Assembly: GCA_019058245.1 (NCBI GenBank)
Contig: JAHPZJ010000006.1
Span: forward strand, 64,001 to 128,000
Source of the DNA: Promethearchaeota archaeon
Lineage (GTDB): Archaea; Asgardarchaeota; Lokiarchaeia; Sigyniarchaeales; SOKP01
DNA length: 64,000 bases
Direction of reading: 5' to 3'
Part shown: in pieces, positions 1-64,000 of the stretch
Layout of the letters: each line of letters opens with the position of its first letter
Position numbering within the stretch: the stretch's first letter is position 1
The notes under the pieces: generated by a model
Told to the model about the DNA's origin: nothing
Databases searched by the model: none
The model's input: the letters and a program-made list of their open reading frames with translations, nothing else
Translations under genes and position numbers: made by a program

Positions 1-1569
1 ACCTTTACTACTTATAATTCTATCTACTCTCAAGATAAGATTTGCTAATTCCATACCCGATTTTACAATATGGTTAATTAATTCGGCGGGTTCGACTATT
101 CCCTTTTTAAAATTATCTCCAATTGCATTAGTTATTGTATCAATTCCGATCCATTTATCTGCATCTGTTTTGTGAGCTGCTCTTAACTCAGTAAGTTTCT
201 CAATCTCTTCTAACCCGGCATTCTTTATTAAAGTTTTAGGGATTTCTTCAAGTGCTAAGGCAAAAGCGTTTACAGCAAGTTGTTCTTTTCCACCAATTTC
301 ATTTGCATAAGCTCTAATTCTTTTTGCAAGTTCAATATAGATTGCTCCTCCTCCTGCTACAACGGTTTTTGTGTCAAGTATTTTAGCAATAACGCTTAAT
401 ACATCATTTAAAGAGACTTCAGCAGTACTAAGAATTTTATCAAGACCACCTTTGAGCAAAATAGAAACAGATTTAGGATTTTTACAGCCTGATAACAAAG
501 TATATTCATCATCACCTAATTTTTCAAAAACTATTTTTTCAGCAAACCCTAAATCATTTTCTGAAAGAGACGCTATATCATCCACTAAATTTGCACCCAC
601 AGCTTTCATAATCGATTTATAATCGCTTTCACCAACATTTTTAATGCCTGCTATCCCTTCTCTAGCCAAGTAAGCTCCAAATTTATCAGAAATATCACTA
701 CTATTTACTATCATATTTACTCCTAAATCTTTAAAAATTTTTAAGTAATCTAATAATATTTTGTCTTCTTGATCTAGAAATTTTTGGATTTCAGAAGGAC
801 TAGAAATTCGAACTTGCGCATCGAATTCAGTTTTCTTTACATCTAATTTTCTCCTAATAACTGCAATTTTAGCATCTTTTAATAGAGTAGGCATCATAGT
901 ATTAACTTTTTCCTTTTGGATATAGACACCGTTGATTAATTCTGTTTCTCTAAGTGATTTTCCTGGTGCTTTGACAATTTTTACATTTCCTACTTTTCCA
1001 AATGTTTTTTCATCATCATCAGCAATGTGTTTAACAGCTTTAAGGGCTAAGTCTGCAAAAAAATCTTTTAGTGGAGCAATATCTTTAGCATTCATTGCTG
1101 TTTTAGCAGCATTTTTAAGAATCTCATTATCATCTCGGGAAATTTTTTCTGCAATCTCCTTCAAAATTTCTAGAGTCTTATCAGAAGCTAATTTATATCC
1201 ATGAGTAATAGGTTTGGGATGAATATCTTGTTCAATCAATTCTAACGCGTTATTTAATAAAGCTGCAGAAAATATTACTGCTGATGTCGTCCCATCACCA
1301 ATATCTTCATCAATAGATTTTGCAACATTAACCATCATATTTGCGGCAATATTTTCAATATCGAGATTTTTTAGTATCTCTGCTCCATCGTTGGTAATCG
1401 TTACATCTCCCATGGAGTCAACAAGCATTTTCGACATACCCTTTGGACCAAGAGTCGATCGTACTGTCTCCGCTATTGCAACCATCGCTGTGATGTTTTG
1501 TTTTCGAGCTTCTTTCTCACGCACTTCTTCTGTACCTTCTTTCAATATAATTATAGGAACATTGCTCAT
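1..1569 (-). CDS. ths: Thermosome (group II chaperonin) subunit, 3' end outside window
   Basis: Not in the ORF track; translated by hand from ATG at 1569: MSNVPIIILKEGTEE...STLGPKGMSKMLVDSMGDVTITNDGAEIL...IGDGTTS, the chaperonin signature motifs. Confidence 0.95.
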   Translation of the reverse strand, partial: MSNVPIIILKEGTEEVREKEARKQNITAMVAIAETVRSTLGPKGMSKMLVDSMGDVTITNDGAEILKNLDIENIAANMMVNVAKSIDEDIGDGTTSAVIFSAALLNNALELIEQDIHPKPITHGYKLASDKTLEILKEIAEKISRDDNEILKNAAKTAMNAKDIAPLKDFFADLALKAVKHIADDDEKTFGKVGNVKIVKAPGKSLRETELINGVYIQKEKVNTMMPTLLKDAKIAVIRRKLDVKKTEFDAQVRISSPSEIQKFLDQEDKILLDYLKIFKDLGVNMIVNSSDISDKFGAYLAREGIAGIKNVGESDYKSIMKAVGANLVDDIASLSENDLGFAEKIVFEKLGDDEYTLLSGCKNPKSVSILLKGGLDKILSTAEVSLNDVLSVIAKILDTKTVVAGGGAIYIELAKRIRAYANEIGGKEQLAVNAFALALEEIPKTLIKNAGLEEIEKLTELRAAHKTDADKWIGIDTITNAIGDNFKKGIVEPAELINHIVKSGMELANLILRVDRIISSKG

Positions 1570-1774
1570 TTTTCTACACTTTTATATAATTGTAAATTTG
1601 CTTATTCGTATTATTTAATGATCTCTAAATCACAAAAATTAAAAAAGTTTTCTTTATATCATTACAACCATCAATAGATATACAAGAATATATAAAAAAA
1701 TTAGGATCCATAGGAAAACAAAAAGAAGATAGTAAAGACTAGTGCTCTAATAGGAAATCTAATGAACTGCCTGA

Positions 1775-2248
1775 CTATTGAAACTCCACATAAGAACTAT
1801 TTTTGTATTCCTTTAAAATCATGTTAGAATTTGTTCTCGAAATATATTTTCTCTGATTTAACTTCCTAATAAAGTTATGTACATCTTCCGATTCCTTGAA
1901 TCTGCATATCAGAGCAGCAGATTGGTCACCAGTCGTGTGGAAAATGCTACACACTTCAGGGATTCTAGCAATTTCAGTCAAGATTTCTTCAGTAAATTTA
2001 CCATCACAGTCGATTCTTATCAAGAAGGATAATCTATAGCCAAGTTTTTCATTGCTTAGACGTAAAGTATATCCCTCGATTACCCCATTCTTCTTTAATT
2101 TCGAGATACGGTTATGTATAGTCCCAATTGAGATTCCTAATTTATCTTGAATCTCTCTGTAGCTTGTTCGAGCATCCTCTTGCAGTATTCTGAGAATATT
2201 TCTATCAATTTCATCGAGGATCTTCTCTTTTTTCATTTTATGAACCAA
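1775..2248 (-). CDS. Lrp/AsnC family transcriptional regulator
   Basis: LDEIDRNILRILQEDARTSYREI HTH, RISKLKKNGVIEGY, C-terminal RAM-like domain (TTGD). Confidence 0.92.
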   Translation of the reverse strand: MVHKMKKEKILDEIDRNILRILQEDARTSYREIQDKLGISIGTIHNRISKLKKNGVIEGYTLRLSNEKLGYRLSFLIRIDCDGKFTEEILTEIARIPEVCSIFHTTGDQSAALICRFKESEDVHNFIRKLNQRKYISRTNSNMILKEYKNSSYVEFQ

Positions 2249-2426
2249 CTTTAAAATAAAAGTATGATCAATATAATTTATTTTGAGAAATATATAAAAG
2301 TTTAGAAAAATCTAATTTTTATTGAAAATTTTTTAACTCAAATAACACATCGTTTTTTAAATTACGTTAAACGCCTTAAAATTTATTATCCTGTATATAT
2401 TTTTATTATCAGAAGATATAAAAAGA

Positions 2427-3539
2427 GTGAAAAAAAACATGGATGACGATTTTAAAATCGATCCTTGGGGTTCAACAACCTTGTTAGAGGATGATTATGA
2501 TAGGCTTATAAGAGAATTTGGGATAGAACAAATAACGGATTCTTTACGTCTAAAAATGCATAAAAATCGATTTATTAGAAGGAAAATTATCTTCGGTCAT
2601 CGAGATTTAGGTCTAATTTTTAAAGCTATAGAAAAAGGTCAACCATGGGCTGTGATGAGTGGAATAAAACCTTCTGGACCATATCATTTAGGAACCTCCA
2701 CTACTGCATTAGAAATCGTGGAATTTCAGAAAATGGGAGGTAAAGTCTATTATGGGATTGCAGATATTGAATCCTGGGAAGACAACGGTATACCATGGGA
2801 AGAAGCAGAAAAAACTGCTGTAGATAATATTGCTGACATATTAGCATTTGGATTAGATCCATCTCCAGATAAAGCTTATATTTGGAGACAATCAAAAGAA
2901 TCCATTGTCCAAGAAGTATGTTTTAAGGTGAGTCGGTTAGTTACACTAAATATGCTAAACGCTATTTATGGTGAGCGAACTTTTGGTCTTTATCTCGCCT
3001 CATTAATTCAAGTTGGCGATATTATTTTACCTCAAGTATTGGACGGTCCTCAACCAACAGTAGTCCCCGTAGGTATTGACCAAGATCCTCATTTGCGACT
3101 TACTAGAGATTTAACCCGTAGGAATTATAAGGGATTTTTCTTACCAGGTGCTACTTATCATTATTTATTAGCGGGAATTGATGGCTCTGAAAAAATGGCT
3201 AAAAGACATCCGAATAGTTATTTTACATTTAATGAACCATTAGAATCAATTGAAAGAAAAGTTAAAGGAGCACTTACTGGGGGTAGAAGAAATTTAAAAG
3301 AACAGAAGCAATTAGGTGGTGAGCCGCAGAAATGCATGATTTATAAAATACTTATGTATCATTTTGAAGAAGATGATGAAAAGTTAGCTAAAGACTTTGA
3401 AATGTGTGTGAAAGGAGAATTGATGTGTGGTGATCATAAACGTGAATGTGTTGAAAAAGTATTAAAATTTATAAAAGCTCATAAAGAAAAAAAAAAGAAA
3501 CTAATAGATAAAGCGCGAACTCTTTTAAATATTGAATAG
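2427..3539 (+). CDS. trpS: Tryptophan--tRNA ligase (archaeal type)
   Basis: IDPWG, SGIKPSGPYHLG, VPVGIDQDPHLRLTRD, ALTGGR, CGDHK; HIGH and KMSKS motifs appear as variants HLGT and KMAKR. Confidence 0.92.
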   Translation: MKKNMDDDFKIDPWGSTTLLEDDYDRLIREFGIEQITDSLRLKMHKNRFIRRKIIFGHRDLGLIFKAIEKGQPWAVMSGIKPSGPYHLGTSTTALEIVEFQKMGGKVYYGIADIESWEDNGIPWEEAEKTAVDNIADILAFGLDPSPDKAYIWRQSKESIVQEVCFKVSRLVTLNMLNAIYGERTFGLYLASLIQVGDIILPQVLDGPQPTVVPVGIDQDPHLRLTRDLTRRNYKGFFLPGATYHYLLAGIDGSEKMAKRHPNSYFTFNEPLESIERKVKGALTGGRRNLKEQKQLGGEPQKCMIYKILMYHFEEDDEKLAKDFEMCVKGELMCGDHKRECVEKVLKFIKAHKEKKKKLIDKARTLLNIE

Positions 3540-3716
3540 TATTATTTTATTCTTACTATCTTATTTCAAATTAATATATGGACTAAGTTAATAGGTCCAA
3601 AACAATCTTTACAAAAAATCGAATGTCAATTTTAGAATTTTTTCTATAAATAGAAAAATTTAAGGGTCCTTAATATTTAAAAAAGAAATTGGATTAAATA
3701 AAATCGTGTATTTCTT

Positions 3717-4739
3717 ATGGAGCAGATAATCTCACGATGTGGTAACTTATGTTCTGAATGCCCTTGGTCTATTTACATACGAAAAAAAATTGCTAAAGAA
3801 GATTGGGAGGATTATTCTAAAGAGGTTAAAAAATATCTTGGATTTAAACCAGTCAAGTATGAATGGGAAGGTTGTGTAGGGTGTTTAACTCCAAATGAAG
3901 AATTACCAAAAGACCCTTTTTATAATTTCTTGAAAAAATGTCGTACAAGAAAATGTGGAAATTATAATGAAGTTAATAATTGTGCCTATTGTGGAAGGTT
4001 CCCTTGTGCAAATACCGTGGCAAGCAATAATTTCACAAGAGAAAAAATATCTGAAAAAATAGGAAGCATTATTGATGACGAGACCTATGAAGGCTATATT
4101 AAAATGTTTGACGCTATGACAAATCTTAAAAAAATCCGCAGTAGTTTGAAAGACAATGAAATTAAAAATCCTAAAACTATTTCTAAAAAAACTGATATTA
4201 TCAAATTAAAAGGGGAATTTAAGAATAAAAATTATAGAAGAATATATGAGAAATTAATTGAAATTGCGAATTCTAATTTAGGTATTATTGGAATTGATAC
4301 CATTTCAGGTTATGAACAATATTTGTTGAGAAAAGATATTCTATGGAAATTTATATGGATTTTCGGATTATATGGAAATATTAAAGATAAGGAACTAATA
4401 ATTGATAGTATTACTTTGTATGAAAATCGAAAACCTGTTAGCCTTCCAAAAAATGAAGAGGAATGGAAATTATATTTTGACATTTTAACCCAATTTGGAA
4501 TATTTAGCGAACTTGAAATAAAAACTAATAAATTATATACTCCTACAGGCTATATGCGATTTAAAGTACCCCAAACTAATAAACCCGCCTATATAATTAA
4601 AATGAAAGTTAATCCCAATCTTCAGGAACCCCAGTTTTTTAAGATATTGAATGAAATCACATCTGAATTGCAAATTACAACAGGTAAACGTGCGTTCACA
4701 TACTTTAAAAATTTAAATTTCCACTCGCTTCTAAAATAA
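3717..4739 (+). CDS. DUF3795-like Cys-rich domain protein with C-terminal extension
   Basis: SRCGNLCSECP...CVGC...CRTRKC...NCAYCGRFPC pattern. Confidence 0.7.
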   Translation: MEQIISRCGNLCSECPWSIYIRKKIAKEDWEDYSKEVKKYLGFKPVKYEWEGCVGCLTPNEELPKDPFYNFLKKCRTRKCGNYNEVNNCAYCGRFPCANTVASNNFTREKISEKIGSIIDDETYEGYIKMFDAMTNLKKIRSSLKDNEIKNPKTISKKTDIIKLKGEFKNKNYRRIYEKLIEIANSNLGIIGIDTISGYEQYLLRKDILWKFIWIFGLYGNIKDKELIIDSITLYENRKPVSLPKNEEEWKLYFDILTQFGIFSELEIKTNKLYTPTGYMRFKVPQTNKPAYIIKMKVNPNLQEPQFFKILNEITSELQITTGKRAFTYFKNLNFHSLLK

Positions 4740-4774
4740 ACATTGATTTAAATGCAGTTTTGTTAGCAGCTTAT

Positions 4775-5698
4775 TTACATTAGTTGACTTAATATTTTTT
4801 TCATATCATCAAGAAAATTAGGGAATTTCTCAAAGAAATTTGTTTTTTGATCCGCCTTAAGTAAGGCAGATACAAAAAATGTCTCAGATTTTATACTGAA
4901 TTTTAGTAAATATGAAAAAAGCATCCCTTCAGATGAGGTGAAATCAAAATTTCCTTCATATTTTTCCTCTTCCATCCGCTTGAGTAAAAAGAGATGTTCC
5001 TTAATAGATTCTATTAACTCAATATATACATCAGGTTTAATATCATTATAATATTCAGAAATAATAATACCATTATGATCAAATATTATTAGAGCTTGAT
5101 TCTTAAAGAGATCTATATAGTATTCCAAAAGTTCACTTAGTTCAAAAAATTTTTTATCGAATACTGATAATCCGTATGAGACTAACTGAACAATAGAGAT
5201 TATGTCATATATCGACGACTGCTGAAAAAGTATATTGAATTCAGAATATTCATCCAAAATTTTTTCTCTTAGTTCTTCAATATTTGCCAGAATTTCTTCA
5301 TTAGCTTTTAACTCAGGATCAAATTTATGAAACGTAATGATTATTGGAACTTCCATTTTACTTTCGGAAAAAAAGGTTAAAATTGAATTTAAATATCCAA
5401 GTGAGTCATCAAATCGTTCTGGATCTTGAATATCAATGACATAGATAAGTAAATCAGTAGAATCAAAGTAGACATCCTGAAAGTTAACATAAATCTCACG
5501 ATAAGCTTCCTGACCTCCCATATCCCAGTATATGCAGTTGTTTCTTAAAAAGTTCATCTTATGATATTCCACTCTAATAGTGGGTTTAAGTTGGACAATA
5601 TCCTTTTCGAAATCATATTTTTTGTCCAAAGCTGTTAAGATAGATGTCTTCCCTGCATTATCAAGACCACTTACAATAATTTTTAATAATGATTCCAT
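4775..5698 (-). CDS. Small GTPase (Rag/Arf-like) with C-terminal roadblock/longin-like domain
   Basis: G1 GLDNAGKTS, G2 PTI, G3 WDMGGQ, G4 HKFD, G5 SSIYD; about 130-aa C-terminal alpha/beta domain (IIFDHNGIIISEY). Confidence 0.85.
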   Translation of the reverse strand: MESLLKIIVSGLDNAGKTSILTALDKKYDFEKDIVQLKPTIRVEYHKMNFLRNNCIYWDMGGQEAYREIYVNFQDVYFDSTDLLIYVIDIQDPERFDDSLGYLNSILTFFSESKMEVPIIITFHKFDPELKANEEILANIEELREKILDEYSEFNILFQQSSIYDIISIVQLVSYGLSVFDKKFFELSELLEYYIDLFKNQALIIFDHNGIIISEYYNDIKPDVYIELIESIKEHLFLLKRMEEEKYEGNFDFTSSEGMLFSYLLKFSIKSETFFVSALLKADQKTNFFEKFPNFLDDMKKILSQLM

Positions 5699-6014
5699 TG
5701 AGGCTAACTCATATTTATTTAAGGTATTTATTGAATGTAATAAAATAATAGATCTACTTAAATTTAAACTTCTGTGAATACAAAATTGGGATTTTTATTT
5801 TTTTGAAAGATATTAATATGGATATTGATCGTTATATTATTGAGATCTTATCTAAATATTACTCCTATGTTCTTAATTTTTATAACTTGAGAGAATCTCC
5901 AAAAATTAAAGTAAATTTAGAGTAATTTCGATGACATTTATATGATATTCATATTTTTTAAAGTGAATAATCTCATTTTACTCAATAAATTAATTCATAA
6001 AAGAGGTTAATGTT

Positions 6015-6245
6015 TTGACTGAGGTAGAAAGTAAATTTTTGGAAAATTTAGAGTATCAAATTAGTCTGAAAGAAGAAAGTTATCAAACCTTCAAAAAAAT
6101 TCCTGTTTTTACTGAACAGGTAAAACAATTCGATAAATCTGTTATGAACCTAACTGAAAAATTTGATAAAATACGTTTACGAGATAAATATCAGATAATA
6201 ATCACAGAATTAGACAATTTGATAAAAAATTCTAAAGCAAAATAA
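6015..6245 (+). CDS. Small hypothetical helical protein
   Basis: 76-aa ORF, TTG start preceded by GAGGT. Confidence 0.45.
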   Translation: MTEVESKFLENLEYQISLKEESYQTFKKIPVFTEQVKQFDKSVMNLTEKFDKIRLRDKYQIIITELDNLIKNSKAK

Positions 6246-6281
6246 TTTTTTTTTCCTATTTTTTTAATATATTGAAAAAGG

Positions 6282-6704
6282 CTAATCGCCTATGATCATG
6301 CAATAAATTTTCCGATGTCTTCCCTTTTCATCGCATTCTATAAAAATGATTTGTTGCCAAGTCCCTAAAATTAGAGATTGATTTTTAAATGGAAAAACTT
6401 GAGATGTTTTAATCAAAAAGCTTCTTAAATGTCCTGCTCCGTTGTAGTCATGCCAGGTTTTGTGATGCGCATAATCTTGCTTATAAGGTATCAGATTTTC
6501 CAATAAGTCGGGGATATCATTTTTTACTAATCCGGGTTCATATTCAATGGTCGATATTGCCCCAGTAGAACCTGCCACATGGATATTTACAATTCCATCG
6601 ATTATACCACTGCTGTTTATACATTGTTGCACTTGTTCAGTTATATTGATGACATCACAATAAGCTTTTGTTTTTAGTTCAAAAGTTTTTAATACAGTTG
6701 TCAT
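6282..6704 (-). CDS. yjbQ: YjbQ/UPF0047 family protein (secondary thiamine-phosphate synthase-like)
   Basis: GSTGAISTIEYEPGL, YAHH...NGAGHLRS, LGTWQQIIFIE. Confidence 0.9.
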   Translation of the reverse strand: MTTVLKTFELKTKAYCDVINITEQVQQCINSSGIIDGIVNIHVAGSTGAISTIEYEPGLVKNDIPDLLENLIPYKQDYAHHKTWHDYNGAGHLRSFLIKTSQVFPFKNQSLILGTWQQIIFIECDEKGRHRKIYCMIIGD

Positions 6705-6710
6705 TTTTCG

Positions 6711-7754
6711 TTATTTACCTTTATCACAGATATTAATTTTATTAATTTGGTTTAATAAAGATTTTGGGAGATTATTTTCATTAGCTTCCTTTAAAGCAAT
6801 TATTTTGGAGAGGATGAGAAGTTCAATTTGATCAAATGCTTTGATATTTGTCCACCCATTTGATTCTCCTGCTTCAATACAAATGAAAAATGGCGCTTTT
6901 TTCAATTTCAAACACTTAGTCTCTTTACAATTTTCACATTTTTTGGGAAAATAATATACGTTTCCATTTCCCCTTAGATAAATTGAAAAAGTACCAAAAT
7001 TTTTATTTTTAATTTTAATCCAATTAGGGGGTTCAAATATTATATCCAACTTTAAATTTAAAATATAATCTATGAGTTTTTCTGTATTGATTTTATGAAT
7101 ATCCTCAGTATTGCGAGTTTCAGGTTCGAAATAATCATTACATTCATCAGAAATGTTAGATTGAAAGAAAAGTAAATTCAGGGGTATAAAATCAATGTAA
7201 TAAACATTTTCTAATTCTTTATATCTCTCTTTTTTTAGGAAATTAGAACAAATTTGATCTAAAATATCTGAAGGTTTAGATATTTCTTTAATTTGTATAT
7301 TGTATGATTCTATTTTTGATTTAAAATCTTTAACTGATAAATATTGATAAATAATTTCATCTTTAGTTAATTGCTCAAGAATGATGCAAAAAACTACCAT
7401 AATTGAGGGTAATCTTGCTTGAATTTCATCAAAGTAATGTAAAATTTGATCTATTTTTTTTTCTGAGATAAGTATTATAATCGCTTCAGCACCATTGTAA
7501 AAAATTGTGCGTAGATAAGCTCTTTGTTGTCTGCAATCAATATTCCATAAAAGAAATTCAAATATATCATTTTCTCGAAATGAAAAATCAATTTTACTAA
7601 TATTTACTCCAATATTCTGCTTGTTTTCTATAGGTAAGGCATTAGAACTCAATTCTTTTTGAAACTCATCTTTATAATGTTCCATCCCTCCTAAAATGCA
7701 AACTTTTTTTTTCATTATTTTTTTTTCATAGAGTGGAGAATCTAAAGAACTCAT
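6711..7754 (-). CDS. Degenerate Rab/Ras-like GTPase domain plus Cys-containing C-terminal domain
   Basis: KKKVCILG, NIGVNISKIDF, LWNIDCRQQRAYLRTIFYNGAEAIII resemble the Rab fold, but G1, G3 and G4 are lost. Confidence 0.6.
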   Translation of the reverse strand: MSSLDSPLYEKKIMKKKVCILGGMEHYKDEFQKELSSNALPIENKQNIGVNISKIDFSFRENDIFEFLLWNIDCRQQRAYLRTIFYNGAEAIIILISEKKIDQILHYFDEIQARLPSIMVVFCIILEQLTKDEIIYQYLSVKDFKSKIESYNIQIKEISKPSDILDQICSNFLKKERYKELENVYYIDFIPLNLLFFQSNISDECNDYFEPETRNTEDIHKINTEKLIDYILNLKLDIIFEPPNWIKIKNKNFGTFSIYLRGNGNVYYFPKKCENCKETKCLKLKKAPFFICIEAGESNGWTNIKAFDQIELLILSKIIALKEANENNLPKSLLNQINKINICDKGK

Positions 7755-7892
7755 CTTGCCATCGTTTAAATTATAAAGAAGATAAGCTATTTCTATTAAA
7801 TAATAAATTCTATTAAATAATAAATTTATTTATGTATTTTTATTTTAATTTAACTATCTAGATTTCAACAATATTGACTATTTGAATAAATT

Positions 7893-8315
7893 ATGAGTAA
7901 AAGGTTACAGGAATTTTATAAAAAGATACACGATCCTAAAAATAAAATCCCAGAATATGCGAGTATAATCATTAGACCAGGTAAAAAACTTCTTGATTTT
8001 AAAATTAAAAAAGAAGAAGATAACATATTGAAAATAATTGCTCATGAAGAAAAGTCCTCAGGATGGTTTCAACATTCTGTTCATATTCCATTAAAAAATC
8101 TAGGGCTTTCTTATGATGCAAAGAATAAAGAGATATTAGAGTATTTATCAGAACCATCTAAAATCACAAGTAGCAAACAAACTAAGGATTTTGTTGAAGA
8201 TATTATAAGAAAATATCTAGATATTCTGCCAGAGAAGAAAAAACATTTTTTTAAAACTGAGAGATTTAAGAAAAAGAAAGAGTTCAAAACTGGTGCTCAG
8301 TTGAAAGGATTTTAA
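7893..8315 (+). CDS. Hypothetical basic protein
   Basis: 140-aa ORF with typical codon usage. Confidence 0.6.
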   Translation: MSKRLQEFYKKIHDPKNKIPEYASIIIRPGKKLLDFKIKKEEDNILKIIAHEEKSSGWFQHSVHIPLKNLGLSYDAKNKEILEYLSEPSKITSSKQTKDFVEDIIRKYLDILPEKKKHFFKTERFKKKKEFKTGAQLKGF

Positions 8316-8648
8316 TCACCTTATTTTAGTTCCTGGAGGAATTGGTTTTCTTTCATCAATTTTTAATAAAAAAGGCTCATTATTGAGATCAGCTGCAAGG
8401 AGCATACCTTGACTTTCAACACCCATAAATTTTCTTGACTTTAAATTGGTAAGAACTATAATTTTCTTATTAATTAATTCGGGTGGAGAATAATAGTTAG
8501 CAATTCCAGTAACTATTTGTCTTAAACCTTTCTCTCCACAATCCACTATTAATGTGTAGAGATTTTTTGATATGGGTATTTTATTGCAGCTTTTTACTAG
8601 TCCTACTCGGAGATCAAGTTTTAAAAATGTCTCATAATTAATTTCCAT
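8316..8648 (-). CDS. Stand-alone tRNA-binding OB-fold protein (Trbp111/MetRS C-terminal-like)
   Basis: FLKLDLRVG, RQIVTGI, VLTNLKSRKFMGVESQGMLLAA, PPGTKIR. Confidence 0.9.
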   Translation of the reverse strand: MEINYETFLKLDLRVGLVKSCNKIPISKNLYTLIVDCGEKGLRQIVTGIANYYSPPELINKKIIVLTNLKSRKFMGVESQGMLLAADLNNEPFLLKIDERKPIPPGTKIR

Positions 8649-8655
8649 AATAAAT

Positions 8656-9522
8656 TTATCCTCTTAATGGCATACCATTTAAATTTACATATAGTTGTTC
8701 TTTTGGTTTTCTTTCTCGATACGGATTCTTAATATTATTAATTTTTCTTCCAAAAGTTAAATAGCCAGTATGACCAATCATTCTTACTTCTGGTCGAGTT
8801 GCATTTTCTTTTACTTGAATTTTTCTTTTTATTAATTCATATGTATTAATTTCAACCATTTTGTATTCCTTCATTTTTGAAACTGTTTTTTTAACTTGTT
8901 CGATAGTAGGAGAAAAAGAAACAAGTGTACCACTTAATTTCAGATAACTAACTGCTTTTTCAATAGCATTCCAAGGCGTTGCCATGTCTAAAACTATAGC
9001 ATCAACATCACTTATGGGAAATTCATCATTTATTATATCTCCAGATTGAATTGAAACGAAATTATCTAAATTAGCTCTACTTACATTTTTTTTTGCTCTT
9101 TTTATTGACTTTTCACGGACATCATATGAGTAAACATGTCCATTTGGACGTATATAATTTCCTAAAATGCATGTTAAAGCCCCTGAGCCGCATCCTGCTT
9201 CAATAACAATACTTCCAGGTCCAATTCCGGTATAAAGTAAGATTAATCCAGCATCCTCTGGATATATAATTTGAGTTTTACGAGTCATATGAAGAATATA
9301 ATCAGAGGGCAATGGTTTCAATATATAAAATTTATATCCTTGAGTTTCAAGAGGTTTCGAAAACACTACTGAACCATAGTTTTTACCAATTATATCATCA
9401 AATTCAATGATTCCTTTATGTGTGTGAAAATTATTTCCAGATTTCGCTTGAACTAACCATCTTCTCTTTTCATCAAGAACCAAAAAGATTAAATCATTTT
9501 CTTTGATAATATCAGAGCTCAT
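8656..9522 (-). CDS. trmI: tRNA (adenine57/58-N1)-methyltransferase
   Basis: FHTHKG, RKTQIIYPED, EAGCGSGALT, LDMATPW, SFSPTIEQV, MIGHTGYL. Confidence 0.95.
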   Translation of the reverse strand: MSSDIIKENDLIFLVLDEKRRWLVQAKSGNNFHTHKGIIEFDDIIGKNYGSVVFSKPLETQGYKFYILKPLPSDYILHMTRKTQIIYPEDAGLILLYTGIGPGSIVIEAGCGSGALTCILGNYIRPNGHVYSYDVREKSIKRAKKNVSRANLDNFVSIQSGDIINDEFPISDVDAIVLDMATPWNAIEKAVSYLKLSGTLVSFSPTIEQVKKTVSKMKEYKMVEINTYELIKRKIQVKENATRPEVRMIGHTGYLTFGRKINNIKNPYRERKPKEQLYVNLNGMPLRG

Positions 9523-9694
9523 TTTAAATCTTATCTTTATTAAATTCTAAAGTACCAAAATCTTTAACTTTTATTAAGAAAGCTTATTTTTATTATTAAT
9601 TTATTTACAAAAAATATATAAAAAATCTACAACTCACATATATATTAGACTTATAAAAAAGCTTTTTTATAAATACTCTTTTATGAATTAATTT

Positions 9695-10612
9695 ATGAGT
9701 AGAGAGAAACCCCATAGCGTTCGATCATCGCAAACTAACTTTGGAAATCTTCAATCTAAAATTGAAGATTTACGTCAGAAAAGGGACGAATTAAATAAAA
9801 AGACAAAAGATTATATCAATGAACTTCAAGATATTGAGATAGAAATTGCAAATTCTCTAAAAGTTGCTAAGGAGCAATACAAAAAAAAAAGAGATTACTG
9901 GAATAATAAGGTTAAAAAACTTAAAGAAAAAAAAATTGAATATAAAACACTTTTAGATAATTTAATAGAAGAAAAGAAGAGTTTACAGAAATCAGAAAAA
10001 GATGGTAATAATAATAAGAAAGCCCTCTCAATAAAACAAATTGAACGTAAAATTGAGAATCTTGAGAGAAGAATAGAGACAGAAACGCTTGATATTACAG
10101 AAGAAAATACTATTATTGATAAAATAAGAGAATTAGCGGCAATGAAACAGGAATGTTTATCGCAACAAAATAGCAATGAAATTTTAAAAATTGAAAGAAA
10201 AATTGAAATTGTCAAGATTAATCTCAATAAAATTTATGAACAGTTGAATAAATGGTCTGAAAAATCACAAACTTATCATTCAAGGATGTTACAAGAGTTC
10301 CAAAACGTTGATAAACTTAAAGAAGAGAAGAGAAAACTAGAAGAAGAACTAATAAATAATAAAAAAACAGCAGATCAATTTCATGAACAGTATTTAAAGC
10401 TAATGAATCAAAGAAAAAACTCATATAAGGGGAAAAAATCTTATAATCCGCGTAAAAAGCCAACAATTAAATCTGGTCGAGCAAACAAAAAAAATGAAAT
10501 GATTGAAAAAATTAAACAAGATAAATTAGCTACAGCATTAGAAAAACAAAAAGCTGGAAAAAAATTAAACCTATTTGAAGCAAGATTAATTCTTGAGAAA
10601 TCTGAAGAATAA
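9695..10612 (+). CDS. Archaeal coiled-coil protein (COG1340-like)
   Basis: Long E/K heptads; KRDELN, IENLERRIET, KAGKKLNL C-terminus. Confidence 0.75.
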   Translation: MSREKPHSVRSSQTNFGNLQSKIEDLRQKRDELNKKTKDYINELQDIEIEIANSLKVAKEQYKKKRDYWNNKVKKLKEKKIEYKTLLDNLIEEKKSLQKSEKDGNNNKKALSIKQIERKIENLERRIETETLDITEENTIIDKIRELAAMKQECLSQQNSNEILKIERKIEIVKINLNKIYEQLNKWSEKSQTYHSRMLQEFQNVDKLKEEKRKLEEELINNKKTADQFHEQYLKLMNQRKNSYKGKKSYNPRKKPTIKSGRANKKNEMIEKIKQDKLATALEKQKAGKKLNLFEARLILEKSEE

Positions 10613-10786
10613 ATTCTTTTTTTAAATAATAATTAGTAAGATTAAACGATAATAGTGGTTTTTATTAATCTTCTAATCTAATATTAGAAATTTCAATAAA
10701 ATTAGAGAGAACTAAATAAGGTTTAATAAAATTGCTGATTTATTATTTAAATAACTTCTAATATTAATGGAAAGGATTGATTTAAT

Positions 10787-12115
10787 TTGAATAAAAAATT
10801 AACTGAAATACGTAATCTCTTAATGGAACATCATGATTGGTTCCAAAAGTCCATCCCCCTTATTGCTTCTGAAAATATCACTAGTCCAGCTGTAGATGAG
10901 GCATGTGCTAGTGATTTCTCGCATCGATATGCAGAAGGATGGAGTGGACAGAGAGTCTATGCAGGATGTAAGTATATAGACCAAATTGAGGATATTTGTA
11001 TGGATCTCACAAAAGAATATTTTAAGTGTATTCATGCTGATGTTAGGCCAGTATCGGGAGTTGTAGCGAATTTAGCTATGTATAATGCATTTACTTCGGA
11101 TAATAATGGTAAGATGTGTTGTATGGCTATCGTTCGGGGAGGACATATCTCACATGGTCCTCGTTTTGCTAAAAGTGGAAATGAAATTTTTGGTACAGCG
11201 GGAACAACAAGAGGAATAAATGTTGAATACCTAGCATTTGATAATGATGAAATGAATCTTGATATTGACGGATCTGCTAAAATTATTAGAGAATTTGAGC
11301 CAGAATTAGTTTTATTTGGTGGTTCAGTATTTTTATTTCCACACCCCGTTAAAGAACTTAGTGAAGTTGCAAAAGAAGTTGGTGCAAATGTTGGGTATGA
11401 TGGAGCACATGTAGCTGGTTTAATTGGTTCTGGATACTTCCAAGATCCCTTGAGAGAAGGTGCGGATGTAATGACTATGAGTACACATAAAACTCTTCCA
11501 GGACCTCAACATGGTATCCTAGTCTCAAATAGAGAGGATTTAATTGAAACTCTAAAAGCTTGCGCTTTTCCAGCCTTGTTATCTAATCATCATTTGCATA
11601 ATGTTGCGGGATTGGCTATAGCCTTAGCAGAAATGTTAGAATTTGGAAAGGATTATCATAAAAAAGTAATTGAAAATGCTCAAGCACTTGGACAGGCTTT
11701 ATCAGATATAGGAATAAAAGTATTGATGGAACATAAAAATTTTACAGAATCTCATCAAATAGTTGTTGATATTACCGATTTTGAGAAGACTATAGGATTA
11801 GGGGGAGATATTGAGAAATTATTAGAAGAAGCAAATATTATATTAAATCGTAATCTTTTACCATATGATATTGCCCAAGGTAGACATTATCAAAATCCCG
11901 GAGGTTTGAGAATAGGAACTTCTGAAATTACTCGGCTTGGAATGGGTAAAAGTGAAATGGTTGATATCGCTGAATTTTTTAAAAAACTATTAGTTGAGAT
12001 GAATGATCCAAAAAAAATAAAAAATGAGGTAATAGAGTTTCGAAAAGATTTCCAAGAGATAAAATATTGTTTTCAATCTCCAAGTAAAGCTTATGAATAT
12101 TTGAAGTTTTATTAA
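10787..12115 (+). CDS. glyA: Serine hydroxymethyltransferase (archaeal type)
   Basis: LIASEN, YAEG, GGHISH, DGAHVAGLI, STHKTLPGPQHG, GLRIGT. Confidence 0.97.
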   Translation: MNKKLTEIRNLLMEHHDWFQKSIPLIASENITSPAVDEACASDFSHRYAEGWSGQRVYAGCKYIDQIEDICMDLTKEYFKCIHADVRPVSGVVANLAMYNAFTSDNNGKMCCMAIVRGGHISHGPRFAKSGNEIFGTAGTTRGINVEYLAFDNDEMNLDIDGSAKIIREFEPELVLFGGSVFLFPHPVKELSEVAKEVGANVGYDGAHVAGLIGSGYFQDPLREGADVMTMSTHKTLPGPQHGILVSNREDLIETLKACAFPALLSNHHLHNVAGLAIALAEMLEFGKDYHKKVIENAQALGQALSDIGIKVLMEHKNFTESHQIVVDITDFEKTIGLGGDIEKLLEEANIILNRNLLPYDIAQGRHYQNPGGLRIGTSEITRLGMGKSEMVDIAEFFKKLLVEMNDPKKIKNEVIEFRKDFQEIKYCFQSPSKAYEYLKFY

Positions 12116-12196
12116 CAATATTTACCATTATTTTTTCTTTAGAATAATAAAACTTATCTTAAACAATTCATTTAAGACTTATTATAATTTTGTATA

Positions 12197-13039
12197 ATGA
12201 AAGTCATGAGTCTTGAAATTCTTGAAAAAAGTGATACCAAACTCGTTTTTGTGGTAGATGGGATTTCTATTGAAATGGTAAATGCTATTCGCAGAATTAT
12301 TATTTCTGAGATCCCTGTAATGGCAATAGATGAGGTTATCATTCTTAAAAACGATAGTCCTTTATATGATGAAATAATTGCTCATCGTTTAGGGTTAATT
12401 CCATTAACGACTGATTTAGATGTATATAAGCTTCCACGTGATTGCGAATGTGGTGGTTACGGATGCCCTCTTTGCCAAGTCTCTTTAACATGTGAAGTAA
12501 CTAATACATCAAATACCACAATGGAGATTTATTCTGCTAATCTAAGTTCTAATGATCCAAAAATAGTTCCTGTTAATCCAAATATTCCATTAGTCAAAAT
12601 TGATAAGAATGATAAAGTAATAATTGAAGCTTATGCTGTATTAGGTTTAGCAAAAGATCATGTAAAATACCAAGCAGTTTCAAATATTTTCTATAGATTT
12701 TATCCAGAAATAGAATTTGATAGTACTAAATGTACTAAATGTCCAGATAAGTGTTTAGTATCAAGAATGTGTCCTGAAAAATTATATGATTTTTCAAATA
12801 AAAAAACTCCAATTTTAATAGAAGATTATTGGAAAAAATGTACGTTATGTAATTTTTGCCAAAATGAATGTCCAGAGAAGGCAATAAAGGTAAGATGGAA
12901 AGAAAATACTTATATTTTTTCTATTGAGAGTGACGGAGTTCTTTCTTTTGAAGCTATTATAAAGAAAACATTTGAGATTTTCTTAGAAAAAATTGATGAA
13001 TTTATTGAAAATCTAGGAGAAATTGAGATAGAATCATAA
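12197..13039 (+). CDS. rpoD: RNA polymerase subunit Rpo3 (D) with Zn-type and Fe-S-type Cys clusters
   Basis: NAIRRIIISEIP, NDSPLYDEIIAHRLGLIP, CECGGYGCPLC, CTLCNFCQNECP, FSIESDG. Confidence 0.95.
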   Translation: MKVMSLEILEKSDTKLVFVVDGISIEMVNAIRRIIISEIPVMAIDEVIILKNDSPLYDEIIAHRLGLIPLTTDLDVYKLPRDCECGGYGCPLCQVSLTCEVTNTSNTTMEIYSANLSSNDPKIVPVNPNIPLVKIDKNDKVIIEAYAVLGLAKDHVKYQAVSNIFYRFYPEIEFDSTKCTKCPDKCLVSRMCPEKLYDFSNKKTPILIEDYWKKCTLCNFCQNECPEKAIKVRWKENTYIFSIESDGVLSFEAIIKKTFEIFLEKIDEFIENLGEIEIES

Positions 13040-13103
13040 ATTATCAAAAAATTATTAAAATATTATAAATTTCAGATATCAGATTTATTGGTGATTATAA
13101 CTA

Positions 13104-13460
13104 ATGTCCCATAAAATTACTGGCCCGTCGAATTATTATATGAGAAAGCTGATCAGAGATTTGTGGAAGACTAAGATAAAAATTTGGAAGAAGTTATCCA
13201 AAAAGTTAAGTGGTCCAAGAAAGAACAGAGTTAAAGCAAACTTATATCGTATTAACAAGAAAACAAGCAAAGATGATGTAATCGTCATCCCTGGGAAAGT
13301 TTTAGGAATGGGAGAGTTAGATCATACTCTTACAATTGCATGTTTAGAATACTCAAAATCAGCGAAAAAGAAGATTGAATCATCTGGGAGTAAACTGCTG
13401 ACAATTGAAGAATTAATAGAAAATAATCCTAAGGGGAGTGGAGTAAAAGTTTTTTATTAG
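13104..13460 (+). CDS. rpl18e: 50S ribosomal protein L18e
   Basis: VIVIPGKVLGMG, SKSAKKKI, NPKGSGV; position in the rpoD cluster. Confidence 0.95.
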   Translation: MSHKITGPSNYYMRKLIRDLWKTKIKIWKKLSKKLSGPRKNRVKANLYRINKKTSKDDVIVIPGKVLGMGELDHTLTIACLEYSKSAKKKIESSGSKLLTIEELIENNPKGSGVKVFY

Positions 13461-13475
13461 ATCTATTAAAAACTT

Positions 13476-13967
13476 ATGAGTAGTGAATATTCTATGGTTA
13501 TCGAATATAAATTATATGACGCAACAGATAAAATCTTAGGTAGATTTTGTTCAATAATTGCAAAAAAGGCTTTATTAGGGGAATATATAATAGTAATTAA
13601 TGCGAAGAATGCAATTATAAGCGGAAATAAAAGAAACATACATGAAAAGTATTTAGCACGATTAAATGTTACAACAGCAACTAATCCACGTAGAGGTCCC
13701 TTTCATGAAAGAAGACCAGATACTTTTATGAGAAGAGTTATAAAACAAATGTTACCACGAAAGAAACTACGAGGAAAAGAAGCTCTTAAAAGAGTTCATA
13801 TTTTTATCTCAGGTATTCCTGAAAGGTTTAAAGGAAAGTATCAAATTATTGTAACAAAAGATATAAATAATGTAGATAAAAGACGACTTTCATATTTTAA
13901 CAAATTTATTACCTTAGAAAATTTATGTCAACGTATTGGTTGGAAAAAAACTGAGATTGAGGCTTAA
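13476..13967 (+). CDS. rpl13: 50S ribosomal protein L13
   Basis: DATDKILGR, AKKALLGE, GPFHERRPD, MLPRKKLRGKEALKR. Confidence 0.95.
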   Translation: MSSEYSMVIEYKLYDATDKILGRFCSIIAKKALLGEYIIVINAKNAIISGNKRNIHEKYLARLNVTTATNPRRGPFHERRPDTFMRRVIKQMLPRKKLRGKEALKRVHIFISGIPERFKGKYQIIVTKDINNVDKRRLSYFNKFITLENLCQRIGWKKTEIEA

Positions 13968-13969
13968 AA

Positions 13970-14380
13970 ATGTCAATGAAAGTAATTCAAGCATCAGGAA
14001 AAAGGAAAGCCGCAATTGCGAGGGCAGTGTTAAAACATCCTGCAAAGGGTCAAATAAAAATAAATAATATACCCTTGAAATTATATGAACCTGAAATTGC
14101 TCGATTAAGGATTCAAGAGGTACTTGAAATTATCAATCATCCAAAAATTGAGAAATGTGATATCAATGTAAGAGTTAAAGGCGGCGGGATAATGGGAAGA
14201 ACTGATGCTGTTAGAATGGCAATTGCTAAATCAATAAATAAATTTATTGGAACAAAAACCATTGAAAGAAGTTTTAGAGAATATGATGATTCTCTTCTAA
14301 GTGGTGATTCAAGACGTACAGAACCTAAGAAATTTGGAGGGAAAAAAGCCAGATCTCGACGTCAAAAATCATTTAGATAA
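13970..14380 (+). CDS. rps9: 30S ribosomal protein S9
   Basis: SGKRKAAIARA, VKGGG, RRTEPKKFGGKKARSRRQKSFR. Confidence 0.96.
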   Translation: MSMKVIQASGKRKAAIARAVLKHPAKGQIKINNIPLKLYEPEIARLRIQEVLEIINHPKIEKCDINVRVKGGGIMGRTDAVRMAIAKSINKFIGTKTIERSFREYDDSLLSGDSRRTEPKKFGGKKARSRRQKSFR

Positions 14381-14397
14381 TTAATTAAAAAAAAAGA

Positions 14398-15714
14398 CTA
14401 AAAACTTTCTAATTGAGCACCTAATTTCATGAGATCTTCATAAAAAGAGGGATAAGAATCATACACAATTTCACTATTATGAATTTGTGAAAATGAATCC
14501 GCATATAATGCCGCTATGCTACATGCCATAGCAATTCTATGATCATTATTATGATTTATAATTGTTCCCTTTAATTTATTACAATGAAATATTGTAAGTT
14601 TATCATCTTCTTCTATGACTTTCACACCCATCTTATGTAATTCTCGAGCCATCGCATAAATCCTGTCAGTTTCTTTTAAACGTAAATGAGAAGCATTATA
14701 GAGTGTAGTTTTCCCCTCCGCAAAAGCACCAATAATAGCTAAGATTGGAAATAAATCAGGAACATCAGTACAATCAATTTCAGTCCCTTTAAGAGGATAT
14801 TTAATAGAATCTCCAATAATTATTATCCGATCTTCATCTTCTTCAATTTTTATATTAGCACCCATCTTTCTTAAAATTTCAATAATTTTTTTATCTCCTT
14901 GAAAATTCTTTATATTCAGGTTATTAATAATTATTGAGGAGGATTTTTTAGATAACACTGTTGCAGCAAAAATAAATGCTGCTGAAGAAAAATCTCCCGG
15001 AATTGCATAGGATTGTGATCTATAAGTTTGATCATTTGTAATGTAAAATTTCCCACTCTCAAAATTAGCTTGAATATTGATTCCAAATGTTTCCAAAACA
15101 TCTAAAGTGATATCAATATAAGGTTTAGACACTAATGGGGTTGTAAGTTCAATTTCTATATAATCGCTACTAAAACAATTTAATCGTGGGCATAAGATTA
15201 ACAACGCACTTATGAATTGTGAACTTACATCACCCCGAATTTTAATTTTATTACAAATTATTTTCTTGCGTCTGATTTTAAGCTTAGAACTTGATAACTT
15301 GAAATGAGCTCCTAGTTGTTTGAGTGCTTCGAGGAGTGGAAGAATAGGTCGTTCGAGTTCAAAAAAATCTCCCTTTAATATCAACCCATTTTCATATAAT
15401 AAACTCAAAGCACTTAAAATTCTTATAGTTGTTCCTGAGTTTTTGCAATCTAGTACTTTTTTATAGGATTTGAAAGAATCTTTGGCAGCTTTAACAATAA
15501 AAGTGTTATCATTTTTTTTAAGGATTTTTACTCCAAGAGATTTTAAAACATTCATTGTAATCTTAACATCTCCACTAGTTAATGGATTTTTGATTATGGA
15601 AATACCATCAGCAAGGCTGGCTGCGATAAATGCTCTATGTGAATAACTTTTAGATGGTTGTGCTATTATTTCACCATTCAAACTGTTTGATAGTGGATAT
15701 ATTTTAAGATTCAT
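14398..15714 (-). CDS. aroA: 3-phosphoshikimate 1-carboxyvinyltransferase (EPSP synthase)
   Basis: SKSYSHRA, NSGTTIR, SSQFISALL, PGDFSSA, LRLKETDRI, DHRIAM. Confidence 0.96.
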   Translation of the reverse strand: MNLKIYPLSNSLNGEIIAQPSKSYSHRAFIAASLADGISIIKNPLTSGDVKITMNVLKSLGVKILKKNDNTFIVKAAKDSFKSYKKVLDCKNSGTTIRILSALSLLYENGLILKGDFFELERPILPLLEALKQLGAHFKLSSSKLKIRRKKIICNKIKIRGDVSSQFISALLILCPRLNCFSSDYIEIELTTPLVSKPYIDITLDVLETFGINIQANFESGKFYITNDQTYRSQSYAIPGDFSSAAFIFAATVLSKKSSSIIINNLNIKNFQGDKKIIEILRKMGANIKIEEDEDRIIIIGDSIKYPLKGTEIDCTDVPDLFPILAIIGAFAEGKTTLYNASHLRLKETDRIYAMARELHKMGVKVIEEDDKLTIFHCNKLKGTIINHNNDHRIAMACSIAALYADSFSQIHNSEIVYDSYPSFYEDLMKLGAQLESF

Positions 15715-15802
15715 TATTTAATAAATAGAAAGTTATAGATATAATATTAATTAAATAATCTTGCAATATTAGTATTTATAATCCTTTAAGAGTCTGAAAA
15801 AA

Positions 15803-16909
15803 ATGGATAATTCATTTGGTACTATTTTTAAAATAACCTCCTTTGGAGAAAGTCATGGAAATTTAATTGGAATTATATTAGATGGTGTTCCTGCAGGATT
15901 AGATTTTGATTCAAATTTCATTCAAGAAGAAATTAATAGAAGAAAACCAGGTCAATCATCAATAACATCACCTCGCACTGAGGAGGATCATGTTAAAGTA
16001 TTATCAGGTATCTTTAATAATAAAACCACAGGAGCACCAGTTTGTTTAATAATTGAAAATAAGGATATTGATTCCTCAAAATATGAACAATATAAGGATT
16101 TTTTACGCCCTTCCCATGTAGATTACTCTACATTACGAAAATATGGTGGATTTTCTGATTATAGAGGATCGGGAAGATTTTCTGGGAGAATTACAGCAGG
16201 ATTTGTTATGGCTGGGGCTATCGCAAAACAAATATTAAAAAAATATAACATTATGATATTTGCTTATACAAAAAGTATTGGAAATGTTATTGATGAAGAG
16301 AATTTTCCGATAAATGAATTAGAAAAATTAATTGATCTAAGAGAACAATCTTCTGTGAGAGCAATAAATTTGAATAAATCACAGATAATGGAAAAATTAA
16401 TTCATGAAGTTAAAAAACAAAAAGATTCTATTGGAGGTACAATAAAATGTATTGTCTTATCTTTCCCAGAGGGTAAAGGAGGACCAATTTTTAATAGTAT
16501 CGAGTCAAATATAAGTAGAGCTATGTTTGCGATTCCTGGAATAAAGGGTATTGAATTTGGCGCTGGTTTTAAAGCATCCAAAATGAAAGGTTCTGAACAT
16601 AATGATCCTTGGATTGTGAAAGATTCAAAAATTCAGACAACAAAAAATGATGCTGGGGGAATAATAGGAGGAATATCTACAGGGATGCCAATTGAGTTTA
16701 CAGTTGCAGTCAAACCTACTTCCTCAATAGGAGTTCCCCAAAAAACAGTAAATATCAAGAGAATGGAAAATGTAGAATTTGAATATTCTGGTCGTCATGA
16801 TCCATGTTTAGTACCAAGGATTGTACCAGTTGTAGAAGCTATGACAGCAAATGTTTTATTGGATTGTCTATTAATTGAGAATTATATCCCTAGGGTATTT
16901 AAAAAGTAA
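15803..16909 (+). CDS. aroC: Chorismate synthase
   Basis: FGESHG, RRKPGQ, RPSHVD, GRFSGR, KPTSSI, GRHDPC. Confidence 0.97.
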   Translation: MDNSFGTIFKITSFGESHGNLIGIILDGVPAGLDFDSNFIQEEINRRKPGQSSITSPRTEEDHVKVLSGIFNNKTTGAPVCLIIENKDIDSSKYEQYKDFLRPSHVDYSTLRKYGGFSDYRGSGRFSGRITAGFVMAGAIAKQILKKYNIMIFAYTKSIGNVIDEENFPINELEKLIDLREQSSVRAINLNKSQIMEKLIHEVKKQKDSIGGTIKCIVLSFPEGKGGPIFNSIESNISRAMFAIPGIKGIEFGAGFKASKMKGSEHNDPWIVKDSKIQTTKNDAGGIIGGISTGMPIEFTVAVKPTSSIGVPQKTVNIKRMENVEFEYSGRHDPCLVPRIVPVVEAMTANVLLDCLLIENYIPRVFKK

Positions 16910-17003
16910 AATTTAATATGTACATTATTAATAAAAATTTTTTAGATGTAATTGCAAATTTAAAAAAAATTTATGTTAATTATAAAATAATCATTAAAAT
17001 ATC

Positions 17004-17228
17004 ATGTCCTCAATAGATCAAGAGAAATTTATAGAAGATGTTATAAGAATAATAGATAGATGGTCTTTTGAACAATGTGCTTATTGCGAAAATGGAACCC
17101 TAGTTTCAATTGATGGGATGCTTGATTTTAAATGCTCTAAATGTGGAAGGCCTATGAATCCCGTTGAATATTTAGGACAAATTTCCAAAATTGTTTTTAA
17201 TTATAGAGAAAAATCATCTGAACTTTAA
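17004..17228 (+). CDS. Small Zn-ribbon protein
   Basis: CAYC...CSKCG in a 74-aa ORF. Confidence 0.65.
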   Translation: MSSIDQEKFIEDVIRIIDRWSFEQCAYCENGTLVSIDGMLDFKCSKCGRPMNPVEYLGQISKIVFNYREKSSEL

Positions 17229-17635
17229 AAATGTGCATTATATTGGATAATAGCACGTTAAAATTAAGATTATCTTTATTAATTTAGTTTTTATTCTTTC
17301 TTGAGATCCATTATTCTAATATTTACCTTAGATTCGTAATTAAGATTTATCTCCAAGTATATCTGAGTATTGTGGCGCAGATCCAAATTTATTTTAGATT
17401 TACTTCGAATTATTAAGAATACTTAGTATTTATTATCCATTAACAAATAACAAAGATTATCTTGGATATCATTCAATGATTTTTTTTGCTAATGAATCTC
17501 AAATATAAAGTATCTGGTTTAAAATGGGAACCTTCACGTAAATTCAGTAGTTCCTCGAATATTTTGCTACAAATAAAAATATAGATAATTTATTATAATT
17601 AATAACACAAAATAACATATAGTTAAAACCAAAAT

Positions 17636-17881
17636 TTGGATAATCTAATTAGAATGGATAAAAAAATCGATACCTCTGACCAATTTATTGAATTTTATAA
17701 AAAAAAAGGAGATTATTTAGTATCTCTTTCAGAAAATCATTTTAAGAATATAGAATATCGTAAATGTCTTGAATTATTAAATCAAGCTTATGCAATGTAT
17801 ATGAAAGGGTATTATACAGATCTCGCTGAAAAAACAAAGCAAAAATTCTTAGAGATTAAAGAAAAATACTTTCCAAAATGA
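17636..17881 (+). CDS. Small helical (TPR-like hairpin) hypothetical protein; may start at ATG 17654
   Basis: YRKCLELLNQAYAMY...LAEK pattern. Confidence 0.55.
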   Translation: MDNLIRMDKKIDTSDQFIEFYKKKGDYLVSLSENHFKNIEYRKCLELLNQAYAMYMKGYYTDLAEKTKQKFLEIKEKYFPK

Positions 17882-17892
17882 AAAGTTTAAAC

Positions 17893-18381
17893 TTATTCTA
17901 AAAATCTGTCTAGTTTTTCTTCAATATCTTCAATATGGGAACCTTGCCAATATACTTTTTTACATTGAAGATTGGAACATTGATAGAATTCATTGTAATT
18001 ATTATATGTATCCTGTAATACATAATCTTTTATAGAAGATTTAGATACAACTCTTTTTAGTGGTGAATTGCAAACTGAACAACGTGCTTTTTTTATGTTG
18101 AATTTAAAATTCAAACCAATTTCTTTATTAAGGTAATGAAGATAATTGTATATTCCTTCTCCACTTAGGAAAATTACATTATCCTTATTTTGATTATATA
18201 AGGGGTAATCTTTTGTAATAATAATCCGGTTGTTTTTATTTGCAAAATCTACTAATTTTTCATCAGGAACTGGATCTATTTTAAAATAATCTATTAATTC
18301 ATTAGCATAGATTGTATCATATCCAAAAATTCTCAGGAAACGAGTTAATTTACCTAACATTGCATCAACTAAAAACTTCAT
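17893..18381 (-). CDS. Mut7-C RNase (PIN-like) domain protein
   Basis: KFLVDAMLGKLTRFLRIFGYDT, RCSVCN, CKKVYWQGSH. Confidence 0.92.
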   Translation of the reverse strand: MKFLVDAMLGKLTRFLRIFGYDTIYANELIDYFKIDPVPDEKLVDFANKNNRIIITKDYPLYNQNKDNVIFLSGEGIYNYLHYLNKEIGLNFKFNIKKARCSVCNSPLKRVVSKSSIKDYVLQDTYNNYNEFYQCSNLQCKKVYWQGSHIEDIEEKLDRFLE

Positions 18382-18555
18382 ATTGACTAGCTTGAGCTTT
18401 TTTGAGTTTTTCTAGACCATATATATTTAGAAAATAATTTTTTTTGATTAATAATAATTAAGATACATAATAGTATATTTAACAATTGTAAGATTATAAT
18501 ATAATTGAAATATAATCAAAAAAAAGTGATTTAAATCAAAATAGAAGCTAAAGAG

Positions 18556-19068
18556 TTGATGGAAAAAGCAGTAAGATTCCATGGTCATATCTGCCCTGGT
18601 TTAACTATAGGTGTGTCGGTTGCTAAGTATGTTTTAGAACATGGATATGAGTATTCTCCTAATGAAGAGTTGGTAGCTGTTGTTGAAAATGATAATTGTA
18701 GTGTTGATGCTCTTCAATCAATATTAGGAACAACATATGGAAAAGGAAATCTTATTCATCAAGATTATGGTAAAAATAATTATAGTTTTTATGATAGAAG
18801 AACCGAGAAAAGCGTAAGATTATCTATTAGAAGAAATGCTTTTGGTGATAAAAAGTTAACGAGAGACGAGAGGGTTCAATTCTTATTAAAATCAAATCCA
18901 GAAAAGGTCTTTAATATAGAAGAAATTGATTATAATCCCCCAGATTTAGCTCAAATTGAAGAGTCTGTACAATGCGAGATCTGTGGAGAACTTACTATGA
19001 GTAGTCGACTTATGGTATATAACAATTCTGAGATTTGTATTCCTTGTTACAAAAAAATGAGAAAATAA
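18556..19068 (+). CDS. FmdE/FwdE family protein with C-terminal Zn finger
   Basis: FHGHICPGL, ENDNCSVDALQ, TYGKGNL, CEICGE...CIPC. Confidence 0.9.
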   Translation: MMEKAVRFHGHICPGLTIGVSVAKYVLEHGYEYSPNEELVAVVENDNCSVDALQSILGTTYGKGNLIHQDYGKNNYSFYDRRTEKSVRLSIRRNAFGDKKLTRDERVQFLLKSNPEKVFNIEEIDYNPPDLAQIEESVQCEICGELTMSSRLMVYNNSEICIPCYKKMRK

Positions 19069-19182
19069 CAAAAAAATGAATAATAATAATTTTGTTTTTT
19101 TATTTGAATTGAATTTCACTATACAAGATTTCTTAATAGGTTAATTTTTGTTAATTTTGAATAATTAGTTAAATGAAATAAA

Positions 19183-19947
19183 ATGGATAATAAAATCCCT
19201 AGAATAATGGATGGAGTAGGTCCCTTCTTTTTTGAAGGGAATAAAATAGGGATTATAATGGTTCATGGGGGAGGAGGAGGAACATGTGCAGATTTAAAAC
19301 CTCTAGCGGAAGATCTAAATAGAAATGGGGGATATACGATCAGTATTCCATTACTCCCTGGCTTTGGTACCAAACCAGAAGATTTAAAAGAAATTACTAT
19401 TGAAGAATGGAAATCAGCTTCAGAAAAAGAATTGCATAAATTAATGATTAACTGCGACAGAATTATCGCAGGGGGTCATTCTATGGGGGGGCTTTTGACT
19501 TTGATTTTAGCAAGCCATTATAGTTTTGATGGTATTTTTACTATTAGCACTCCGGCAGGATTTCAATCTTTTCTAATCTATTTGGTACCTTTCTTTAATA
19601 TATTTTTAAAATATTATAAAGTAAATTCTGAACAATTTAAAAAAGATACAAAGGGAAAATGGGTTGGATATGATAAAATTCCTTTAAATATTGGTTTAAA
19701 AGTAAAGAAATTATTGAAGGAGATGAAGAAATCTTTAAATATGATAAATTGTCCTATACTATTATTTCAAGGAAGATTAGATACTGTAATAAAAAAAAAT
19801 AGTATGGACTATATCTTTAGTAAAGTAGCTTCAAACACCAAAAAGAAAATTTGGTTAGAACATAATTCGCATCCAATATTAAATAGTCCAGATCATAGCC
19901 AAATTGTTTCAGAAATTCATAATTTCATCAGCAAAATTTGTCCTTAA
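19183..19947 (+). CDS. Carboxylesterase (alpha/beta hydrolase)
   Basis: PFFFEG, GHSMGG nucleophile motif, QGRLD, SH. Confidence 0.9.
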   Translation: MDNKIPRIMDGVGPFFFEGNKIGIIMVHGGGGGTCADLKPLAEDLNRNGGYTISIPLLPGFGTKPEDLKEITIEEWKSASEKELHKLMINCDRIIAGGHSMGGLLTLILASHYSFDGIFTISTPAGFQSFLIYLVPFFNIFLKYYKVNSEQFKKDTKGKWVGYDKIPLNIGLKVKKLLKEMKKSLNMINCPILLFQGRLDTVIKKNSMDYIFSKVASNTKKKIWLEHNSHPILNSPDHSQIVSEIHNFISKICP

Positions 19948-20036
19948 ATTATATATTTATACTTTAATTACTTAAAATATCGAAGAATAGATTAAACAAC
20001 ATATTTGAATTAATTTAAATATAAGAGGAAACACTT

Positions 20037-21260
20037 ATGATTAAGAATATAGAAAAGGGGCATACTTTATTAGTAATAGGGCCAGCACGAATAACACTAT
20101 TAGAAGGTAAAATCGATGTCTTCGGAAAGATTTTTCTCCCCGAAAAAGAAAAATCATCTCCAGAATTAAATGATGAAAGTGTTTTAATAGTTCCTAGTGC
20201 TCAAAGTTATCCAATCTTTTCTATTGACGATTCAAAATTAGAAGTGTATACTAATTTTAAGGAAAATCTTATAGAAATTGAAGAAAATTCAATTTCCCCT
20301 AAATGGATTGAAATTAAAGATGCAATCATAAAAGATATGACTCAAAATCCTAATATTCCTTTAAAGATAATGGTTTTAGGAATCAGTAGTGGAAAAACTA
20401 CATTTATTAAATATCTCGCAAACAATCTACATAAAGTCGGATTGAAGGGAGGGTATCTAGATTCTGATTTAGGGCAACAGATTATATATATTCCCACAAC
20501 AATAAATATAGGAACCATTAATGATTATATTGTATCAAGTGAAGATGTTAACTCTGAAAAAACAGTATTTATTGGTGCTACCTTTCCTAAGGGTAATAAT
20601 AAGTTTATTATATCAATTTCATGTAGAGATTTAATAAATAATTTTATTAGAAAGAATAAAGATATTCAGTTTGTATTAATTGATACAGATGGATGGATAA
20701 AAACGGAAGCAGGGATTATATATAAAAATTTTTTTATTAAAACAATAGACCCAGACATTTTAATTGTGTTTCATAATGAAACTGTTGAGGAATTAGAAGA
20801 AATTGAAAAAACTTATTCAAGCTTAAGAAAAGATAGGAAAATGTTTATAATTAAGGAGGAAAATAAATATTATCATGAAAAAAATAAGGACGAGAGGAGA
20901 TTCTTACGTCAAAGTCAGTTTTCTAAGAAATTTGAGGAGTTTAGAAAAATTTCGATCCCTTTAAATGATATGGTATTTATAAAGAAAGATTATAATAAAG
21001 AAAAAGATGAAATTGTCGAGATGGAAATTAAAATTAATGACCTTCTAAATCTTCCTTATCATTATGTAATAATCGGTTTGATGACTGAATCTTCTGAATT
21101 AATAGAAATAGGTCTTCTTTTTACTATTAACCCCGAAAAAAATTATATCTTATTATACTCAGATTTAACTTATAAGGAACAAATAAAAATAAAAAAGATT
21201 TTTCTAGGTTCCCTCAGATTATCCACAAAAGGAAATCATCAAGGATATCTATATCTTTAA
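20037..21260 (+). CDS. Clp1/Grc3/Nol9 family polynucleotide 5'-OH kinase
   Basis: GPARITLLEG, SSGKTT, DSDLGQ, PTTI, IDTDGW, ERRFLRQ. Confidence 0.88.
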   Translation: MIKNIEKGHTLLVIGPARITLLEGKIDVFGKIFLPEKEKSSPELNDESVLIVPSAQSYPIFSIDDSKLEVYTNFKENLIEIEENSISPKWIEIKDAIIKDMTQNPNIPLKIMVLGISSGKTTFIKYLANNLHKVGLKGGYLDSDLGQQIIYIPTTINIGTINDYIVSSEDVNSEKTVFIGATFPKGNNKFIISISCRDLINNFIRKNKDIQFVLIDTDGWIKTEAGIIYKNFFIKTIDPDILIVFHNETVEELEEIEKTYSSLRKDRKMFIIKEENKYYHEKNKDERRFLRQSQFSKKFEEFRKISIPLNDMVFIKKDYNKEKDEIVEMEIKINDLLNLPYHYVIIGLMTESSELIEIGLLFTINPEKNYILLYSDLTYKEQIKIKKIFLGSLRLSTKGNHQGYLYL

Positions 21261-21355
21261 CATAAAATTTTTATGAATCTAAATTATATTTTCAAAAATT
21301 ATTTTTATGCTATTAAGACTAATTTTTTTAAATTGAAGCATAATTATAATAATCT

Positions 21356-22798
21356 ATGGTGGATGAGAATCTTCACACAAAGTTCCTTAAATTAATGTCT
21401 TCTAAAGTCACAGATTCAGATTTAGAATTAGTTAATTTAGGAAAATCGTTAGGATTAGATTTAGTATCTTTTGCTGATTTGAGAGCTTCACAAGAAGATA
21501 ATTTTGTTGATCAAGTAAGATATAAAGCTCTGGAGAGGATGCAAATAGATAAAGATAATGTTTTAGATAATACTGATTCATTTTACGCTGGGAGCATTGA
21601 TTTCATGGTATCTGAAGAACCTGAAGGGAAAAAGTTTTTTCTTTTAGAAACTAATGGAGGATCTCACAGAGGTCTTTCAATAATTACTGAAAAACAGCAA
21701 ACTCTTTTATATAATGGATATCTTGAAGCTATTTTACAAGCAGTAAGGAATAATATGAATACAAATGAAAAAGTATTTGTTTTAATTGGTGTACCGATAA
21801 ATGATGGTCTAATTCATGAAAAGGTTATAATGCTAGAATATTTACGAAAAACACTTAAATCTCACAGTTATACTGTGAAGATTTTTAATACTGACAATTA
21901 TGACAGAAATTTTAGAGCGGAAATTGTGTTTTTAATAGCAGATTATAAACAATTATCCCATTCACTTTCATTTTTAAATAATTGGATTAAATTTAAAGGA
22001 GATAAGGTTCATGTGTTAATAGGAGATGGTATTGCAAGACGTTTTAAGGATAAAAAATTCTCAAAACTCATTGTGGAAGATTTTCGTAAAATTAAATCTA
22101 TCATTGTCAACCCGATTTTTAGAATAACCGATGATAAATCTTTCACGTATTTAGCTAGCTATTTTAGTAAGGTTCTACTTAAAAAGTACAATCTACGATA
22201 CCTTTTATTTACTAAAGCATTTTCAGAAAAGGAGTTGATAGAAAAACTGGAATATCTCATAGAAAAGTACCAAAAACCTTTTATTATTAAACCTAGTGGA
22301 GGATCAGGAGGTGCTGGAGTTATGCCAATTTCTAAGAATGAAGATTCAGCTAGTATAAAAAAAATTATAGATAAGAGTAAGAAAGAATTTTTTGCTAAAT
22401 TTATGAAAGACCGTAATCCTTACCCATATACAATACAAGAAATGGCTAATTTTAATATTATAAAATGGAAAGATGAAGGTCACACCTATGACATAAGGCT
22501 TTATCTGGCTCAAAGAGAAGGTTTGGTTATACCAATTGGAGGATTAGCTAGAATTGCTCGAGGTGAATATCATGGTACTTTAAATAAACAAGAGTTTGTT
22601 GTAAATTTATCTGGTTATAATGGTCAGATAGAAGTTGAACGTGGACTAGGTTTTTCAAAAAGAAATAGTGAAATTTTAGATTTAAGTTTGGATGATTTTG
22701 TAAATATGTCATGTATCGGTTGTACATTATTTACAAATATTGTAAAGAATTATAATAAAATCATTAACTTCTCAGATTGGAGTAAAATAATCGATTGA
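21356..22798 (+). CDS. Circularly permuted ATP-grasp ligase (TTL/YheC-D-like motifs)
   Basis: IDFMV...FLLETN near the N-terminus; IIKPSGGSGGAGV, IQE, YDIRLYL, ARIA, VVNLS near the C-terminus. Confidence 0.75.
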   Translation: MVDENLHTKFLKLMSSKVTDSDLELVNLGKSLGLDLVSFADLRASQEDNFVDQVRYKALERMQIDKDNVLDNTDSFYAGSIDFMVSEEPEGKKFFLLETNGGSHRGLSIITEKQQTLLYNGYLEAILQAVRNNMNTNEKVFVLIGVPINDGLIHEKVIMLEYLRKTLKSHSYTVKIFNTDNYDRNFRAEIVFLIADYKQLSHSLSFLNNWIKFKGDKVHVLIGDGIARRFKDKKFSKLIVEDFRKIKSIIVNPIFRITDDKSFTYLASYFSKVLLKKYNLRYLLFTKAFSEKELIEKLEYLIEKYQKPFIIKPSGGSGGAGVMPISKNEDSASIKKIIDKSKKEFFAKFMKDRNPYPYTIQEMANFNIIKWKDEGHTYDIRLYLAQREGLVIPIGGLARIARGEYHGTLNKQEFVVNLSGYNGQIEVERGLGFSKRNSEILDLSLDDFVNMSCIGCTLFTNIVKNYNKIINFSDWSKIID

Positions 22799-22799
22799 A

Positions 22800-23954
22800 A
22801 TGAAGCTTGAAACACTAAAAGCATTATTAGATATTTCCAACCGGAATATTTTATATAATGAAATTCTAAATGAACTAGAATTGGTTAATAATGTAGATTA
22901 TGTAAATTACCAGAAATTTAAAATCTCTGAAGGTATAATTCCTCTAATTAAGATAGCAGATAATTCCAAATTTGAAGAAATAAAGCATGTAAAAATTTTT
23001 ATTGGGGCACAGCATAATGAATATAATGGTCTTTTTAGTATATTGAAATTCTTTCAATTATTACGAGAAGGAAAAGCTAAAATAAATGAATTTTTGAGAA
23101 GAGATCAAATCATCTTTTTTTTCCCAATATTGAATCCTTATGGATTTTTGAATCCAAAAAGAGAAAATAAATCTGGTTATTATTTGAAAAATGGTACAAA
23201 TCTAAATAGATTTTGGCGTAGAGCATTCGCTCCTGAATATCAAAATGGAATGACTGATTTGAATGAATTTTCAACACCCGAACAAGTCTTTATTGTGAAG
23301 AATCTACTTCAAAAATATTGGAATAATGAAAACATTAATTTATATATATTAGACATGCATGAAACTTCTTTATTGGAAAGATTTCCAATTGAGTTAAGTG
23401 AAAAATTAAGTTTATCGTATAAGTTTGATCATTGGTTAAAAGAGGGTATAATTTTAAATGTAATAAATTTATATGGTATCCCTCATAATCAGAAACCATT
23501 GTTTATCAAAAAAAATCCTTCTTTGGATCATAGATACCTAAATCTGACTCAGAAACAACTTGAATTGGTTTTTGAAAAACTTCATGAATATTTACTAAGA
23601 AATAGAGGAAAATTGCCTTTTTATTTTTGTTATAGTAACAAGAGTAAAGAGTACTGCCTAAAACTTGCTAATATAGTATATAATAAATTAAAAGAAAAAC
23701 TAAGGGAAACTTATTTCACCGCATTTAGCCATAGTTTTATAAATCATGGATGCTTTGTAAGAATGAGTGATGCTACTTCCCGTCCTAAAATATTCTCTAT
23801 GGAATTAGAGTCCCAGAAACATTTCTTTAACATTTTTGAAGAAATACAAAAATCAGAATTAGATCCTAATTATTTTAAAAATAAACTTAATCTTATAAAT
23901 GTAAGTATAGAATTAGCCCTCGAAACTATTAAAACAATGATAGAGTTAGTTTAG
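22800..23954 (+). CDS. M14-type Zn carboxypeptidase / succinylglutamate desuccinylase-like protein
   Basis: GAQHNE, NPYGF, REN...NLNR, LDMHE, SMELE; starts 1 nt after the ATP-grasp stop. Confidence 0.72.
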   Translation: MKLETLKALLDISNRNILYNEILNELELVNNVDYVNYQKFKISEGIIPLIKIADNSKFEEIKHVKIFIGAQHNEYNGLFSILKFFQLLREGKAKINEFLRRDQIIFFFPILNPYGFLNPKRENKSGYYLKNGTNLNRFWRRAFAPEYQNGMTDLNEFSTPEQVFIVKNLLQKYWNNENINLYILDMHETSLLERFPIELSEKLSLSYKFDHWLKEGIILNVINLYGIPHNQKPLFIKKNPSLDHRYLNLTQKQLELVFEKLHEYLLRNRGKLPFYFCYSNKSKEYCLKLANIVYNKLKEKLRETYFTAFSHSFINHGCFVRMSDATSRPKIFSMELESQKHFFNIFEEIQKSELDPNYFKNKLNLINVSIELALETIKTMIELV

Positions 23955-23990
23955 TTTCTAAACAATAATAAAATAAAATATTTGATAAAA

Positions 23991-24998
23991 TTACGAATTA
24001 ATAAAATTTAGAGTTGCTCCTACTAAAACACATTCATTTTTTTTCTGTGAGTGCCCACCTTTTTTCAAAACTAATAAATTCTGTGATGGAGAATTTAAGA
24101 TCATTTGATTTTCTCTAAAATTTTTAAATTTAATTACTTTATCATTTTTACAATGGATTAACATAACCTTTTTTGATATTTGATTCCAATCTTCAGTAGA
24201 TAATTCTTTTTGAGTATTTTGAAATAATAAATAAGGTGATAATTTAATATTATCTTCTTCTTTTGGAAAAAGTCTAACTCCTTTTATTAAGTAACTCAAC
24301 ATAACTATAGGATTATATTTTGGTATGTTTTGTTTATAATGAGACATTGAAGAAATTGCTATAATTTTTTCAATTTTTTTATTTAAAAAACCTCCAGCTA
24401 AAGCAGTTATCCCCCCAATACTAAATCCTACACAATATATTTTAACATTTGAAAATTCTTCTTTACTTTGCACCCATTCGATTATTTCTTGAAAATCTTC
24501 AATTCTTTTTAAAAATTCACTCCTTTTCCCTATTTTTTTTGATTTTCCTGTACCTCTAGCATCATAGGCAAGAATTATATAACCCTGAAGGGCTAGAGGA
24601 AAATAAAAATATTCAAGTTTTTCATTTGTATCTGAAAAACCATGACAAACTATAATTAAAGCATTAGTAGAACTAATTATTGATTTATTATGATTTTTTA
24701 CCAGATTTCCAAATATAAATCCATCAGAAACATTTATTTTTATGGTTGTTACTTCTAAATCCTTTTGATAAAGTCTTTTCCAACGATCAAACCAGAGATC
24801 TCTAAAAGAAAAATAAATCTCAAAGGGAGTATACACGATTAGAAAGGTAGTTACTGATAAAATAAAACATCTTGAAAAAGCAGTTGTATAGCATGGATTT
24901 CCTAACCAAATATTTACTTCCCAGATATACCAGCTAAACAATATATCAATGACTATTATAATAATACGTTTATATGTATTTGAAAGCAAATTTTTCAA
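23991..24998 (-). CDS. Membrane-anchored alpha/beta hydrolase
   Basis: Two N-terminal hydrophobic segments; HGF, YDARGTGKS, GFSIGG, ND, GGH. Confidence 0.85.
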   Translation of the reverse strand: MKNLLSNTYKRIIIIVIDILFSWYIWEVNIWLGNPCYTTAFSRCFILSVTTFLIVYTPFEIYFSFRDLWFDRWKRLYQKDLEVTTIKINVSDGFIFGNLVKNHNKSIISSTNALIIVCHGFSDTNEKLEYFYFPLALQGYIILAYDARGTGKSKKIGKRSEFLKRIEDFQEIIEWVQSKEEFSNVKIYCVGFSIGGITALAGGFLNKKIEKIIAISSMSHYKQNIPKYNPIVMLSYLIKGVRLFPKEEDNIKLSPYLLFQNTQKELSTEDWNQISKKVMLIHCKNDKVIKFKNFRENQMILNSPSQNLLVLKKGGHSQKKNECVLVGATLNFINS

Positions 24999-25054
24999 CT
25001 AAATAATATAATCAGATAAAATTTAACCGATAAAATAATAAAAAAATAAAAATT

Positions 25055-25381
25055 TTATGGCTTTTTTGGTTTCGGACACCCATGATCATGGGCGACTTTA
25101 CAATCTGGTTTACTTCTTAATCCGGGACAAGGTTTACATTTTACTTCACGTAGCAGTTTAACAACATCATCAATTTCCATTCCAAATTCTTCATCCTCCG
25201 TCTCATCAGCAACCATTTCATCATCTTCAGGAATTTCATAAATAACATCTTCTTCTAAATCATCTTTCCACTCATTCAGATCCAAAACTTCATCTCCATC
25301 TTCGTCCGTTTTTCCATTTGGAACTTCATAATCCTCCTCTTTATCTGAAGCGGTCTTTTTTAGGGTCTTTTTTTTAGCCAT
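25055..25381 (-). CDS. Small highly acidic protein with C-terminal Cys/His cluster
   Basis: Basic N-terminus, D/E-rich core, CKPC...C...HDHGC. Confidence 0.7.
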   Translation of the reverse strand: MAKKKTLKKTASDKEEDYEVPNGKTDEDGDEVLDLNEWKDDLEEDVIYEIPEDDEMVADETEDEEFGMEIDDVVKLLREVKCKPCPGLRSKPDCKVAHDHGCPKPKKP

Positions 25382-25490
25382 AGTTATTACTCACGATTGT
25401 TATTGATTTGTATCTATCATATTTTAAATATATAATCTTTACTAAAATTTATTTTTAATTCGATTTTCTATTAAAAATTATTGATTTATA

Positions 25491-27593
25491 TTATCGATTT
25501 ATTAAAAATTTTTTTTCAATATCTTCTATTTGTTTTAATATACCAGCATTTTTATGAAACTGGTTATAAAGTATTTTAATTTTTATCAAAATAGAATCTA
25601 ATTCATCTAATGAATAAAGCTCAAAATTTTGTACATCGAAACGAGGTATTAAGAATTTAACTGGAATTGTTTGAGGATCAATTTTTAATTTGAATAATTC
25701 TCTTAAAATGTTGTAATCTAAATTAGACTTTAAATATAATTCATCTAAAAACAATAAATTTACTAAAGAATTGCTCAATTTTATAAAAAACTTAAGGATT
25801 GCATTTAGTTGATTACGATATTTGTTATCAAACCTTTCAAATTCAGAATTGATTATAATTTTGAAATCATTTGAGTTAAAATCATATCTTAATTGAGAAA
25901 TAAGTTGTATAATTTTTCCTAATTGTGATAATATCATAGGAATTTTTCCTGGTAAGGGTAATCTCTTAATAAAACTTCCATTAAATCGCAAATATCCTCC
26001 TGACATGTGTAAAGTACCAAAAAGTGTTTTAAACACCAGATCTAATACGTTTGAATTAAGAATTGTTAACAATCCAAATAATTGATCAGTGTTGAATGAA
26101 GCAATTTTTATAAAATAGAGACCCGTTATATTAGTGAATATCCCTGGATCATAATAACAGGTTAAATCTTTCGCAATTTCCCTAAAGATTAGTTTTTCAC
26201 AGGCAATTTCGTTCCAAATATGATCAAAATTATTATTATAATTAAAGTATGAAATTTTGATATCTTTTCCAGCAATTTTTATTCTTTTATTAAATTTAAT
26301 ATAATATTTTTCAATATTGCCTGTTCCAATTAATAACAAATCATTATCTGATTGAGGTTCATCACTTATATTGTCAAAATATTTCCTATATTTTAAAAAA
26401 CCAAAAGGTCGATATATTATTTTTAAATCTTTATAGGTGTCAGAAAAGGTTTTATAGTTATTAAATAAATATGCTACTAAATTTATATTTCCTGAAATTG
26501 GAATTACATTAGACGGAAATTTCTGAATTAAATCTTGATAAACTTTTTTAACTTTAATTCTGTTATTTTCAATTAAATCATTTATATTATTTATATTTTT
26601 AATTTTTATCTCTTGGTTCTTGCTTTGACCATTCTTTTTAAAAGACAATATTATAGGATATGTGGCCGTGTTTTGAAATATGAGTAAAGATGAAATATTT
26701 ATAATTTCTTTAATATTGGATTCATTCAATAATAACTTTCTGATTTTAACGCCATAATCTGCGGATAAAAATTTATTAGGCAGAATAAGTGAGAGAGAAC
26801 CGTTATTATTCAATAATTGTAAGGATCTCTCAATAAAAATTATAGAAAGGTCATATAAACGATAAGCAGTTTTATATCTATCTCTAATCTTTTTCTTAAA
26901 TTCTAAATCTTTTATCTTTTTATTTTCAATATAAGGAGGATTTCCAACTATTATATCGAATTTTTCAGATCTAAATTCTAAAAGATAATCCAGATTGAAA
27001 AGATTAAATTTAAGAGCAGATTTTTCAATAATCTGGTCAAGAATTATTGTGTTAAAATCCTCAATGACTATATTACGAAGGAAAAATTTATCCACATTAG
27101 AAGAGAGCACCCATTTAAATAACCTTAATTTTGAGACAATAAGAGCAGAATTATCAATTTCAATTCCATAAAGATTATTTTGAATTATTGTTTTTTTTAT
27201 ATTGAAATCAGATAATTTAGGATAAATAATTCTATAAATTTGATATAATTTTTCTGCAACAGATATTAAAAATCTCCCAGAACCGCAAGATGGATCTAAG
27301 ATCCTGATATTATTAATTATTTTGGTAAAGGTTTTATTAAATTTCTGATTATTGTTAAATAAATGAGCAATCCTTTCTAAATTTAGTTCTCCTTTAGTTT
27401 TATTTTGATAATTCAAGATCTCTTCAAAATGTATTCTGAAAATGTTAGATACGATATAATCTACAAGCTGCTTAGGGGTATAAATTATTCCAAGATTACG
27501 ATTCTCATCCTTCTCGAGAAATTTTTCATTTTCAAATCTCTCAATCTTTTGCTCTATTAAACGGTACATTTCTCGAGTAAATGATTCTTCCAT
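25491..27593 (-). CDS. N6-adenine DNA methyltransferase (gamma class, Eco57I/TaqI-like) with target recognition domain
   Basis: IYTP, ILDPSCGSGRFL, YGIEID, DIIVGNPPY, LNS...GGYLRF. Confidence 0.9.
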   Translation of the reverse strand: MEESFTREMYRLIEQKIERFENEKFLEKDENRNLGIIYTPKQLVDYIVSNIFRIHFEEILNYQNKTKGELNLERIAHLFNNNQKFNKTFTKIINNIRILDPSCGSGRFLISVAEKLYQIYRIIYPKLSDFNIKKTIIQNNLYGIEIDNSALIVSKLRLFKWVLSSNVDKFFLRNIVIEDFNTIILDQIIEKSALKFNLFNLDYLLEFRSEKFDIIVGNPPYIENKKIKDLEFKKKIRDRYKTAYRLYDLSIIFIERSLQLLNNNGSLSLILPNKFLSADYGVKIRKLLLNESNIKEIINISSLLIFQNTATYPIILSFKKNGQSKNQEIKIKNINNINDLIENNRIKVKKVYQDLIQKFPSNVIPISGNINLVAYLFNNYKTFSDTYKDLKIIYRPFGFLKYRKYFDNISDEPQSDNDLLLIGTGNIEKYYIKFNKRIKIAGKDIKISYFNYNNNFDHIWNEIACEKLIFREIAKDLTCYYDPGIFTNITGLYFIKIASFNTDQLFGLLTILNSNVLDLVFKTLFGTLHMSGGYLRFNGSFIKRLPLPGKIPMILSQLGKIIQLISQLRYDFNSNDFKIIINSEFERFDNKYRNQLNAILKFFIKLSNSLVNLLFLDELYLKSNLDYNILRELFKLKIDPQTIPVKFLIPRFDVQNFELYSLDELDSILIKIKILYNQFHKNAGILKQIEDIEKKFLINR

Positions 27594-27698
27594 CAGAATT
27601 TAACCAATAATTAAAATTCTTTATTTATAAAAACGATAAAGACTATAATAAAAATGATGTAATTTATATAAAAAACAAAACTTTGGATCAATTCAAGT

Positions 27699-28598
27699 TT
27701 GAATGAAATTGATAAATCATTTCTAAATGATATAATAAAAAATCCACATAAAATATCTGAGATAGAATTTGATAAGATATTACAGATATTAAGGACAGTT
27801 AAAAACATTTTAGATGAAGAATATTTACTTCTAAAATTCAAAATAAAGGAAGAGATTGAGGAAGTTTATGTAATAGGAGATATTCATGGAAATTTAAATA
27901 GTTTAATGAGACTGATAGATATAATCAATAAAAACAATCCAAAATTAGTTATTTTCTTAGGAGATATAGTTGATCGTGGACCAAAACAATTAGAATGTTT
28001 GTTAATAGTTCTTATTTTAAAGATACTTTTCCCTTTAAAATATTATATATTGAGAGGAAATCATGAGACCTTAGAAATGAATGAGTATTATGGTTTTCTT
28101 AGAGATTTTAATTTAAGATTTAAGAATATTAATAAATTTAATGAAATATTGAACATTTATAACTTTCTTCCAATATGTTCTTTAATTAATGGGGGCATTT
28201 TATGTTTACACGGTGGAATTCCGAAAGACACCGAAATTATCAAAAAATTACAAGGTCAAAAATGTAAAAATTTGAAACTAATATTCAATTCAGTCGCACA
28301 AAGTATATATCAAATTATGTGGAATGACCCTAAAACTGAATTAAATGGTTTTTCTGACAGTTTTAGAGGTCCAGGAATCTTTTTTTTTGGATATGATGTT
28401 TTTGAAAATTTTATGGAGGTAAATGATCTGAAGTATCTTATTAGAGCACATGAATGTTTTCCAGAAGGGTTCAAATGGTTTTTCAACAAAAGATTGTTAT
28501 CAATATTTTCTTCTGCTGATTATAGAGGATTTTACCACCCAAATCCTGCTTCTTATGCAATAATTAAAAATAATGAAGTAATTCCAAAACTCATATAA
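27699..28598 (+). CDS. PPP-family Ser/Thr protein phosphatase (PP1/PP2A-like)
   Basis: GDIHG, GDIVDRG, LRGNHE, HGGI, WNDP, RG, IRAHE, SIFSS. Confidence 0.95.
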   Translation: MNEIDKSFLNDIIKNPHKISEIEFDKILQILRTVKNILDEEYLLLKFKIKEEIEEVYVIGDIHGNLNSLMRLIDIINKNNPKLVIFLGDIVDRGPKQLECLLIVLILKILFPLKYYILRGNHETLEMNEYYGFLRDFNLRFKNINKFNEILNIYNFLPICSLINGGILCLHGGIPKDTEIIKKLQGQKCKNLKLIFNSVAQSIYQIMWNDPKTELNGFSDSFRGPGIFFFGYDVFENFMEVNDLKYLIRAHECFPEGFKWFFNKRLLSIFSSADYRGFYHPNPASYAIIKNNEVIPKLI

Positions 28599-28667
28599 TT
28601 AGAAATGGAAAATGTATTTCTATACTTTTACTTTTCAATCATTTATGTGTATTATTATTCTTTGTAT

Positions 28668-29597
28668 CTATAGGATATCAAATGCTTTTATTACTTTACT
28701 AATTTGATTATCCTCTATTATGGGTATATACTTTCGTTCTTCCTTAAACATTTTTTGAGCAGTATCTTCTACAGTATAGTTTTTGTCAATCGAAATTACA
28801 TCTTCTAATTTTGTTAAAAATCCTTCTATTTTTATAAGATCAGAAAGCATTTGTTCAAAAAGATTGAAGTCCTCTGCAAATTTCTTCTTGTATTCAAGAT
28901 AAAAATCTATTATTTCACACACATCTGATTTAGTAATAATTCCTAAATCAATCTCAGCCCTTCTACTGGGAATATCCGCAAAAGAAAAAAGTTCATTAGC
29001 TTCTATAATTTCAGATTTGCGATTAATAGATCCAATCAGGTCTTTTTCTGCTTCCTCCCCTCTCACAACAAGAATATCAGTTTTTTTTTTACTGAGTTTA
29101 TAAATAGCTTCTTTAAAAAGAAATCGTGTTTCAATTTTATCAATAGGTTTAACACCCATATGATCTGAAATTTTCCTCCTTCCTTTTTGTCTAAACGCAT
29201 AATAAATAAATTCACAAAAGAGACCTACAATTATTCCTAATAAAATGATTCCTGCTAATCTATTTATTCCGCTTTCTGATAAGATTGGTATATCAAAAAT
29301 GTTCATCTCAGGGAAAAATAGGAATAGATAAACAACTATCCACGATGCAAATATCCTTCTTATCCCTACTCTCTCTTTTGGTTCTAATCCTTCTAATAGT
29401 ATCACAAATATGCTAGTTAAACTTGCCATACTCCAAGCTAGATACCATTCCTTTATAAAAACGGGTAAATATACTTGAACTATAGAAAAACCAATAAATA
29501 CAATAAATGCTAAGGTTGCCCATCCATGTCTTTTTATAAAACTGAAAAATTTTTTTATTCGATTTTTCTTCTTATTTTCATTATTTATTTCATTCAT
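28668..29597 (-). CDS. Membrane protein (about 4 TM) with degenerate CBS-like C-terminal region
   Basis: Hydrophobic N-terminal half; VISIDKNYTVEDTAQKM...IPIIEDNQ...VIKAFDIL resembles a CBS domain. Confidence 0.6.
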   Translation of the reverse strand: MNEINNENKKKNRIKKFFSFIKRHGWATLAFIVFIGFSIVQVYLPVFIKEWYLAWSMASLTSIFVILLEGLEPKERVGIRRIFASWIVVYLFLFFPEMNIFDIPILSESGINRLAGIILLGIIVGLFCEFIYYAFRQKGRRKISDHMGVKPIDKIETRFLFKEAIYKLSKKKTDILVVRGEEAEKDLIGSINRKSEIIEANELFSFADIPSRRAEIDLGIITKSDVCEIIDFYLEYKKKFAEDFNLFEQMLSDLIKIEGFLTKLEDVISIDKNYTVEDTAQKMFKEERKYIPIIEDNQISKVIKAFDIL

Positions 29598-29824
29598 TAG
29601 TTATTTCCACCAAGTTTTTATTTATCTATTATTTTATTCCATAAATAGTTTACATGAATAGATTTAAGCTGGATTGTTGGATTTTCATTAGAGTTCTTCA
29701 AATTATTAGTAATATGATTATAAAATTATTTTTTTTATAAAGCAAGTTAAACATAAATTTTATCGTAAACTAATTTAGAATATATTTTAAAATTGATATA
29801 ATAATATTAGCTAAAAGGATCAAG

Positions 29825-30418
29825 ATGAAAGTAAAATCTAATATTGATAAGCTAATACCTCCTCAGAAAGATCTTTTATTAAATGAAATTGGAATAATTA
29901 ACCAAAAAATTAAAAAATTTGATGATTATTCTTATATAATTAAAGGCTGGACTATCACTTTATAGTCTGGATTTACTTCTCTATTCTTAATCAATATAAT
30001 CTCTAATTCATTGTCAGAATTTACCCTATATATACCAGCTGCAATAGCATTTTTCTTCTGGGGTCTTGATGGTATCTCAAAAAAATACCAACGATTTTCT
30101 ATAGTAAGAAATATGGAGGTGGAAGACTTTCTTAATGATAAACTTTCAGAGGATTATGAATTCTATATTTATGATGCTGTGGCACGACTTAGTAGAGAAA
30201 ACAAATTATTCAAGACAAATTATATTCATAAAACAAAATTTTGGAAATGTTTTCTTGTTAGAAGTGTAAGTTTATTGTATCAAGTTCTAATCACAGTTAC
30301 ATTCTTTCTGGGGATTTTTTTTATTCCTAATTACGTAATTGTTAACCTAATTTTCAGTGTGTCTTTTTTGATCTTTTTTAGTCTTTGTTGGCACTTCAGT
30401 CATAAAAGAAAGTTTTAA
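29825..30418 (+). pseudogene. Membrane protein interrupted by an in-frame TAG at 29963-29965
   Basis: ATG 29825 reads MKVKSN...IIKGWTITL*SGFTSL and continues in frame into track ORF 30011 (FFWGLDG..YQR). Confidence 0.7.
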
Positions 30419-30471
30419 ATTTGGAGAGGTTTAATAGAGCTTCAAGATGTAACTCATCAAAAACTTAAATC

Positions 30472-31236
30472 TTAATTCTCATCACTTAAGGGTATTGTAA
30501 ACCATAAATTTTCTTCTTTATCAACAGGATATAGTAGACTCCTTTCATGTCTAGATTCTTCGTCAGTAAACGTTTCTCGAGTAAGATAAGAAATTAAATT
30601 CGAAATGAAAAAAGTGAAACTCAAATTTTCCAATTGATAAACCGAATACATGATGTGATTTGGTGGGCCCCATAATTTAAGAAAAATATTATTATTTAAT
30701 GATATATGATTAAGATAATTACCACTTATTCTATCAGCTTTTACCTTATCCCTTATATATTGTTCTGAATAATCCCCTTCAAAAGAAAATATCCCATTAA
30801 AAATCTTACGATCTGGAAATGTTATAGATAAGAATTTTCCGATTTTATTCATTTTCTTAATAATTTGGTTTAATCTTTGATTTTTTGCATTTGTTTTAAC
30901 TTCTATTACCGCTCTAACGGAGTTTGGACTTACGATATAAAATTCTCCTTCATTGAATAAAACAGGAAAATTGTTGTCTATTATTAAAATATCTATTTGT
31001 GTGGAGCTTTGAACTTGATGATTTTCAATCTTTACAACAAATCCAGTGCCTATTGTGAAAGATTTTGGAATTACTCGTCTAAGGATATTTCTCAAAAAAG
31101 ATTCTTTATAAGCACCTTCTTGTCCCCAATTGGCATCCCCTATTAGATTTCTAACCCTATCTTTGATTGCTGTAATTTCAAGAGCGATAGATTTATAAAA
31201 TCTCTCTAAATTAGATAGATTACTATTATCAGACAT
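30472..31236 (-). CDS. DUF6602-like PD-(D/E)xK nuclease-domain protein
   Basis: G..KE..LR, GTGFV, STQIDILIID, VRAVIEVKT. Confidence 0.75.
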   Translation of the reverse strand: MSDNSNLSNLERFYKSIALEITAIKDRVRNLIGDANWGQEGAYKESFLRNILRRVIPKSFTIGTGFVVKIENHQVQSSTQIDILIIDNNFPVLFNEGEFYIVSPNSVRAVIEVKTNAKNQRLNQIIKKMNKIGKFLSITFPDRKIFNGIFSFEGDYSEQYIRDKVKADRISGNYLNHISLNNNIFLKLWGPPNHIMYSVYQLENLSFTFFISNLISYLTRETFTDEESRHERSLLYPVDKEENLWFTIPLSDEN

Positions 31237-31238
31237 TT

Positions 31239-32258
31239 TTATTGATTCATATCAATTACTGATGTAATTATATTTTTAAGTGTCTCTTTATACTTTTCAA
31301 TATGTTCAAGTTTTAATGGAAACGCTAAAACAATTGTTTCTTGCCTATCACTATGCGTGCTAGGGGTTACTCCAATTTCATTAAGTTGATCAGTGATCAA
31401 GTCCATGTCCTCATCTAAAATTTTAATATCTACGGTTGTATAATTAGATTTTCTCGGATGGAGCCATAAACAATTTCTTAATTCGGTTCCAACAGCAATA
31501 TGATATTTATTATAGGTAATTTTTGTATCTTTCTCATAACAATTTTTAAACATTTCAATAACTTTTTCTGAGATTAGTAATGCTTTTTCAAATCCCGATT
31601 TTTGTTCCCAATAGGATCTCCCTACTTCTTCTGCTTGAATCTCTATATCATCCTCTGGTGTTTCATAAATATCCAGAATTTTCATAAAATCTAAAGTAAA
31701 ATTATCTCCTACTTGTAATGCGTTTAACTGAATTGCTATGATAGGAATGGATTTATTCATTAAAGAAATAACATTAAAAAATCTATTTGTTATTTCTTCA
31801 GCAATTATTACAGCACGATGTTCATAATTAGGATTTTTACTTTTTTCAAGATCCCAGTATTCGATAGTCCTAATGATGTGACTAGGATCTGTTTTCCCTA
31901 ATTGAATTTCAACCTCATAAAGCGTTTTGGTATCTGGATCTGATAATAAAAAATCCATTCTTCCTCCACTTGACTGAGTATGTTCCCTTCTAATTACCAT
32001 AAGTTCTCCTAAACCAAGCAATTCTGTATGTTCTTCAATTATATCTTGTAACCACTTCTCATTGTATCTAGGATGTCTTTTTAATGATATTTTCTTTGAA
32101 ATAACAAAAACCTGTTTCTTATTATCTATATTCGATGGTTCAATATTTTTGGATTCTATGGTTATTATATATTTAATAAAAAGCAGTATTTTATTTTTTG
32201 TATATTTTTCATTCTGATTTAAAACAAGGTAAAGATTTCGATGTTGCCGAAGGAACAT
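31239..32258 (-). CDS. NucS-like PD-(D/E)xK nuclease-domain protein; true start uncertain (about 32160 or downstream)
   Basis: EKWLQDII, GRMDFLL, YEVEIQLG..DPSHIIRTIEYW, AVIIAE. Confidence 0.72.
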   Translation of the reverse strand: MFLRQHRNLYLVLNQNEKYTKNKILLFIKYIITIESKNIEPSNIDNKKQVFVISKKISLKRHPRYNEKWLQDIIEEHTELLGLGELMVIRREHTQSSGGRMDFLLSDPDTKTLYEVEIQLGKTDPSHIIRTIEYWDLEKSKNPNYEHRAVIIAEEITNRFFNVISLMNKSIPIIAIQLNALQVGDNFTLDFMKILDIYETPEDDIEIQAEEVGRSYWEQKSGFEKALLISEKVIEMFKNCYEKDTKITYNKYHIAVGTELRNCLWLHPRKSNYTTVDIKILDEDMDLITDQLNEIGVTPSTHSDRQETIVLAFPLKLEHIEKYKETLKNIITSVIDMNQ

Positions 32259-34240
32259 TAATGAATTGGCAGGTCGAAATTGCTTTTAAATTAGATGAGA
32301 TGGTTAGGCAAAACCAATTAACTCCTGAATTAAAAGATACAATTTTAGGTGAGTTTAATTCGTTATTTGCAGAACATTATAAATTATACGGTCATTCAAA
32401 AGAAAATCCTATTTATTTTTCAGCTAGATTTGCCCTATATATGATGGCAAGAGTTCTGTATTCGACACCATATTGGTCAAATCTTTCATATCAGGATTTA
32501 TGCACAGAACTTCATTTCAAGAAAGAACTTGATCAATACGATGATCCTGACCATGTTCCTGAGAAAGCTATATGGGAAAGTCTTGAAGATAGGATCTCTG
32601 GTTTTCTTAGTGAGCAAGAGGCTCCTGATGACATAATAGAATCATGCTTAAAGAAAATAGTACCCTATATTGAAAAAGTATTACAGGAGATTGATTTAGC
32701 TAATAGTGCTAAAGATTTATTTGAAGGAAGAACGGTAACGCCTAGAGTATTATTAATTAATGACATAATAAATTGCCCAGATTCTGACGCTCTCAAGATG
32801 GTAACGCTTTTACCAGCCCCCATGAAAGCATTAGCTTTATTGTTGGCTGATCATCCTGATGACCATCCAGGAGGGAGATTATATGAAATAAATGGTAATT
32901 GGCTTTCACATCAATTCCTTTCTATTGGTTTAACTAGATCAGGTGATATAAAAGATATAGGTTCTATTTTACCAATTATTGCTAGGACTAATAGATGGGA
33001 AATTAATGATTTTAATAATCTCGGTATTGAGATTACTCAAAGCGAATTGAATTCTCTTAAAAAACATGTTAGAGCTACCATATATCAGCATTTATATGAT
33101 AGAAATACAATAAACCATCAAAATCTCATGTTTGGTTCTTTGACAGAGGTTATATATAAAACTATAGAATCCGTTCATGTTGCTATAGCTGTCCATGAGG
33201 ACAATAACTTTATAGGTATTAAAGAGGCTTCTCAAAAAGTTGGAAAAAGACAGTATACTGATTATTTAACTCAAGATACATTGTTAGGTTCAAAAACTAT
33301 TATAGAATTCAGTGACATAATTAAATCATATCTATTGCATAATTTTTATACCGATGGTGATCTATGGACAAGGTTCACAGAAGAAAACTATTATTATATA
33401 GACGCGTTAAATGCTCTTGATGAATTGAGCTCTGTTCAGGATATTGTGCGACCTGTAAGATTGATGCTAAGACAAGCAATAGGTATTGATACGCGAGGTT
33501 ATTCATTGTTATTCACTAATCCATTGTATAAAGCATGGGACATAATAATGCTATTAGGAGATTTATTTGGTACTGATGCTCTTTCTTTTGAATCATTAGA
33601 AGATCAATTGTTTGATGGAGATGCCAATACTAGACTTTTTCAGCCTAATCATATGGATAAGACTAAGAAAGATTCATTGGCGCTTTATGACCAAGTATTG
33701 ACAAACGACGATTATCATAACACTTACCATACCATGCTAGAAGCTGACCAAAGAGTATTAAAAGAAGGATTACGAAAGCTGATCTACTTAGGATGCAAAG
33801 GAAGTGGATCTGGACCAAATGGAGAAATCACAGAAGTAGATATTAGAAAAGTTTTTAGGGGTAAGACATTTTCTGTACTTTCAAGATTAACTGGGGTTCA
33901 AGAGACAGATATACCAATTCTAAGACAAGGCAATACTCTTGGTCTTTGGGATGACCATTTTGGTAGTCAATCACTTACAGATAAATTAAATATCTTTAAT
34001 GAAAAATTCCAGGACTTTCGTAGTGAGTATTCAAGGAGTGGAGATCTTAAGCTTGCATATATGACTTTATATGATAAGTACCCGATTGCTAAAGTGGCTT
34101 TCATGAATAAAGCCGAACTATTTAATAATAAGCTAGGTGCAGCAGCATTACTAGGTAGAAATATTAGAGGCATCTATCCATTAAATAATTTCATGAGACT
34201 ATATGAAGCACTCCTCTCAGATATTGTTTTCGCCCCTTAA
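32198..34240 (+). CDS. Large orphan protein, possibly a C-terminal fragment of a larger toxin-like protein
   Basis: 680-aa ORF; amino-acid composition less Lys/Ile-biased than neighbours; no recognisable family. Confidence 0.6.
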   Translation: MYIFHSDLKQGKDFDVAEGTLMNWQVEIAFKLDEMVRQNQLTPELKDTILGEFNSLFAEHYKLYGHSKENPIYFSARFALYMMARVLYSTPYWSNLSYQDLCTELHFKKELDQYDDPDHVPEKAIWESLEDRISGFLSEQEAPDDIIESCLKKIVPYIEKVLQEIDLANSAKDLFEGRTVTPRVLLINDIINCPDSDALKMVTLLPAPMKALALLLADHPDDHPGGRLYEINGNWLSHQFLSIGLTRSGDIKDIGSILPIIARTNRWEINDFNNLGIEITQSELNSLKKHVRATIYQHLYDRNTINHQNLMFGSLTEVIYKTIESVHVAIAVHEDNNFIGIKEASQKVGKRQYTDYLTQDTLLGSKTIIEFSDIIKSYLLHNFYTDGDLWTRFTEENYYYIDALNALDELSSVQDIVRPVRLMLRQAIGIDTRGYSLLFTNPLYKAWDIIMLLGDLFGTDALSFESLEDQLFDGDANTRLFQPNHMDKTKKDSLALYDQVLTNDDYHNTYHTMLEADQRVLKEGLRKLIYLGCKGSGSGPNGEITEVDIRKVFRGKTFSVLSRLTGVQETDIPILRQGNTLGLWDDHFGSQSLTDKLNIFNEKFQDFRSEYSRSGDLKLAYMTLYDKYPIAKVAFMNKAELFNNKLGAAALLGRNIRGIYPLNNFMRLYEALLSDIVFAP

Positions 34241-34275
34241 TTTTATTTAAACATTAAATTATCCATTATTTTATT

Positions 34276-34632
34276 ATGAAAAGAAAAGAGAAAAGATTAA
34301 TAGCACTTAAAGACCCTAAATTACGCAAAATAAGAACGGAATTAAGGAATTTATTACGACAAGCCTATGAGGATCATTATAATCGGTTCTTTGAGAAAAG
34401 AAAGACGATTCGCAATGATAAGACCATAAGTGAGGAGGAGAAAAAAATAAGACTTCAACAACTTTACCAAGAGAGTGAGAAATTGAAATTTGCTTATACT
34501 CACTCTGTGATAGGTTGCCGTCTATGTGGTAGAAGAGATCTTGACCTAATATATAATCCTATTTTAAATAAGTGGTATTGTGAGAGTTGTTATGAATTTA
34601 ATCGGAAAGGGCACGAAGAGTTATATCCTTAA
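34276..34632 (+). CDS. Small basic protein with CxxC...CxxC Zn finger
   Basis: CRLC...WYCESC; 35 nt downstream of the 680-aa ORF. Confidence 0.7.
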   Translation: MKRKEKRLIALKDPKLRKIRTELRNLLRQAYEDHYNRFFEKRKTIRNDKTISEEEKKIRLQQLYQESEKLKFAYTHSVIGCRLCGRRDLDLIYNPILNKWYCESCYEFNRKGHEELYP

Positions 34633-34645
34633 TTTGTAAGAGAAG

Positions 34646-34909
34646 TTATGTAATTTGGCTGGCATCAGGTTTTATGAATAAGAGGTTATTCCCACGTATA
34701 AATATCTCATTGTATTTAGCCACAGGCGTACCCTCAAGCAATTCAGTAGCCGATTCAAGAATCATGTTCATGTAAGCGTCGATCTCCTTTAATAATCCCC
34801 TATATTCAGTTCCGTCTTTTAATCTAAGTAAGATTATTGAGTTTTGGGCAGCCTGAAGGATGGATAGAGGATTTTTTGATTTTTGTTGTTGATCGTTTCG
34901 GTTTGACAT
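34646..34909 (-). CDS. Sm/Lsm-like RNA-binding protein
   Basis: LKDGTEYRGLLKEIDAYMNMIL, IFIRGNNLLFI. Confidence 0.93.
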   Translation of the reverse strand: MSNRNDQQQKSKNPLSILQAAQNSIILLRLKDGTEYRGLLKEIDAYMNMILESATELLEGTPVAKYNEIFIRGNNLLFIKPDASQIT

Positions 34910-35020
34910 TTTTAATTCTTAAATTACTAAAATAATTATAATATTTATAGAAAAGATAATTTAAAGATAGCATTTTTTGAATTAAAACCTTACGACATTA
35001 TAAATACAAGATAAAATGCT

Positions 35021-35644
35021 TTGGTTATCATATTGGAAAAATCCCTTAAAAATCATGATAAAAAGAAAAGGATTATAGATAAATACAATTCAACGTCATT
35101 TTTTTATGATAAAAGATACAGAGCAATACAAACAGAAAAATTTGAAATTGTCTTCAGTAATTACAAAATAAATGATAAACGTATTTTAGATATGGGGTGC
35201 GGTACCGGGTTACTTTTTGAACATATTTTAAAGTTGATATCAGATAAGGGAACAATAAGATATAATTATGTGGCATTAGATATTTCTTGGAATATGTTAT
35301 TGGAATTTAAAGCAAAAGTTAATATGAGGAAGGGGAAAAAGAAACCATTGAACTTAATTCTTTCCGATATAGAATTTTTACCTTTTAGGAGAAATATCTT
35401 TGATTCAATTTTTTCACTTACAGCATTCCAAAATTTACCGAATTTTAAAAACGGAATTGAAGAATTATATATGGTAAGTAGATATAATGCTGATTTCAAA
35501 TTTTCAATACTAAAGAAAAATATAGAGATAAAAAAATTAATAGGTATATTAAAATCTAAAATTGAAGATTTGAAGCTTATAGATAGAGACAAATTGGAAG
35601 ATATAGTGATTCAGGGAAAAATCTTAAAAGATAAACAATTTTGA
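35021..35644 (+). CDS. Class I SAM-dependent methyltransferase
   Basis: ILDMGCGTG, ALDIS, DIEFLPFR..FD. Confidence 0.88.
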   Translation: MVIILEKSLKNHDKKKRIIDKYNSTSFFYDKRYRAIQTEKFEIVFSNYKINDKRILDMGCGTGLLFEHILKLISDKGTIRYNYVALDISWNMLLEFKAKVNMRKGKKKPLNLILSDIEFLPFRRNIFDSIFSLTAFQNLPNFKNGIEELYMVSRYNADFKFSILKKNIEIKKLIGILKSKIEDLKLIDRDKLEDIVIQGKILKDKQF

Positions 35645-35646
35645 TT

Positions 35647-36525
35647 TCAACTTTTATAAAATGAATTAAGAATCTCATCTACATTACTTTCAATTTTATA
35701 CTTCTTTCTAAAATAAGAGCAGATATTTTGAATATCTCTTTCTAATAAAGAAGCAGCATTAGGGTGATCTACTGGAACCCACTGCAACCAATCAATTAGT
35801 AATATATTACCCTTTTCATCTATAACAATGTTAAATTCACCCAAATCACCATGTATCATTTCAGCTTTTTTATAGATTATTTTTAATTGTTTGATAATTT
35901 TATTAAAAATCTTAATAGGATTTTTAATACTTTTATAGTAAACTAATTCTTTTCCTCTCAAATATGACATAATAATTATATGTCTATTATAAGCAATTGG
36001 TTTTGGTGTATTTAGCTTAAGTGTAGAGATTTTTTTAAGAGCTTCATATTCTTTTTTTGCTGCAAGTCTGTTAATATAAAGCCATGATAAATGCCCTCGT
36101 TCTCCTATAAGATCTCTTAATTGTTTAATATTTTTAAAACTGGTCCTTCCCATTCGGTAAATTTTAGCAGCATAAATATCTCCATCATCATTCATACAGC
36201 TATAGACATCTGACTCTTTACCTTTACCTATTAATGGCCCCAACTGACTTATAATGTTCTGTTCGACTAATGTATGCAAAGCAAGGAGATCATATGCTTT
36301 GGAGTTGAGTGTGTAAGCGATTTCATGCTTAGAAGCGTCTCTAATTATTAATCCAAGTTTATGGACTTTTTTCAGACGAAAGAGTGTTTCTTCCATCTTG
36401 TATCTTGAATAAAATTTGATATTATTTACTGTAACATACTCAGATCTTTTCATTCCAATTTCAATTGCCATTAGTATCCTGAGATCTTCCTTTTCCAATT
36501 TAGTAAGAAGGTTTGCTACTTTCAC
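35647..36525 (-). CDS. rio2: RIO2-type protein kinase
   Basis: N-terminal wHTH, IGKGKESDVY, GRTSF, AKKEY, IHGDLGEFNI, IDWLQ. Confidence 0.93.
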   Translation of the reverse strand: MKVANLLTKLEKEDLRILMAIEIGMKRSEYVTVNNIKFYSRYKMEETLFRLKKVHKLGLIIRDASKHEIAYTLNSKAYDLLALHTLVEQNIISQLGPLIGKGKESDVYSCMNDDGDIYAAKIYRMGRTSFKNIKQLRDLIGERGHLSWLYINRLAAKKEYEALKKISTLKLNTPKPIAYNRHIIIMSYLRGKELVYYKSIKNPIKIFNKIIKQLKIIYKKAEMIHGDLGEFNIVIDEKGNILLIDWLQWVPVDHPNAASLLERDIQNICSYFRKKYKIESNVDEILNSFYKS

Positions 36526-36536
36526 ACCTTTTTCAG

Positions 36537-37319
36537 CTAAAAAATGAATTTTCGATAAGTCTTGAAAAAAGTTATTAATTTATATATATTTGGGATTTCA
36601 TAAATCAGTATGGTTATTAAGATTATCAGTAAAAAGATGAAAATATCCTGTTGTAATATATAGTAAATGGTTAGAGTTGAACCTTCTTGAAATAGAAATA
36701 AAAAAATCCCTTGATTTAAGTATATTAATAACCCAATTGAGATGATGAGCCCGTTTAAAGAAAAAATTATAACTTGATTTTCATATTCAATAATTCCAAT
36801 TATTAAATTTAAAGAAAAAAAGAATAATATGATCAAATTAATTAACCATGAAGTATCAATCCAAAAATCATAGACAGAACTTTGTACTTCATAAGTTCCA
36901 TTAGATATATTCCAAGTTAACGCCGAGCTTAAAAATATGAACAATAGTATTGGTAAAAATATAGAAATTATGATTGAAATACTATAAATTCTAATAGTCG
37001 TGAACCTGCTGAATCTCAATATGCTTTCATCTCCCGCTTTGACAGATTCTAGCAATAAATTAACCTTATTTTGAATATCAAGAGGAAAATTACTCTTAGT
37101 CATAATAAGTTGGAGGTTTAAAGTAGAAAAATTAGAGATCAATTCTTTAATCTGTTTATATCCCCTTCTAATTTTTTCTTTATTGCTTTTTGGACCACTC
37201 CAAAAATAGATAATTTCGTTTTCTTCATCTAAAATTGTACAAATATCATGAGCTAGTAAAGTATTTTCTTCTTCTAACCACTGAGATTTATCCTCATTAA
37301 ATATAAAGGTTCTAATCAT
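36537..37319 (-). CDS. Gelsolin-like domain fused to about 4 transmembrane helices
   Basis: LLAHDICTILDEENEIIYFWSGPKS matches the gelsolin core pattern; four hydrophobic stretches in the C-terminal half. Confidence 0.65.
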   Translation of the reverse strand: MIRTFIFNEDKSQWLEEENTLLAHDICTILDEENEIIYFWSGPKSNKEKIRRGYKQIKELISNFSTLNLQLIMTKSNFPLDIQNKVNLLLESVKAGDESILRFSRFTTIRIYSISIIISIFLPILLFIFLSSALTWNISNGTYEVQSSVYDFWIDTSWLINLIILFFFSLNLIIGIIEYENQVIIFSLNGLIISIGLLIYLNQGIFLFLFQEGSTLTIYYILQQDIFIFLLIILITILIYEIPNIYKLITFFKTYRKFIF

Positions 37320-37421
37320 TAAACCACTAGTTAATTTAAAAGGAATTAACTTTTAATTTTTTCTAAAAACAATTAGAAAATACTTAATAATTGAAAAAAA
37401 AAAAGAAAATGAGATATATAT

Positions 37422-38312
37422 TTAGTTTTGGCATTCTATTCTTCTTTTTATATCTTTCCACATGTTATCTATATAAACTTTATATACTTTAATTTGTTGT
37501 TGAGTCATCTCACTAAATCTTTTTTGAGCTTTGAGATATTCTTCTATAGGTTTACGCTTTAAAGGATCTAAATATCTGCTGCTTGGTTTTGATAGTTTAA
37601 ATATACCATTTTCAATTTCATATAAGATCCAAAAACCTGTTTGTACTGCTAACCGTCCAATTGATATTGTATCTTTAGGATCATAACCCCATCCAGGTGG
37701 ACAAGGAGATAATATATGAAAATACTTTGAGCCATGAATAGTTCGTGCTTTTTTAAATTTTTCAAATAAATCTAAAGGATAAGATGCAATGCCAGTTGCA
37801 ATATATGGGATTCCATGAGCTTCTAATATTTTTGGCATATCTTTTTTATGACTTAATTTGCCTTCAGGTGTAGTGGTCGTTTTAACTCCATATGGAGTTG
37901 ATCCACTCCGCTGAACACCCGTATTCATATAGGCTTCATTATCATAACAAGCATATATAAAGTTTGTCCCTCTTTCAACAGCTCCACTCAGAGCTTGTAT
38001 TCCTATATCGGTTGTACCTCCATCTCCAGCAAAAGCGAGAACTGTAATTTCATTTTCTAAGCCTTTATCTTCTAAGGAAGCTACTATTCCTGATGCTGAA
38101 GCCCCTGTGGTTGCAAAAGGTGTATGATACACACTAACTTTCGTGGAACAGAATCCCTGCATACCATGTAAAACTGTTAAACAAGATGCTGGTACAGTTA
38201 CAAGTGTTTTTGCACCTAATGCTTTTAATGCAATTCTATATATTAATGCCATACCACATCCTGCACATGCACGAGTACCAGGATAAATAAATTCCTCTTC
38301 AGGAAGATCCAT
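37422..38312 (-). CDS. porB: 2-oxoacid (pyruvate):ferredoxin oxidoreductase beta subunit
   Basis: ACAGCG, AGDGG, DNEAYMNTGVQRSGSTP, SPCPPGW. Confidence 0.92.
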   Translation of the reverse strand: MDLPEEEFIYPGTRACAGCGMALIYRIALKALGAKTLVTVPASCLTVLHGMQGFCSTKVSVYHTPFATTGASASGIVASLEDKGLENEITVLAFAGDGGTTDIGIQALSGAVERGTNFIYACYDNEAYMNTGVQRSGSTPYGVKTTTTPEGKLSHKKDMPKILEAHGIPYIATGIASYPLDLFEKFKKARTIHGSKYFHILSPCPPGWGYDPKDTISIGRLAVQTGFWILYEIENGIFKLSKPSSRYLDPLKRKPIEEYLKAQKRFSEMTQQQIKVYKVYIDNMWKDIKRRIECQN

Positions 38313-38330
38313 AACATTTACTATTATTTT

Positions 38331-39623
38331 TCACCTACTATCAAAATAATTAGATTCATCATAATCATTCAGTTCATCTAGGCTTAAACCCAAAAAATCT
38401 GTTTTATTTGTAAATATGCCTTGCTTGAATTGATTTAAAGCTTTATGAACTCCAGAAATAATATGTTCTGTTTTTACATCTCTACCCCCTAAACCGACAA
38501 TAAACCCCTTAATATTTGGTTTCTTTTTTAAACTATAAAGTGCCGCTTTTAATTCATAAGATAAAACACCTTCATATCCATATCCAATATCTCTATCAAA
38601 CACAATAATATTTTCTTTATCCTTAAAGAAATCCCTTAAATCTTCATATGGATATGGTCTAAATAATTTAAGACTTACTATTCCAATTTTTAGTCCTTCT
38701 GCTCTTAGTTTTTTAATTGCAACTCTAGCTTGAGAAGCAACTGAACCCATAGCATAGATGATTGTATCAGCATCCTCCGTTTGAATAATTTTATATATTC
38801 CATTTCCATATGATCTCCCAAATTTTTTAGTAAACTCATCATGGACTTCTTTAATGATATCAATTGAATTTTCCAAGGACCTTTGAAGGGCATATCTAAA
38901 TTCATAATAACCTGGGGCTGTTCCTTCTATTCGTTTAATAATATTAGGAGTAGTAACTGGATCTATACCTTTTATTGTTGAAATATTAGATAAATTAATA
39001 TGATGATTTATAGGGGGTAAAAATTCATCAACTTCTTCTTGATTTTCAAGTTTAACTGGCATCATTGTATGACTAAGTATATATCCATCATAAGCAACAA
39101 TAGAAGGAAGAAAAACGCGAGAATTTTCAGCAATTTTGAATGCTTGAAGATTAGTATCATAGATTTCTTGGTTATTTTCACACATATACTGAATCCAACC
39201 AACATCTCTTATTGTAATAAAATCAGAGTGATCTGTCCAAACGGACCAAGGTGCACCTAAGGATCTTGTCGCTAAATTAATTATAATAGGCAATCTATTC
39301 CCAGCAGCCCATGGTAACATTTCATACATTAATTCCAAACCGTGAGCAGAAGTTGCTGTGCCAACTCGTGAACCTGTTGCAGAAGCTGCACAGCATACTG
39401 CTAAGGCTGAATGTTCAGATTCTACTTTAACAAACCTAGCATTTAACTTCCCATTTGCTATAAATTCAGCAATTTTTTCAACTACGGGACTCTGAGGTGT
39501 AATTGGATAAGCAGAGACAACACCAACTCTAGCCTGTCTAAAAGCATGTGCAGCTGCATGATTTCCTGTTATTATTTTTATGTCATTATCTATATTAGTC
39601 TTTTGGTTTTCAATTAGACTCAT
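38331..39623 (-). CDS. porA: 2-oxoacid:ferredoxin oxidoreductase alpha subunit; start corrected to ATG 39623
   Basis: YPITP, VESEHSA, TATSAHGL, FRP, GLGGRD; TAATG overlap with porD and GGAGGTGA upstream. Confidence 0.92.
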   Translation of the reverse strand: MSLIENQKTNIDNDIKIITGNHAAAHAFRQARVGVVSAYPITPQSPVVEKIAEFIANGKLNARFVKVESEHSALAVCCAASATGSRVGTATSAHGLELMYEMLPWAAGNRLPIIINLATRSLGAPWSVWTDHSDFITIRDVGWIQYMCENNQEIYDTNLQAFKIAENSRVFLPSIVAYDGYILSHTMMPVKLENQEEVDEFLPPINHHINLSNISTIKGIDPVTTPNIIKRIEGTAPGYYEFRYALQRSLENSIDIIKEVHDEFTKKFGRSYGNGIYKIIQTEDADTIIYAMGSVASQARVAIKKLRAEGLKIGIVSLKLFRPYPYEDLRDFFKDKENIIVFDRDIGYGYEGVLSYELKAALYSLKKKPNIKGFIVGLGGRDVKTEHIISGVHKALNQFKQGIFTNKTDFLGLSLDELNDYDESNYFDSR

Positions 39624-39919
39624 TAATATTTCACCTCCTCCATAGTAATCGCGTTTACGGGACATTCTTCCATACATATACCACATCCTTTACAATGAAT
39701 TAAATCTATTTGAGGAGGGATAGTTCTCGTTACAACCGCTTCAGGGCAATAAAGCCAGCAATTAAAACAACTAGATTTTCCAGATTTTGCAGGGATGCAT
39801 GTATTTAAATCAATATGTGGCTTTTTTGAGCTCCAAGTTCCAGTCTTACCTGCTTCTCCTAATACAGGTTTTTGAACAGAACCTAAAATCTTTTGGTAAT
39901 CTTTTTTTGAGTTTTTCAT
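39623..39919 (-). CDS. porD: 2-oxoacid:ferredoxin oxidoreductase delta subunit
   Basis: KTGTW..KP, CWLYCPE, CKGCGICMEECP. Confidence 0.92.
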   Translation of the reverse strand: MKNSKKDYQKILGSVQKPVLGEAGKTGTWSSKKPHIDLNTCIPAKSGKSSCFNCWLYCPEAVVTRTIPPQIDLIHCKGCGICMEECPVNAITMEEVKY

Positions 39920-40232
39920 TATTTCACTAAAAAAAGCTATATATCTATATCTGTATGAAATACAACATACTTAAGTTTTTAATTCTTATCATTTCTAAAA
40001 ATAAAAGAAAAAGTATTATTTCACTAATTCTATTAAGAATTATATTAGATATTTTATTCAAATAAAGTCATATTAGAAAGAAAAACTTTTTTTCTGAATT
40101 GTAAAAATTAAATACTAAATTTTTCATTAGGTTTATAGAAAAAATTAAAGCTCTAGAGATTCCAATGAAATAAATTGGAATAATATGTTTTTTATCGAAA
40201 CAGCTTAGAAAACTTATAAGGTATGTAAAAAA

Positions 40233-42137
40233 GTGGATTTACATCAAAAAAAATTTTCATGGATAATTGAAAACATTAAAGAAGGCTATTTTGACGTTGA
40301 TTTAAGAGGAAATTACCTTAATTGCAATAAAGCACTATGCGAGTTGACAGGTTATTCAAGAGAAGAATTATTGAAACTAACATATAAACAAATCACTGAT
40401 AACGAAAATCAAAAAACAGTATTTGAAGGATTTAGTTCTGTTTATAAAACAGAGAAACCTATGACTGATTTATTATATCAATTTATAACTAAATCTAATG
40501 AGAAAATCACAGCAGAAACTTCTGTATATTTGAAATATGATTCCCAAGGTAATAAAATTGGGTTTTATGGTTTAGTTCGAGATATTACTAAAAGAAAAAA
40601 AGAAGAAGAAAAATTTAAAAAAGAATTAGAAAAATTAGTAGATTTAAAGACAAAAGAGTTGAAAGAATCTGAAGAAAAATATAGCAATCTCTTCCATTAT
40701 TCGAATGATGGAATTTTACTTCATGATATAGAAGGCAATATTATAGATGTCAATCAAAGAGCATTAGAACAATTTGGTTATACAAGATCAGAAATATTAA
40801 AATTAAAAATAATGGATCTTCATCCAATGGATGCGCTTGAAGCATCTAAAAAAGCATTTGAAGAGATTCAAAAAAAAGGTGTTATAAATTTTGAAATTAA
40901 TTTTATAAAAAAGAATGGCGAAATTTTCGTTGCTGAAGTATCATCAAGCATGTTTTATATGGGAGGGGAAAAATTAATTAAAGGTAATGTTCGTGACATT
41001 ACAATGAGAAAACTCGCAGAGCAAAAATTAAAACAATCTGAGGAAAGATATCGGAATCTAATCGAATCAGGCCCATTTGCAATAGTACTAGTTAATAAAC
41101 AAGGAAAAATAAGTTATTGTAATCCTGCAGTTGCAAAATTATCTGGATATCCACAAGAAGAATTAATTGGATATGAATTTAAAGATCTTGCAGCAATTTA
41201 TCCCGAAGATGTACCTATAATGCTTAATCGATTTCAAAAAACTTTCAAAGGTGAATTTTTACCTCCTTTAGAGATTAAACTATATAAAAAGGATGGTGAT
41301 ATAGCCTGGATAAGCTATCAAAGTAAATTAGTTAAAGTGGGTGATGAATCTTTATTACAAATCGTAATTGAGGATGTAACAGAGAAAAGAAAAGCAGATG
41401 TTCTTATTAACGAAGAAATTGTAAAGTTAAAAGAATTAGACCAAATTAGGAAAGACTTAATTTCAAGAGTCTCACATGAATTAAAAACTCCTTTAGTTTC
41501 TGTTTGTGGTGCTTCTGAATTACTTTTAGATTTATATTTAGACCAATTAAATGATGAACCAAAAGAATTAATTGAAATGATTGAAAAAGGTGGTAAGAGA
41601 TTAAAGTACTTAGTAGATAATTTGGTTGATATTACTCGAATAGAATATGGAAAATTCAAATTAAAGAAAGAAAAAACGGATATCAACCAGTTAATTAAAG
41701 ATTGTATTAAGGAAATGAAGTATCTCATTGAACAGCGTGAATTAAATCTAGAATATAATCTTATGGATAATTTATTTTTAGAAATCGATAAAGTAAGAAT
41801 TGAACAGGTAATATTAAATTTGCTGTCGAATGCTATAAAAAACACGCCCCCTAATGGAATAATTTCAATAAATTCTTCGAAAATAGATGATAAAGTCAAA
41901 GTAATAATAAAAGACACCGGAATTGGATTAACCAAGGAAGAAATGGACAGACTTTTTATTAGATTTGGAAAAATAGAGAGATTTGGGAGGGGCCTAGAAT
42001 ATATTGATATTCAAGGGACTGGCCTTGGATTGTTTATTTCAAAAGAAATAATTGATTTGCATGAAGGTCAAATATGGGTAGAGTCAGAAGGCAGGGATAA
42101 AGGATGTACCTTTATTTTTAAATTACCAATTAATTAG
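40233..42137 (+). CDS. Cytoplasmic multi-PAS sensor histidine kinase
   Basis: Three PAS/PAC repeats (RDIT.RK), SHELKTPL, NLLSNAIK, DTGIG, GTGLGL. Confidence 0.95.
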   Translation: MDLHQKKFSWIIENIKEGYFDVDLRGNYLNCNKALCELTGYSREELLKLTYKQITDNENQKTVFEGFSSVYKTEKPMTDLLYQFITKSNEKITAETSVYLKYDSQGNKIGFYGLVRDITKRKKEEEKFKKELEKLVDLKTKELKESEEKYSNLFHYSNDGILLHDIEGNIIDVNQRALEQFGYTRSEILKLKIMDLHPMDALEASKKAFEEIQKKGVINFEINFIKKNGEIFVAEVSSSMFYMGGEKLIKGNVRDITMRKLAEQKLKQSEERYRNLIESGPFAIVLVNKQGKISYCNPAVAKLSGYPQEELIGYEFKDLAAIYPEDVPIMLNRFQKTFKGEFLPPLEIKLYKKDGDIAWISYQSKLVKVGDESLLQIVIEDVTEKRKADVLINEEIVKLKELDQIRKDLISRVSHELKTPLVSVCGASELLLDLYLDQLNDEPKELIEMIEKGGKRLKYLVDNLVDITRIEYGKFKLKKEKTDINQLIKDCIKEMKYLIEQRELNLEYNLMDNLFLEIDKVRIEQVILNLLSNAIKNTPPNGIISINSSKIDDKVKVIIKDTGIGLTKEEMDRLFIRFGKIERFGRGLEYIDIQGTGLGLFISKEIIDLHEGQIWVESEGRDKGCTFIFKLPIN

Positions 42138-42195
42138 TTATAATTTAATTTTTGCAGTATAATATAAATTGAATTTTTTAAGAATTGGAAATGAA

Positions 42196-42609
42196 TTAAT
42201 CTAAATAATGAAGTAAATGCTCCAATGATTCGAATTCAAAAGGTTTGTTAATACAGCCATCTGCTTTTGTTTCTTCTATTTTTTCTATCACCATAGATGT
42301 AGGAAATGATGTTAAGTAAATAAGGGGAATGTGCTTAAAACGTTTATTTGATTTTATTTTTTCACATAGTTTAAACGCAGAAATATCCGCTACCATGAGA
42401 TCTATCAATATGAGTTTTGGAATAAATTCACTTAATTTTTCTAAGCTTTTAATTCCTCTTCTTGTACAATAACTTGAGTATCCTTGCGATTTAAAAAACA
42501 ATTTTAAAAGTAGTAAAGTTGGTTCATCATTATCTACTATTAATATCTTATATGGTAAATCATTAGATTCAATTTCATCATTTAGATCGAAATCCTTATT
42601 CTTAATCAT
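42196..42609 (-). CDS. Single-domain response regulator
   Basis: KILIVDND, LILIDL, YLT, KPF. Confidence 0.88.
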   Translation of the reverse strand: MIKNKDFDLNDEIESNDLPYKILIVDNDEPTLLLLKLFFKSQGYSSYCTRRGIKSLEKLSEFIPKLILIDLMVADISAFKLCEKIKSNKRFKHIPLIYLTSFPTSMVIEKIEETKADGCINKPFEFESLEHLLHYLD

Positions 42610-42945
42610 TTTTATTTACCATTTCTCAACGTTAAAATTTAAAATCCCAATTCTACTTTTTTTGCCACTCTTAAATTCGCCCTATATTAAACTCGCTTGA
42701 GTTTAATTCTCCCCCTAACTTTAAATTTCCTATTTTGCATCTGTTTAATTATCCTTTATTTTTAATTTCAGAAATTTAATTAATATCATAATTAAATGGG
42801 TGTCAATAAAAACATCGAATATTCATATTTAAAATATTTTATATTTTTTTTTTTCCTATTAAATTTCAATTCAGAAGCGAATTCTGATACTGAATTAAGA
42901 TAAATAACTAATTCTCTTAAAGCTAAAAAACATACTTTAAAAAAA

Positions 42946-44070
42946 TTGAAAAATAAAGAGGATTTAAATGTATTTAATTTTATAATTAATATAAGGCATA
43001 AATTTTTTTTATATTTTTTTAATAATATGAAATATAAAAATTATATGGGGAATAAAAAAACAACATTCTCAATTTCAATTTCTCAATCCATAAAAAATTA
43101 TCTCGAGAGATATCAGCGTTCAATATTTAACAAATCAAAAGATAAAAGATTTAAAAATATTTCAGTGTTTATTAACAAAATTTTAGAAATATGCGTAATT
43201 TTTTTTAGCCAAGGAAATGGATTAGACGATCTTGAAGAAATTACAAAAACTCCCAGAAAAGAAGTCTCTGATTTTTTTGAGGATTTATTGGTTGGTGTAA
43301 ATCCTTATCAATTTGAAGAGTCTATTAAGTTTGATAAATATCGCCCCTTAGGGAAACTATATTTCAATACATTTGCGATTTATAGGAATTTTATATCCAA
43401 TACTTTTAAGGGAGAAAGTGCCTCTGATGAACGTATTGTTAAAATTATGAACTTCATTGGATCGTTTTTATTAAAGAATAAATTAACCGAGAGATTTGAT
43501 GCATATTTACAACATGATAATATTATTATCGAGTATAGAGGTTATTTTAGCAATATACATTATAATTATAGTAAGGGAATAGCGGGATTATGTGGTTATT
43601 TTGGTTTTAGGATAATTGATTTCTATTATGAAGACAAATTTACTAGGCTTGTCTTTAAAAAAACTCCATTAGTTAAAGATTTGAAATTCTCTCTAAAAGA
43701 AAGGAAGGCTTTAAGTTTTTACAATTCAAATAGATTTATCTCACTGGATCATATACTTAATAATGAGAAAATATATTTATGGATGGATGTCTCAGAAAAT
43801 AATAACAGTATAGTAGGCGTTAAAGATTATATTTCTGGGAAGGAAATTATATCCGAATATCTCTCTAAGTTGGAAAATATTGATATTCAAGAAAATTTGG
43901 ATAAGAATGTATTTTTGAATGAAAATATTTTAAAAATGCTATCCTCCTTTAATTGGATCATTCTTAAAGATATAAAAAATAGTGATTTTATTTTTAATAT
44001 TAAAGAGAAAGATCATCCTATTGAATTTCGGATTCTAAAAGAAATTCTTGATAAATATCATCTGTTATAA
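42946..44070 (+). CDS. Hypothetical protein, possible N-terminal ribbon-helix-helix regulator; likely start at ATG 43045
   Basis: KKTTFSISISQSIKNYLE...NISVFINKIL beta-alpha-alpha pattern. Confidence 0.5.
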   Translation: MKNKEDLNVFNFIINIRHKFFLYFFNNMKYKNYMGNKKTTFSISISQSIKNYLERYQRSIFNKSKDKRFKNISVFINKILEICVIFFSQGNGLDDLEEITKTPRKEVSDFFEDLLVGVNPYQFEESIKFDKYRPLGKLYFNTFAIYRNFISNTFKGESASDERIVKIMNFIGSFLLKNKLTERFDAYLQHDNIIIEYRGYFSNIHYNYSKGIAGLCGYFGFRIIDFYYEDKFTRLVFKKTPLVKDLKFSLKERKALSFYNSNRFISLDHILNNEKIYLWMDVSENNNSIVGVKDYISGKEIISEYLSKLENIDIQENLDKNVFLNENILKMLSSFNWIILKDIKNSDFIFNIKEKDHPIEFRILKEILDKYHLL

Positions 44071-44114
44071 TTTAAGAGCTTGCGTTTTACTCTAATTTTG
44101 GATTTTTCGAAAAA

Positions 44115-44717
44115 TTATAAAATTTTAGCTAAATTATACCCCTGTTCAATTAACTCATAATTTAACTTTCCCAATTTTTCACCCATTCTCTTATACACTA
44201 CCATTTTTAAAATTTCTAATTTTAAATCTGGTAGTGCTTTTGATAACAACCCCAGTATTGGAGTATTAATTACAGGATTTCCATCTATTGTTAAATTCTT
44301 CTCTAATGCTAATTTGCTTATATCCGCAACTATTACTTTAGTATCCTTATTTAAATTATACTCATTAACAAAAAACTCCGGGTTCTTTTCAGAGTTGATA
44401 ATAAAAATACCGTCTTGCTCAAGGGAAGAGGCAATTTCATGATTTAAAACGGATTCATCAAAGATAATTAGAATATTTGGAAATTCTATTTGAGCTCTAT
44501 CCCATATGATTTCTGTTCGAGAGAGTTTAGCATATGCTTGTATAGGAGCTCCTCTCCTTTCTGCCCCAAATGAGGGATATGCATGAACATCAACATAATT
44601 TCCACTCAAATATGCAGCTTCTGCAATAATTTCACATGCAGTAACAGCACCCATTCCTCCTCTACCATGTATAGTTATATTTATAATTTCAGAATTGTTA
44701 CTTTTTTCTTTAGGCAT
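44115..44717 (-). CDS. porG: 2-oxoacid:ferredoxin oxidoreductase gamma subunit
   Basis: IHGRGGMGAVT, PSFGAERRGAP, NTPILG. Confidence 0.92.
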   Translation of the reverse strand: MPKEKSNNSEIINITIHGRGGMGAVTACEIIAEAAYLSGNYVDVHAYPSFGAERRGAPIQAYAKLSRTEIIWDRAQIEFPNILIIFDESVLNHEIASSLEQDGIFIINSEKNPEFFVNEYNLNKDTKVIVADISKLALEKNLTIDGNPVINTPILGLLSKALPDLKLEILKMVVYKRMGEKLGKLNYELIEQGYNLAKIL

Positions 44718-45055
44718 GTAAAGAACCTACAAATTAGTTAAAATGGCAATGAATAGATCAATTTAGTATGAAATAAACTTTTTTTTTTTAACTTAGTTAA
44801 ATTGAATAAACAAATAATTTTCTTTAAATTTTCTTTGAAAAAAATATTTTGAACTAAATTTAATGAGTAATTTACATTGTCTTTTTATACCCTAGAATTA
44901 CATTCCAGAATTTTTCATTTTGATTTGACTTATTTTCTTAAAAATGTGTAATTAAGTGAGATTGATTAGAAAAAGAATAAATATAATTCGAGTTTTCTAA
45001 ATCTATATAAATGCTAAGTTATAAGATTAATTAAAAGAAAATTGTGTGAGAAAAA

Positions 45056-45730
45056 ATGGATTTTGTATCACTTATTTTTCAATCTACTGCTTTTATCGCT
45101 GCTTTTTATGTTGCTATAATAATTATTAGGAAAGATATACAATATATTGGAAATAAATTATTCGTTATATCTTTTATATTATTTGGATTATATGCTCTTG
45201 TTTTGTTCTTGTATGAATTTCCGATTTCGATTATAGTCAATGAATTCCTTATAGGGTCCTCATTAATAATAATAGTAATAGGTATAGTTTTCTTTGTACT
45301 ATCGATGCAGGTTTTTGCTCAGAGCTCGATATTTTTAAAAAACACAATCACCAAAGTGATTACTGTAATTTCTGTAGCAGTGTGTGTTCTAACTTTCTTT
45401 TTCCCATATAGAGTTTTGCAGATTCAACCAGAAATAGAAGCAGATAAAAATCTCGTTTCCCTTTTAACCACGGGAATTTGGGTTTTTATTTTAATGATTT
45501 ATAATTCAATTCAGCTATATAAGACATTACAAAATATGGAAGATCCAGATAAAACCTTAAAGAACAAGATAAAACTTTTATTGACTGCTCAGCTTATTGG
45601 AATATTAAGTCCTACGATGAGTGTAATTGGCAATATAACAAAAAACTCATTGTTACACTCGACTATGTTTATATTTTTGGCAATCCCAATGGTTATTATT
45701 GGTTTTATAATTTCAAAAGAGAGAGATTAA
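45056..45730 (+). CDS. Stand-alone 7-TM membrane protein (HisKA_7TM-like)
   Basis: Seven hydrophobic segments; NKLF motif before TM2. Confidence 0.6.
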   Translation: MDFVSLIFQSTAFIAAFYVAIIIIRKDIQYIGNKLFVISFILFGLYALVLFLYEFPISIIVNEFLIGSSLIIIVIGIVFFVLSMQVFAQSSIFLKNTITKVITVISVAVCVLTFFFPYRVLQIQPEIEADKNLVSLLTTGIWVFILMIYNSIQLYKTLQNMEDPDKTLKNKIKLLLTAQLIGILSPTMSVIGNITKNSLLHSTMFIFLAIPMVIIGFIISKERD

Positions 45731-45872
45731 AAGAATCTATAATTTTTATTTTTAAAAGCATTCTCTAAAAAAATAAAAAAGAAATCAAAGAAAATAATAT
45801 TAAGCAGATAAAAATATTATAAATTATCATTATTCTTATAACTAGCAATTTTAATATCTAAGTGAATTAAAC

Positions 45873-46718
45873 ATGAAAAATGAAACAGGATTTTTTGAAG
45901 GAAGAGAATTGAAAAAATTATTTTATCAATATTGGTTACCAGATTCGGGAGATATAAAAGCATATGTTGTAGCATTTCATGGATGGGGTACTCATTCTGA
46001 TAGATTGAAAGATGTGGCTAATTATCTTACAGAAAATGGATATGCTGTTTATGCGTTTGATTTAAGAGGGCATTGGAGAAATGCTGGTGATATTCCAGGC
46101 CATATAGATAGTATGGATCATATCCAAAAGGATACGCTTCTCTTTATGGATATGCTCCGTGATATTGCGGGAAATAAAAAAATTTTTCTGATGGGACATT
46201 CTTTTGGAGGTTTAATATGTTTAATTTTTGCTATTAATCACCCAAACTTAGCAGGAGTGTTGGTATCATCTCCATTATTAGGAATGTTTTTAAAATTATC
46301 AATGGGTAAAAAAGTTATAAAATCAATATCTAAAACTCTTGATAAATTATCACCAAATAAGATATTAGATAATATTATCGATCAAAATCAATTAACAAGT
46401 GATTTAAAAATATTAAGAGAACATATTGCGGATAAACATAAAACAGAAGTAATATCTGCCAAGTCTGCGACTGAAATTGATAAATTTTCAAAATGGGCAA
46501 TGGATAATGCCTCAAAATTACTTTGTCCAATATTTATTATGCAATCTGGAGATGACAAAATAGTAGATAAGGATATGGCTAATCAATTCTTTAAACTTAT
46601 TAGCTTCAAAGATAAAACTTATCGTGAATATGATGGCTTTCTACATGAATTATGGAATGAAAAAGGAAGAGTACAAGTTTATCAAGATATGTATGTGTGG
46701 TTAGAAAAACATTTGTAA
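45873..46718 (+). CDS. Lysophospholipase/monoacylglycerol lipase
   Basis: HGWGTHS, FDLRGH, GHSFGG, GDDKIV, HELWNE. Confidence 0.92.
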   Translation: MKNETGFFEGRELKKLFYQYWLPDSGDIKAYVVAFHGWGTHSDRLKDVANYLTENGYAVYAFDLRGHWRNAGDIPGHIDSMDHIQKDTLLFMDMLRDIAGNKKIFLMGHSFGGLICLIFAINHPNLAGVLVSSPLLGMFLKLSMGKKVIKSISKTLDKLSPNKILDNIIDQNQLTSDLKILREHIADKHKTEVISAKSATEIDKFSKWAMDNASKLLCPIFIMQSGDDKIVDKDMANQFFKLISFKDKTYREYDGFLHELWNEKGRVQVYQDMYVWLEKHL

Positions 46719-46798
46719 AAGAACATTATAGAGATTTTTTTTATCTAAATTAATCCTTTCCTCTTGTCAATTTTTGGTTTTCTTATATTAATCTTCAT

Positions 46799-47956
46799 CT
46801 ATTTCACACCTCCATATACAGCAAAATAATAGCATTTCCAAATTACGTCAACATATTTAAAACCAATATTATCAAGCCACTTTAGCTGGTTGAAAAGTAC
46901 GGCAGGACAGTCTTCTTGACGATGATCTATGAGAATTCTCTCAATATCATCCATTGAATAATTACTTCTTAAAAAATCAGTCCATTGCTTTACATACATA
47001 TCTTGTAAATAATTATTTGAACCCAGAATATTATCCAAATTATAAAATACTCCTCCTTGATTAAGAGCGTCATAAATTTTTGTATAAAACTTAACTTTAT
47101 CTTCATCAGACCTAAGATGATGTAAGGCTAATGATGATAATATTACATCACACTGAGCTGTAAAAGATAGCATATTAAAATCATCTATAAGAAATTCAAC
47201 ATTGTTAAAGTTTGAAAGCTTTTTTTTAGCTAACTCGACCATATTCTCTGATACATCAATCATAGTTAATTTAGAATTCGGAAAGTGCATTTTTATCAAT
47301 TTTGAGAGATTTCCTGTCCCAGAGCCTAAATCAACTATTTTTATTTGTTGATGTATATCAAATGGTATAGAATTTATCAATGCTATCAGCATTTCATTAT
47401 AATAGGGAACTACTTTGGGGATAAAATCATCATATGCAAATGATATTTCTTCAAATCGAACTCTAATTTTTTCATTTATACTTTTTGTATTATACTTCTC
47501 TAAATACAAAAGTTTAACATTTTCATTCAATTCCTCGGTTTTAAATATATTATATCCCAGTTTCTGATAAAGATATAGATTTTTTTCGCTCTTAAATCCA
47601 GTAAATAATTCAAATCTGTCAGCATAGCTAAAGTTGTTTTCAATCTTTCTAAGAATTAAAGTACCTAACCCTTGATTTTGATATTCTGGATGGACTATTA
47701 ATTTTCCTATGAAGCATGATTCTTTATCTCGATATGCTCTTACCGATCCAATTATTTTATCATTTTTTAAAGCTTTTAGAAATATACTTTTTCTAAACTC
47801 CTCTTTAAGTTCTTCAATTGTCTGATGTAAAGGAGGGATATTGAAATCATTGTAGATTTCTGCTTCGCTTTGATATGCTATTTTTTGAAGTTGAAGAATT
47901 TCATCTAAATCATTTTCTTTAACTGATTTAATTTCAACAGATTTAATTTCACTCAT
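46799..47956 (-). CDS. GNAT acetyltransferase fused to class I SAM methyltransferase (CmoA-like)
   Basis: IVHPEYQNQGLGT, NLYLYQKLGY; VPYY, DLGSGTG, SSLALHHL, QLKWL..IGF. Confidence 0.88.
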   Translation of the reverse strand: MSEIKSVEIKSVKENDLDEILQLQKIAYQSEAEIYNDFNIPPLHQTIEELKEEFRKSIFLKALKNDKIIGSVRAYRDKESCFIGKLIVHPEYQNQGLGTLILRKIENNFSYADRFELFTGFKSEKNLYLYQKLGYNIFKTEELNENVKLLYLEKYNTKSINEKIRVRFEEISFAYDDFIPKVVPYYNEMLIALINSIPFDIHQQIKIVDLGSGTGNLSKLIKMHFPNSKLTMIDVSENMVELAKKKLSNFNNVEFLIDDFNMLSFTAQCDVILSSLALHHLRSDEDKVKFYTKIYDALNQGGVFYNLDNILGSNNYLQDMYVKQWTDFLRSNYSMDDIERILIDHRQEDCPAVLFNQLKWLDNIGFKYVDVIWKCYYFAVYGGVK

Positions 47957-48155
47957 TATTTTTTCTCCTCAAAAATTTTTTCCGATATATCATTTCGATT
48001 ATTTTTTTTTATTTTTTTCTGATATTTTTTTTTTTCACTCATATTCAATATATTTTATGAATTGGATTAGAATTTCTTAAAGAAGTGAAAGATAGTTGGA
48101 ATGATATAAGAATATCTTTAATTTTTAAAAAAAACAGAAATTCTAATAATTAAAC

Positions 48156-48183
48156 CATTGCGCACGTTCTACGCGTGCCAATG
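48156..48183 (-). promoter_or_regulatory. Hairpin enclosing the stop codon of leader 2
   Basis: Minus strand CATTG-GCACG-cgTAGaa-CGTGC-g-CAATG; U8 tract downstream at 48127-48134. Confidence 0.7.
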
Positions 48184-48246
48184 TAATACCCAAAACCAAC
48201 TAATGAAAAATTTTCTTAAGCTTAAGTTTTTTTTAATTGTTGTCAT
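48169..48246 (-). CDS. Trp-rich leader peptide 2 (MTTIKKNLSLRKFFISWFWVLHWHA*)
   Basis: Hand-translated 25-aa uORF with 3 Trp in the last 9 codons; paralogous to the trpD leader. Confidence 0.7.
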   Translation of the reverse strand: MTTIKKNLSLRKFFISWFWVLHWHA

Positions 48247-48295
48247 TTTTCATTCAAAAGGTTTTGTTAATTATACAAATGTAATAATTAATTGA

Positions 48296-48310
48296 TATTT
48301 ATATTTTTTT
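48296..48310 (-). promoter_or_regulatory. BRE/TATA promoter of leader 2
   Basis: AAAAAAATATAAATA on the minus strand, 50 nt before the ATG; identical to the trp promoter element. Confidence 0.65.
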
Positions 48311-48385
48311 AAATTCCTTAAATAATGATAAATTAGATTATTTTTTCTAATTTCTATTGTCTATTTAAGATTTAGAAAATCTTAA

Positions 48386-48604
48386 ATGGATATATATGCA
48401 TGGAATACGAAAGTGAGCAGTTTGTTTGATTTCAATAAAGATCCCAGATTGAATAATAATATCATATCAGAAAATCCAGATAAAGTGAAAGAACTACTTG
48501 AACTGTGTTGGAAAGATGCCCGAGAACCAATTGACTTTGATTTCATGCGCCATTTTAAAGATCGACTGGGTTGTACACCAGTAACTCGAAAATTAACCAA
48601 ATAA
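48386..48604 (+). pseudogene. C-terminal remnant of a sulfatase-like gene
   Basis: SLFDFNKDPRLNNNIISENPDKVKEL resembles the sulfatase C-terminal LYDL..DP.E..N....P..V.EL motif; no upstream catalytic part. Confidence 0.5.
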
Positions 48605-48673
48605 TCCAAAGGGATTTTTTTTACTAAATAATTTCACCTAAAATAAATTAATAATAGTATAGTGAAAAAAGAT

Positions 48674-48759
48674 AGTTAGTAATATTTAACAAAATGTGAT
48701 AAAAACCTAACATTTATATATGTTAATTATTTCTAATAATATGTTAATTATTTCTAACA
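48674..48759 (+). promoter_or_regulatory. Four-copy operator array TGTTA-N8-TAACA around TATA box TTTATATA (48713-48720)
   Basis: Copies begin at 48674, 48695, 48721 and 48742, upstream of the membrane protein/Xre gene pair. Confidence 0.7.
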
Positions 48760-48792
48760 AATTATGAAAAAAATATAACAAGTGGTGATAAA

Positions 48793-49110
48793 ATGGATAT
48801 AGGAATAATAATTCTGTTGATTCTAGGAATATTTCTGGCACAAATTTTGATTTTTCTATTTGTGTTCAGATATACAAAGAAAAAAGGGATACTTCTAAGA
48901 GATGAAATGACCCGCGGGATGATGCGTAAATCTAGCGAAATTTCGTTTTGGGGATCTTGGGTTTTCTGGATCATTATCTTAATATTAGAATCAATTTCAG
49001 AGTTCACCTTCAATTGGTATATCTATTGCGGACTAATAGGAATGGGAGTTATTTACGTAATTTCTAATGCAATCATAAAATTCCAATTAAAAAACAAAGG
49101 TCAGGATTAA
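48793..49110 (+). CDS. Small membrane protein (DUF2178-like)
   Basis: Three TM segments, RDEM...KS motif; coupled to the Xre gene by a TAATG overlap. Confidence 0.7.
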
Positions 49111-49352
49111 TGGCGAAGAAAACTAAAGAAGAGGAGTTTACTACCAGAATCAAGGAATTACGGGCTAGATATAATCTGACTCAGAGTGATTTAGCTAAAA
49201 TGGTTAATGTCCGGCGCGAGACGATCCTTTATATTGAAAAAGGAAAATATAATCCTTCTCTTGTTCTAGCTCATAAAATCTCAAAAGCATTGAACTCTAA
49301 AATCGATGAGATATTTCTCTTTGCAGATGATCAAGACACTAATCCTATTTAA
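49110..49352 (+). CDS. Xre/Cro HTH transcriptional regulator
   Basis: [44 protein letters not shown]. Confidence 0.93.
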
Positions 49353-49376
49353 TCATTTTTTTTTTTAAGATTAAAA

Positions 49377-49970
49377 TTAAAGCTCTAAGAAATTTTTTAA
49401 GATTTGAATGCCGTGTGGCTTCATTTTGATGGATTCGGGGTGGAATTGAAGACCTTCTACGGGATATTGCTTATGTCGAACTCCCATAATCGTACCATCA
49501 TCCGCTGTTGCAGAGATTTTAAGGTTTTGAGGGAGGATATCCCCCTTTGCTGCTAGTGAATGATATCGAATAACCTGTAAAGGATTGGAAACATCTTTTA
49601 ATACTGTTTTTTGGTCGTGAAACACTTTAGATTCTTTACCATGCATAGGGCCTACTTTAGCTCTTCCTACATATTCCACATTTTCATCTTCTCCAAAAGC
49701 TTCGACAATCGCTTGATGACCTAAACAGATCCCCAATATTGGTATTTTGGAGTAGAACTCTTTAATGATTGGAATTACTGTACCCGTATCATATTTAGGA
49801 TGCCCAGGACCAGGTGAGATAATTATCTTATCAGCATTCATTTCTTTTACTTTATCTACTGCAATATGGTTATCCTCAACAATTATTTCAGCGTCTGGTT
49901 GTAATTGACATATATAATTGACCAGATTATACACAAAACTATCATAATTATTAATAAATAGAATTTTCAT
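49377..49970 (-). CDS. trpG: Anthranilate synthase component II
   Basis: NYDSFVYNL, ISPGPGHP, GICLGHQ, RYHSL, QFHPES. Confidence 0.95.
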   Translation of the reverse strand: MKILFINNYDSFVYNLVNYICQLQPDAEIIVEDNHIAVDKVKEMNADKIIISPGPGHPKYDTGTVIPIIKEFYSKIPILGICLGHQAIVEAFGEDENVEYVGRAKVGPMHGKESKVFHDQKTVLKDVSNPLQVIRYHSLAAKGDILPQNLKISATADDGTIMGVRHKQYPVEGLQFHPESIKMKPHGIQILKNFLEL

Positions 49971-51463
49971 TTTTGTCTCGCCTCTGCGATTTTTATTGAT
50001 TTCAATACACTATAGAGTTTATTATAAGTCTCCATATATTCTTCATGAGGTTGACTATCAGCAACAATACCTCCTCCAGCTTGTGCAAAATATGAGCCAT
50101 TTCTTCCAAATAGAGTTCTTATTGCAATAGCAAATGTCATATCGCCATTGAAGCTAAAATACCCGACTCCACCACCATAGGGACCCCTTGACTCTGTTTC
50201 TAATTCTTGAATTAACTCCATAGCACGTTTCTTTGGAGCTCCCGAAAGTGTTCCAGCGGGGAATACACTCTTTAAGACTTGATATCCGTCTAATGGCGTT
50301 TTACTTCTAACTTTACTAACAATATGTTGGACTTTTTGATATTTCTGGACTGCCATTAGTTCAAATGTATCAACAGAACCCGGATATGAGACCTTAGCTA
50401 AGTCGTTCCTTGCTAAATCCACCAGCATTATGTGTTCAGCCTGCTCTTTTGGATCATTAAGCAATTCTTTTTCTAACTTTAAATCTTCCTCGGGTGTCTT
50501 ACCTCTCCTAATCGTACCTGCGATTGGCACTGTGTTAAGAACATTTTTATTCTTGGAAATAAGTGCTTCGGGGCTACTTCCAATGATCTTAATCTTTCCA
50601 AAATTTATATTGTACATATATTGGGAAGGATTAAGCACTCTGAGAACCTCGTAGATCTTCATAGCATCGATTTTACTATCCGTGTATAGCCTTCGGGAAA
50701 TAACTGCTTGTATTATGTCACCCGCGTAAATATGTTCTTTTGTTTTTTCAATCATTCTTGCATGAGCACTTTCACTCGTATTTGAACGGAACGTGGATTC
50801 ATCCACTTCATCTATATCTATTGGAATTTCCTTTTTTACGTCCGATTTATTATTTCTATTAAACAGACTAAGTTGATAACGAATGTCCTTATCTTTAGAA
50901 TAGTCATCGATGCTATTATCAATCATAAATAGGGCGTTTGATGCATGGGAGTAAACCAAAACTTTTGTATAGAGTGCCATCATAATATCTGGAAACTCAC
51001 TCGTGGATTTATATCCTACATATGGAGCCACCACATCATAACCGATGTATCCTAACATCCCACCATAAAAGATATTCCTTGGGAATAATTCCGTAAAAGG
51101 AAGGTTAGAATAAGGAGTGAGACGACTAAGTGTATTAAGAGCTAACATATTATAATCCACATTATCCTTGAAAGGGAGGGGATTATGCGGTCTTTCCTCA
51201 ACTGGATCTTTCGATTCCATATACTCTTTGATAGTCTCACCTCTAGCGCTCGTGATATCGTACATTTTAAATTGATCTTCTTTAATTTCCAGTATAAAAT
51301 CCGGATCTAGAGCAATAAAACTATATAACGTTTCTTTTGTATTCTCTGAAGCAGACTCCAAGAGCGCATGCTTTTTCAAGTCATATTTCTTTACTAAATA
51401 TTTATAAAATTCAAAGATGTTTTCCAATTCTCCAATTTTTTCAATATGAATATCAAATTCCAT
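49967..51463 (-). CDS. trpE: Anthranilate synthase component I
   Basis: LLES, GSSPE, PIAGT, EHIMLVDLARND, FPAGTLSGAPK, RGPYGG. Confidence 0.95.
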   Translation of the reverse strand: MEFDIHIEKIGELENIFEFYKYLVKKYDLKKHALLESASENTKETLYSFIALDPDFILEIKEDQFKMYDITSARGETIKEYMESKDPVEERPHNPLPFKDNVDYNMLALNTLSRLTPYSNLPFTELFPRNIFYGGMLGYIGYDVVAPYVGYKSTSEFPDIMMALYTKVLVYSHASNALFMIDNSIDDYSKDKDIRYQLSLFNRNNKSDVKKEIPIDIDEVDESTFRSNTSESAHARMIEKTKEHIYAGDIIQAVISRRLYTDSKIDAMKIYEVLRVLNPSQYMYNINFGKIKIIGSSPEALISKNKNVLNTVPIAGTIRRGKTPEEDLKLEKELLNDPKEQAEHIMLVDLARNDLAKVSYPGSVDTFELMAVQKYQKVQHIVSKVRSKTPLDGYQVLKSVFPAGTLSGAPKKRAMELIQELETESRGPYGGGVGYFSFNGDMTFAIAIRTLFGRNGSYFAQAGGGIVADSQPHEEYMETYNKLYSVLKSIKIAEARQK

Positions 51464-51498
51464 TTTTTTATCTGTCCTTTTTATTTTTTTGTTTATAT

Positions 51499-52215
51499 TT
51501 ATTTATTTTTAATTCCAAAAGCTCTTGGACATTTAACTCTGCATAGATTACATTTTTGGAGTGTATATCCTTTCTGATGTTTAAAATTCGATATTGGCCT
51601 ACAAAGTGCTTGATTTACCGTTTCTCCATTTAATGCTTGTTGAGGACAAAATTCAATACATATATTACATGAATCCAAACATCCTTCATAAGTGGCAATT
51701 GCATCTGCTTCTAGCTCAATATCTACCAGAACGGCTCCAAGTTGGATCATATTACCATAAATATTATTAATTAAAAGAGTATTTTTTCCAATAACTCCAA
51801 GACCACTAAGATAACCTGCATGTCTTAATGACAAAATTGCTCTTCCATAAGACCTATCTGGTTCCCAATACTCGTATGGGTCATCTGATGGTATGGGGAC
51901 ACATCTTATTCCCAATTCCTCTAAGCTATATAAAATATCAATAGTTAATTTATCAATAATCCTCATAATCATGCTATTTACAAAAGTATATGGAACACAA
52001 TTAACAGCATAATTTGAACTGTTAGGAGTTCTTTTTAAGAATACAACTATTGATTTACATTCTGGAAAAATATCAGTAGGATGAAATCCTTTAGGCGCAT
52101 CTTTAAATCTATCAACTGATGCAATTCCACATAGATCAGCTCCTAAATTATTTATTCTATTCTTAATATAGTTAGAATTAATATTATTGAGTAACTCATT
52201 TTCAGTATTTCTCAC
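51499..52215 (-). CDS. Epoxyqueuosine reductase (QueG)-like Fe-S protein
   Basis: GADLCGIA, LSLRHAGYLSGLG.IGKNTL, CLDSCNICIEFCP, CNLCRVKCP. Confidence 0.8.
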   Translation of the reverse strand: MRNTENELLNNINSNYIKNRINNLGADLCGIASVDRFKDAPKGFHPTDIFPECKSIVVFLKRTPNSSNYAVNCVPYTFVNSMIMRIIDKLTIDILYSLEELGIRCVPIPSDDPYEYWEPDRSYGRAILSLRHAGYLSGLGVIGKNTLLINNIYGNMIQLGAVLVDIELEADAIATYEGCLDSCNICIEFCPQQALNGETVNQALCRPISNFKHQKGYTLQKCNLCRVKCPRAFGIKNK

Positions 52216-52218
52216 TAT

Positions 52219-53049
52219 TCAATTCACCCTCCTTATTGCATTCATAATACTTGAAACAAAATCCTTCATTTCTAATTCCATCTTCTTATGATCATTAAGA
52301 TTTTTTTTAACTATATTTACAATAGCAGAACCTATAATGATTCCATTGGCACCAGCATCAATAATTGCATTAGCATGTTCTGGTTTAGAAATACCAAATC
52401 CAACAAATACGGGGAGAACTTTTTCAGTCTTAAGCTTGATCCGTTTGATAGTATCTTTAGTAATTTGCGCAACAGTATCCCTAATCCCTGTAACACCCAT
52501 AATTGCAATTAAATAAATAAAACCTTTTCCTACTTTCAAGATTTTATCTAATCTCTCCTCTGTTGTGGAAGGAGCAACTAGAAAAATCAAGCAGATATTA
52601 TATTTTTCACATGCCTTCAAAGTCAAATCTGCTTCTTCTATAGGTAAATCTCCAATCACAATTCCATCTACACCGTTCTCTTTAAGATTTTTAAATGTTA
52701 TATCAAGAGATGCTTCTATGGTGTCAGCACCTTGAATTAGAATGTTATAATAAGTTAATACAACTATTGGTTTCTCTGTTTCAGATCTTATAGTCTTTAT
52801 AGCCTTTAAAGCTGTTTTTGTATTTACTCCTGCATTGAAAGCCCTAACATTTGCCTCTTGAATAGTAGGGCCGTCTGCAATTGGATCAGAAAAGGGAATT
52901 CCAATTTCAAGAATATCAGCATATGGTTCTATGATTTTGGCAAGCTTTATAAATTGATCCATATTGGGATCTCCAGCCACTAAGAATGGCATAAATCTTC
53001 TTTCATTATTATTTTTGAACAATTCTAATATTCTATTTGAATCTGTCAT
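52219..53049 (-). CDS. trpA: Tryptophan synthase alpha chain
   Basis: [37 protein letters not shown]. Confidence 0.96.
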
Positions 53050-54263
53050 TTTATGCTGAACTCCATATGTTTTTTAATAATATCAAGATCTTTTGAACCA
53101 GATCCTGAAAGATTAATAATTACGATATCATCTTTTTTGAACATATCTTTATTTTTTTCTAAATAAGCTAAAGCATGAGAGCTTTCCAAAGCTGGGATTA
53201 TTCCTTCAAGTTTAGATAGGTTTTTGAAAGCTTCTAATGTTTCATTATCGGTCGCTTCTCCAACAACTAATCGATTAAGTTGGTGTAAATAACAATGTTC
53301 AGGACCTACCCCTGGATAATCTAATCCCGCACTTATTGAGTGTGTTTCTATTATATTTCCATACTCATTTTGTAAAAGGTATTGCATAGCACCATGCAAA
53401 ACTCCTCTACGTCCTAATCCTAAGGCAATAGAATGTTTATTTGTGTCCCTACCTTCTCCAGCTGCTTCAACTCCAATTAATTGTACATTTGAATTATCAA
53501 TAAAATCATAAAACGCCCCTATGGCATTACTCCCTCCACCTATACAAGCAATTATAGCATCAGGGGGTTTTCCTTCAAGTTCTAAAATCTGTACTTTCAT
53601 TTCTTTCCCTATAATCCTTTGAAATTCTCGAACAATTAATGGATAGGGATGGGGACCTACTACACTCCCCATTAAATAATGATATTCTTTCAAATTGGCA
53701 ATCCAAAATCTAAGACCTTCATTAACAGCATCTTTTAAAGTTCTTGAACCAGACTTAACTGGAATCACTTCGGCACCTAGAATTTGCATTCTATAGACAT
53801 TATAGGCTTGTCTTTCAATATCAATTTCACCCATAAATACTTTAGTTGGCATACCAAAATATGCACCAGCTATAGCAGTTGCAAATCCATGTTGTCCTGC
53901 TCCTGTTTCAGCTACTAATTTCTTTTTTCCCATTTTTTTAGCGAGAAGAGCTTGCCCCATAACATTATTTATTTTATGAGCACCTCCATGGTTAAGATCT
54001 TCTCTTTTTAAATAAACTTTGCAACCAATAAAATCGCTATATCTCTCAGCATAATATAATGGTGTCGGTCTGCCACTATAAAATCTTAATATCCGTTCAA
54101 ATTCCTCAATGAAATTTTCATCATGAATGTATCGGTTAAATGCTTCAGTAAGTTCATTGAGGGCAGGCATTAATATTTCAGGTGCAAACATGCCACCAAA
54201 TTCTCCGAATTTTCCTAATTCGTCTGGATATTTGTCAATATAATCCATTTTTTTCATACTCAT
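53046..54263 (-). CDS. trpB: Tryptophan synthase beta chain (TrpB1 type)
   Basis: [50 protein letters not shown]. Confidence 0.97.
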
Positions 54264-54907
54264 ATATTTTTCTTAATTTCTTTTATTTTATCTAAAAATT
54301 TTTTAATTTTTAAAGGACTTTTAACACCTTTTTTTGATTCCAAAGAACTACTTACATCAATTCCATATGGTTTTATCTTTTTGATTATATCTTCTATATT
54401 ATCGATACTAATTCCTCCTGCCAGAATGATTTTGGTTTCAGAAATATTTTCCATTAATTCCTTAATTATACTAATCTCTAACTTATTTCCATGCCCTTCG
54501 CTGTTATCAATTAGAATTGCAAAGAAGCTACCTTGTGACTCATTGATTTTAGTGATAATCTCTTGTAGATTTGAATGATTTAACTTTAGTGCTAATATTA
54601 TTTTCTCCTTTAATTCTTTTGAAATACTTCCTAATTCCTCTATACTCATATTACTATGAATTTGATAATAGTTTACCTTAATATTGTTTACAATTTTCTT
54701 TAATTCATCAACGGTTCGGGGTTTACTAACCACAACTGTTAGGATATCATTAGATATATTATCAAGAAGATTATTTATTTCTGTTTTCTTCAAGTTCCTT
54801 GGAGAAGAGGGGACATTATAAATAAAACCAACCGCATTAGCCCCATTTTCTGCACAAAGAGAAATTTCTTCTGGTTTTTTTAATCCACAGATCTTTATAT
54901 ACTCCAT
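54260..54907 (-). CDS. trpF: Phosphoribosylanthranilate isomerase
   Basis: IKICGL, GFI...[20 protein letters not shown]. Confidence 0.93.
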
Positions 54908-55701
54908 TAAGAACTTCCTCTTAACTCTTGAATTTTTTCTTTAATATTTTCGGATTGCATTATAGAAGAACCAACTAAGAAAGCATCTACCTTATATGGA
55001 ACAAGAAAGTTGATATCATCTTTAGTAGAAATTCCACTTTCGCTAATCACACAAGTTTTATTCCCAACAATTTCTTTGATTTTTGGTATTAACTCCTTCG
55101 AAGTATTAAGATCTATTAGCATATTATTTAAATTACGATTATTTACACCAATCAACTTGGGAATATGCCCAATTTCGAGTAAAGATTCAATATCTTTTAA
55201 TTCTGATTTATCATGAATTTCTATTAATGGTTCTAGATCATATTGAATTGCCAATTCATATAAATTATTCAAGTTACCAAGTTGATTAATTAACAAGATA
55301 TTAGTGGCTCCAATTTTTTTTGCTAATCGAAGCTGTAATTCATCGAAAACAAAATCCTTCATTAAACAAGGAATTTTAGTAGCATTTACAGCTTCCATTA
55401 GATTTTCAAATGAACCATTAAAATATTTTGGTTCTGTAAGTATGCTAAGTCCAATTACTCCTGCGTTTTCCATTTCTTCTGCAACTTTAGAAACATTTAT
55501 GTTAGATCTTATACTTCCCAGAGAAGGAGAGGAAGGTTTTATTTCCGAGATTATCGAAATTTTTCCTTGTTTACCAATATTCTCACTTAAAGGGATCCTT
55601 GAAGAAGCTTGAAAAGTCTTTGCTAAACTTTCAAACAAATCTATTTGTTTTACCAGTGATTTTTTTCTGCTTGCTAATATTTGATGTAGAATATTGGTCA
55701 T
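54907..55701 (-). CDS. trpC: Indole-3-glycerol phosphate synthase
   Basis: EIKPSSPS, SILTEPKYFNGS, KDF, GVNNRNL, SESGI, LVGSSIM. Confidence 0.95.
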   Translation of the reverse strand: MTNILHQILASRKKSLVKQIDLFESLAKTFQASSRIPLSENIGKQGKISIISEIKPSSPSLGSIRSNINVSKVAEEMENAGVIGLSILTEPKYFNGSFENLMEAVNATKIPCLMKDFVFDELQLRLAKKIGATNILLINQLGNLNNLYELAIQYDLEPLIEIHDKSELKDIESLLEIGHIPKLIGVNNRNLNNMLIDLNTSKELIPKIKEIVGNKTCVISESGISTKDDINFLVPYKVDAFLVGSSIMQSENIKEKIQELRGSS

Positions 55702-55708
55702 TATTTCT

Positions 55709-56764
55709 TCATAATATATTATTTAATTTTTGTTTATCTCCACCAGAAACCTCAATAAAATTCTCGAGTTTTTGAAAAGCTTTGCCTTCTTCTATAGAAT
55801 TTTTTGCCATAGAAATCCCCTCGTCAATGTCTTTTACAATATTAGCGCTAGTAAGAGCTAAGGCAGCATTCATCAAGACAGTATTATACTTAGCTCCTTT
55901 TAATTGATTTTTGAGGATACCTAACGCAATTTTCAGATTCTCATCAAGATTTCCAGCTAATATTTCTTCCACGGTACAATCTGGAAGGTTGAAATCTTTA
56001 TTCGTTAAAGCATAAGATTCAATATTCCCATTTTTAACCTCAGTTATATAATTAATTCCTATAGGTGCTAACTCATCAATTCCATATGAATTATGTACTG
56101 TGAATACATGTTTTCCTCCAAGATTTCCAAGGACTTTTGCCATAACTGGTGCTAAATCTTTTTGGAAAACGCCTAGAGTGTGATAAGGAGCATTTGCAGG
56201 ATTTGTTAAAGGTCCTAATATGTTAAAAACAGTTCTAATTTTTAGTTCCCTCCTTGTTGGCATTGCATGTTTCATTGCAGGATGAAATAAAGGTGCAAAC
56301 ATAAAACCAATACCTACTTGTTCTATACATTTTTTAACCTCTTCTGGGGATAAATCAATTTTTACACCTAACCCTTCTAATAAATCTGCACTCCCACATT
56401 TACTCGTAACTGCTCTATTTCCGTGTTTTGCAACAGGAACGCCAGCACCCGCTACAACTAATGCTGAGATCGTACTTATATTAAAGGTTTTTACTTTATC
56501 TCCTCCAGTACCACATGTATCCAATAATTCTCTATTTATTTGCGGTTCAATTCGATTTGCGAATTCACGCATAATTCGCGCAAAACCTGTGATCTCTTCT
56601 ATAGATTCACCTTTCATATTTAAAGCTGTTAAAAATGCTCCCAATTGGGAAGCAGAAACATTTCCACTCATTATTTCTCTCATAATATTTTCTGCTTCGC
56701 TTGTTGATAAATCAACTTTTCTGATAATTTTATGTAATCCGTTAATTATTTTTTCTTCAAACAT
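55709..56764 (-). CDS. trpD: Anthranilate phosphoribosyltransferase
   Basis: DTCGTGGD..TFNIST, AKHGNR, GSAD, RTVFNILGPLTNP. Confidence 0.96.
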   Translation of the reverse strand: MFEEKIINGLHKIIRKVDLSTSEAENIMREIMSGNVSASQLGAFLTALNMKGESIEEITGFARIMREFANRIEPQINRELLDTCGTGGDKVKTFNISTISALVVAGAGVPVAKHGNRAVTSKCGSADLLEGLGVKIDLSPEEVKKCIEQVGIGFMFAPLFHPAMKHAMPTRRELKIRTVFNILGPLTNPANAPYHTLGVFQKDLAPVMAKVLGNLGGKHVFTVHNSYGIDELAPIGINYITEVKNGNIESYALTNKDFNLPDCTVEEILAGNLDENLKIALGILKNQLKGAKYNTVLMNAALALTSANIVKDIDEGISMAKNSIEEGKAFQKLENFIEVSGGDKQKLNNIL

Positions 56765-56941
56765 TTTTCTGCTTGTTTTTAATTTTTTATTTAGTTTTAT
56801 CTACACATTATTAATGTGTGACTTTACTATATTGGAATTCAATTTAATAAAGCACATATAGAAAATAAGTAAGATGTTTTCAGAAAGGAGGATTAAAGAA
56901 TAGTATAATGTGAACAATAAAATATAATTTAACCTATGTGA

Positions 56942-56961
56942 AGCGCGTTCTTATGCGCGCC
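56942..56961 (-). promoter_or_regulatory. Hairpin enclosing the stop codon of the trp leader
   Basis: Minus strand G-GCGCG-caTAAgaa-CGCGC-T, a GC island in very AT-rich DNA. Confidence 0.72.
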
Positions 56962-57004
56962 AAGACCAATGCCAACGAAAAGGAATTATTTTTTCATTAG
57001 CCAT
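56951..57004 (-). CDS. trpL: trp operon leader peptide (MANEKIIPFRWHWSWRA*)
   Basis: Hand-translated 17-aa uORF with WHWSW, ending about 187 nt upstream of trpD on the same strand. Confidence 0.8.
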   Translation of the reverse strand: MANEKIIPFRWHWSWRA

Positions 57005-57052
57005 TTTTTTAAACCATATTTCATATATCTTGAAAGAATTAAGGATTCTCAC

Positions 57053-57067
57053 TATTTATATTTTTTT
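57053..57067 (-). promoter_or_regulatory. BRE/TATA promoter of the trp operon
   Basis: AAAAAAATATAAATA on the minus strand, 49 nt before the leader ATG. Confidence 0.65.
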
Positions 57068-57226
57068 ATATCTTAGAATTTTAGTAGACTCTTAAAGATA
57101 ATAAAAACCCTCTCTGTTCTCTACATATTAATTATTAAAAAATTAACAAATAGAGTTAATATTAAATTACTGTTATAATTGATTATATTGAAATTGAATT
57201 TTTCTTATATCTCAAATGAGTAGATT

Positions 57227-60085
57227 ATGGAGGAAATTGACCCTAAGAAGTTAACTCCTATGTTAAAACATTGGTATTCAATTCGTAAAAGATTTCCTTC
57301 AGATTATCTCATTGCATATCGCATGGGCGATTTTTATGAATTTTTTTATGATAATGCTGAAAGAATTTCAAAGCTTTTAGGAATAACTCTAACAAAAAGA
57401 GGAGATATTCCCTTAGCAGGGATTCCTCATCATTCTGGTCATAATTATTTTAATAATTTAATGAACCTCGGTGAAACATTAGTCATAGTTGAACAATTAG
57501 AAGATCCTGCTACAGTAAAGGGAAGAATTGTAAAGCGTGGAGTTACTCGAGTGCTCTCACCAGGAACAATTATAGAACCAAACCTGCTAAAATCAAATCA
57601 AAATAATTATATTGCCTCCATGATTAAAGAAAAAAATGGATTTGGTGTTGCTTTTATGGATATATCTACTGGAGAGTTTGTAGCTACTGAAATATCAAAT
57701 AAGAATCAAGATTCACAAGAACAATTATTGAGTTTACTTTCTCAGTATGACCCTGTAGAATTAATTATACCTCTTGATCTAAAAAATGATGAGCGACTCT
57801 TTATTTTATTGACAGATTTAACTAAAGCGATCATTAAATCATATGATGAGCATGTTTTTTTATACGAGGAGGCCTATACATTAATTTCCCGTCATTTTAA
57901 AGTTACGAATTTAGAAAGTTTTGCCTTAGAAGATAAACCCATAGCCATTCAAGCCGCGGGAGGCCTATTAGCATTTTTAAAAGATACCCAACGAGATGTG
58001 ATTCCAAATATCTTTAAAGTCAATGTTATTAAAGAAGAAAACGTACTCCACTTAGACTATATTACACAGAGGAATTTAGAGTTAATTAATTCACTTTGGG
58101 AAAGAGGTAAGGATACCACGCTATATTCTATTTTTAACCACACTTGTACTCCAATGGGTGCTCGTTTAATAAAGAAATTCATCCTCCAACCTCTTACAGA
58201 TATTAAAGAAATTAATCAACGATTAAAAATCGTCCAAAAGTTTAAAGACGATATTTTTCTAAGATCTGATCTAAGGGAGGAATTAGGTGTTATTGGTGAT
58301 TTAGAAAGATTTATTAATAGAATTACTTATGCGGGTCGTACTAATGCTCGAGATCTAATAAATATTAGAAATTCTTTAGAGAAAATTCCAATAATCAAGC
58401 AATTATTAGAGAAGGCTGATATCCCGGAAATTTCAAATTTTCTTGAAAAGATTAATACTTTCAATGAAATCAAAGAATTAATAAATATTTCAATTAAGGA
58501 TAATCCCCCTACTACTATAAAAGAGGGCAATATCATTAAAAATGGTTTCAATAATGAATTAGATGAGCTCAGAGATATAGTACAGAATGGAAAGAAATAT
58601 ATTCTGGACTATGAAGGAGAACAGAAGAAAAAGTGGAATTTAACGACAGGTTTAAAAGTTGGATATAATAATATACTAGGTTATTATATCGAAATAACAT
58701 TAAAAACTCTAAATATTATAAAAACCGTTCCTGAAGAGTATAATGAAAGAGCAACCCTTAAGAATGCAAAAAGATATACTACAAAACGATTAAAAGAACT
58801 TGAAGAGAAAATTTTGAGTGCAGAAGAAAAAATCAACGATTTAGAATATGAGATATTTAATACTATTCGTGAAAAAGTTGAAATAGAAACAAAAAATATT
58901 CTTGAGACTGCCAAAAGTATTGCTGCTATTGATGTACTTACTTGTTTTGCTGAAATTGCAGAAATATATAACTATTCAAGACCAATTATCAATCATGAAA
59001 ATAAAATAATTATAAAAGATGGTAGACATCCCGTTATTGAACAAATAAACTTAGATGAGCAATTTATCCCTAATGATTGTTATTTAGATAATGATAATGA
59101 CCAACTATTAATTATTACTGGCCCAAATATGGCTGGCAAAAGTACATTTTTAAGACAAGTAGCTTTAATCTGTATAATTGCACAAATGGGATGTTTTGTT
59201 CCAGCAAAATCTGCTACAATCGGAATAATTGACCAAATTTTTACCCGAATAGGAGCCTCTGATGATCTTGCCAGAAAATTAAGTACTTTTATGATTGAAA
59301 TGACTGAAACTGCTAAAATTCTAAATTATGCTACACCAAAAAGTATAGTCATCATAGATGAATTAGGGAGGGGAACAAGTACTAGTGATGGGCAAAGTAT
59401 AGCAATGGCAACTCTTGAGAAATTACATGAGCTAAAAGTAAAGACTCTATTCAGTACCCATTATCATCAATTAACAGAACTTAATTTACCAGGAGTAAAA
59501 AATTATCATTTAGACATTATCGAAAATGATGATGGGAGTATCAATTTTGTAAGGACATTAAAGCAAGGAAGTACAGATAAATCTTATGGTATTCATGTTG
59601 CAAAACTAGCAGGAATTCCTGATGATGTGATAATAAGAGCTTTTGAAATTCTTGAACAAATTGAAGAAAAAGATCCTTTTAGGACAGCAATTAGACAAAA
59701 TGGAGAATTGGCTTCATCAAGTAAATACTATGATAAAATTATTGATGAAAAAAAAGTTGAGTTAGAAAATCTTAATCAAGAACTTAAAGCAATAAGGGCT
59801 TCATTAAACGAATGTATTGAAGATCTAAACCAAAATCAAAAAGAATTATCAAAAAAACAGAATGAAATCAAAGAGATTGAACTGAAAAAAGCAAAAATTT
59901 CTGAAAGTAAAACTCCAAAAAAGAAAAAATATGTACAGACAAGTTTATTCGAACCATTAAAGAATACAGAACAAGTAAACGATCTAGTTCATTTTATTAA
60001 GGAAATTATTATAAATTCTGAAAATCCAAGTAAAATAAAAGAACAATTAGATGAATTAATAAAAAAATTAAAAAAACTCAGCTAA
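57227..60085 (+). CDS. mutS: DNA mismatch repair protein MutS (MutS1)
   Basis: LTPM, RMGDFYEFF, GRHPVIE, TGPNMAGKSTFLRQ, STFMIEM, DELGRGT, SYGIHVAKLAG. Confidence 0.96.
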   Translation: MEEIDPKKLTPMLKHWYSIRKRFPSDYLIAYRMGDFYEFFYDNAERISKLLGITLTKRGDIPLAGIPHHSGHNYFNNLMNLGETLVIVEQLEDPATVKGRIVKRGVTRVLSPGTIIEPNLLKSNQNNYIASMIKEKNGFGVAFMDISTGEFVATEISNKNQDSQEQLLSLLSQYDPVELIIPLDLKNDERLFILLTDLTKAIIKSYDEHVFLYEEAYTLISRHFKVTNLESFALEDKPIAIQAAGGLLAFLKDTQRDVIPNIFKVNVIKEENVLHLDYITQRNLELINSLWERGKDTTLYSIFNHTCTPMGARLIKKFILQPLTDIKEINQRLKIVQKFKDDIFLRSDLREELGVIGDLERFINRITYAGRTNARDLINIRNSLEKIPIIKQLLEKADIPEISNFLEKINTFNEIKELINISIKDNPPTTIKEGNIIKNGFNNELDELRDIVQNGKKYILDYEGEQKKKWNLTTGLKVGYNNILGYYIEITLKTLNIIKTVPEEYNERATLKNAKRYTTKRLKELEEKILSAEEKINDLEYEIFNTIREKVEIETKNILETAKSIAAIDVLTCFAEIAEIYNYSRPIINHENKIIIKDGRHPVIEQINLDEQFIPNDCYLDNDNDQLLIITGPNMAGKSTFLRQVALICIIAQMGCFVPAKSATIGIIDQIFTRIGASDDLARKLSTFMIEMTETAKILNYATPKSIVIIDELGRGTSTSDGQSIAMATLEKLHELKVKTLFSTHYHQLTELNLPGVKNYHLDIIENDDGSINFVRTLKQGSTDKSYGIHVAKLAGIPDDVIIRAFEILEQIEEKDPFRTAIRQNGELASSSKYYDKIIDEKKVELENLNQELKAIRASLNECIEDLNQNQKELSKKQNEIKEIELKKAKISESKTPKKKKYVQTSLFEPLKNTEQVNDLVHFIKEIIINSENPSKIKEQLDELIKKLKKLS

Positions 60086-61017
60086 GGAATTACAACGGGA
60101 ATTATAAAAACTATTATAGTTAAATAAATTTCATAAATACTTATCGCTGACCACAATAATATCCGAATATAATTTTTTCTTTTCTCAATTTTTATATTTT
60201 CTATAATTATTATGGCTAATAATCCTATAAACATTAAATGAGAAGGTTGAACTGCTTTCCACATAAATGAATCAAAAAAGAAAATACCATTTATTTCTTC
60301 ATCTCTATGTCCCCAATTCTCAATCATTTGAAAGAAATAATCTGGAAAAATTAGATATGGAATACAGAGAATTATAAGAGGGATTAAAAAATAGAAAATC
60401 TCCTTCCACTTTATTTTTTTTATTATTAATATAACTGGAAGAAATAAAACGGCCGTTATTTTAAATGTTGCAAGTGCAAAAAAAATTCCTGATAACCATT
60501 TTTTATCCTCTTCTAGAAAACGATAAGAATTGAATAAGAGAAAGACAATAATAAAGTTAACATTATTATAATAAGCATCTATAGTATAAGCGATAGTAGC
60601 AAAGATATAAAAAATTAGTAAATCTTTTTTATTTTTAAAAAATTTAGGGGCTTCCTTTATAACATAGATACATAAAATTAAACGTAGTATATCCCAAATA
60701 TAAATCATTATTATTAGATTACTTGGATTTAAATAAATTGGAAGGTAAATTGGAGAGAAGAGAAAATACCAGAAATAAAGATAATAAGGTGGCCAATCAG
60801 ATATAGAAACATCATTATAAAAATTAATCAAACCATTATCCATACCTTCTATAAATATCTTAAAATCAATATCTTTTGTTTCACTAACCCATTCTGATAT
60901 ATCGAGAAAAAAGATTCTTATTATTATTTGAATTATCGTAATAATTATAAAAAAGCTGATAAAATATAAAGGAATTGAAGATTTTTCTTTAAATATCTCT
61001 GTAGTTTGATTACTCAT
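60082..61017 (-). CDS. Polytopic membrane protein, GT-C/GT87 (DUF2029)-like
   Basis: Multiple TM segments; DF..F, NVNFII, GIFFALATFK. Confidence 0.6.
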   Translation of the reverse strand: MSNQTTEIFKEKSSIPLYFISFFIIITIIQIIIRIFFLDISEWVSETKDIDFKIFIEGMDNGLINFYNDVSISDWPPYYLYFWYFLFSPIYLPIYLNPSNLIIMIYIWDILRLILCIYVIKEAPKFFKNKKDLLIFYIFATIAYTIDAYYNNVNFIIVFLLFNSYRFLEEDKKWLSGIFFALATFKITAVLFLPVILIIKKIKWKEIFYFLIPLIILCIPYLIFPDYFFQMIENWGHRDEEINGIFFFDSFMWKAVQPSHLMFIGLLAIIIIENIKIEKRKNYIRILLWSAISIYEIYLTIIVFIIPVVIP

Positions 61018-61187
61018 AATAGAATTTTAGTATATTTATTATAGAGTATTAAACGAGATATAAAAGACTTACTTCCCACCATAATTTATTTAAACTTTAA
61101 TAGTGTATTATTTTAAATTTGATTGTCATGAGAAATTTATTAGCTAATAAAATTATCTTAACATTGGAAAAAATTTTTAGATGAATA

Positions 61188-63041
61188 GTGAAAGTAAGAA
61201 AAATTAAAAAAATTCTTGAAGCGGATAAAATAGCTGCTGGAGAAGTAGTTGACAGACCGGCCAATGTTGTAAAAGAACTTGTTGAAAATAGCATCGATGC
61301 AAATGCTTCGGAAATAAGAATTATTGTTAGGAACGCTGGAAAGTCTTTAATTCATGTAATTGATGATGGAATTGGTATCCCCTCTGAGGATATAAAAATT
61401 GCTTTTGAAAGACATACTAGTAGTAAAATCAGAAGTATTCAAGATTTAGAAAATCTTTCTACATTAGGATTTAGAGGAGAAGCCCTCGCTAGTATAGCCG
61501 CAGTAAGTAAAGTTGAAATTATATCTCGAGTTGAAGACGAAGAGAAAGGAGTGCAACTAATTATCGAGGGGGGAAAAATTGTAGATAAAAAGAGAATTTC
61601 CTGCCCTGTTGGAACTAACATTCAAGTTAAAAATTTATTTTATAATTTACCAGCAAGGCAAAAGTTTCTTAAAACTGATGCTACAGAATTAGGGCACATT
61701 ACGGATATAGTGCAAAGATATTCCTTAGCATATCCCAATCTTCATTTTATATATCATCATAATGAGCTAGATATCCTCAATTGTCCAGCTTCGAATGATT
61801 TGAAAACAATCGTGTTCCATGTCTATGGAAAACAAATTGCTAAATTTTCTGAACAAATTGATTTTGAAGAAAAAAATCCTTATTTTAAAGTAAATGGATT
61901 ATTGGGGCACCCAGAAATATCTAAGAAAACCCGAACTTATTCAAGTCTATTCATTAATCATCGCTATGTGATAAGTGATTTGTTATCAAGAGCAATCCAA
62001 GAATCCTATAAGGGAACACTCATGGTGGGTAAATATCCATTTTATATACTCAATATTAATTTGGATCCTTCCGTAATTGATTTCAATGTTCATCCAAAAA
62101 AACTTCATGTTAGATTCGAAAGAGAAGAATATGTCTATAATAAAGTATATAATATAATTAGAAATTTTGTTGAAGATAAATTTATAGTAAAGGAAGCAAA
62201 ATATATCTCAACAGAATTACATGATTTCGTACCAAAGGAAGAAAAATTATTAGAAGCAAAAAAAGAAATATCAGAGGTTAAATTTAAGCAGGAAAAAATA
62301 AATCAGGAAAAAGTCTTAAAAACTGAAGAAAAAATACAATTAAGCTTAGAGGATCAGATAGTTTCAGATAAACCAATCGAAAAACTTCCACTTGAAACTC
62401 TACTAAGGGAAAAATACATAATTTCCGAGAATTTTCCCAAATTACGATTAATTTCTCACACAGGTCAATTAAGCAATAAAACTTATGTAGTTTTAGAAGG
62501 AATTAATGAAAATAATGAAGAAGGACTATTTATCTTAGATCAACACGCTGCCTCTGAGAGGATAATGAAAGAAAAATTCATAGATGCTTTTAAAACCTCA
62601 AAAATGAATAGACAAAAATTAATTTCTCCTTTAAAAATTGAGGTATCTCCAAGTGAAAAAATATTTTTAGAGTCTAATTTATTGGAAATTAGGAAACTAG
62701 GATTTGATTTCCAGCGATTCGGAGGGACTACCTTTATTTTAAGAGAAATTCCAACCGTTATGGGAAAAGTCCCCAAATTAAATATTATAAAAGAAATTAT
62801 TAGTGATATAACTGAAATTGGTAAAGATAAGAGTTTTTCAGAAGTAACAGAAGAGATTATTAACTATTTATCCTGTCATAAAAGCATTAGAGGTGGTGAT
62901 AATTTATCTCTAAAAGACATAAGAAATTTATTAATTGACTTAGGAAAATGTAAAGATTCATATCATTGTGCTCATGGAAGACCCACGATAAGATTCTTCT
63001 CTTATAAAGAATTAGATAAATTATTTAAAAGAATAGTATAA
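61188..63041 (+). CDS. mutL: DNA mismatch repair protein MutL (endonuclease type)
   Basis: IAAGEVV, VKELVENSIDA, GFRGEALASI, DFNVHP, DQHAASER, SCH, CAHGRP. Confidence 0.96.
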   Translation: MKVRKIKKILEADKIAAGEVVDRPANVVKELVENSIDANASEIRIIVRNAGKSLIHVIDDGIGIPSEDIKIAFERHTSSKIRSIQDLENLSTLGFRGEALASIAAVSKVEIISRVEDEEKGVQLIIEGGKIVDKKRISCPVGTNIQVKNLFYNLPARQKFLKTDATELGHITDIVQRYSLAYPNLHFIYHHNELDILNCPASNDLKTIVFHVYGKQIAKFSEQIDFEEKNPYFKVNGLLGHPEISKKTRTYSSLFINHRYVISDLLSRAIQESYKGTLMVGKYPFYILNINLDPSVIDFNVHPKKLHVRFEREEYVYNKVYNIIRNFVEDKFIVKEAKYISTELHDFVPKEEKLLEAKKEISEVKFKQEKINQEKVLKTEEKIQLSLEDQIVSDKPIEKLPLETLLREKYIISENFPKLRLISHTGQLSNKTYVVLEGINENNEEGLFILDQHAASERIMKEKFIDAFKTSKMNRQKLISPLKIEVSPSEKIFLESNLLEIRKLGFDFQRFGGTTFILREIPTVMGKVPKLNIIKEIISDITEIGKDKSFSEVTEEIINYLSCHKSIRGGDNLSLKDIRNLLIDLGKCKDSYHCAHGRPTIRFFSYKELDKLFKRIV

Positions 63042-63062
63042 TGAAAATTAAATAATTTCTTT

Positions 63063-63329
63063 TTAGGCTTTTGAAAAAGCAATACCTTCAATTCCTTGGA
63101 TACCATTGACTTTGTGAAAAAATTCTTCAACTCTGTCTGTTCCTCCCCATTCCTCTGGATATCTTACTCTAACTCTTGCTTTTTTCAAACCAAAAGCCAC
63201 AGGCATTACTTCATAAGTTTCTATAACACAAGTATCAGGTAGAACATTTTTTAATTTATCAACAAATTCCTCGAAGTTCACTTCCGTGTCTTCTGGAATT
63301 ACATCAATTAGGGCAACAAATTCTCCCAT
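63063..63329 (-). CDS. ef1b: Translation elongation factor 1-beta
   Basis: VIPEDTEV, PVAFGLK, GGTDRVEE. Confidence 0.9.
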   Translation of the reverse strand: MGEFVALIDVIPEDTEVNFEEFVDKLKNVLPDTCVIETYEVMPVAFGLKKARVRVRYPEEWGGTDRVEEFFHKVNGIQGIEGIAFSKA

Positions 63330-63354
63330 ATTAATCTCTCTATTTATTTTTATT

Positions 63355-63531
63355 TTAAGGCCCCTTAAATGAGCATTTCAAGCATAAATATTCTTTACCC
63401 ATTTCCCTACACCGCTCACAACGCCAAATTGTTACATCTCCACAAGAAGGGCATGGAAAATGAACTGCGGCTTCATAGGGTGCAATCGGACGTCCACAAC
63501 CGAAACACACATTACTCTTGTAAGTACTCAT
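63355..63531 (-). CDS. DUF1610/HVO_2753-like double Zn-ribbon small protein (58 aa)
   Basis: Not in the track; MSTYKSNVCFGCGRPIAPYEAAVHFPCPSCGDVTIWRCERCREMGKEYLCLKCSFKGP, directly upstream of EF-1beta as usual in archaea. Confidence 0.9.
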   Translation of the reverse strand: MSTYKSNVCFGCGRPIAPYEAAVHFPCPSCGDVTIWRCERCREMGKEYLCLKCSFKGP

Positions 63532-63845
63532 TGATATATTATCACAGCATTATCAAAATTTTTACTTAGATATTAAAATACATAATAACTTTAATTATTT
63601 TCTAATTTTAACATCTTAAAAAAACCTGTAATTTAAATTTGATTTATTTTTATCCATAAAAAAATAGTGTGTAAATTTGATTGAAACAGAAATAATTTAC
63701 TTTTATCTATGTATTTAACTGTTCTATTTAAATTGATATATTCATTAACGAAAAAACATAGAAATGAAATTTTAAATTGATAAACAACATAAATTACTTA
63801 TAGAGAATTTAATGAAATATAAATTAATCTTTAAAAGGAACAATA

Positions 63846-64000
63846 ATGCCAGAAAATAAAGTTAAAAAATATTTCAAACTTATTGAAGCCTGGGCTTGGT
63901 GTCCGATATGTGAAGATATGGTCGCTTTAATAATTGATAAAGACGAAATTATTGATGGGTTAAAGACTAGTATATATACCAAGGAATTCACTCACAAAAA
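63846..64000 (+). CDS. Hypothetical CxxC protein, truncated by window end
   Basis: ATG 63846: MPENKVKKYFKLIEAWAWCPICEDMVALIIDK..., open to the end of the window. Confidence 0.6.
   Translation, partial: MPENKVKKYFKLIEAWAWCPICEDMVALIIDKDEIIDGLKTSIYTKEFTHK

Follow-up and report, generated by a model that had tools for sequence, protein, structure and literature searches.

A tryptophan-codon leader of an old Asgard archaeal subfamily lies before a GNAT-methyltransferase gene

The window, that is, the whole 64,000-nucleotide stretch of a Lokiarchaeial contig (JAHPZJ010000006.1) analyzed here, carries on its minus strand a gene for a fusion of a GNAT acetyltransferase with a class I SAM methyltransferase, and this gene is preceded by a short upstream ORF (uORF) with TGG at codons 17, 19, and 23 (Table 1). 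The initial annotation had proposed this uORF as a second tryptophan leader in addition to that of the trp operon in the same window, and the proposal was borne out. A sequence model of the leader core, with which we scanned this genome and 135 genomes of the family, gave two strong matches in this genome (E ~2e-15 each), one of them the uORF in question, with the next match at 0.027. The three Trp codons, the W-[H/R]-A-stop ending of the two leaders, and the position of the stop codon in a hairpin loop were as described. The uORF of the trpD leader (57004-56951, 17 aa) lies 8.76 kb from the copy before the fusion gene, and the spacers from uORF stop to gene start, annotated as about 200 nt, are 186 nt and 212 nt in the two cases, the latter being U-rich and G-poor. 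A 6-codon out-of-frame mini-ORF at 48253-48233 overlaps the start of the leader before the fusion gene and is present in five of seven orthologues. Inside the trp operon, a gene for a QueG-like 4Fe-4S protein (51499-52215) is located between trpA and trpE; the same arrangement occurs in G024, the gene also precedes trpE in L093, and it is absent from this place in G018, G026, and G077.

Table 1. Features of the two leaders and their surroundings in the window
Feature	Position in the window	Strand	Remark
GNAT acetyltransferase fused to class I SAM methyltransferase, 385 aa	46799-47956	minus	target gene
Shine-Dalgarno-like GAGGAG of the downstream gene	47965-47970	minus	seen in sequence
5' relic of ~85-aa small ORF, rest deleted	47976-48012	minus	spacer aligns with L090
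P2 long-range helix, 11-12 bp	48147-48136 with 48077-48066	minus	encloses irregular U-rich stem
U8 tract after P2 5' arm	48134-48127	minus	~20 nt after P1, within AU-rich helix
P1 hairpin, 10 bp and a one-base bulge	48183-48156	minus	5' arm holds last Trp codon, stop codon in loop
TAG stop of uORF	48171-48169	minus	
Trp codons of uORF	48198-48196, 48192-48190, 48180-48178	minus	
Leader uORF, 25 codons/25 aa	48246-48169	minus	start, stop, and length invariant in 7 orthologues
Archaeal promoter motif, A-rich BRE-like run and TATA box (48303-48296)	48296-48310	minus	sequence motif
trpG 3' end relic	48361-48393	minus	aligns with true trpG end of L088
trpD leader, type A (promoter, uORF, hairpin)	56943-57067	minus	heads trpDCFBA-queG-like-trpEG

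Two short identities between the leaders had been taken as signs of their kinship. The identical 15-mer is indeed present at 48296-48310 and 57053-57067, 50 and 49 nt upstream of the respective ATGs, but it consists of an A-run and a TATA box. Because the genome holds seven copies, five of them without any W-leader, its identity says little about the kinship of the two copies; it is an ordinary archaeal promoter. The TATA box is located 56-57 nt 5' of the uORF ATG in all seven orthologues with a readable start, and transcription of the leader would begin ~25 nt before the uORF. The 11-mer that follows the stem was likewise found in both window copies, but the genome contains 16 copies of it, and homologues do not conserve it as such; their conserved core at this site is CAwTGG.

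The leader model matched 91 of the 135 family genomes, and 69 of the 73 inspected matches sit before trp genes (trpB2, trpE, or trpA), so that the family is placed almost exclusively before such genes. A true trpD was identified in 40 of the 161 genomes of the class. In most genomes where trpD comes first and the DNA before it is available, a W-rich uORF ends 110-510 nt upstream, and none was seen at the examined loci where trpD is internal in its operon. The distant closed genome G055 has a second leader copy heading trpB2, which was revealed by RNA-library contigs; these come from one study, cover the leader and trpD, and cannot show start, strand, or level. This genome has two copies, and two to four trp-type copies are present in G103, G104, G156, G085, G110, and G055. 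The initial annotation's reading of a reusable module serving a Trp regulon thus stands, and the leader family across Lokiarchaeia/Promethearchaeia is very probably Trp-sensing. Analogous leaders for other amino acids, for which it had proposed a search, also occur in this genome. An unbiased scan gave as its top match a Leu-rich leader before a leuA-like gene (C10:40915-41016), with its stop directly followed by a hairpin, and also recovered an Ile-rich leader before ileS (C31:10547-10621); a pattern scan yielded a His-rich leader near 141160 on C30. No leader was found before the two class-Ib tRNA-synthetase genes of this genome, trpB2 was not found in this assembly (76% complete), and the other W-rich short ORFs inspected, on C14, C8, and C30, were rejected as off-frame readings of genes.

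Class-wide, the Trp leaders encode peptides of 16-35 aa with two to six Trp residues and freely varying neighboring residues. A recurrent feature is the ending W-[R/H/Q]-x(0-2)-stop, and the Trp codons are spaced in alternation instead of standing in tandem. Several loci depart from the common architecture. The G055 leaders before trpD and trpB2 (L114 and L115), both contained in RNA-library contigs of one study, are near-identical and represent a third architecture, in which a long hairpin begins right at the stop codon. At L006 (G051), two different Trp leaders stand in tandem 647 and 212 nt before trpD, and in L084, L150, L171, L176, and L183 the uORF continues through the hairpin owing to a shifted stop codon. 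L131 (G110 C147) carries a duplicated type-B leader (see below) and a trpA fragment in a genome in which trpD and trpE were not found. A Phe/Trp-rich leader at L193 (G085 C17:11057-11121), possibly an aromatic amino-acid sensor, precedes a member of the small-ORF family described next and a non-trp gene of 347 aa. A conserved, all-helical small protein of ~85 aa (motif GPEK) is the first gene product after many Trp leaders, either between leader and trpD (L003, L070-L073, L076, L078, L079, and L084) or at L090:966-1232; Pfam, Atlas, and PDB fold searches returned no match for it, and a role as a regulator is conceivable. The N-terminus of trpD in the window (start at 56764) resembles the start of this small ORF, as if the ORF had been precisely deleted and its start fused to trpD.

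The leaders fall into two subfamilies. Type A heads mostly trpB2 and also many trpD operons including that of the window, and type B, ending in W-H-A-stop, heads trpE, trpA(E), trpD, or a queG-like-trpEG unit. The copy before the fusion gene has the type-B ending W-H-[A/V/E]-stop, the P1 hairpin, CAATGG, and the arms of the P2 helix. The identity of its core is 70-84% with most type-B leaders from other genera and 58% with the trpD leader of the window. In a leader tree built on only 82 columns, the A/B split (98/90) is the deepest, the two window copies lie on opposite sides of it, and the eight leaders of GNAT-methyltransferase genes (GNAT leaders) group together in a single clade (100/96) within type B. 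These identities and the tree speak against a recent origin of this copy by duplication of the local trpD leader, which we therefore rejected; the two copies represent old subfamilies. The compensatory G-C to A-U change between the two stems is real, but it is a difference between subfamilies, and the P1 stem hardly varies within type B.

The hairpin at the stop codon, P1, is longer in the copy before the fusion gene than annotated, and its motif occurs at exactly two sites in the 3.09-Mb genome even at two mismatches. P1 was predicted with a probability of ~0.85 in the ribosome-free state, and between 24 and 26 of the 26 type-B leaders retain any given pair, most often without change or through G-U swaps. 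The long-range helix P2 had been overlooked in the initial annotation, as had two gene relics discussed below. P2 was recognized in 23 of 28 type-B leaders, where 24-78 nt separate its arms, and these 23 have a mean of 10.5 of 11 pairs, compared with 8.7 (maximum 9.2) in shuffled sequences. In the P2 alignment, 95% of cells are paired and variation occurs mainly through G-U, which would fit RNA rather than a DNA palindrome; covariation support is modest because true double changes are few (four pairs). The folding z-score of the whole region was only -0.59, so that stability alone gives no evidence, and Rfam scans of the leader returned no relevant match.

Folding with simulated ribosome footprints predicted P1 to behave as a ribosome-controlled element and revealed no conserved, mutually exclusive antiterminator of the 2:3 type. 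The 3' arm of P1 lacks a conserved downstream partner (mean pairing 0.26 when the ribosome is stalled, with inconsistent partners). P2 was predicted in every ribosome state (means 0.71, 0.75, 0.76, and 0.78), and for this reason the folding does not show a mutually exclusive switch. A GC-rich intrinsic terminator hairpin directly followed by a U-tract is absent from the leader before the fusion gene. In the GNAT leaders, neither sequestration nor release of the ribosome-binding site (RBS) by a stalled ribosome was predicted (mean accessibility change +0.01); in type-A leaders, RBS accessibility rose slightly with a stalled ribosome (14 up and 3 down of 48). Exposure of the U-tract was predicted to be lower with a stalled ribosome in five of eight GNAT leaders and higher in none, a small effect in eight related sequences.

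The target gene has no known role in Trp metabolism. The methyltransferase part of its product is closest to MM_2633 and CysG/BelI and retains the His-His-Asp metal motif described for methyltransferases of this type (PMC11408123). Because of this relationship, it is plausible that the fusion protein methylates a small carboxylic acid. All eight fusion genes with at least 68% identity and available upstream DNA carry the type-B leader, which was evidently recruited to the fusion once. Both the leader and trp linkage are absent from a fusion in G090 with 57% identity and from those stand-alone homologues of the GNAT or the methyltransferase that were examined. Since a Trp leader of the trp-gene family sits before the fusion gene, the arrangement suggests that this gene is under tryptophan control.

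Traces of the history of the locus remain in its flanks. The leader closely follows trpG or a trpG end at three of the eight fusion loci, with direct adjacency in L032 and L088. In the window, the trpG 3' end relic shows that promoter and leader originally followed trpG directly and that ~1 kb of other genes (to ~49376) was inserted later. On the other side, the spacer could be aligned with that of L090, in which a degenerate small ORF is present (score 122 against a shuffle maximum of 78), and it contains the 5' relic of this ORF. In L093, G090, G091, and G092, trpG is followed by genes of the same cluster that have no leader of their own, and in L093 and G092 these genes belong to a unit headed by a type-B leader. 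G036, a 95% complete genome that yielded no trpD, trpE, or trpB1, retains the leader before the fusion gene, and so does L092, likewise away from any trp operon. In the simplest history, the locus would have originated as the head of a former second trp unit, the trp genes of which were deleted, leaving the leader on the tail genes. The 3' end of trpG resembles an insertion hotspot, with repeated trpG fragments flanking cassette genes (HTH protein, membrane protein, and methyltransferases) at 48386-49376 of the window, at L227 (G110), and at L231 (G090); for this reason, the linkage of the fusion gene to trpG may be passive.

Of the fourfold sites, 26% are unchanged among the seven orthologues of the leader before the fusion gene, and of the 35 that contain G/C not one is, compared with 69% of P1 and 75-83% of the P2 arms. 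By this comparison, purifying selection on this leader is evident. The initial annotation held that the Trp codons and the RNA structure had been kept rather than the peptide. P1 and P2 are indeed conserved, but the N-terminal part of the peptide is conserved among orthologues and the Trp codons are partly eroded: W19 is invariant, W17 was lost in three orthologues through three different changes, and W23, which is additionally constrained by pairing in P1, was lost in one (L092). GNAT leaders have two or three Trp codons, whereas all 12 type-B trpE/trpA leaders have four. Either relaxed sensing or tuning of the sensor to deeper starvation would account for the smaller number, and we consider this copy probably still Trp-responsive.

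We propose that the leader is a ribosome-read tryptophan sensor, a leader-peptide attenuator of subfamily B heading the GNAT-methyltransferase unit. When Trp is plentiful, the ribosome would reach the uORF stop and leave, P1 would close, and aCPSF1/FttA would cut the bare U-rich RNA 25-70 nt downstream, so that transcription would stop ahead of the gene. Under scarcity of Trp-tRNA, the ribosome would stall on UGG and hold P1 open, thereby favoring P2 and/or blocking FttA, and transcription would read through. With two or three Trp codons instead of four, the leader would respond only to deeper starvation. We infer every step of this scheme that follows sensing. Archaeal transcription terminates at U-tracts, aided by aCPSF1 (PMC8116511), aCPSF1/FttA prefers U-rich RNA (PMC11616081), and its exclusion by ribosomes has been hypothesized (PMC8116511, PMC11616081). 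A gene for aCPSF1 above the family cut-off is present in this genome. Because of the predicted change in U-tract exposure, the U-rich preference of aCPSF1, and the presence of its gene, we favor the model in which a Trp-starved, stalled ribosome prevents aCPSF1/FttA termination at the U-tract, although we put its chances no higher than even; that the leader acts through termination at all appears slightly better supported.

The same stalling on Trp codons might instead affect mRNA stability or downstream translation, through cleavage after full transcription, long-range refolding, or re-initiation. Such an output would accommodate the formation of P2 in all ribosome states and the slight rise in RBS accessibility in type-A leaders, and mycobacterial Cys leaders act on translation (bioRxiv 10.1101/834739). 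However, the start codon of the fusion gene is 210 nt away, P2 ends more than 100 nt before it, the length of the spacer 3' of P2 varies widely, and the GNAT leaders showed no accessibility change, all of which make this output unlikely. A different question is whether this copy still senses at all. It could be a relaxed or vestigial leader from the deleted trp unit, kept because its promoter and RNA fold are needed for basal expression, with the GNAT-methyltransferase gene a passenger under little Trp control. The repeated loss of Trp codons, the small-ORF and trpG relics, the trpG fragments scattered among cassette genes in G110 and G090, and the existence of leaderless, unlinked homologues would all agree with this. 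Yet no orthologue has fewer than two Trp codons; start, stop, and frame are intact in all orthologues that could be read, to a protein identity as low as 68%, in contrast to the diverged neutral sites; and the leader persists in G036 and L092 away from any trp operon. In known attenuators, loss of the stall codons shuts expression off, so decay of such a leader would not be neutral. We therefore consider a vestigial leader rather improbable, and continue to favor a functional, ribosome-read sensor.

The recurrent W-[R/H/Q]-x(0-2)-stop ending and the alternating Trp codons raise the possibility that the peptide itself is the sensor, either as a TnaC/AAP-like arrest peptide with which free Trp stalls the ribosome at the stop codon and represses the gene, or as a trans-acting small membrane peptide. 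Trp count, length, and neighboring residues vary too freely across the class for this to be attractive, L092 lacks the last Trp, and the G-C pairs of P1 account for the conserved ending, all of which leaves sensing by the peptide very unlikely. Chance similarity in AT-rich DNA would be a concern in this 29% GC genome, where the 15-mer and the 11-mer are common. It was refuted by the E-values of the leader model with their distance from the next match, by the family-wide placement before trp genes, and by conservation above that of neutral sites, and its probability is negligible.

The sensor proposed here resembles E. coli trpL (Rfam Trp_leader) in its short uORF with cognate Trp codons clustered near the end, three in this case, in the hairpin overlapping control codons and stop, with P1 in the place of the pause/protector-type 1:2 hairpin, and, as regards the family, in its position before trp genes; this copy itself precedes a trp-linked GNAT-methyltransferase gene. 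It differs in its archaeal TATA promoter, the alternating rather than tandem Trp codons, the lack of a GC-rich terminator with a direct U-tract, the antiterminator that could not be found, the 140-210 nt spacer, and the lack of an Rfam match. E. coli tnaC, the example of Rho-dependent attenuation, has a leader of ~25 codons and an untranslated spacer of ~200 nt. Both lengths recur here, the genome combines a long untranslated spacer suited to factor loading with a termination factor, and in the proposed model a stalled ribosome likewise blocks that factor. However, the leader has multiple Trp codons, a biosynthetic logic (on when Trp is low), and no TnaC-like fixed arrest motif, and the factor would be aCPSF1/FttA, not Rho. 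With the mycobacterial polycysteine sORF 'ribulon' (bioRxiv 10.1101/834739) the family shares several operons, each with its own cognate-codon sORF, and a regulon without a DNA-binding regulator; unlike that system, it uses Trp instead of Cys, is not leaderless (a 5' UTR of ~25 nt is inferred), and showed no RBS sequestration. The archaeal trp regulators TrpY of Methanothermobacter and Tar (TK0271) of Thermococcus are DNA-binding proteins acting at initiation (PMC6737238). They too place archaeal trp genes under the control of amino-acid supply, whereas the Asgard element is a translated cis RNA. The leader would work like a bacterial attenuator or the mycobacterial ribulon, and is not filed under trpL because neither the defining terminator nor the antiterminator could be recognized.

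Leader-peptide attenuation is a textbook bacterial device. Literature searches, with most subscription journals outside their coverage, found no paper on an archaeal attenuator of this kind, and the archaeal trp control that they did find depends on DNA-binding proteins (PMC6737238). The present analysis adds that the leaders divide into subfamilies A and B, that type-B leaders possess the P2 helix, and that a non-canonical gene has been recruited. The leader is a portable module of two old subfamilies that heads trp units across an Asgard family and has moved before a new gene, and it serves as a label that points to an uncharacterized acetyl/methyltransferase as Trp-related. As a tentative and rather speculative extension, Asgard archaea may run Trp, and apparently Leu, Ile, and His, regulons through a stalled ribosome that gates the CPSF73 orthologue aCPSF1/FttA without a bacterial terminator switch, and the unit that the Trp leader has recruited may consist of a GNAT and a carboxyl-methyltransferase which, under Trp starvation, modify or detoxify either a TrpRS inhibitor or a molecule related to anthranilate or Trp. 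The leader also offers a short natural construct with which competition between ribosomes and aCPSF1/FttA for nascent RNA could be examined in the lineage closest to eukaryotes.

Follow-up and report, generated by a model that had tools for sequence, protein, structure and literature searches.

A conserved tryptophan-codon leader peptide ahead of the trp operon in Promethearchaeia, with cognate leaders at other amino-acid loci

The window, meaning the whole 64,000-nucleotide stretch of DNA that was analysed, comes from a Promethearchaeia (Lokiarchaeia) genome, and its minus strand carries a trp operon headed by trpD and preceded by a short upstream open reading frame (uORF) with clustered tryptophan codons (Table 1). 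The nearest TrpD proteins are 66-97% identical and belong mostly to Promethearchaeota/Promethearchaeia records. The seven Trp enzymes of the operon contain a single Trp residue in total and could therefore still be made when tryptophan is scarce. A QueG-like 4Fe-4S gene (52215-51499, minus strand) is inserted between trpA and trpE. The divergent neighbour of the operon is mutS: bacterial-type mutS1 and mutL (57227-63041, plus strand), separated from each other by a membrane gene on the opposite strand, share their intergenic region with the trp promoter.

An earlier note on this DNA, made from the letters alone, had described a TATA element followed by a 17-codon uORF with three TGG codons and a stop codon in the loop of a GC hairpin, and we find these features as described. 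The Trp codons occupy positions 11, 13 and 15 (56974-72, 56968-66 and 56962-60), and the hairpin, here called HP1, has arms of 6 bp. The Shine-Dalgarno (SD) sequence of the uORF is weak. The promoter would place the transcription start near 57030, about 25 nt ahead of the uORF ATG; across the family a TATA match lies 49-63 nt ahead of this ATG in 18 of 21 leaders. Two helices absent from the earlier account turned out to be the best-covarying ones: P0, a 16-bp duplex that encloses the whole uORF and is predicted to mask its ribosome-binding region, and HP2, shortly ahead of trpD. The spacer between uORF and trpD spans 186 nt, and the earlier claim that it is G-poor and U/C-rich over about 180 nt stands for the first property (17 G, G-poor throughout), while the U/C-rich stretch covers only about 75 nt (56930-56856: 51% U, 2 G) and is followed by HP2 and then an A-rich end.

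Table 1. Features of the trp leader locus, of a second leader in the window and of leaders elsewhere in the same genome (G000).
Feature	Position	Strand	Remarks
A-rich BRE-like run	57069-57061	minus	promoter part
TATA box	57060-57053	minus	directly behind the A-rich BRE-like run
Promoter overall	57053..57069	minus	BRE-like run and TATA box
Helix P0, 5' strand	57009..57024	minus	overlaps uORF ribosome-binding region; 57024-57009 pairs with 56932-56917
Leader uORF	57004-56951	minus	17 codons, ends W-R-A-stop
Hairpin HP1	56942..56961	minus	arms 56961-56956 and 56947-56942; 5' arm = last Trp and Arg codons, stop codon in loop
Helix P0, 3' strand	56917..56932	minus	follows the stop hairpin
Unstructured U/C-rich, G-poor tract	56859..56913	minus	candidate aCPSF1/FttA loading or cleavage zone
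Hairpin HP2	56814..56858	minus	~50 nt ahead of trpD; conserved apex
trp operon	49377..56764	minus	trpD (start at 56764), trpC, trpF, trpB, trpA, QueG-like 4Fe-4S gene, trpE, trpG
Second Trp leader, sister subtype	48067..48303	minus	TATA 48303-48296; 25-codon uORF 48246-48169; long inverted repeat 48146-48136 / 48077-48067
GNAT acetyltransferase-methyltransferase fusion gene	46799..47956	minus	downstream of second leader
Leu leader before leuA	L174:616-717 region (G000:C10:40915-41016)		
His leader before hisIE	G000:C30:141160-141324		
Arg leader before argJ	G000:C30:122505-122591		
Ile leader before ileS	G000:C31:10547-10621		

Such uORFs are rare in this genome. An intergenic uORF candidate was found for 1147 genes; for 12 of them its last ten residues include at least two Trp and for three at least three, two of these three lying within the window. 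The feature is widely kept in related genomes. trpD is present in 34 of the 154 genomes of the order, and a Trp-rich uORF stands ahead of it in 30 of the 34, which bears out the earlier expectation of conserved Trp-rich uORFs upstream of trp operons; the genomes are related, so these counts are not independent events. In one further genome of the order a Trp leader precedes a separated trpE, and in the remaining three the contig extends only about 8, 270 and 409 nt upstream. Outside the order, Trp leaders also precede trpD-first operons, among them those of a Helarchaeota genome and of a cluster named Wukongarchaeota. No Trp-rich uORF was found ahead of trpE-first operons in the other Asgard groups, a Jordarchaeales genome among them, nor at the Bathyarchaeia, Hadarchaeota and bacterial loci with the nearest TrpD, some of these loci lacking full upstream DNA. 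In L159 a stretch rich in Trp near trpE was left out of the count because it overlaps the likely gene start.

What is kept in the leaders is a codon pattern. In the last 30 nt before the stop of 33 leaders, 112 TGG triplets are in frame and a single one is out of frame; the W-x-W-x-W pattern lies 1-4 codons ahead of the stop, and a C-terminal W-x-W-x-W-R/H is retained across families. Nearly every copy has a start codon in frame and an open frame, while the N-terminus, the residues between the Trp codons and the length (13-58 codons) vary.

The RNA structure is conserved too, to differing degrees. HP1, P0 and HP2 all recur in the leader subtype of the window. Over 31 sequences, 7 of 11 P0 pairs have changed on both sides, and HP2 displays compensatory changes, including one pair with 13 two-sided changes. 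For the whole structure we counted 52 two-sided cells against 21.5 +/- 4.4 in shuffles, and 86% of cells were paired in register against 33-50% in slid registers, both figures being inflated by relatedness. Covariation of the stop hairpin, which the earlier note had proposed as a check, came out divided: HP1 pairing is kept in 88-92% of cells, and no two-sided change occurs in a single register. Its own arms pair at -9.8 kcal/mol against -8.1 for swapped arms, and HP1 alone outscores versions with a shuffled 3' arm in only 7 of 33 leaders. In the sister subtype the 5' UTR pairs with the first Trp codon and a long stem stands behind HP1. We rejected a pairing between the post-stop arm and the HP2 arms, as the two do not covary. 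Searches at six leader loci gave no Rfam family match near the gathering score.

All intergenic uORFs of this genome were ranked blind to the next gene. The top rank went to a Leu run ahead of leuA-C-D-B, and the same scan gave His-, Arg- and Ile-rich uORFs ahead of hisIE-G-D, argJ and ileS. These leaders are themselves conserved: Leu leaders at 30/30 of the closest leuA loci and 13 more, including Ca. Lokiarchaeum ossiferum, His leaders at 16/16 hisIE-first loci, Ile leaders at 30/30 ileS loci and Arg leaders at about 9 of 12 argJ loci. All four kinds have a long hairpin beginning a few bases past the stop. In Leu and Ile leaders the cognate codon is repeated in a near-homopolymer run; the codons of Arg leaders are mostly of the CGN type, a minority in the genome, and Arg and His leaders retain some upstream residues. 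For the Ile leaders a switch is predicted in which the 5' UTR moves from an in-ORF to a downstream partner when the Ile codons are covered; across L280-L309 an invariant 9-bp pairing joins the SD region of the Ile uORF (ATG-13..-5) to the loop of the post-stop hairpin (stop+41..+49). The ileS frame behind this leader (G000:C31 near 10375, L280 and several of L281-L307) has an SD-like sequence followed by no ATG, GTG or TTG at the expected place; in many members of the genus ATT or ATA occupies that position, a sign that ileS, a gene with an Ile leader, may initiate on an isoleucine codon.

A short Met/Thr-rich uORF (L178, G000:C22:44086-44130) before an ACT-hom-thrC operon, with genes for an ACT-domain protein, homoserine dehydrogenase and threonine synthase, was not counted, being kept only in about six close relatives. 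Directly behind a chorismate mutase/prephenate dehydratase gene's upstream neighbours no leader of this type came up either: the gene (G000:C12:790-5174, minus strand) follows two phenylalanyl-tRNA synthetase subunit-like genes directly, and the uORF scan of this genome surfaced no Phe-rich leader.

The Trp leader follows trp genes beyond trpD. A sequence-only model built from 22 leaders matches 105 of the 135 genomes of the family, many of them without trpD, and in 39 further matches with a downstream gene that gene is trpB2 (28), trpE (5), trpA (4) or a GNAT-methyltransferase gene (2). The second leader of the window belongs to the sister subtype, which elsewhere stands ahead of trpE or trpA, and its pairing with the GNAT-methyltransferase gene recurs in G024, G087, G074 and G100; this gene may truly belong to the Trp regulon, or it may have inherited its leader by rearrangement. 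Ca. L. ossiferum (G042) has a leader ahead of trpD and an 84% identical copy ahead of trpB2. Its trp leader region was found as contigs in four metatranscriptome runs of one study; in three of these runs one contig reaches from inside the uORF into trpD, leaving the promoter side uncovered, and such contigs show neither ends, strand nor level and do not bear on termination. The second leader copy came to light through them.

We then asked of the predicted structures how a ribosome on the uORF would change them, using equilibrium folding with a footprint of 17 nt upstream and 13 nt downstream of the A site blocked. In the window leader, blocking any Trp codon or the stop affects HP1 only, which is lost or kept, and P0 persists. 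A stall at the second or third Trp codon abolishes HP1, and a stall at the first leaves its inner stem intact. Within this ribosome-blocked equilibrium folding the Trp leaders yield no 2:3 antiterminator and 3:4 terminator pair, in line with the earlier observation that a classical terminator switch is absent, and a sigma-70/terminator scan returned nothing above chance and no terminator-like site. Among the few Trp leaders folded in this way, no ribosome-dependent masking of the trpD SD or start is predicted, and in the distant group (n=7) accessibility of the trpD start is 0.41-0.42 across ribosome states. The leader-trpD spacer ranges from 49 to 505 nt, about tenfold. In several genomes it contains a conserved small gene of 80-99 aa (for example L039:1236-1481, plus strand; also L033, L034, L035, L036 and L041), which had no Pfam or Atlas match; it is absent from G000, where the trpD start resembles the start of the small gene. 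Because spacers vary this much, some with an inserted gene, and because accessibility of the trpD start does not depend on ribosome state, an output at the level of the transcript is favoured.

The composition of the spacer suggests a candidate for this output. The U/C-rich tract lies 40-95 nt past the uORF stop and is single-stranded in all ribosome states (folds to stop+100). After the stop, Trp leaders have a U-over-A skew of 0.22-0.29, against 0.00-0.03 in other intergenic DNA, and the family mean of 2.6 U4 tracts per 75 nt is a modest excess over a background of 1.5-1.8. The distant leaders L147, L155, L151 and L153 have long U runs close behind the hairpin, with 4-8 U4 tracts. Leu and His leaders are without U enrichment after the stop, so one output may not fit all leaders. 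The nuclease aCPSF1 is encoded in this genome (TIGR03675 above its cut-off at G000:C27), and it is universal in archaea, hence not discriminating. The aCPSF1 of Lokiarchaeota functions in Methanococcus maripaludis, where it reads U4 tracts in vivo, and efficient binding required two U4 tracts within a short RNA (PMC8716108). The earlier suggestion of factor-dependent termination by aCPSF1/FttA is plausible, the gene being present and the tract single-stranded, though the window leader has only two isolated U4 tracts, about the ordinary intergenic number in this genome, one inside the 3' strand of P0 and the other near 56865.

Taken together, the conservation of the Trp codons, the association of the leader with trp genes, the cognate leaders at four other loci and the precedent of bacterial attenuators indicate that a ribosome translating the uORF very probably senses charged tRNA-Trp, as the earlier note had proposed. 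Codon-based sensing is supported because the leaders before leuA, hisIE, ileS and argJ are cognate as well, so that five unrelated leaders are each rich in the codon that matches the product of the genes behind them, as sensing of charged tRNA would predict. For the output our confidence is lower, and we give about an even chance to an attenuator with a factor-dependent output, in which aCPSF1/FttA terminates transcription on the exposed U/C-rich tract after ribosome release. A ribosome would engage the leader RNA as it is being made, probably during a pause of RNA polymerase past HP1. With plentiful Trp it would pass the three TGG codons, terminate and be recycled; HP1 and P0 would then fold, P0 would hide the ribosome-binding region of the uORF so that no second ribosome loads, and polymerase crossing the unstructured tract without a trailing ribosome would be exposed to cleavage and termination by aCPSF1/FttA. 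With scarce Trp the ribosome stalled on TGG would stay on the RNA and bar aCPSF1/FttA from the Spt5-polymerase complex, and transcription would continue into trpD. HP2 is a candidate pause, processing or protein site. Steric exclusion between ribosome and FttA on Spt5 has been put forward as a hypothesis only (PMC11616081, PMC8116511). Against this reading, the tract lies beyond the footprint of a stalled ribosome, so protection would need a long-range coupling that is so far hypothetical in archaea; the U4 tracts of the window leader are some 55 nt apart, and U4 counts are only modestly above background. Coupling of transcription and translation is itself called into question because in sediment Lokiarchaeota cells the ribosomes lie spatially apart from the DNA (PMC8776820).

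The same sensing could be joined to other outputs. HP1 might act as a one-hairpin intrinsic switch, promoting release at the U-rich RNA behind it as a terminator or pause hairpin, with the stalled ribosome covering its 5' arm and no protein factor needed. Hairpins can enhance archaeal U-tract termination (PMC13675443), the loss of HP1 on stalling at the second or third Trp codon is what such a switch would use, and the distant leaders with U runs close behind the hairpin fit it better. In the window, however, HP1 has only 6 bp and the next U4 tract is about 20 nt off, inside P0; with the inner stem surviving a stall at the first codon and the lack of any terminator-like site, this reading appears unlikely to us. 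We judge it similarly improbable that the output is post-transcriptional, with ribosome state setting mRNA cleavage in the U/C tract and decay, or translation of the first gene, and no coupling to polymerase. That aCPSF1 is a ribonuclease and that DNA and ribosomes are apart in some Lokiarchaeota cells (PMC8776820) would suit it, as would two traits of Leu leaders: the post-stop segment of L260 can pair with the SD of the next gene when the ribosome is at the stop, and start-site accessibility rises slightly on stalling, from 0.47 to 0.60-0.65. The start accessibility of Trp leaders, by contrast, has no consistent dependence on ribosome position, and spacer length varies tenfold.

Sensing by something other than codons has far less in its favour. 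The retained C-terminal W-x-W-x-W-R/H, and the upstream residues kept in Arg and His leaders, could point to a nascent peptide that, like TnaC, detects free tryptophan from within the exit tunnel, or to a small protein acting in trans. Yet the N-terminus, the inter-Trp residues and the length vary freely, Leu and Ile leaders are near-homopolymer cognate runs, and a stall at high Trp would require the opposite wiring, which leaves this reading little probability. Least credible of all is an untranslated chance ORF inside a conserved RNA or DNA element that binds a protein or tRNA: the SD is weak and translation of the uORF is read from sequence, but the strict framing of TGG, the retention of an in-frame start and an open frame by almost all copies, and the match of cognate codons at five different amino-acid loci speak strongly against it.

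Leader-peptide attenuation is textbook bacterial control, and in the literature searched, which covers subscription journals thinly, we found no report of it in archaea. Finding a conserved leader system for several amino acids in Asgard archaea, the closest lineage to eukaryotes, takes attenuation into a second domain, and as Ca. L. ossiferum is a cultured carrier of the leaders, the system can be tested in culture. As a wider and tentative proposal, somewhat short of an even chance, leader peptides may govern amino-acid biosynthesis throughout the genomes of Promethearchaeia (Trp, Leu, His, Arg, Ile); at the Trp leader a stalled ribosome and the CPSF73-like terminator aCPSF1/FttA would compete for the elongating polymerase, and no terminator switch in the RNA would be needed. 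Control of archaeal trp operons described so far is of another kind: TrpY in Methanothermobacter and Tar/TK0271 in Thermococcus give Trp-responsive control at the transcript level (PMC6737238). These are DNA-binding proteins acting at initiation, whereas the element here is a transcribed leader, and no match to the TRP-box hexamer consensus was found in locus L001. Xie and Reeve (2005) reportedly suggested that tRNA-Trp is sensed through codon 2 of trpY, an arrangement different from a leader peptide ahead of an operon.

The closest counterparts of the sensor are enterobacterial: trpL (Rfam Trp_leader), hisL, leuL, ilvL and pheL likewise place a short uORF with cognate codons clustered near its end ahead of a biosynthetic operon, and likewise form a set for several amino acids and a synthetase gene. 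With the trpL type the Trp leader shares a 1:2-like hairpin over the control codons, namely HP1 with its conserved pairing and weak covariation. In E. coli trpL the leader's own ribosome-binding site is reported to pair with a distal segment, as P0 does here. Unlike the trpL type, the leader has an archaeal TATA promoter and alternating W-x-W codons, and in place of a predicted 2:3 antiterminator or a 3:4 hairpin with a U run come a long tract free of structure and a further conserved hairpin. The leader does not belong to the classical attenuator family, since no switch pair was found and Rfam has no match. The start masking of translational attenuators (ermC/cat type) was not seen in the small number of Trp leaders, with isolated cases among Leu leaders. 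In Rho-dependent leaders such as E. coli tnaC and Salmonella mgtL, the position of the ribosome on the uORF governs factor access to an unstructured pyrimidine-rich spacer; TnaC senses free Trp via its peptide and turns on a catabolic operon. Factor access to a pyrimidine-rich spacer would be common to both, with the nuclease aCPSF1/FttA as the candidate factor here, archaea being, to our knowledge, without Rho. The leader is real and conserved, and it represents a known type of sensor in a new domain: by analogy, its sensor resembles trpL, hisL, leuL and ilvL, and its output perhaps that of the Rho-dependent leaders.
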